A stretch of 29,495 bases of DNA from positions 1 to 29,495 of the IMG/VR virus record IMGVR_UViG_3300017754_002634; one strand, given 5' to 3'. Origin of the DNA: a virus. Taxonomy: Duplodnaviria > Caudoviricetes. Under the pieces are notes generated by a model. That model worked only from the letters and a program-made list of their open reading frames with translations. It searched no databases and was not told the origin of the DNA. Of this stretch, positions 1-29,495 are shown piece by piece (within the stretch, counting starts at the first letter, position 1; each line of letters begins with the position of its first letter). The position numbers and the translations under genes were made by a program.

Positions 1-2
1 CC

Positions 3-1751
3 TACGGCCAACGGGGCGGTGTGTTCATGGAAAAAGAAGAGCTGGACGACAACGGCGGCACGGTCAAGAAACAGATTTTGCTGTGCGCCAACACCATCTT
101 CCCCGTGGACATCCTGAACAACAACGGTGTGCACGAGGTGCACTTCTGCGTCATCCGCAACAAGCAGCTCAGCGAAGTGCTGCTGCCCCAGAAGTCGGTA
201 GCCAGCCAAGACGAGACGATCAAGCACCTGTCGAGCCAGAACATCATGGCGTCATTCGGCGCAGGCAACGACAAGAACTTCTACAACTACATCCGCGCCA
301 GCGTCGAGAAAGTCAGCACGGAGAAGGACCCGATCAAGATGCCGCCAAGCTACGGCTGGCAAGAGGACAACAGCTTCGTGTTTGCAGGCAAGGTGTACAG
401 TGCCAACCGCCCACCTGTCACCGTTCCGATGCCCGAGCTGAAGAACATCGTGATGAACACCCGCCCAACGGGAACGCTGGAGGCGTGGAAGAAGATCATC
501 AACATGCTGATCCGGCGCAAGATGTGGGACCAATTAGCCGTCGTGATGGCGGGCGCTGCCTCCCCGTTGATGAAGTTCACTGGCTTGCACGGCTTGACCG
601 TTCACGTTGCGTCTTCTGAGTCAGGCACAGGTAAGTCACTGTCGCTCGACTTGGCTGCATCCATCTGGGGCCATCCGATCCACTACCGCACAGGCGCAGG
701 CACTTCTCCTGTTGCCATGCAGCAGCGGCTTGGCATGCTGCACAGCTTGCCTTTGATTACCGACGAGATCACGACCAACAACCGCAAGGACTTCGAGTGG
801 TTCCCGGCCTTCTTGTTCAGCATGAGCGAGGGGCGCGGCAAAGAGCGCATGGAGTCGGGCACCAACAAGGAGCGCCTGAACCTGTCGGTGTGGTCAGCCA
901 TCTCGCTGATGTCGTCAAACCGCCCTGCCGTGGACTACATGACTGGCGACCGCAAGCACTCCTCCGAGGGTGAGCTGCGCCGCTTGATTGAGTTTGCGAT
1001 GGACCAGAAGCTGGAGTGGTCCAGTGACGAGATCGAACTCATCAAGTCCTTGCAGTCCAACTACGCTGTGGCAGGCGAGGTGCTGGCGCAGTTCTTTGCT
1101 GACAACGTGCCGCTGCTGCGGGAGCTGGTGCCTGAGTGCACGCGCCGTATGTACGAGGAGTACAAGGCTCCCAACGACGAGCGCTACTGGATGGCGGGTA
1201 CGGGTGCGGTGCTGGCCGCTGTGCTGATCTTCAGTGACAAGCACACGGGCTTGGCCAACATCCCAGCCAAGGAGATCATCGAGGCGTACCGCCGTCAGAT
1301 CGACCACCTGCGCTTGTGCATCAAAGGCGGCAAGCGTACGGCCGAGGACGTGCTCAACGCCTACATTCAGGAGTACCAAGGCAAGTTCGTCATCGTCAAG
1401 TTTGGCGAGAAGGCTGGCCCTGCTGCAATGTTTGGTGACGGCACATCCGTTGGCAAGACGACCACGAAGCAAGAGGTCATGGGACGGGTTGAGCACGGCG
1501 TGTCTCCGGGCTGCATCGACTTCTATATTGAGGAACGGCTGCTGCGTGCCTTCTGCTCAAACATGAGCTTCAGCTACACGACCTTCAAGTCGGAGATTGC
1601 GCACATCTTCTCGGTGTACCAAGCCCCCAAGAAGGACATGCTTGCCAAGACGGACGGCCCACCGCTGCGCGTCATGGCCCTGAAACTGACAGCCAACGCC
1701 AACACTCTGGACGATGCAATACTCTTACCGGTTTCCGTGGGCGCGGCTTAA
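3..1751 (+). CDS. DUF927-type P-loop NTPase (phage helicase / primase-helicase C-terminal part); 5'-truncated by the window edge
   Basis: The frame is open back to position 3 (YGQRGGVFM...), so the real start lies upstream. It has the YGWQ motif, 'GTLEAW', Walker A SESGTGKS, Walker B LITDE and a GRGKER motif, all typical of DUF927/Cch-like helicases. Confidence 0.85.
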   Translation, partial: YGQRGGVFMEKEELDDNGGTVKKQILLCANTIFPVDILNNNGVHEVHFCVIRNKQLSEVLLPQKSVASQDETIKHLSSQNIMASFGAGNDKNFYNYIRASVEKVSTEKDPIKMPPSYGWQEDNSFVFAGKVYSANRPPVTVPMPELKNIVMNTRPTGTLEAWKKIINMLIRRKMWDQLAVVMAGAASPLMKFTGLHGLTVHVASSESGTGKSLSLDLAASIWGHPIHYRTGAGTSPVAMQQRLGMLHSLPLITDEITTNNRKDFEWFPAFLFSMSEGRGKERMESGTNKERLNLSVWSAISLMSSNRPAVDYMTGDRKHSSEGELRRLIEFAMDQKLEWSSDEIELIKSLQSNYAVAGEVLAQFFADNVPLLRELVPECTRRMYEEYKAPNDERYWMAGTGAVLAAVLIFSDKHTGLANIPAKEIIEAYRRQIDHLRLCIKGGKRTAEDVLNAYIQEYQGKFVIVKFGEKAGPAAMFGDGTSVGKTTTKQEVMGRVEHGVSPGCIDFYIEERLLRAFCSNMSFSYTTFKSEIAHIFSVYQAPKKDMLAKTDGPPLRVMALKLTANANTLDDAILLPVSVGAA

Positions 1752-1899
1752 AAAGGGCAAGGGATTCTTCATCCCTTGCCTTGCCACCGAGAAGGTACGA
1801 CAGACAGGGCTTAACGCAGCCCTGTCTTTTCGCATCTTTGACGCCAAAGCCTACCCGGCCATCAAAGATGGCCTCATGGGCGTGTGGTTCTTTCGGTAG
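1714..1899 (+). CDS. Small hypothetical phage protein (61 aa), possibly DNA-binding
   Basis: ATG ORF overlapping the end of the helicase gene. It is basic, with an FPW...KG.GFFIP...GVWFFR pattern resembling small conserved phage proteins. Confidence 0.65.
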   Translation: MQYSYRFPWARLKKGKGFFIPCLATEKVRQTGLNAALSFRIFDAKAYPAIKDGLMGVWFFR

Positions 1900-4800
1900 C
1901 CGCGTAGAACTGCAGCGCCATTTTGTTCTGCGCGTCTTTGAGCTGCTGCACCCTTGCTTCTTTCTCGTCCCCTGACAACCGTGGGTTAGCAATGATCTTT
2001 CTTTCCATATCAAACAACTCCCCCATGCGCTGGCGGAACGCGCCTGCCATCGGAGCGCCGACAATCAACGCCGCATTTTCTTTGGCGTACGCAGCGGCGC
2101 GGTCCTGCTGGCCACGGTTCACCAAGTCTTTGTACGTCTGCTGGGCTTGGATCACATCGTCCATGCGACCGTACGCCCGTTCGATCACAAACCGGCCCTC
2201 GGAAGGCTGGAACAACCCGCCAATGAACGGCTGGCGTGAAGCACCCACCGGCATCTTCTCGCCCTCGGCTTCGGAGCGCAGCAACGGATTCAGCGTGGAC
2301 ATAAGCGCCACCCCAAGACCGCCGGTGTAACCGCGAACAAAATGCTCGATCAACAGCGGCGAGATACCGACAGCGCCAGTCACACTGCCAAGCGTCTTGG
2401 CCACTTCTGTCGTGCCTGCACGGAAACGCTCGCCTGCTTCCAGACGCTTCTCACGATCAGACTCAATCGGACCGAAAGCTGTTTCGCCGTAGAAGGCTTC
2501 CAAGATTGGCTTGGGAGCCGCAGGAATAACGCCCGGTGCCGAGTTCAGGATCAGCTTACCAATCGCTTTGGCGGCTTCGTTGCCGGTAGCGTTGCCCATG
2601 GCAACGTCCATCAAGGCTTGTGGCAAACCCATAAACAGCAAACCAACTTCAAACGGCACAGGCAGTTTGAGCGGGTCCTTGACGCCGGGGATGTTGACAA
2701 AGAAGTTGCTGTACCGTTCTTCGGGCTTGGCCTTCTTGTAGTCCTCATCGTCCTGCATCATGAAGGCGTATGCCAGCGAACCCGCAAACAGCATGGCACC
2801 ACGCGCTGCAATCTTGCGCTGAATCTCCAGTTGCTCGTTGAACGGCATGTCGCCTTTGAACGAACGGTACAGAACGTCCAAGCCCTGAATCTGGGCGTTG
2901 AAGAACGGCACCAGAGTGCTCATCATCTGCATGCTGGGCGACAGGCCACGGCGACCAAAGTTGGCCGACTCCATGGCGCGGAACTGCGCTTTAGCTTCAG
3001 AGAAACCCTTCTTGATCGAGTCGTTGTAAATTACCGCCCGGGTCGCAGCATCGGCCTGCAACGCCATGGTGTCAAGCTTGCCCAAGAACTTATCCCAGCC
3101 GCTGCGGCCTGCGGACACGTCGCCCAAGAACTTCTGCATGTCGGCTTCGCTGCCGGTGTAGATGTTGGAGCTGACCACAAGACCGCGCATGAGCGCCAGT
3201 TCAGCGGGGCTGCGTCCTGCCCGCATCTTAGCCAGTTCACGCAGTGCGTTGGCAATCGGCACGCCATCCACGCCGGAGACAATAAACGCGTTAACGGGTT
3301 CGCGGACCAACTGGCGCACAACGTAGGCGGGGCTGCGTGTAATGAACTTGCGCAGAATATCCGCAGGGATGCCCATCATCTTCACCATGTCGGGGATGGT
3401 GGTCTTGATACCCTCCATGCCGCGCACGATCAACTCGGCAGGGATACCGAAAGTATCCGAGTCGATCACAGCAAAGTGGTCTTCGCCGTCAATCTTGTAG
3501 TGAACGGTGTTGGTGTTAGCCAGCCCTGCACCCTTACCCATCTTGGAGACAAACCCGGACTTATAGAGGGCGTTGGTGGTCTCCATCGTCGCCTTGTTGT
3601 GCATTGCCATGCGGGTGAGCATGAACGTGTTTTGCACAGCGCTGGTCAGAATCGGCTGAATCTTTTTCTCGTCGCCCAAGAACTGCTTGAGGTCGGGGCT
3701 GTCCTTAAGGTTGCCAATGGTAATCGGGCGCTCGCCCAACACAAACAACTTGACGTTGCCGTCTTCGACCCGATAGAAAGGCACGTACGGCTGCTTGTTC
3801 AAACGCCGCACTTCGTCTTTGCTCAGGTAACCAGACTGCGCCGCAAAGTCCAAAAGACCTTCGTTGTAGTTTTTGTACTCGCGCATGGCTTCTTCCATAG
3901 CCGCTTTAACCTCGGGGTTGGCGTTCATCTTGTTGACGTAGTCGTTGTACTCGGCTTTAGCCTTGGCAGGTTCCTTGGCTTGCAAACGTGTCCAGCCGTC
4001 AGCCACAGCGTTGGCACGCTGTCCTGCAATCAAAACGGTGAGCATGGCCTCGGCTTCTTGTGGGTTCATCCCACCGGCTTTGGCCGCACGCTCCATGGCG
4101 GTGCTTACGCCGACGAGGTTTGCGCCAGACGTAGACTCGTAGCGGTACTCGGTAGCTTTGCCCACTTTGTCCGCAACGATCCGCACAGGGCCGTCTGTGA
4201 TGAACTGGCCAGCCGCCTGCGTCACTTTATCGCCCATGCGCATGAAGTACTGCGCGTTGAACGCTTCGGTGGACGACAGCTTGCCCGCGCCTTCGGCCTT
4301 AACAAAGGCCTCATCAGTAGCAGCAAGGCGGTCGATGTACTGTACACGCCCGTTCAAACCAAACAAATTGCCGCGCAGTGTAGCCAGCTTGCCGGGTTCG
4401 TAACCGATGATGGACGACGCGGGCGGAGTCTCACGGCGGAAAATCGAAGGAACAGCCTGCTTGCCAACAGTAAGCGTGTTCGACGGCGAATAAATCTGTT
4501 TGATCAGTGCGCTGGTTTGGTCGCTAATTTTTTCAATCGGCTTTGTGCTCCACAAACGGGTCAGTGCGTGCCAGAACCGTTTATACCAAGGCTGGTTGTC
4601 AACGGCGGCACGGAACGCGACGTTCGACTGCATCTCTGACACAAACTCTTCTACGTCAACAATACCGTATTCGTTCTTCAAGTCCCTGCGCTTTTCCAGT
4701 TGTTTGAAGATTGCAGTAATCTCTCGCTTGGCGTTGCGTTGCTGCGGTGTCAGCTTGTCATCGGGCGCACGCAGTACCTGCAACGTAACTGCGTGAACAG

Positions 4801-7800
4801 CTTCGTGCACGAGTGTTTCATCCGTAATCTCACTAGGCCGGATCAAAACGGTGTTGTTGGCAGGGGTGTACAAAGCAGGAACCGCCACACCGTTGTGCAT
4901 CAGGTCTGGCACCGTCTCAACTTTTGTGCGCATCAACAGACGGCGAATATCGTTTGCTGTTTCGCGTACCAGAGGATTGCTGCTGTCCACAGCAAGCCGC
5001 TCAATAGCTTCAACAAAACGCCCATCCATGACGGCCTCTATGACCGCTGGGTTTGAGTCCATTTGCACGTTTGTTGAGTACGTTGCAGCAACGTCGAAAC
5101 TGCCTTCATCGCGGATGCCGCGTCGGCTTCCTTGTTCAGCACGTTCCAGCTCCACACCGGCTTCTTCTTGGCCGGGCTTTGCAGAGATGCGCATGGACTC
5201 TTCAATGGCGTCTTCTGCTTGCGCTTTGGCGGACTTGTTAGAAGTAAAACCCGCCGCCACGTTGGCTTCGGCATCCCGAAGCACTTCAAACATACGGTTG
5301 CGTTCTTGCTCGGCTTCATCAACCGCGTCTTTTGCCAGCTCTTTTGCAGCCGGTGTTTTGGCTGCTTTATAGTCAGCTTCGGCTTTTGCGAACGTGGCCA
5401 CGGCCGCGTTGTACCGTTCCTTTGCAGCAACCACAGCGGCAGCGCCGGGCACTTTGATCAGGTCGTTACCTTCCTTGATCTTGTCTTTGATCTGCGCATC
5501 GGTCATGCCGTTAGTAGCGTCAGCAAACGCTGCTTGGAGTTTCTCTTTGCGATCGCCAGTAGCAGCGTCAAGTTTTTGTTTCAACACCGCCAGACTTACC
5601 GCGTTTGCATCGGCGCGGTTCATGTCCGCAGCCGTCAAGCGCACTGCGCCTGTTTGCATGGGGCGGTTGCCTTTGGCAATAGCTTCCCGAGACTCTTCCG
5701 TACCGGACAGCATCTGGCTTGGAGGCTGCGTGCCAACCCGCGCAACAGGTCCAACTTTGCGGCGACCAAGCCGGGTATCGGGCGCAACCAAGGGTTCAAC
5801 ACGCTCAGCAGTGCGGTACTCAGCACCTTCACCAACAGGTGTAATAACGCGTTCGCCCAATTGAGTGACGCTTTCGTAATCGCGTTCGAGTTGTTTGACG
5901 GCACCTGTGAGACGCTGCACCTCTGCCACGTTGTCTTGCGCTTGTGCTTTTTCCAGTTCGGCTTGGCGAAGGTTCAATGTATCGCGCACCGCTTTACGGG
6001 TCTTAACAACCAGAGAAGATGTGGTGTCGCTCTCGTAACGAGTACCGCGCAAACCAAGACCTTCGCGGATACGGGCCAGCGCAGCACGTTCTGCGTTGGT
6101 GTACTTGAAAGCAGCCGTTTGGTCTGCTGGTTGTTTGGCCGCTTCTTCGCGCTCGGCAATCTTTGCGCCTGCAAGCGCTTGGTTGGCTTTCTTCAAACGC
6201 TCCGCCATCTCTGCGCCCTCTTTTGCTTTGGCGTCAAGCTGCGGAATCATGTTTTGAATACTGGCGACTTCGGTGTCAATCACGGCTTGGATGTCATTGC
6301 CGTAAGCGCGAGTCAACCCCAACTGCTCCAGTCGCGCTTTCTTATACGCAAACTGGTACTGCGCGAGGTCTGCTGCGGTCTTGTTGTACGTGTCCAGTAA
6401 AGAGTTGTACGCACCAAAACCGTAACGACGCGCCCAATCCGACAGCTTCATCTCGGTTACGTCGCTGACTTCTCCCGGAGCAATTGGGAGCAGCGCCGAC
6501 TGGCGTTCAAGCGCGGTACCAAGTTCGGCCAATGTAGCTGTTTTGCTGGCCGAATCCGGAAGTTTTTCAGCTGCAGCAATTTGTTTCTGTGTGCCTGCAA
6601 GCATCTCGTCAAGCTTGCGTTTGGCAGACGTGAGTTCTAAGTCAGCAAAACCCAACTCTTGCGACGCAACCAGTGCGTTGTTGTTTTTCTCTTTAACCAA
6701 CGCATTAAAAGACGTAGTCCATGCGTCTTGTTTTTTACTCTGCTCTTTTTCCAGTTCACGAATCAGCAATGCAATATCCCGCAACTGCGCATCAATGGTG
6801 GCGGATACGGTCTTTTGTTCTTTCTCGTCAAACACTGAACCGCGACGCGCAGTGAAGCGGCCTGTCGTGCCAAGCAGTTTTTCTCTTTCGGCGTTCAAGC
6901 GAGCAAGCACATCGCCCACAGTGTTGCCTGCCGTAGTTGTTTTGAGAGCAGCGTAAGTCTGCTCCATGTTTTCTACTTGCTGCAGTTGCGCAGGTTCCAA
7001 GCCGCTTGCCAAGAGTTTTTCAATTTCGGTTTCAACTTCTTTAGCGACGTTTTCAGGGTACACCTGTTTAAGCGCGGCGTTCATGTTCTCAATATTTTTG
7101 GTAGAGCGAGCAATGCGCTTTTCCAAAGATTCTTTTTCCGCTGTTCCGCGCGCCGCTTGGGCTTCAACTTCTTTCTGGTAGCCGCGCAACATGCGTGACG
7201 ACAGCGCCACCTTTTCAACAGGCACCGGTGCTGTAGTCTTCTTTTCAATCTTGGTGATACCCCAGCTTGCCAATTTCTTCGGAAGCGTGCGAGTTTTACC
7301 CGTAGGCGTGCGGTAGCCTTCGCCTGCAATCAAGCGTTCAGCTTCTGCCGTGCCGGGAGTAGCGCCTGCACGTACAGATTCTTGCTGCTCGTAAGCGCGT
7401 TGACGACGCTCAAGGTCGGCCATTTCTGCGCGGACTTTTTCTTGCTGCTGCAAGTTGTCCTGCAAAGCCTCTTCCGCCAGTTTGCGCTTGCTACCTTTGA
7501 CGAGGTTGTTAAAGTAGTTGATCTCTTTTCGCTGCTCCTCGGCGCGTTCAAGATCGCGTGGGGTTGCGTCAATCCGTTTTGGGTAGCGCTTGCTAAGCAC
7601 CGCCGTTTTTTGCGCGGGCCATGTCTTTACGATCGGGTCGTTTGACTGAACCAAGAACGCTTCGTACTGCTCTGTTTTCATGGCCGCTACTTGACGCAAG
7701 TAACGGGTAGGGTCAGCGTCCCCAGACGCCCGAGCTTTGCGCAGCGTTTCTTCCACGTTTTTCAAAGCAACCAGACGTTGCTTAGCGTCTTGCAGTTTGG

Positions 7801-10800
7801 CGGGGTCTACGGGTTTCAGGCCAGCGCGGCGCTCAAACCCGGGCAGCGTTCGAGTGCGTGTATCTTCTTGCTCTGCGCGTTCACGTTCACGCGCTTGGGC
7901 AAACTCATCAAAGCGTTCGCTTCTGCGACCAGACGCCTGTTGAAGGCGGGCTTCAGTTTTTTCAATCTGTTCCTCAACTTGGCGCAGGCGAGGGGTGTCT
8001 TTGCTGTACTGTTCGGCCAGAGCTTGCAGTTGAGGGGTAGCACCGACTTGACCACGACGCTGCATACCGGTTTGAATGTCATCACGCTCAGCGTACAGTT
8101 TGTCCAATTCGTTTTGGATTCGGTTGGCTTCGGTGCGAGCTTTTTCCAATCCGCCAAACAAGTCTTCGGTTGCTTCAAACGGGCGCGGCGCTCCAAACTT
8201 AAGGTCGCCTGTACTCTTGCGAACACCGGGAGCAGTTTCTTCAGCTTCAAAAAGAGGTGTTTGGCGTTCAACCACTGCCTCGTATTGTTTCTGTACAGCG
8301 TCCAACTCATTGAGCGTGCTGTCACGCAAATCTTTCAGGTCGTTAAGACGCGCCAGTTTTTCTGGGTCTGATGGTCGACCTGCCTTTTGGATAGCGGCGC
8401 TGTATTCTTTTAAACGTGCCCGCAACTCTTTGGCGCGATCTACCAAGTCCGCTGCTTGTTCAATTGGTGCAACGCTAGTCTTCTGTGCAGCGGGCTTAGC
8501 CGGTGCTGGGGTGAATTCCATACCGGCAAGTTGTTTTTGCGCTTCCACATCAAACAGCGATGCTTGACCCAGCTCTTTCTTTTCCTGACGGGCTGCCGCA
8601 GTTTTGGCTCCTTCCGCATCGACTGCTTTTTCACCGGTGATGTAGGGCATCATTCGGTCAATCAACTCAGCAACACGCGCATCACTTGCTTGTGTGATCT
8701 GAGAGTCAACATCGGGTTCACGAACCGCTTTGTCTCGCCCAATCTTCAGCTTGCGTTCGACCTGCGCCAATGCTTTATCAACGGCATCAAACTCGGTGCG
8801 CACCAACTCAAGCGCTTTTGACGGGCCGTATTTTGAAAAGTCGTTGTACTCCGCCTCAAGTTCCGTACGTTTGCGCTTGAGTTGGTCGCGCAACTTTTCC
8901 CGGTCAGCGACACGGAATGCGTTTTCTTTGGCTTCTTTATCGAACGACGCCCAGTCTTGCTCGTTTTCTTGCACTAACAAACTAGCGCGTGTAGCCTGAT
9001 TAAGTTTGCCGCCGGGCTGGACACGGTAAGGCTGCGCAAACTTCAAGCGCTCTTTAGCGGGTTTGCTGGCTTGGCGCATGATCTCACGCGCCTCATCCAA
9101 CCGTGCTTTGCGCAGCCCCACTTCAAAGTCGGTAAGCCCCTTGTCTCCCATGCGGAACAGCGCATCGGTTTCTTTGGCCACAGTTTGGCTGCGGCGCTTG
9201 GCATCTTCCCGGGCCTCGGCAATTTCTTGCGCCAAAGCGTTGTCAGACGGAACGCCTGTATCAAAAGACAGCTCGCCTTGTTGTTCAGCTTCAGCCAGTT
9301 TTGGCACAAGCTGACGAATGGCTTCAACATCACCCGTAGCTTTGGCGGCATCCATTTGGTCGCGCAGGTTGCTCACGGACGGCATCTGCGTAACCGTCTT
9401 AATAAACGGCTTGAACTGCTGCAGGTTCTTGAGCGCAGTCTCCATCCGCTCCATGTTGGCAAGGATTGCCTGCTCTTGCTCGGTTGTGTTGGCGTCAACA
9501 AGTTTTTGTTGCGCGGTGTTAATTGCGGTTTGGATTTGTTTTTGGGCCGCGTTATAGGTGTCCGCATCCGGCACCAGTTTTTCCAACGTGTCTTCCAACG
9601 CGTTGATTTGGTTTTGCAGCGGCTGTTGCTGAGCAGGCGGCAAACCTGTCTGCTTCTTTTTGAGGTCGTCAATCTGCGCTTTGATCTGCGTAGCTTGCCC
9701 CATGTCGGATGTGTCCTGCGCTTGGTACGCAGGCTCTTTTCCAAATACGGCTTCGGTAGCTTTCTTCTCAGCTTCCATCTTGCGCAACAGGGGCGCGGCT
9801 TCAACACGCTCTTGCACCAACGCTTCGTACTCGGGCGCTGCTCTAAAGTCTTTGAGTGCGTCAACTGCTTCTTTGCGCTGTTCGGCCGCAATTCGCTTTG
9901 AAGCAGGGTCTGTGCCTTCTGGCTTGACCTTGGTTTTTTCGTCCAGTTCTTTTTCTTGGGCAATTAGCTTGTCATAGCGAGTCTGAAGATCGCTCAGGTA
10001 TTCTGGCTTGGAGCGCTCAACCGCCACCCGTTTCTTTTCTTCTTCAACGCGTTGAGCTTCGACTTTGGCAGCGGCTTCGGAGTCAAGGCGATCCGCTTCT
10101 CTTGCTTGAGTCTTAGCACCGCTGCGCTCAAAGGCACGGCCAAACGGTGCAGCAGCACCGCCCAACACAGCACCACCAATGAAACTGTCGATGTACTCTT
10201 TGCGGGCTTCGGGGTCGGCAATGTTCAGCCCGGCTTGCAAGCGCTCGAGCACTTGTTGCGTGGCTTCGGTCACACCCTCTCGTCCTGCAGTAGCGCCGGT
10301 CTTGGCGGTGTAGTCCATGATGGTTTTGCCAAGCGTCTGATTGGCAAGAGCACGGGCTTGTTCGGTGGTCAGCTTAGAACCCACGGAGCCAAACAGCTTG
10401 CCGATACCGGGAATCAACGCCATAGCGGCGGTGTCCAGAACAGCTTGAGGAATAGCCGCGCCAAAGGCTGCGGCTCCGCTGGCCTGCTCCAGCGTCTTGC
10501 CTGTTTCCAGTTGAGCGCCAAGGTTAGAGGCCGTGAACTGGCCGGTGGACACCGCGCCTGCACCCAACAAACCCAAGCCAGCAGCAACTGGAGCGGATAC
10601 AGGGGCAGCCAAAGCACTAAGACCTGCAGCGGCGGGGAGGGCCATGTACGGCAAAGAGCCGCCAAGGGTCTCTCTAAACTTTAACCCGAAGTCCTCAGTC
10701 CAGCCTTTTTCCGTAGGGGTAAAGCGTGCGGCAGCTTTGGCTTGCGCGGCTTCGTATTCTTTCTGCGCTTCGGCTTCGCTCTTGACGCCCAGCTTACCCT

Positions 10801-11008
10801 TGAGCAGTTCAAATTCCCCGCCAAGTCGGGTAGCACCGGCAGATGCGGCGGCTTTAAGACCTGTGGTGTCTTGTTTGGGTTTGGCCTCTTCCCTACGACC
10901 AAATGCGTCGGGGTACAGTTTGGAGGCTTCTTGCAGTGCAGCTCTTGGGTCTTCGCCCTCTTTGAGAGGGAACCACGAACCATCTGGGAGCTGGACTGAC
11001 TGTGCCAT
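1874..11008 (-). CDS. Giant internal virion / DNA-ejection polyvalent protein (3044 aa) with zincin metallopeptidase (MPTase-like) and C-terminal LPD38-like domains
   Basis: 9.1-kb uninterrupted ORF and last gene of the late region. The N-terminus has Gly/Ala-rich hydrophobic segments, followed by a long charged helical region. HEAVH lies at 4793-4807 followed by EEFVSE. C-terminal motifs PFFNAQIQG, LPVPFEVG, PKPILE and HFVRGYTGGLG resemble LPD38. Confidence 0.85.
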   Translation of the reverse strand: MAQSVQLPDGSWFPLKEGEDPRAALQEASKLYPDAFGRREEAKPKQDTTGLKAAASAGATRLGGEFELLKGKLGVKSEAEAQKEYEAAQAKAAARFTPTEKGWTEDFGLKFRETLGGSLPYMALPAAAGLSALAAPVSAPVAAGLGLLGAGAVSTGQFTASNLGAQLETGKTLEQASGAAAFGAAIPQAVLDTAAMALIPGIGKLFGSVGSKLTTEQARALANQTLGKTIMDYTAKTGATAGREGVTEATQQVLERLQAGLNIADPEARKEYIDSFIGGAVLGGAAAPFGRAFERSGAKTQAREADRLDSEAAAKVEAQRVEEEKKRVAVERSKPEYLSDLQTRYDKLIAQEKELDEKTKVKPEGTDPASKRIAAEQRKEAVDALKDFRAAPEYEALVQERVEAAPLLRKMEAEKKATEAVFGKEPAYQAQDTSDMGQATQIKAQIDDLKKKQTGLPPAQQQPLQNQINALEDTLEKLVPDADTYNAAQKQIQTAINTAQQKLVDANTTEQEQAILANMERMETALKNLQQFKPFIKTVTQMPSVSNLRDQMDAAKATGDVEAIRQLVPKLAEAEQQGELSFDTGVPSDNALAQEIAEAREDAKRRSQTVAKETDALFRMGDKGLTDFEVGLRKARLDEAREIMRQASKPAKERLKFAQPYRVQPGGKLNQATRASLLVQENEQDWASFDKEAKENAFRVADREKLRDQLKRKRTELEAEYNDFSKYGPSKALELVRTEFDAVDKALAQVERKLKIGRDKAVREPDVDSQITQASDARVAELIDRMMPYITGEKAVDAEGAKTAAARQEKKELGQASLFDVEAQKQLAGMEFTPAPAKPAAQKTSVAPIEQAADLVDRAKELRARLKEYSAAIQKAGRPSDPEKLARLNDLKDLRDSTLNELDAVQKQYEAVVERQTPLFEAEETAPGVRKSTGDLKFGAPRPFEATEDLFGGLEKARTEANRIQNELDKLYAERDDIQTGMQRRGQVGATPQLQALAEQYSKDTPRLRQVEEQIEKTEARLQQASGRRSERFDEFAQARERERAEQEDTRTRTLPGFERRAGLKPVDPAKLQDAKQRLVALKNVEETLRKARASGDADPTRYLRQVAAMKTEQYEAFLVQSNDPIVKTWPAQKTAVLSKRYPKRIDATPRDLERAEEQRKEINYFNNLVKGSKRKLAEEALQDNLQQQEKVRAEMADLERRQRAYEQQESVRAGATPGTAEAERLIAGEGYRTPTGKTRTLPKKLASWGITKIEKKTTAPVPVEKVALSSRMLRGYQKEVEAQAARGTAEKESLEKRIARSTKNIENMNAALKQVYPENVAKEVETEIEKLLASGLEPAQLQQVENMEQTYAALKTTTAGNTVGDVLARLNAEREKLLGTTGRFTARRGSVFDEKEQKTVSATIDAQLRDIALLIRELEKEQSKKQDAWTTSFNALVKEKNNNALVASQELGFADLELTSAKRKLDEMLAGTQKQIAAAEKLPDSASKTATLAELGTALERQSALLPIAPGEVSDVTEMKLSDWARRYGFGAYNSLLDTYNKTAADLAQYQFAYKKARLEQLGLTRAYGNDIQAVIDTEVASIQNMIPQLDAKAKEGAEMAERLKKANQALAGAKIAEREEAAKQPADQTAAFKYTNAERAALARIREGLGLRGTRYESDTTSSLVVKTRKAVRDTLNLRQAELEKAQAQDNVAEVQRLTGAVKQLERDYESVTQLGERVITPVGEGAEYRTAERVEPLVAPDTRLGRRKVGPVARVGTQPPSQMLSGTEESREAIAKGNRPMQTGAVRLTAADMNRADANAVSLAVLKQKLDAATGDRKEKLQAAFADATNGMTDAQIKDKIKEGNDLIKVPGAAAVVAAKERYNAAVATFAKAEADYKAAKTPAAKELAKDAVDEAEQERNRMFEVLRDAEANVAAGFTSNKSAKAQAEDAIEESMRISAKPGQEEAGVELERAEQGSRRGIRDEGSFDVAATYSTNVQMDSNPAVIEAVMDGRFVEAIERLAVDSSNPLVRETANDIRRLLMRTKVETVPDLMHNGVAVPALYTPANNTVLIRPSEITDETLVHEAVHAVTLQVLRAPDDKLTPQQRNAKREITAIFKQLEKRRDLKNEYGIVDVEEFVSEMQSNVAFRAAVDNQPWYKRFWHALTRLWSTKPIEKISDQTSALIKQIYSPSNTLTVGKQAVPSIFRRETPPASSIIGYEPGKLATLRGNLFGLNGRVQYIDRLAATDEAFVKAEGAGKLSSTEAFNAQYFMRMGDKVTQAAGQFITDGPVRIVADKVGKATEYRYESTSGANLVGVSTAMERAAKAGGMNPQEAEAMLTVLIAGQRANAVADGWTRLQAKEPAKAKAEYNDYVNKMNANPEVKAAMEEAMREYKNYNEGLLDFAAQSGYLSKDEVRRLNKQPYVPFYRVEDGNVKLFVLGERPITIGNLKDSPDLKQFLGDEKKIQPILTSAVQNTFMLTRMAMHNKATMETTNALYKSGFVSKMGKGAGLANTNTVHYKIDGEDHFAVIDSDTFGIPAELIVRGMEGIKTTIPDMVKMMGIPADILRKFITRSPAYVVRQLVREPVNAFIVSGVDGVPIANALRELAKMRAGRSPAELALMRGLVVSSNIYTGSEADMQKFLGDVSAGRSGWDKFLGKLDTMALQADAATRAVIYNDSIKKGFSEAKAQFRAMESANFGRRGLSPSMQMMSTLVPFFNAQIQGLDVLYRSFKGDMPFNEQLEIQRKIAARGAMLFAGSLAYAFMMQDDEDYKKAKPEERYSNFFVNIPGVKDPLKLPVPFEVGLLFMGLPQALMDVAMGNATGNEAAKAIGKLILNSAPGVIPAAPKPILEAFYGETAFGPIESDREKRLEAGERFRAGTTEVAKTLGSVTGAVGISPLLIEHFVRGYTGGLGVALMSTLNPLLRSEAEGEKMPVGASRQPFIGGLFQPSEGRFVIERAYGRMDDVIQAQQTYKDLVNRGQQDRAAAYAKENAALIVGAPMAGAFRQRMGELFDMERKIIANPRLSGDEKEARVQQLKDAQNKMALQFYAATERTTRP

Positions 11009-11028
11009 AAAAGACTTTCAAATTGTAT

Positions 11029-11047
11029 CCGGGGAGCGCAGCCCCGG
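11029..11047 (-). other. GC-rich hairpin in the 5' leader of the giant gene
   Basis: Inverted repeat CCGGGG (11029-11034), 7-nt loop, CCCCGG (11042-11047). No U-tract follows on either strand. Confidence 0.55.
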
Positions 11048-11068
11048 CTGTGTATGCGCTTGAGCTAG

Positions 11069-11097
11069 ATTTTACGGTCTTGCGCGTGTGGGCGCAA
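11069..11097 (-). promoter_or_regulatory. Putative sigma70-type promoter for the giant gene
   Basis: Minus strand TTGCGC-N17-TAAAAT. The -10 box overlaps the TAA of the upstream gene. Confidence 0.5.
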
Positions 11098-12751
11098 CAT
11101 CTCCCACTTTTGGATACATCAGTGCGCTGAACTCGCGCGCGCCCGAAAGCAGGTCAGACATAGTAACTTTTGGTTCTCCCGGTGCCAGCTTGGCGTTTGT
11201 TTCTGCCAAAAGCTTGACAGCCGCCATGCCGGACTTGTCTGCAGTAATTTCCTGCATCTTCTTCAAGCCCGACTCAAGCCGTTCAGCGTCGGTCTTGCCC
11301 GTACCCAACAGCATGGCTGTACGATCCGCACCTGTAGGCATAGTTGCCCGTGCGTTTGCACCGCGCTCTTGCATGGCCGCAATCCCTTCCCGCGACTGCA
11401 GCTCCGACTTCTTTTCTTGGCCGGACATGTACGAGCTAAACACAGCCTCTGCCCGCTTTTGGTCCATGCCGTAAACGTCTTTGGCAAACCCAAAGACCAT
11501 TTTCTGCCCGTCAAGGATTGCAGCGTCGCGGTCTTTCTCCAGCGCACGGATTTCGCGGCTGTTGAGGTCTTTACGATTCATGCGCAGTTCAGAGATGCGG
11601 TCGTTCGCTTCGTCCAAGCGTTCCTGTGCAGCTCGCAAGTCTTTGATGCCTGCGGCGTACTGCGCCGTGCCGACCTGTGCGCCTTTACCCAAAGCCGTGG
11701 CCAAACCGCCCGGGGTGGACATGATGGCCAAGCCTGCATTTAGCAACGCCAGACCCGTGTTCTGATCTTTTTGCCCAGCAAGCTCTTTAGCCTGCGCAAC
11801 AAGCCTGTCCGAACGATCTTTGTACACATCGCCTTCGGCTTCAATTTCTTTTTTGCGGTCGTCCAGACGCTGCTGCACTTGCGTTTCAGCTTTGTTTTTA
11901 ATATCCACAAGCTGGTTATTAAGTTCGCCAATCTTGTAGTTTGAGTCCCCCATCGCTTCGGTTTGCGCTTTACGGATGGACGCCATGCTGAAAGGGTCGT
12001 CTTTGGGGGCGGCAGCTGCAGCCACAGCACCAAGTCCTGCGCCGGGAGCCTTGCGGCCAGTATCGGCTTTGGGGGCTGCATCGCTTGCTTTTGGCGCAGC
12101 GGCGGCTTGCTTAGCGGCACGTTCCGTCATGTACAGGTTTGACGCTGCATCAAACTGGGCCATGTCTTGTGGTGACGGCCCTGCGTTTTGTGTGCCACTT
12201 GCGGCAGCCAGAATCGCTTCATCGGCAGAAGTACCCACGCCCGCAGCAATACGTGCTTTGGCCTGCTCAATCTGATAGTTCTGGCCCGCTGCCCGTGCAT
12301 CCCGAAACATACGACGGAACAACGGGACCTCTTCTGGCGCACCTTGCTGCGGAATGAGGTTGCCTGTACCAGCAACAAACCCGGGAATGTCCCCCATCAT
12401 GCTGGTGGGTTTAGGCATGCCGCCATACTGGTAACGCTCCACATCACCGCCGTCAGCAAACGCAATGATGCCGCCGCCTGCAAAATTCATGTTGCCTGCG
12501 TTCAACTGGCCGATGCCTTGGTCTTCTGGAAGCTGCTGGGGAGCCATCTCGGCCACCATCTGGTCAACCACCTTGGGTTGCTCTTGCTGTGCGGGTGCTT
12601 GGCTTGCTGCACGCAGTTCTTTGCGGCGGTTGGACTCGGACATGGCCAGAGCCATGATGTATGGGTCGGCCTTGTGCATCTGAGCGTACTGCTGCAACTG
12701 CGCGTCTGGCAACTTGGCCAGAGTGGACGTGATCTTGTTGACATCAATCAT
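11072..12751 (-). CDS. Internal virion / ejection protein (559 aa; P22 gp20-like position)
   Basis: Ala/Gln-rich helical protein. It carries the motif cluster FAGGG-IIA-FADGG-DVER-YQYGG and a hydrophobic 'LALLNAGLAIMSTPGGLATALGKG' segment. SD GAGGT precedes it, and it sits directly upstream of the giant gene. Confidence 0.7.
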   Translation of the reverse strand: MIDVNKITSTLAKLPDAQLQQYAQMHKADPYIMALAMSESNRRKELRAASQAPAQQEQPKVVDQMVAEMAPQQLPEDQGIGQLNAGNMNFAGGGIIAFADGGDVERYQYGGMPKPTSMMGDIPGFVAGTGNLIPQQGAPEEVPLFRRMFRDARAAGQNYQIEQAKARIAAGVGTSADEAILAAASGTQNAGPSPQDMAQFDAASNLYMTERAAKQAAAAPKASDAAPKADTGRKAPGAGLGAVAAAAAPKDDPFSMASIRKAQTEAMGDSNYKIGELNNQLVDIKNKAETQVQQRLDDRKKEIEAEGDVYKDRSDRLVAQAKELAGQKDQNTGLALLNAGLAIMSTPGGLATALGKGAQVGTAQYAAGIKDLRAAQERLDEANDRISELRMNRKDLNSREIRALEKDRDAAILDGQKMVFGFAKDVYGMDQKRAEAVFSSYMSGQEKKSELQSREGIAAMQERGANARATMPTGADRTAMLLGTGKTDAERLESGLKKMQEITADKSGMAAVKLLAETNAKLAPGEPKVTMSDLLSGAREFSALMYPKVGDVAPTRARP

Positions 12752-12759
12752 GGCGTACC

Positions 12760-13788
12760 TCAGATTTTGGACAGGGCCAGCTCAGCCAAGCCTGCCGATT
12801 TTTTCTTCTCGCGCTTGATCTTGGCGTCAGAGACGCTACCGCCTTTGGCCATGAGCTTGCTTGCGCCAAGCGCCGCCGTTCCATAACCCAATGCCTGTGA
12901 GCTTGCGCTTGGCGCTGCTGTATACATGGTTTGAGTCGAGCCAGAAGGCGTACCGCGCAGCAAGTTGGATTCGAACTCCAGCTGCTGGTATGGGAACTTC
13001 TTCTGAGCCAAGAAGTCTTCGTACTGCTGGGCAAGGATGTTCTGGACTTGTTGCTGCTGCTGTGTGCCGTAGCCTGCCTGAAGCCTGTTGACGTCCATGC
13101 CTTGCTGGAATTGCTGCTGAGCGCCTGTAAGGGCTGTTTGAAGACCCTGCAAACCAAGCCCCGCGCCGTACTGGCGTGACTGCTCACGAAGCTGCTGCTC
13201 TGTGTTGAACTGGTTCTGAGCTCGGCCATAAGCATCTTGCAAGCCACGGGCTTGGATGTCACCTTGCTGGGTAGCCAAGTTACGCGCAGCTTCAGCGTCC
13301 ATGATGGCCTGACGGCCTCCGCCAAACGCACCTGACTGAACGGCTTGAGCGCCGCGCTGGGTACCAGCAACATCCGCCATACGCTGCGCTTCGCGCTGCT
13401 GGATATCCACCACGTTCTGCATGTACGGGTCCATGTACTGACTTGCTTGCGCACCAAACTGGCCGGTGGCATATGGGTCGTACGAGGTGTTCAGCGCCTT
13501 GTTGACCGCCTGCCCGGTTGCGGCAGAGGGGCCCATGTTGGTAGCACCCGCAAATGCACGTTGCTGCAGCGGGGTAAACTGCGCTTGGCGTTCGCCTTGG
13601 TATGCTTGATACGGGGCGTTCGACAGCGCGGAGCCTTTGCCGAGCACTTCTTGCGCGTACGGCTTGGCCCAATCTGGAAGGTCTTGGGTTTGTGTGCTCT
13701 GTGCAGGCTGCCCGCCACCGCCATCGTCGCAAGGGTACAGGCGGATACCGTCCTTGGTGTAGCCTTCGTGTTTGGATTTAATCAGCAT
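12760..13788 (-). CDS. Internal virion / ejection (pilot-like) protein (342 aa; P22 gp7-like position)
   Basis: Start re-assigned to the ATG at 13788 (MLIKSK..., SD GAGG) rather than 13812. Gln/Ala/Gly-rich, with motifs YMDPY, GAFGGGR, 'YEDF...FPYQQL' and a Gly-rich C-terminus with MAKGG. Confidence 0.7.
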   Translation of the reverse strand: MLIKSKHEGYTKDGIRLYPCDDGGGGQPAQSTQTQDLPDWAKPYAQEVLGKGSALSNAPYQAYQGERQAQFTPLQQRAFAGATNMGPSAATGQAVNKALNTSYDPYATGQFGAQASQYMDPYMQNVVDIQQREAQRMADVAGTQRGAQAVQSGAFGGGRQAIMDAEAARNLATQQGDIQARGLQDAYGRAQNQFNTEQQLREQSRQYGAGLGLQGLQTALTGAQQQFQQGMDVNRLQAGYGTQQQQQVQNILAQQYEDFLAQKKFPYQQLEFESNLLRGTPSGSTQTMYTAAPSASSQALGYGTAALGASKLMAKGGSVSDAKIKREKKKSAGLAELALSKI

Positions 13789-14275
13789 TGCGTGCCTCGC
13801 ATTCTTTGGCAAAATTGTTTAGGTATTGGTCGAAGGTTTCTTCGTGCGCCCAGCGGCGGATGTCCGGCCCAATCTCTCGCGCCCAGTCCAAGCCACCCAC
13901 AATCAGGGCGGAGGCTGACAACACGTCGATGTACGCGCCGCGCAGGATGAAAGCAATCGAGCGGTCCTTTTCGTTGCCTTCGCGCTCCAGCTTGTTGGCG
14001 ATGTGCCAATTCACCACGGCGTTCACCAAGGTGCTGCTGAGCAGCCCAAGATGCGCTTGATAGAACTTGTCGGCGGGCAGTCCGATCAACAAGTCCCAGA
14101 ACACAGCATGAATCTCGTCATCCGCGACGGGCTTGTCCTTGTCGATCAAGTCATCCCAGACGTGCAGGGCACGAAAGACACGAACAACAAACTGCACGGC
14201 CTCGGCATCCCCCTTGAGGAATTGGCCAAACAGCGGGACGTGCTTGTTCAGGCGGTCAAATTCTGGTGTGTTCAT
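13778..14275 (-). CDS. Isoprenoid-synthase / prenyltransferase-like protein (165 aa, DDxxD motif)
   Basis: Apparently all-helical protein with HVWDDLIDKD (DDxxD at 14141-14155). It has an ATGA overlap with the upstream gene and an 11-nt overlap with the downstream gene. The ORF is very likely real; the function is inferred. Confidence 0.6.
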   Translation of the reverse strand: MNTPEFDRLNKHVPLFGQFLKGDAEAVQFVVRVFRALHVWDDLIDKDKPVADDEIHAVFWDLLIGLPADKFYQAHLGLLSSTLVNAVVNWHIANKLEREGNEKDRSIAFILRGAYIDVLSASALIVGGLDWAREIGPDIRRWAHEETFDQYLNNFAKECEARNAD

Positions 14276-15987
14276 GCTGGGAGCAAGTTTTCTGCGCGGC
14301 TGTTGACGGCTACGCGGTTTTTGCCAATAGACTTCTTACGGGCTTTTTGCACACGGTCCATCATGGCGTACAGCTTGCGTGCGCCAGCTTCGGTCGAGCC
14401 GTTGCCTAATTCAGAAACGATACGAGCAGGCACAACGAACTCACCATCAGCAAGACGCGCTGGGCGCTTGTCCGCAATCGTTGCAGGAATGGAATCAGAT
14501 ACGCCATCACCGGGTCCTTTCAAAAGACGACCGCCGTCCGAGTAATCGCCAAGATGGCTTGGGCCGCCTTGGGCCAGCGCAGCAATACCCCCCTGCGCCA
14601 TGCCGAACGAGCCGTAGTCCACTGCTGTGGACGGAGTTGGGTCTGTCACAGCGGGCGCAATGATGGGCATTCCCGTAAACGTACCCGTGATTGGGTCGAA
14701 CGTGTAAGGTCGCATGGTGGTGTTTGCGGCGGAAGACTGCGTAGCAGCCGTGGCGGGAGCCGCAGCAGGAGCCGCAGCAGGAGCTGCAGCAACAGGTGCA
14801 GGAGCTTTTGATGGCGCAGGCATCTGGCCCATCAGGTATTTAAACATATCGCCGGACTGGCCAGACATGGTGTAGTAAGGGTCTTCCTCAACAGGCTTGA
14901 CCGCCTTGGCCTCGCCGCCTTTGGCAAACATCTGGCCTTGGTTTGCCATCAATGTTTGGGCTTCGTTGCGATCCGACATGGCTTGCACAGGACCGATGTC
15001 CATGAGACCGCCGCCTGCGGCCAGACGTGTAAATCGAGGGTCAAAATGCAAAACTTCCCCTGTGTATGCGCCGGAGCGGTTTGCATACGGGTCTGAAATA
15101 CGGCCGGGATCGTACGAATACATGAACGGTTTGTCGTCGGGGCGCTTTTCCATTTGTTTGGGGTCTTGAATCATCATTGGAGCCAGACCGGCGAGGCCGT
15201 ACTGCAGGTTTTCCTTGGTCATGAAACGCTTGGGGTCCTTTACCAGTTCACCAAAACCCGCTTTTAGAGTATCCATTGGCGTTGTTGTAGCCAGCTTTTG
15301 TGCGACAGCGTTCTGTGCAGCTTGTTCCTGAGCGTAGATGTTGCCAATGTCCGCCGCTTGCTGGGACAAAACTGGTGCCTGTGTGATGGTGGGTGTTGCT
15401 TGCGCGACCATCTGACCTGCATTTATTGCAGGCGTTGGTGCGGCTGCAATTGGAAAGTCGTACGCACTAGCAAGTTGCTTTGCTGAGCCTCCCAGAATGT
15501 CGGGAGCCACGTTTGCTGCAGCGGACCCCGCGCCTTCGATGAGTGCTGGTGCCACAGCTTCGGTAGCTACAGCAGGTACAACGGAATTTGCAGCGGCTGT
15601 ACCGGCAGCAGAAGACAGTGCGCCCGTACCCGCAGCGCTCAAACCACTCGCCAAGCCTGCACCGCCGTACGCGCCCAAACCCGCCATCAAACCCTTCTTC
15701 AGACTGCCAGTAGCCACAGTGCCCAAAGCGCCTGCAGCCAGACCTGCTTGCATTGCTGTCAAACCCAACCCGGCCGGGCCGAGGAAAGCGCCAGCCACCA
15801 ACGGCAGGATGCTCGACAGGAAGCCAGCTTCGGGTAAACCCGTATCAGGGTTGATGGTCAGGGAGCCGCCATGTGCTTTGGCAAGCGCCTGCAGGCCAGC
15901 CACTTCTTGTGGGGCCATATGGACTAATGTCGTGTCTGGGCCACGGCCACGGGAGGCCATGTGTTGTGCGGCTAGTTGCAGGCTCAT
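14272..15987 (-). CDS. Internal virion protein (571 aa) with N-terminal GRGPDT.LVH...NP.TGLPE domain and C-terminal tape-measure-like GPG.G.SDSIPA...GEFV domain
   Basis: SD GAGAGG. A hydrophobic Gly/Ala-rich stretch follows residue ~55. It has several AxGG motifs and the C-terminal GPGDGVSDSIPA...LADGEFVVPA. Confidence 0.7.
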   Translation of the reverse strand: MSLQLAAQHMASRGRGPDTTLVHMAPQEVAGLQALAKAHGGSLTINPDTGLPEAGFLSSILPLVAGAFLGPAGLGLTAMQAGLAAGALGTVATGSLKKGLMAGLGAYGGAGLASGLSAAGTGALSSAAGTAAANSVVPAVATEAVAPALIEGAGSAAANVAPDILGGSAKQLASAYDFPIAAAPTPAINAGQMVAQATPTITQAPVLSQQAADIGNIYAQEQAAQNAVAQKLATTTPMDTLKAGFGELVKDPKRFMTKENLQYGLAGLAPMMIQDPKQMEKRPDDKPFMYSYDPGRISDPYANRSGAYTGEVLHFDPRFTRLAAGGGLMDIGPVQAMSDRNEAQTLMANQGQMFAKGGEAKAVKPVEEDPYYTMSGQSGDMFKYLMGQMPAPSKAPAPVAAAPAAAPAAAPATAATQSSAANTTMRPYTFDPITGTFTGMPIIAPAVTDPTPSTAVDYGSFGMAQGGIAALAQGGPSHLGDYSDGGRLLKGPGDGVSDSIPATIADKRPARLADGEFVVPARIVSELGNGSTEAGARKLYAMMDRVQKARKKSIGKNRVAVNSRAENLLPA

Positions 15988-16015
15988 GTGCGCCTCTCGG
16001 AAAGGGGGTTGGTCG

Positions 16016-16044
16016 AGTCTATCATGTGGGGTCTATTCCATCAA
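16016..16044 (-). promoter_or_regulatory. Putative sigma70-type promoter (extended -10) heading the ejection-protein module
   Basis: Minus strand TTGATG-N17-TAGACT with TGn immediately before the -10 box, in the 53-nt gap upstream of the 571-aa gene. Confidence 0.55.
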
Positions 16045-17426
16045 CGGCTAATCTCTTCCCAGTCAAGGGAGGCCAGCACTTGGTGGCCGTTTGACCCTCC
16101 AGCGCAAATAAGCGTCAGCTCATAGGCGGTGGCTGTAAACGGTTCACGCTCCAACTGGAAGGCAAACAGCGCCTGCTTTAAGATGTCTACCGAGGTTGAG
16201 CCTTGATTTGAGCCTTGGAAGAAACCCGACGCCAAAACCCGCCCAGTGCCGGTAGTGAACGCGGTCCCAGTGAGGTTGTACTCCACACTGGAGTTTGTGC
16301 CTGCACTCACCCAAGTACCTGCCGTCGTCGTGCCCCCTGCCACTACCCGCCAGTTGTAGTTGGCATTGTTGGTAATACCAAGGATAGACAGGGCAGTCAG
16401 GATGGCGATAGCGTCCAGACGGGTGCTTTTGAGTCGAAGGGAGACCACTGGGTAGTAGGTTCCTGCAGTGGTCAATGTGCTGGGGCTGGTAATTGGGTTG
16501 CCCACAGATAACTGCGCCCCGGCAAGCTGGTAGCCGCCTTCAGAGATTACCGTGGAGCAGACCTGTTTGAGCGTGCTGGCGCTGGCCGTTGCTGCCGTGT
16601 TGGTCATCTCATACCGCAGAGGCAAGGATGCGGTGGTGATATAGGTCGTAGTGACTAAGTTGGCGTGGTCAAAGTTGTGCGCTGGGACAAACTGGCCGTT
16701 GATGATGAAGCCGGTACGCACCGTGCCCAGACCCAACCACTCCACGTCCATGTACAGAATCTGCGCCTTGGACGAATCCAGCGTCAGCCCGGACGGGCCA
16801 GTCCCGTCTAACGGGTCTTGGTTCCAGTTGGCCTGAGCCACAGGGGTGTCCACCATAGCCCCAGAAACACTGCTGCGCTCGACCATGTAGTTTGTGGTCC
16901 CGCTGCGTTCAAAGTAGATGCCGTTGGCCGCTCCATAGTAGCCCACGCGTTGGCGCAAACCAGCCTTGGGGTCGCCCATGACAAACGTACTCATGACAAG
17001 CAAGCTTTTACCGGGCTGGTAGGAGAACACCTTGATGGTCTCGCGGATGATCTGATCCCCGCTGGCCGTGCCAACGGTCAGGTTTACCAAGCCTTCATCT
17101 GCGCTGAATGTGGCTGCTGCCGTGCCGGTTGTGCTGGTAGCCCACAGGTTGTTGTCGGCGTAGCGGTGGGATGAATCAAACAGCGTGAACGGGTTGCTGA
17201 CCCGCAACCGCCCAAACGCATCAAGGTTTGTTCCGGTGATTTCTACAGGGAGAGTTTCCATAGTGGCCACGAGTTGCCCCAAAATGTTGTCGAGTCGGTT
17301 GAAGTACAAACGCAGCACATCCGAGTACTGATCGTGAAAACGAGGCTCGTACTGGGTTGGAGCTGTCGGTAAGCGCGGCGCTACAACGCGGTTCAGTTCA
17401 AACTCAGAAGTGACAATCAAAGTCAT
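16041..17426 (-). CDS. Virion structural protein, tail needle/fibre-like with a beta-rich (lectin-like) C-terminal part (461 aa)
   Basis: N-terminal APRLP.AP..Y.......LRLYFNRLD helical anchor, a DAFGRLRVS motif and a Thr/Gly-rich beta body. It follows the hub-like gene (P22 gp26 position). Confidence 0.6.
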   Translation of the reverse strand: MTLIVTSEFELNRVVAPRLPTAPTQYEPRFHDQYSDVLRLYFNRLDNILGQLVATMETLPVEITGTNLDAFGRLRVSNPFTLFDSSHRYADNNLWATSTTGTAAATFSADEGLVNLTVGTASGDQIIRETIKVFSYQPGKSLLVMSTFVMGDPKAGLRQRVGYYGAANGIYFERSGTTNYMVERSSVSGAMVDTPVAQANWNQDPLDGTGPSGLTLDSSKAQILYMDVEWLGLGTVRTGFIINGQFVPAHNFDHANLVTTTYITTASLPLRYEMTNTAATASASTLKQVCSTVISEGGYQLAGAQLSVGNPITSPSTLTTAGTYYPVVSLRLKSTRLDAIAILTALSILGITNNANYNWRVVAGGTTTAGTWVSAGTNSSVEYNLTGTAFTTGTGRVLASGFFQGSNQGSTSVDILKQALFAFQLEREPFTATAYELTLICAGGSNGHQVLASLDWEEISR

Positions 17427-17431
17427 GCTTA

Positions 17432-19591
17432 TTACCTACGTCCATCAGGACGAACATCAACCGATGGGACGCCAAGCTGCCATTGAACCCCAAGGCCATC
17501 AGAGCCGATTCGGAACGCCATCTGCCGCCCACGCACCCGTGTGTACACAATTTCAGTGAACTGCTGCACCACATAGTTGCGCTGGCCCTGATAGTTCTGG
17601 GTACTGACAACCTCGGGAGATGGGGCCGCGCCGTAGTTTGCGCCGGGGTTCTGTCGGGGGCGCATCGTAATTGTCACCGCCGGGTTGTTCACGTACGAGC
17701 CGTCGAACGTAACGTCTGGGATCATGCGCCAAACAAAACCGTAGTTATGGCCGTCACCGATGTTAAAGTCGGCAGACTGAATATATGCCTCGATTGGGCT
17801 TGGCGGGTTTGTGGTGCCGTCGTTTACACCGTCTTCGTGGTAAATCAACTGGCCATCGTAGCCCGCAGCGGACGGGAAGTCGCGCAGGGGTGTATCAGTC
17901 CAAGCTGTTCGAGCCATATTGCCGTACGACCAGATTTTTTCCAAGTGGTTGTACACAACGTAGCGGTCAATTGCCGTGGAGTTGGCCGAGCAGTAGAACC
18001 ACCAGATTTCGTTGAAACCTTCATTGGTGCTTGCAAAGAATTGGTATTGCTGCTGCAAGTTGATGTCGCCAAAAATGTACTGGCGCAGTGGGCAGTAAAG
18101 CGTTTCCACACGACCGGAGTACATGTAGAACTTGTCTAAGCCCATCCAGTACGTGATGTTGGCGGCTGTTGCCACAGTGTTTGGCCCAGCAATCGAGGTG
18201 TTCGAACCCAAAATCTGAAAGCCCCAAACGTACGGCGGGCCAAGGTACTGCATGGAGTAGATGGCTGCGTCAGTCCACACCAAGATTTCTTGACGGGTTT
18301 GCAAGTGCGCAACAATCGACGAACCGGTACTCAAGCGGTAGCTGCCCGCTTGGTTAGTGATTGCCGGTGCCCAAAGCGCGTAGTTTTCCTGATCCGACCA
18401 GCGAATCAGTAACGGGTCTTGCACAGCCGAGCCGTAGTCATTGCAGCCAAAGGCAATCACAAAGCGCGAGGCGTCAGAAACGGCCACGGCATTGCAAACC
18501 GACGGGCAGTCTGTGTCGGTGGTGTATGGAGAAGGGCTGGTTGAGCTGAGCAACACTGCGCGGTCGTACACGTTCGGGCTTGGGTTTACCTTCCAGAGAT
18601 ACAGCGCACCGCCGCGAGGGTTGATGAGGAGGTCTTGCCCGTAGTTGGCTTGACTCCACAGGCGCATCTGGATGCCAACACCAAGACCCGAAGGGGCTGC
18701 CTCGCCCCAGCCGGTAGCACCGATGTATTGGTTTACCGTGGTGCCAGAGGAATAGGCCAAGGCGGTGCTGCCCACACCACGCACGCAGCCAGTGAACGTG
18801 GTTCCTGTTTTACCCGAGTAGGTGATGTACTCGCCGCCAATTCCGATTGCGCCGGAGGCAGCAAAGCCTGTGGTGGAAATAACAGTAATGGTGGTTGCGC
18901 TTGAGCTCAGCGAACCGTCTAGCGTGGTGAAAGCAGAAATTGTTGTGGTTCCACCCCAGCCCCCGGCACCCCAACCCACACCCACTGTAAAAATCTCGCC
19001 GCCAATTGAGATTTGGTAGGCAAATGTGCCTGCTCCTGTGGTTCCCGAAGATGTAGCTGGAGACGACACCGTGATGCTGTATGTCGATGCGTCAATATAA
19101 GTGATCCTGAACTCTTGGTTCAAAGCAGCCGCAGGAATACCATTAACCGCACCCGCAACACCGGAGATAGTCACAAAATCACCAGTTTGTCCGCCGTAAC
19201 CTGCGTCGTTGATTACCACTGTGGTGGAACCGTTGACTGTGGTGAATGCGTTGGATGCAATGGTGTTGGTGTCCCGAAGTGGCGTGACGTCGTAGAAATC
19301 ACCGCCAGCGGTCTGCTGGATGTAGTACTTCAGGTTGGTGCCCAAACCCATCAGGTTGGTGCCGTTCAATGTGACCCAGTTCCACAGAGACCGGCAAATA
19401 CCCCAGAACGAACCCGCAGGAGGTTGCAAAGTGGCCTCCGCTGTGCCGGTGTCCAACGTCCAACCCCCGATTTTCTCGGGGTAACCAGAGCGAAAACGCA
19501 CCTTGTCCATCTCGAACCAAGTGCCTTCGTTGGCCAGCGATGTCGATTCTCGGTTGATGCCGGGTCTGAGTTGGAGCTTTTGCAGTGGCAT
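17432..19591 (-). CDS. Tail hub / nozzle-like structural protein (P22 gp10 / tail tubular B-like; 719 aa)
   Basis: Conserved-looking N-terminus (PGINRE...W...DKVRFR.G.PEKIGGW). Propeller-like motifs IRWSDQE, NQAGS.RL, EIWWFY and the C-terminal RVRGRQ. Size and synteny fit this assignment. Confidence 0.7.
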   Translation of the reverse strand: MPLQKLQLRPGINRESTSLANEGTWFEMDKVRFRSGYPEKIGGWTLDTGTAEATLQPPAGSFWGICRSLWNWVTLNGTNLMGLGTNLKYYIQQTAGGDFYDVTPLRDTNTIASNAFTTVNGSTTVVINDAGYGGQTGDFVTISGVAGAVNGIPAAALNQEFRITYIDASTYSITVSSPATSSGTTGAGTFAYQISIGGEIFTVGVGWGAGGWGGTTTISAFTTLDGSLSSSATTITVISTTGFAASGAIGIGGEYITYSGKTGTTFTGCVRGVGSTALAYSSGTTVNQYIGATGWGEAAPSGLGVGIQMRLWSQANYGQDLLINPRGGALYLWKVNPSPNVYDRAVLLSSTSPSPYTTDTDCPSVCNAVAVSDASRFVIAFGCNDYGSAVQDPLLIRWSDQENYALWAPAITNQAGSYRLSTGSSIVAHLQTRQEILVWTDAAIYSMQYLGPPYVWGFQILGSNTSIAGPNTVATAANITYWMGLDKFYMYSGRVETLYCPLRQYIFGDINLQQQYQFFASTNEGFNEIWWFYCSANSTAIDRYVVYNHLEKIWSYGNMARTAWTDTPLRDFPSAAGYDGQLIYHEDGVNDGTTNPPSPIEAYIQSADFNIGDGHNYGFVWRMIPDVTFDGSYVNNPAVTITMRPRQNPGANYGAAPSPEVVSTQNYQGQRNYVVQQFTEIVYTRVRGRQMAFRIGSDGLGVQWQLGVPSVDVRPDGRR

Positions 19592-19600
19592 GTGGGCCTC

Positions 19601-20197
19601 TTAGGTGAGCACGGCCAGCGCGTGGTTGATGTGCTTGATACGATCGTCAAGCCCAATGGTACCGCCGTTGATCTTCTTTGTCATCCCGGTGTAGTCCTTG
19701 GCGTCGGCTTCTTTGTTTAAACCGCGCTTGTTCCAGTACCAAGCCGCGCTCAGAGCTGCGTACTTGGGGGACAGAATCAGGTCTGGGGAGTGGATGAAGT
19801 CCTCACCCAAGGCATCCCCGCACAGGGTGTAATTGTCTTTCCCGGTCAATTGGATCAGACCCCGGCCCTTGTACAAGCTGCCTTCCTCCGTCTCCTCAGT
19901 GCCGTTGCCCATGCGCCCGCCGTAGACCTTGTTGGCAATCTTGTCAGGGTTGCGGTGGTAGGGCTGGGCGGACTCCAGCGTGGGGAACCGGCTGGGCCAA
20001 ACGCGGCACAGGGACTCTGCGCTGTAGTTCAGGTTCTCCTGCAAGGTCTTGAAGTTGCCGGACTCGTGGGCGCACTGCCCGATGAACGCTGCCATCCGCA
20101 GGGGAGTGTTGATCTCATAACGCTGGAAAGCGTCATTCAGCGGCTCCAGCCAGTCTTCGGAGATGTGCAGTTCTTTGAGTTGTTCAGCAGTAATCAC
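19601..20197 (-). CDS. Endolysin, glycoside hydrolase family 19 (198 aa)
   Basis: Motifs AAFIGQCAHES, YKGRGLIQLTGKDNY, SAAWYW and TKKINGG..GL.DR. GTG start overlaps the upstream TGA. Confidence 0.93.
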   Translation of the reverse strand: MITAEQLKELHISEDWLEPLNDAFQRYEINTPLRMAAFIGQCAHESGNFKTLQENLNYSAESLCRVWPSRFPTLESAQPYHRNPDKIANKVYGGRMGNGTEETEEGSLYKGRGLIQLTGKDNYTLCGDALGEDFIHSPDLILSPKYAALSAAWYWNKRGLNKEADAKDYTGMTKKINGGTIGLDDRIKHINHALAVLT

Positions 20198-20700
20198 TTT
20201 GCGTCCTTGAGTTTTTGGATGTCAGCGCCTTTGTCCTTGGAGCCCTGTGAGCTGCCACGGTGGAAGTTCAGGATGGTACCGCTCATCGTGATGAGGGAGC
20301 CGAGCGCCATATAGACCAGCTCTTTGTTGGCATCAGGTACGCCCTTCATAAAAGCAAACCAAGCCAGAAAGATGGTGGCCGATACGATGCCAATGTCCAG
20401 CGCGTATGCCGTGTTCTTAGCCAGCCACGATGCGTTGGCGGACTCTTGAATCTCGGCGTTCATCTTCCGGGCGCTGTCAGTGTTGGCGTTGTGCAACTCA
20501 AACTGCTTAGTATCAATCTCGGCCAGCTTTTGTGCTGCTTGCGGGTCTGCTTGAATGGCGCTCGCTACAGCCTCTACTGTGTCCTCAACACCCAGCTTCT
20601 CGGCAATCGCCTTGACCGCCATGCCGCCCAACGGGCCCGTGACTGCGGTTGCCAGCATCGGTGCCACATTTTTAAGAAGTCCTGCAAGCATGTCGTTCAT
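20194..20700 (-). CDS. Holin-like membrane protein (168 aa)
   Basis: N-terminal amphipathic AP.LATA..GPLGG segment, two C-terminal hydrophobic helices and an 'F..GSS.GS..K' tail. Directly upstream of the endolysin. Confidence 0.7.
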   Translation of the reverse strand: MNDMLAGLLKNVAPMLATAVTGPLGGMAVKAIAEKLGVEDTVEAVASAIQADPQAAQKLAEIDTKQFELHNANTDSARKMNAEIQESANASWLAKNTAYALDIGIVSATIFLAWFAFMKGVPDANKELVYMALGSLITMSGTILNFHRGSSQGSKDKGADIQKLKDAK

Positions 20701-21317
20701 CAGTTGCCCCTTTTGGTTAACATGGCGCTGGCAATCTCCAGCATGAATTTTATCTGCTCAAGCTGCTCTGGCTGCTGCGCCCATCCAACAGTGATCTGTC
20801 CAACAAACCGATGGTTGTCTGGTGGGACGCTGATCCGGCAGGTGTACCCCACGCCCTTCTCGATGTACCACAGGCCCACCTAGGACTGCGCGTAGCGGTA
20901 CTCCCCGCAAGGAATCTCATTGGTCATTAACTTGATGATGTCGGCATTGTTGGCGGCGTTCTGGCTGAACAGACCCACGTCAATGTCTTCAATGCTCTTG
21001 TCGCGCCCGTCTTTGGTGTACGCTTTGTACAGCACCCGACTACCAAACAAAGGGTTAACCCTAAAGATCGCCACCACGGTTGCGCCCGTCTTCTTGAACA
21101 GCATGGCGCTGGCCTCATCGGCACGGCTGGTGTTGATCTCGGGCAGCTTCTTGGACTCCTTGTAGGCGTCGCGCATGAACTCTTGGTTCTGCCACAGGAA
21201 GTAGCCCGAGAACGCCACGATGCCCATGATGAGGATGGCGAACAGTTTAAACGGCGAGTCCACATACCCGAGCACCTTGTCGAGCGTGGAGTTGGCGTTC
21301 AGCTTCTCATCGCTCAC
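20700..21317 (-). pseudogene. T4 holin T-like protein (single TM plus periplasmic domain) interrupted by one in-frame TAG at 20880-20882
   Basis: The 145-aa ORF continues in frame past the TAG for 59 more codons (VGLWYIEKGVGYTCRISVPP...RGN) to a TGA at 20700-20702 that overlaps the next ATG. It has an N-terminal TM and two Cys (IPC, YTC). Confidence 0.7.
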
Positions 21318-21760
21318 CGCAGATACCTCATGTACAGCACGATGCCGTAGATCATCAGCGCGGCCAGCACCACCGTAGCCATACCCATTGCAATGTACTC
21401 AACCATCTTGGCTGCTTGCTCTGCTCTACGGGCCTTCTCTCGGGCGGCGGCCTCCTTGGCCTCGCGGCGCTTACGGGCTGCGGCGGCTTGGAACTTTACC
21501 CAATCGTCCCACATGCCCGGACGACCAGCATAAACCATGCGCTCGCGCAGTTCTTCTTCCTGCTGCCTGAGTTGCTCCAGCGCCATGAACTCTTCCATGT
21601 CGGAGCCGCCACCCTTCTTGGTGGCTTTTTCTTGAATGCTTGCCTTGTTGTCAAAGTAATCAAACACCCGCGAACCAAGCTGGTGCAGCTCCTTGCCATT
21701 GGCAAGTGCCCCCTTAATGACGGCAAAAGCGGCGTTGGCGGCGGCAAGCTCTGCAAGCAT
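21314..21760 (-). CDS. Hypothetical membrane protein of the lysis block (148 aa)
   Basis: Amphipathic N-terminus, coiled coil and C-terminal TM helix. GTGA overlap with the next gene. Confidence 0.7.
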   Translation of the reverse strand: MLAELAAANAAFAVIKGALANGKELHQLGSRVFDYFDNKASIQEKATKKGGGSDMEEFMALEQLRQQEEELRERMVYAGRPGMWDDWVKFQAAAARKRREAKEAAAREKARRAEQAAKMVEYIAMGMATVVLAALMIYGIVLYMRYLR

Positions 21761-21784
21761 AGGCGTTTTTACTCAAGCTACGGC

Positions 21785-23659
21785 TTATGTCTTGATGATG
21801 TACTGCAAGGCAATGTACGGTTGCAGGTTGCGCTGCACGCCGCTTTGCTCTTGGATCGTCATCGTCTGCGTGCCTGAGCCGGTTGAGGTGATGTTGACGG
21901 CGGAGCCACCAATAGATGTAGACAGTTTGCAGGTTTCCGCCGCAGGGTCTGCATCAATAATGTAGTAGGTTGTTGAAGAGGACAAGCCAGCGGGCAAGGT
22001 GCCGGACGTGCTAACTTTCACCGCAATATTGTTGTCCCAACCGGTGCCCATCGTGATGACGTCAGAGGTGGCCGCTGTAAACGTCTGCGAAGCACCAACA
22101 ATACTGTGGGTGTGGTTAGCGTCAATAAACAGGTTTTCGTTAACCGCCCCAGAACCAAACCCGGCTTGGTTTGCGCCCGTAGGGTTTGTAGCAGACACGA
22201 TGCCATTACCGGTGTTGGTAGGAATACCGTTAGAGCCGAAGTTGATATTGCCGTCCAAATCAGTGGTCGTGCTAATCGTGTTCGTGGGCAGCACAGCATC
22301 ACGAGAACCGCCTGTAGCAGCCAAAGAGTACAAGTCACCCGCACCGATTGGCACACGGTTTTCCAAGTTGGGCACGTTGAACGTGGTAGAACCGTCGCCT
22401 GTGCCGTAGGTGGTGCTGATTACACCAAACAGCGTTGCATAGGTTGTACGAGACACAGCCGCGCCGTTACACAACAGGTAACCAGAAGGGGCAGTGTTGG
22501 TGGACCACATATGGATCGTGCCAGCAGCGGTGGGGTCAAAGGCTTCAACAAAAGCGCAGGTGGCAAGAGCTGTCGTCGATGTTCCCGAAGGAGCGGTAAC
22601 GCCAAGCGATACGGGCGTCAAGGTCAAGTTACCTGAACCTACGTTGGTGATGTTGACGGCGGAGCCGCCAACTGTTGTAGACAGCTTGATTGTCTGCGTG
22701 CCGGAGTAGGTCCCGGTTATGGCGGTTGAGGCCACGGTCTGTGATGCGGCAACAATGTACGTACCCACTCCGCCAGTGCCCGTCCCCAAAGAGGAGACCG
22801 TGGTTGCAGTCACGCCCGTGCCAGAAATTGCTGTACCCACGCCAATCGAGCCCGCATACACCGCCGAGATTGTCAGGGTTGTGCCGGAAATCGAACCCAA
22901 CCCCGAAAAATAAGATGTTGCGCTTGTGTTGACAACAAAGTAGTTGGTGTTGGTTGACAAACCTGTGGGCATTGTCCCCGAAGAAGACAGAATGACTGCC
23001 ACATCATCCGAGTAAGCCGCTGACGCCAGCGTCACCGTGTCGTTGGCAACACTGACTGCGCTTGCTTGCGTTACTGTCTGGGCGGTAGCGCCGTTTAAAT
23101 ACGCCGTGCCGCCTGTGGAAATGGAGCCAACCGCTGAAATCTCACCCAAAACTGTTTGCGATCCACCTGTGGAAATGGAGGCGTTGGTCGATATTCCATC
23201 ATCCACCACAAGGGAGCCGCCAAGCAGCAGATTGTTTGCGTAGTCAACCGCGACTCGGAAATTGGTCCCCTCGGTCCATACCGGGACAGTTCTACCGGCA
23301 GGAATAGCCACCCCCGTACCGGCTGCGGTGGTATTTCCAATTACGGTTGAGTTGTAGATTGTGGCGGTGTAGCTGCTGGCGTTGTAAATGATGTACGTTT
23401 TTTCGGCCGGGGGTGCGTACACGGCAAAGTTTGCGCCTGTGGTTGTTGTCAACGCAATTGTCTGGTTGCGAGATTCGTCTGGAGCACCGTTGAGCGCGGT
23501 AAGCGCTTGGTCGGCGGTCGTAATCGACACCGAGGTATATCCAGCAATAGCCGACTCAATCAAGCCGCCGAGGTTGGTATTGGTTGTATTGCCCCATGTA
23601 CCGGCTTGATCGCCGGTTGTGATGAGTTCAATCCGAAGGGATGGGGAATACGTGCTCAT
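21785..23659 (-). CDS. Tail fibre protein with phage tail-collar domain (624 aa)
   Basis: SD GAGGAG. N-terminal [22 protein letters not shown] anchor. Collar motif GTIHMW...[22 protein letters not shown]...[14 protein letters not shown] and the C-terminal [14 protein letters not shown]. Confidence 0.85.
21887..22666. repeat. 21-bp exact direct repeat (21887-21907 and 22646-22666) marking an intragenic domain duplication
   Basis: GGTGATGTTGACGGCGGAGCC occurs twice. Both copies encode part of [15 protein letters not shown]. Confidence 0.8.
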
Positions 23660-23668
23660 ACTTGCTCC

Positions 23669-24757
23669 TCAGTCAGCTGTGGGGATATTTGTCCACCCGG
23701 GGGTTTGCGAGTCGTCGATAGTTGGCCAACTCGATGATTGTGCGTTGTCTACATTTTGCCACGTTGTACTTTGACTGTCATCCAACGCTTGCCATGCAAC
23801 AACCTGCGCAGTATTGATTTCACCCCAAGAGCCATCTTGTGCGTCGTCAATCAACTCCCAGAGCAAGCGGCGCAGAACCTCGTCGGCGCCAACAGCGCCC
23901 TCGGTAACGGCGGCAAAGAAAGCTGCTGTGGCCACAACCTCATCGAGCGCCTGCACCACTTCGACAACGGCCACCAAGAACTGCATCTGGGCGCTAAGAG
24001 ACTCTGAACCTGTAGCGGACTCACTCACACTGGCCGAGATCACCGTGAAGGCGGAAACCGTATCAGTACCGGTGGCAGCTTCGACAATTTCCGCAAGATA
24101 GGACAACCCGCCGTTTGGCAGGTCAGACATGGTGGCTGTTTCAGAGATGGTTACCGCAAACGTCACGGCTGCGGATACAAGCTCTTGGCCTGTTGCAGTC
24201 TCGGATAGAGCCACCAAGAAGTTGGCAGCGGCGGAGACGGCGTCGGAGGCAGAGCCATTCTCCGCAATGGCCGCAAGCATGGACGCGGCCGCCGAAACGG
24301 AATCGGACCCAGCCGCCGTCTCCGCTACAAACACTTGTGTATTGGCGTTGGCAAACACTGAGTCGCTGATTGTGGATGTTTCGGAAACGCTGCCTGCGAA
24401 AGTAGCGGCGGCGGACACTGAGTCCAGCCCAGAGGCGGTCTCTTGGACAGAAACACCAAACGCGGCATTGGACGCCACGGCGTCAGAGCCAGTCCCAACT
24501 TCGGCAATCGCAGCCGAGAACACAAGGCCCCCAACTACGCTGTCGCTGCCAGTCAGCGCCTCGTAGACCGCTACGCTGAAGTTGACTGCGGTAGAGACGG
24601 AATCCAAGCCGGAAGCCAGCTCAGATATGGCGGCATTAAGAGCGGCTTGGCTGGAGACGGCGTCGGCCCCAGTGGCGGTCTCGGAAATAGAAGACGCAAT
24701 TTGGGCTTGCCCGATACCAGCAAATGTCGCACCGGCAAAAGTGGCTAACCCAAACAT
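23669..24757 (-). CDS. Repetitive acidic fibre-like structural protein (362 aa; 20-aa and 11-aa repeats)
   Basis: SD GAGGAG. MFG..TFA...FA start, about 14 repeats of 20 aa with E at position 3 and D/E at position 9, and six Trp spaced 11 aa apart at the C-terminus. Confidence 0.75.
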   Translation of the reverse strand: MFGLATFAGATFAGIGQAQIASSISETATGADAVSSQAALNAAISELASGLDSVSTAVNFSVAVYEALTGSDSVVGGLVFSAAIAEVGTGSDAVASNAAFGVSVQETASGLDSVSAAATFAGSVSETSTISDSVFANANTQVFVAETAAGSDSVSAAASMLAAIAENGSASDAVSAAANFLVALSETATGQELVSAAVTFAVTISETATMSDLPNGGLSYLAEIVEAATGTDTVSAFTVISASVSESATGSESLSAQMQFLVAVVEVVQALDEVVATAAFFAAVTEGAVGADEVLRRLLWELIDDAQDGSWGEINTAQVVAWQALDDSQSTTWQNVDNAQSSSWPTIDDSQTPGWTNIPTAD

Positions 24758-24765
24758 GTGTCTCC

Positions 24766-24855
24766 TCAGTAGTTGTTTAATTGCTCCTCATCGTCCAGCA
24801 TCGCCCACCCAATAAAGATGAGCAAGGTTAGTGGGATGAGAAGAAGCCAGATCAT
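24766..24855 (-). CDS. Unannotated 29-aa single-pass membrane peptide (MIWLLLIPLTLLIFIGWAMLDDEEQLNNY)
   Basis: Translated by hand. The ATG overlaps the upstream TAA (TAATG), and its TGA runs into the SD of the next gene. Confidence 0.55.
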   Translation of the reverse strand: MIWLLLIPLTLLIFIGWAMLDDEEQLNNY

Positions 24856-25016
24856 TACCAGCCCATTGCCGCTACATCAGCAGCGCGGTCAGGGTAGGCG
24901 GCCAAGTATTGCTCTTTGTCTGCTTGTGCGTACTCTTGTGCCGTGCCGTCTTCAAAGGTCACGATGAGTTTGTGTTCCGCATCAGGCGGTGTCAAAAATG
25001 TGATTGTGTGTTCCAT
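24855..25016 (-). CDS. Unannotated 53-aa protein (MEHTITFLTPPDAEHKLIVTFEDG...MGW), possible fibre chaperone/accessory
   Basis: Translated by hand. The ATG immediately follows the TAA of the fibre gene and fills the gap together with the 29-aa ORF. Confidence 0.65.
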   Translation of the reverse strand: MEHTITFLTPPDAEHKLIVTFEDGTAQEYAQADKEQYLAAYPDRAADVAAMGW

Positions 25017-26555
25017 TTATTGCACCAAATATGTGAATGAAAAAGTGAATGTTTGACCTGCGGTTGTTGTTGGCGCAAGCCAGTTAAATTCTGCAACATC
25101 ACCAGCATCTGCATAAATTGATATTGCAGTTCCTCTTGCTTGGCTGGAATAAAACACCCCCGCCCCACCTAATTGACGAACCGCAGAAAGATTGGAAGCG
25201 ACTGGCAAAGTCATCCTTAATACGGTGTTTGTTGGACCTGCTGCTGTCATCGTAATACCAGACACTTGACCGCTAACAGTTACGGTGTTGCCAACACGCA
25301 TATATTGACAAACAGCCGCAGTGCTTGCTGAAATGTTTGTTGTATTTGTCAGCGTAGGCGTATAAGTCCCGCTGAATACGTTGCCGTCTGTGGTGGCAGG
25401 GGCCGTGACTGCGGTGCGTGTAATTTCAAGACCGCCTGTTTCAGACAGGCCAATTGCCCGAGTCAGCGTTGTGCCGTTGCTCGACACATAGAAGTTCAAG
25501 CCCGTGGTTGTGCCAGCAGTATCGGCTGCATATGCGTTAATTGAAGCCTTGATGCCGCCGTCACCTGCACCGCTTGTGTCGTCATTGCCAAAAGCAAGTC
25601 GAGCAAAATCTTGGCCAGCAGTCCAAGTTCCTGCAGACGCCGAATAAACGTGGATTGTTGTCGGGTTTGGTGTTGCCGTAAACGTAATAGAACCAGCGGT
25701 AGCTGCTGCCGAGCTTTGCACAGTGATCTGCGACGCTGAGTCAATGCTCAAGATCATTGTGTTCGTGCCCAACACGCCTGTGCCAGCAGTTTTGGTGAGG
25801 ATCATCCCCCCATAAAAACCTGTTGTTGTGGAAAGGCCAGTAATAGTAGTTTCTGTAGCTGAAGAGGTGATTGTTCCCGTAACGCCAGAAATTACAGCTT
25901 CACCAGAGTCTCGTTGAAAACGAAACGAATGGCCGTCGTTATTGCCCGTTTCCCCCGTCAGCATGTAAAACTGCGCGTTTGTTACGTTGTTGTTTAACTG
26001 CAGGTAAGAGTAGCCTTGAAGCATTTGCAGATACCACGTCTGCGTGCCGTTTCGGTGTCCAGACAACCCACTTTCGCCGGTATCCGAGCTGTCAAGGTAA
26101 ACAATGGCGTCGCCATCGCCACTAACTGCGTTTGATTTAAGACGCATGTACGTCTTTGCACCGTCAGCGGTGCTTGGGTTTTGGATGTCAAGAATATATG
26201 GTGCTGTTGGGGGCGCACCAATACCTACGTTGCCGTCTGCATCTTGGTTAACAGACTTCTCGGACGGATACGTGACGAACACATCTTTCTCGCCCGCCGA
26301 GAAATTAACCGCCGCTCCCGCGTTGCTTGACGAGAGGATGGTTGTGCGTGCAAGGGTTGTACCGCTGGACGTGTAGGTGCCGATACCAACCTCCCACTCG
26401 CTGAGGTCTCGGGCAGCAATACAGTAATACGTAGTGTTGCCGTCCCCAACAGCGGAGAACGATTGGTATCCTGTGACGGCCCCAACAAGGGTAACAGTGC
26501 CCGTGCCAGTGGTCGTCGTAGTTTCTCTGACTCGGTCAGCTAGTACCAAGGCCAT
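25017..26555 (-). CDS. Tail fibre / receptor-binding protein (512 aa)
   Basis: Conserved-type anchor [19 protein letters not shown]...EWEVGIGTY...[14 protein letters not shown], a GNVGIG motif, and the C-terminal GTYTPTL...[10 protein letters not shown]...LPV tip domain. Confidence 0.8.
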
Positions 26556-26574
26556 GCGGCACCCCTTTTACATA

Positions 26575-27093
26575 TTAAGCCGCGTCGAGGCTGAATGTGT
26601 ATGTCACAGTCAGAACGTCACCAGAAACAACGGTACGGTCGCCGGGAGCTTGGAAGTCCGAGGCGGAGAACAAAGTGCCTGAAGTGCCGGATGTCACGGA
26701 GCACAAGAACGCGCCTGCAACAACGCCACCAGCGCCGGAGATTGTGAATTGGTTTTTTGCCGCCGAGTTGTCAATCACAGACGGGTCAGCGGTTGTGGCT
26801 GTACCAAACGTAACGGCTTGGCGTGTACCAGAATAATCGGTGTACTCAGTCCAACCTGCGTGCAAAGCCAACGTATCGCCAGCAGCGATGGTTGTGCCAG
26901 AGCTGGGGCCGGTAATCAGGCCCATGTACCAAGTAGTGATCTGTGTAGCGCCGTCCAGATAGACAGACACCATGCTCTGCAAGCCTTGGTTCACAACGAG
27001 GTTGTGCGTAGATTCTTCCCACTTGAGCTTGCCGTCTTTGTCGTGGCACTGAAATGTGTAAACGCCACCGGCGGATGCTTTGTTGGTCAACAT
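26575..27093 (-). CDS. Virion structural protein (172 aa)
   Basis: SD AGGAG. Motifs G.LKWEE..HNLVVN.G and GTLFSA..F...RTV.SGDVL.VTY; Thr/Gly-rich; located in the tail region. Confidence 0.7.
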   Translation of the reverse strand: MLTNKASAGGVYTFQCHDKDGKLKWEESTHNLVVNQGLQSMVSVYLDGATQITTWYMGLITGPSSGTTIAAGDTLALHAGWTEYTDYSGTRQAVTFGTATTADPSVIDNSAAKNQFTISGAGGVVAGAFLCSVTSGTSGTLFSASDFQAPGDRTVVSGDVLTVTYTFSLDAA

Positions 27094-27105
27094 GTGTTGC
27101 TCCTG

Positions 27106-27522
27106 TTAAGAAATGCGGATGAGTGCCGATGTTGCTGTGTTGGCTGGCATCTGCACCGTGAAAATTGTCGTGGCCGTTTTATCCGACCCGAAGTCCAACA
27201 CCGCAATGGCTTTGTTGCTCTTGCTGGCATTGTAAATTAGGGCTCCACGGGCGGTGAACGCGGCGGGGTCCCAAGAGGGGTCGGCAAAATCCACGTAGGC
27301 CGTGGTATCTGCGGTCAGCACCGTCACGCCTGTCAGCGTCTTGCCGCCTGCTGTATAGCCCGTGCCAGACGTCTCGCCATCCGTTGTGTAAACCGTGGTT
27401 TCTGCGCCAAGGTTGGCTGTTGCCAAGAACAGCGCCATCTTGATGTCATCCGTCTCAAGGTCGTGAACCCCAAGCAAGATGTCCTGCTTGAAGCTCGTGG
27501 TGATGGTTTGGTCAAAAGCCAT
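27106..27522 (-). CDS. Virion structural protein (138 aa)
   Basis: Motifs TSFK..IL.G.HD, GYTAGG..L, ARGALIYN and VLDFG.DK, a pattern typical of small phage structural proteins. Confidence 0.7.
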   Translation of the reverse strand: MAFDQTITTSFKQDILLGVHDLETDDIKMALFLATANLGAETTVYTTDGETSGTGYTAGGKTLTGVTVLTADTTAYVDFADPSWDPAAFTARGALIYNASKSNKAIAVLDFGSDKTATTIFTVQMPANTATSALIRIS

Positions 27523-27523
27523 G

Positions 27524-28198
27524 TTATGTCACCGCCTGTCGGTATTGGCCGGACCGGTACGCGTCCTGACGCTCCATGCCATCGCCCAAGCGCTTTGCCA
27601 AGCCCAAAGCCTCGGTGTACTTGGTGTTGTACAGCTGGACCATGTCGGCTTCGCCCTTCATGAACGTGATGGCTTCAACCAAAGAGCCGTACAGCAGCAC
27701 GGAATCAAAGTTGTCGCCCAGCCAAGTCTCACCAGCGGTGACGATTGACTCGGGGTAGTAGTAAAAATGCAACTCCACCGTGTAGGCGGCATCTGGCGTT
27801 GGGCCGAGAATAAACGACAGCTCGTTCGTGATGCTCGGACTTGACCCGCTTGTGGTCGTTGGGCCAAACAGCGCGTAGTACTTGGGCAATCCGGTGCTTG
27901 TTGGCGTTGGATATGCCTGCCGGATGAAGTTGACATCCTTGTTGAGCAGGAACTCGTAAGCGCCAGTGGCATCAACCACCGCAAGCGAATACACGGCCAA
28001 GAAGTCGGACGGTGCAGACAAGTATTTGTTGCTTGCCGTGAGCGAACCCGTCACGTTCTTGCGGATCGAAGGGAACTGCACCGTGTTGTAGATGCGTTGC
28101 TCCGCCTGCTGCACAAACACCGGAATGTTGTCAATGAAGTCTTGGTCGAAGTTCTGCGTGTAATCGCAGATTGCAGCGGTCAACTGGGTGTAGTTCAT
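27524..28198 (-). CDS. Head-tail adaptor / tail tubular A-like protein (224 aa)
   Basis: MNY..L..AI.DY, F...AE.RI, P.DFL, G.PKYYA, LGPTPD..Y.VELHFYYYP and LLYGSLVEA motifs. Confidence 0.7.
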   Translation of the reverse strand: MNYTQLTAAICDYTQNFDQDFIDNIPVFVQQAEQRIYNTVQFPSIRKNVTGSLTASNKYLSAPSDFLAVYSLAVVDATGAYEFLLNKDVNFIRQAYPTPTSTGLPKYYALFGPTTTSGSSPSITNELSFILGPTPDAAYTVELHFYYYPESIVTAGETWLGDNFDSVLLYGSLVEAITFMKGEADMVQLYNTKYTEALGLAKRLGDGMERQDAYRSGQYRQAVT

Positions 28199-28205
28199 GT
28201 TCGTA

Positions 28206-28409
28206 TCAGGCCATAGGGCCGCGAGCCATCACGCCTTTAGTAGCTGCGCCAGTGCCACGGATTTTGATGCCCGAGGTTTTGACGCCCGGATATTCATTGC
28301 TGTGGTTGTTGGCCACGGACACGTTGGTGCCCTCCATGTGCTTCATGGCGTTGACCTTCGGCAGCACAGCCTGTGTAGGCGCTGGTTTTGGTGAGCGGTA
28401 TGTTGCCAT
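28206..28409 (-). CDS. Small basic protein (67 aa; MATYRSPKP...RGTGAATKG..ARGPMA)
   Basis: Start re-assigned to the ATG at 28409, which has SD AAGGAG. The track's longer start at 28463 would overlap the 54-aa gene. Confidence 0.7.
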   Translation of the reverse strand: MATYRSPKPAPTQAVLPKVNAMKHMEGTNVSVANNHSNEYPGVKTSGIKIRGTGAATKGVMARGPMA

Positions 28410-28410
28410 G

Positions 28411-28575
28411 TCAGGCTCCTTTGCGGCCGGGGGATTTCTGGTTGGCAACCTTGGCCAAGCCACGACCCATCTTCAGCATATCGCTGTTGGTCTTGCCACC
28501 AGCACGCAGCTTGGTTGGCTTTTTGCCGGGGTGCATGTTGCTCTCGTGCTTGCGAACTGCGGTCTTTGCATCCAT
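28411..28575 (-). CDS. Unannotated small basic protein (54 aa; MDAKTAVRKHESNMHPGKKPTKLRAGGKTNSDMLKMGRGLAKVANQKSPGRKGA)
   Basis: Translated by hand. Strong SD TAAGGAG 6 nt upstream; it fills the gap between neighbours exactly. Confidence 0.75.
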   Translation of the reverse strand: MDAKTAVRKHESNMHPGKKPTKLRAGGKTNSDMLKMGRGLAKVANQKSPGRKGA

Positions 28576-28585
28576 GATGGACTCC

Positions 28586-28975
28586 TTATGATGTAGCGAT
28601 TGTCACTTGGCCGACCGAAGCAGTCAACACCAAGTAGTTGGGGGTTAAGCCGTCGTCGTACGCTCGAGCACCACCCACTGGATTCCAACCCCACTGGATG
28701 TCTCGAGAGCCACCTGTTGGGTATCCTGCCACGTTGGGTCCTGCCGTCACGTACGTTGTGTCTCTGCGGGGGTTGCGTACAGCCTGCGGATCATCCACTG
28801 GGTACATGCCCAACTGGAGCTGCGGTTGATCGGGGTCCCAGCACGAGTCACAGACCAAGAGGTTGTAGGTCTTGGTCTTGATAATTTCCTTGCGCAGCTC
28901 TGTGAGCTTGAAGCGGAAACCACAACGATCGCACTGGGCGATCGAGTTCTTGGCACTGGCGAAGCGATTGCCCAT
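28586..28975 (-). CDS. Zn-finger-like conserved phage protein (129 aa)
   Basis: CDRCG...CDSC pair followed by D..QPQL and DPQA.RNPR.D motifs. Confidence 0.75.
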   Translation of the reverse strand: MGNRFASAKNSIAQCDRCGFRFKLTELRKEIIKTKTYNLLVCDSCWDPDQPQLQLGMYPVDDPQAVRNPRRDTTYVTAGPNVAGYPTGGSRDIQWGWNPVGGARAYDDGLTPNYLVLTASVGQVTIATS

Positions 28976-29494
28976 TTATGTTCCGCTCCCAAGGTACTGG
29001 CGGCGAGGCACGAAACGAACGGCTGCCTTCTCGCGGTCTTCGCTAGAAGCCGAGTCCCAAGCCTCGTCGTACTGGGCTTTCAAAACCTGCAGACGCTCGG
29101 TGCCGCCGGGCACTTTCAGGGCCAAGTAGTAAGCCAAGCCTGCAACCATGCAGGGCAAGAACCGGAATGGCATGTCCATTGTGTTGACGCCTTCGCCCGC
29201 GTTCTGGATGCGCTTCAAGCGCCAGTACACAAAGGTGTACGGCTGGCTGTTGTCCGGCACAGGCCACACGGTGATCCGGGGTGTGTTCAAGCGCTCGATC
29301 CAGACCTGAATGGGCCGGGCCTGCTGCAGCTTGTTGGGGATCGTGGCGTAGGTAGAAACACTGATACGCGTGATGGTCAGGTATGCCTGTGTCGAAGCGC
29401 TGCCCGCACCGGTGCGGATCACATGCTCCAGCAGGTCCACTGTGTCGGCCGGAAGGTCGTACGTGGCCGTGCCAGCCACCAACGGGATCGAGCC
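28976..29494 (-). CDS. Head-tail adaptor / connector-like protein, 5'-truncated by the window edge
   Basis: The frame is open to the edge (GSIPLVAGTATYDLP...). Motifs Y..IPNK...RP.Q, VWPVPD, P.RFLPCMVAGLAYYLA and ED.E. Confidence 0.7.
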   Translation of the reverse strand, partial: GSIPLVAGTATYDLPADTVDLLEHVIRTGAGSASTQAYLTITRISVSTYATIPNKLQQARPIQVWIERLNTPRITVWPVPDNSQPYTFVYWRLKRIQNAGEGVNTMDMPFRFLPCMVAGLAYYLALKVPGGTERLQVLKAQYDEAWDSASSEDREKAAVRFVPRRQYLGSGT

Positions 29495-29495
29495 C

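Follow-up and report, generated by a model that had tools for sequence, protein, structure and literature searches.

Enzymes with the class I isoprenoid synthase fold that act on peptides are the closest described counterparts of the phage protein analyzed here. According to the accessible portions of PMC13290415, all characterized trans-IDS-like prenyltransferases target Trp residues; phages are not mentioned in those portions. For StheQ, the accessible part of 10.64898/2026.08.29.745113 describes the diphosphate of FSPP as held by D85, D89, D91, and K174, with a metal-free pseudo-SARM. On the phage side, PMC8954989 (accessible part) names T7 gp14 as the first protein to be ejected, with the outer membrane as its destination, and classes P22 gp7 as gp14-like. 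Both T7 and P22 carry a gene of similar size in the slot before the first ejection gene, and Pfam assigns the respective products, T7 gp13 and P22 gp14, to PF11090 and DUF2824. We take both to have the GNAT fold. The locus described below bears on two questions about short-tailed phages: the route by which their first ejection protein gets into the outer membrane and the role of the small gene that precedes it. A literature search, with most subscription papers outside its coverage, returned nothing on phage ejection proteins or Lap adhesins as targets of prenylation.

Gene arrangement, predicted fold, and conserved residues

The window, i.e., the entire stretch of 29,495 nucleotides that was analyzed, is a phage segment that, judging from family matches, encodes a tail collar, an SU10-type adaptor, a GH19 endolysin, and virion proteins. 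The first-pass annotation had reported a 165-aa ORF with the motif HVWDDLIDKD, coupled to both of its neighbors, and had proposed that its product is a prenyltransferase that takes the place of a GNAT-type acyltransferase and lipidates an ejection protein. The ORF is indeed present at 13778-14275 on the minus strand. It overlaps both neighbors, sharing the ATGA at 14272-14275 with the 571-aa ORF and 11 nt with the 342-aa ORF, whose ATG lies at 13788 with GAGG upstream. The features of this region are as follows.

13778..14275, minus strand: half-size protein of the class I isoprenoid synthase fold, predicted protein prenyltransferase, 165 aa (unnamed phrog_21390, structural model, conservation)
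14135..14155, minus strand: DDxxDxD motif with D41, D42, D45, and D47, putative Mg2+/diphosphate site (conservation, spacing as in StheQ)
13940..13987, minus strand: E97 and R112 (96% and 99% conserved)
12760..13788, minus strand: first DNA ejection protein, 342 aa, in a P22 gp7/T7 gp14-like position, candidate substrate (phrog_4287)
13732..13788, minus strand: 19-aa leader of the 342-aa protein, common to DDxxD-linked and GNAT-linked partners
13729..13731, minus strand: Cys20 of the 342-aa protein, candidate acceptor (sole Cys in four window proteins)
13711..13728, minus strand: Asp/Gly-rich linker after Cys20, missing in partners that lack a modifier gene
14272..15987, minus strand: 571-aa upstream protein, a neighbor only and an unlikely substrate (no Cys)

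The 342-aa product matches phrog_4287 (“DNA ejection protein”) with an E value of 1.3e-18, and the ejection block ends with a Cys-free protein of 3044 aa (1874-11008, minus strand). The sole profile match of the 165-aa protein is phrog_21390; it matched no Pfam family (E 0.1) and no NCBIfam family. As the first-pass annotation had stated, isoprenoid pathway genes are absent nearby: none of the 19 window proteins scanned (a set without the 3044-aa ORF) matched such families, and none matched the PF00348 large catalytic subunit. At related loci, the DDxxD gene is flanked by ejection or Lap genes, and the gene upstream of it differs among distant relatives.

An AlphaFold model built with 36 sequences is all-helical, without strands (pLDDT 93.7), and places the Asp motif at the end of helix 24-45. 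In a structural comparison against 48,161 chains, all 50 matches listed were class I isoprenoid synthase-type proteins, headed by two heptaprenyl diphosphate synthase chains of 188 and 236 residues (5h9d_D, with Z 10.1, rmsd 4.0, and 147 aligned residues, and 9kp1_A, with Z 9.2), followed by MoeN5 (5b02; Z 8.5) and by GGPP and polyprenyl synthases; terpene cyclases rank lower among the matches listed. The best score lies below the value of ∼13 that the comparison tool asks of helical bundles, which may match generically; the matches are uniform nonetheless. The model spans approximately residues 30 to 230 of full-length synthases, and the C-terminal third of the fold is absent. Folds of dUTPase, MazG, or HD hydrolases do not occur among the structural matches listed, which does not exclude such folds. 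Searches by other routes found little: Foldseek against the PDB gave no matches at E≤0.001 (GGPPS rows reached a probability of 0.97, and rows for the LIP5 MIT domain, with an rmsd of about 13, were set aside), PDB chain sequence searches with the protein and two profiles gave nothing meaningful, and BFVD contained four uncharacterized relatives and nothing else. An hhalign comparison with 11 IPPS sequences yielded no significant match (probability 1.5%) and placed the motif on the second, rather than the first, DDxxD of IPPS. Membership in the class I isoprenoid synthase fold superfamily is thus a prediction from the model, and the expectation of an isoprenoid synthase/ComQ fold held for the fold and failed for membership in the ComQ family. 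The hallmarks of PF00348 chain-elongating trans-IDS were also absent from the 165-aa protein, which has no SARM, no RR, and no profile match; without a SARM and RR, chain elongation is not expected.

A profile search (E≤0.001) placed 1,645 clusters at 50% identity in the family, and 86 of 122 candidates were confirmed as homologs. Loci were sampled with the pattern [HE]xWDDLID, which favors some subfamilies; another subfamily was sampled separately. In 150 aligned members with a mean column identity of 30%, D41, D45, and D47 are conserved in all sequences, a degree of invariance that puts the motif beyond chance, and D42 (97%), W90 (95%), E97 (96%), and R112 (99%) are nearly invariant. A second DDxxD, noted earlier as missing from the 165-aa protein, is found in only 4 of the 150 homologs, and an Arg-Arg pair in the loop that follows the first motif is seen in 3; all 11 IPPS controls show both. 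The suggestion that NWHIANKLE forms a second metal site was discarded, as only W90 and E97 are strongly conserved in it (N94 is at 70%, H91 and K95 below 60%). The spacing of D41, D45, and D47 equals that of D85, D89, and D91 in StheQ, so that the FARM has the DDxxDxD spacing of the ComQ family. Judging from spacing, E97 and R112 might correspond to D153 and K174 of StheQ, the helix Asp and the Lys that line the donor pocket of the IPPS fold. Comparison without residue-level superposition revealed no conserved ND or Gln column in the 150-member alignment that would match the ComQ pseudo-SARM (NDxxx) and its upstream Gln. Among cultured phages, the gene is carried by Achromobacter phage CF418P1 (WNO49113; its partner, WNO49114, has Cys at position 3), and named Halomonas-group strains also encode it. 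One 315-aa member (P0087) has two tandem DDxxD domains. In two Desulfovibrio prophage-like loci (L194:4624-6588 and L195:4678-5380), the gene lies, as judged by eye, between terminase-like and portal-like genes and adjoins small proteins that start with Met-Gly; such contexts suggest that other small virion proteins may be substrates.

The half size of the 165-aa protein and the identity of its two best structural matches fit a binder that transfers nothing: a HepS-like small subunit, or a chaperone, bound to the N terminus of the ejection protein or to a prenyl diphosphate or acting on a host prenyl synthase to retune it. PF07307 is also among the nearest named clusters in the Atlas (0.78), which is only a lead. 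Retention of the acidic triad, E97, and R112 at 30% identity argues against this idea, as do the exchange with a GNAT-fold gene and the lone Cys of bacterial adhesins (both described below), the latter left unexplained by a binder of host synthases; we consider such a role distinctly unlikely. A transferase that modifies the same Cys with a non-isoprenoid, diphosphate-activated donor would accommodate the lack of detectable sequence similarity to IPPS and the missing C-terminal third. It is disfavored by the titles of the structural neighbors listed, every one of which names an isoprenoid diphosphate enzyme (and all the enzymes among them presumably use isoprenoid diphosphates), as well as by two family members, P0136 and P0148, in which the DDxxD domain is fused to a SAM methyltransferase with BezA as the best PDB match (E values of 2e-6 and 2e-7), ahead of other methyltransferases only narrowly. 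With both lines of evidence pointing away from it, a non-isoprenoid donor appears highly improbable. BezA is a GPP C6-methyltransferase (PMC10881772, accessible part), and the fusion proteins may, to go by this match, make a methylated prenyl donor, which lends weak support to an isoprenoid as the donor.

The slot before the ejection gene and the N terminus of its product

The position of the DDxxD gene directly before the ejection gene is conserved. At 80 loci, the best 80 of 184 ejection protein matches, this slot holds a DDxxD gene in 7 cases, a GNAT-type gene of 134 to 150 aa in 29, and neither in 44; in 43 of the latter, a 571-aa-type gene abuts the ejection gene, and one is unreadable. 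The GNAT assignment comes from a structural model for the 135-aa product (50 GNAT-fold matches listed, top Z 13.1), which, unlike the model of the 165-aa protein, contains strands, from Pfam for the 150-aa product (PF00583, E 2.6e-9), and from alignment only for those of 134 and 143 aa. Transferases of two unrelated folds alternate at this position, and each is paired with a corresponding residue in the partner. The idea that the two genes exclude each other was borne out as far as the exchange goes but does not apply strictly: no DDxxD gene was found in 111 GNAT loci, and a GNAT gene accompanied the DDxxD gene at 2 of the 197 DDxxD loci sampled and at 3 of 78 in the sister subfamily. P0139 appears, by eye, to fuse GNAT and DDxxD domains, and in P0139 and at five loci (L175, L255, L431, L435, and L438) the two are fused or in tandem before a single ejection gene, possibly reflecting double lipidation or a replacement in progress. 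Another locus, L092, reads from the GNAT-type gene into the ejection gene in one open frame, through either fusion or an assembly error. The N terminus of the ejection protein is Gly-rich in 7 of 7 DDxxD-linked and 27 of 29 GNAT-linked cases, compared with none of the 44 with neither gene.

Cys20 is the only Cys residue in the 342-, 559-, 571-, and 3044-aa proteins of the window, which total 4,516 aa. The 197 DDxxD loci form 103 clusters at 85%; once 38 bacterial entries and 14 without a readable downstream gene were set aside, 83 clusters remained, and their partners comprise 45 with Cys (at the N terminus or just after a leader), 18 starting with Met-Pro, and 20 others. Covariation of the enzyme with the downstream N terminus is evident from the comparison of these 45 of 83 clusters with 1 of 33 usable GNAT clusters (of 36), the single exception having its Cys inside the leader. 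Where the shared 19-aa leader is present, the residue that follows it (residue 20) is Cys in all 18 partners of the window's enzyme clade (including the window's own record and one Cys shifted by a deletion), in none of 28 partners of the sister clade, and in none of 7 GNAT-linked proteins; a minimal pair is formed by the GNAT-linked L284, with RLYP-M-DGG, and the window, with RLYP-C-DDG. In 34 leaderless partners, the first 8 residues contain 51 Cys, versus 4 in the other 11,580 residues, and the first Cys is at position 2, 3, or 4 in 22, 9, and 4 clusters, respectively (n=35). Partners in the sister subfamily (73 read at 78 loci) have Ile, Leu, Phe, Met, or Val in place of Cys, the nearest exception being L433, with a Cys two residues earlier. 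Eight prophage-like matches from Halomonadaceae have partners that, where read, start with Met-Ser. As Cys is lacking in 38 of the 83 clusters and in the L096-type subfamily, one chemistry does not cover the whole family.

In a quick tree of 135 enzymes, the partner classes cluster, with 23 changes versus a shuffled mean of 79, and the window enzyme falls in a 62-row group (SH-aLRT 87) that contains 44 of the 46 rows with Cys partners; the counts are phylogenetically nonindependent, and kin share labels, so that such clustering does not amount to proof of coevolution. The small size, helical fold, and acidic motif of the 165-aa protein, together with the terpene cyclases found lower in the fold list, would suit an all-alpha nucleotide pyrophosphatase (dimeric dUTPase- or MazG-like) or a small-molecule terpene enzyme that is in the operon by coincidence. 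Given that, across phage groups, the gene tightly overlaps ejection genes and that it covaries at the residue level with two unrelated protein partners, this is very unlikely.

An N-terminal Cys is not exclusive to DDxxD-linked partners, as T7 gp14 begins with Met-Cys behind a non-DDxxD gene. Leaders of a few types (window 13732-13788; L278-L468) precede ejection proteins next to either modifier and none where the modifier is absent. The P22 gp7 record has 20 residues removed by OpdA, and by analogy the leaders may be signals for host peptidases; the 19-aa leader is likely removed by a host peptidase, with a putative cleavage site before Cys20. A caution comes from P22 gp7 itself, where the residue aligned in the Tyr-Pro-X register forms the end of the removed leader.

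Three acceptors had been put forward for the 342-aa protein, namely Cys20, the Trp of LPDW (Trp40), and a processed N terminus, of which Cys20 is the favored one in the window. Trp40 would make the enzyme a ComQ-like Trp prenyltransferase in line with the Trp preference of known IDS-fold peptide prenyltransferases (PMC13290415, accessible portions), and all 7 close DDxxD-linked partners have it. It is also kept by 21 of 29 GNAT-linked partners, so that it is not specific to the enzyme class, and Tyr is found at that position in close DDxxD-linked partners; modification of Trp40 has next to no probability in our estimate. The 571-aa protein, the other proposed substrate, contains no Cys, and the corresponding upstream gene varies in distant relatives. 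The complex prediction for the enzyme with 2 Mg and partner residues 20 to 55 scored 0.00 and provides no evidence either way.

The branch next to bacterial adhesins

A branch of the family is encoded in Achromobacter, Pusillimonas, and Halomonas-group chromosomes, where the gene directly follows that of a giant LapA-like adhesin and precedes lapG/lapD or a small Lap locus gene.

L162-L179, L182-L185, and L481-L483: bacterial branch loci, with the gene directly after the adhesin (e.g., L179:5007-5492)

Few genomes carry this branch: it was found in 3 of 151 in one sample and in 1 of 121 in another. In the quick tree, rooted at the midpoint, its 11 clusters fall within the Cys group and are separated from the remaining enzymes by a branch with SH-aLRT 97. 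In 8 of them, the adhesin has one Cys, located 272 to 460 residues from the C terminus in a Gly/Ser-rich segment, upstream of the RTX repeats; it occupies three or more different loop positions. The L162, L172, and L179 adhesins have no Cys, L179 over its full length. At the matching segment, the L179:175-4950 and L172:1-2667 adhesins have Met-Tyr or Leu-Tyr in a Gly-rich turn; the enzyme may be a relic there or possibly use another acceptor. Among 58 adhesin loci for which the type I secretion target domain was the sole criterion of choice (the 30 best matches from each of two family searches, less two weak partial ones), Cys occurs in the last ∼600 aa of the adhesin at 3 of 3 loci with the gene, two of whose adhesins are close kin, versus 0 of 55 loci without it (35,373 residues). 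In phage ejection proteins and bacterial adhesins alike, the Cys tracks the window's enzyme clade.

These adhesins bear on which nucleophile is used. If the leader were cleaved, the same enzyme and donor might act on the α-amine of Cys20, with a single N-prenylation chemistry across the family. N-terminal amine prenylation is among the known bacterial modifications (PMC13290415, accessible portions), Cys is at position 2 in 22 of the 35 leaderless clusters, and the sister-clade partners, which start with Ile, Leu, Phe, Met, or Val, with Pro, or with Ser, have only the amine in common. On the other hand, 13 of the 35 clusters have their Cys further in, at position 3 or 4, and in the adhesins of the nested bacterial branch it is internal. 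A Cys there carries no free amine, an argument for the thiol. The single α-amine chemistry was dropped as the favored reading once the adhesin Cys appeared, and we now consider it unlikely for the family as a whole.

The proposed modification and known systems

The proposal of a prenyltransferase that replaces a GNAT-type protein in the ejection operon is supported by the fold, the conservation of the Asp residues, the exchange in the slot, and the covariation with the partner N terminus. Prenylation of the N-terminal region of the ejection protein, whether on a thiol or an amine, can be regarded as probable; in the window, we favor, with moderate confidence, attachment of a host isoprenoid by the 165-aa protein to the Cys20 thiol of the 342-aa protein, the thiol being preferred over the amine because of the Cys at positions 2, 3, or 4 and the internal lone Cys of the adhesins. 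Mg2+ bound at D41, D45, and D47 would ionize an allylic diphosphate, of which FPP is the likeliest host pool, and the Cys, in its flexible Gly/Ser-rich segment, would attack the ionized donor. A host peptidase would take off the 19-aa leader, and the lipid, a predicted anchor for the host envelope, would help the first-ejected protein into the outer membrane. Sister clades whose partners start with Ile, Leu, Phe, Met, or Val, with Pro, or with Ser likely N-prenylate the α-amine instead.

The wider reading, for which we see roughly even chances, is a protein S-prenylation system of phages and Gram-negative bacteria, in which a half-size enzyme, interchangeable with a GNAT-type protein, modifies a lone Cys on ejection proteins and on the distal end of giant adhesins secreted by the type I route. 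If such a system exists, lipidation would be a general requirement of podovirus-type genome ejection, and the slot of T7 gp13 and P22 gp14 would be explained. The prenylation proposed here, if it occurs, would give a fold that in peptides is known to modify only Trp two further kinds of acceptor, Cys and the α-amine, extend Cys prenylation beyond the eukaryotic CaaX systems, reveal lipid modification of biofilm adhesins, and provide a tool enzyme of 160 aa.

As is predicted for the 165-aa protein, ComQ, StheQ, PalQ, and ChrPC combine the isoprenoid synthase fold and one metal motif with a substrate encoded next door. ComQ-type enzymes target Trp in a short cognate peptide, whereas the present family, with ∼160 aa and no detectable similarity to IPPS, tracks a Cys or N-terminal residue, and the partner here is a 342-aa ejection protein. 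A similar truncated helical core, with 8 to 12% identity, is found in the HepS/HexA small subunit (PF07307; 5h9d_D and 9kp1_A) and MoeN5 (5b02). The small subunit of heptaprenyl diphosphate synthase is noncatalytic and requires the large subunit; MoeN5 prenylates a glycolipid. The T7 gp13/P22 gp14 genes share the position and size of the 165-aa gene but differ from it in fold and donor. The small modifier gene of HlyC/CyaC lies beside that of a type I-secreted RTX toxin, and the enzyme, which has another fold, places an acyl group on Lys; the bacterial branch would resemble this arrangement in that a residue upstream of RTX repeats would be lipidated, but its partners are LapA-like adhesins beside lapG/lapD, unlike the RTX toxins. 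The eukaryotic CaaX prenyltransferases have an unrelated fold and recognize a C-terminal CaaX signal. Their product, a Cys with a thioether-linked prenyl group (PMC13290415, accessible portions), is the same as that predicted here, where the Cys lies at the N terminus or within an internal loop rather than in a C-terminal CaaX.
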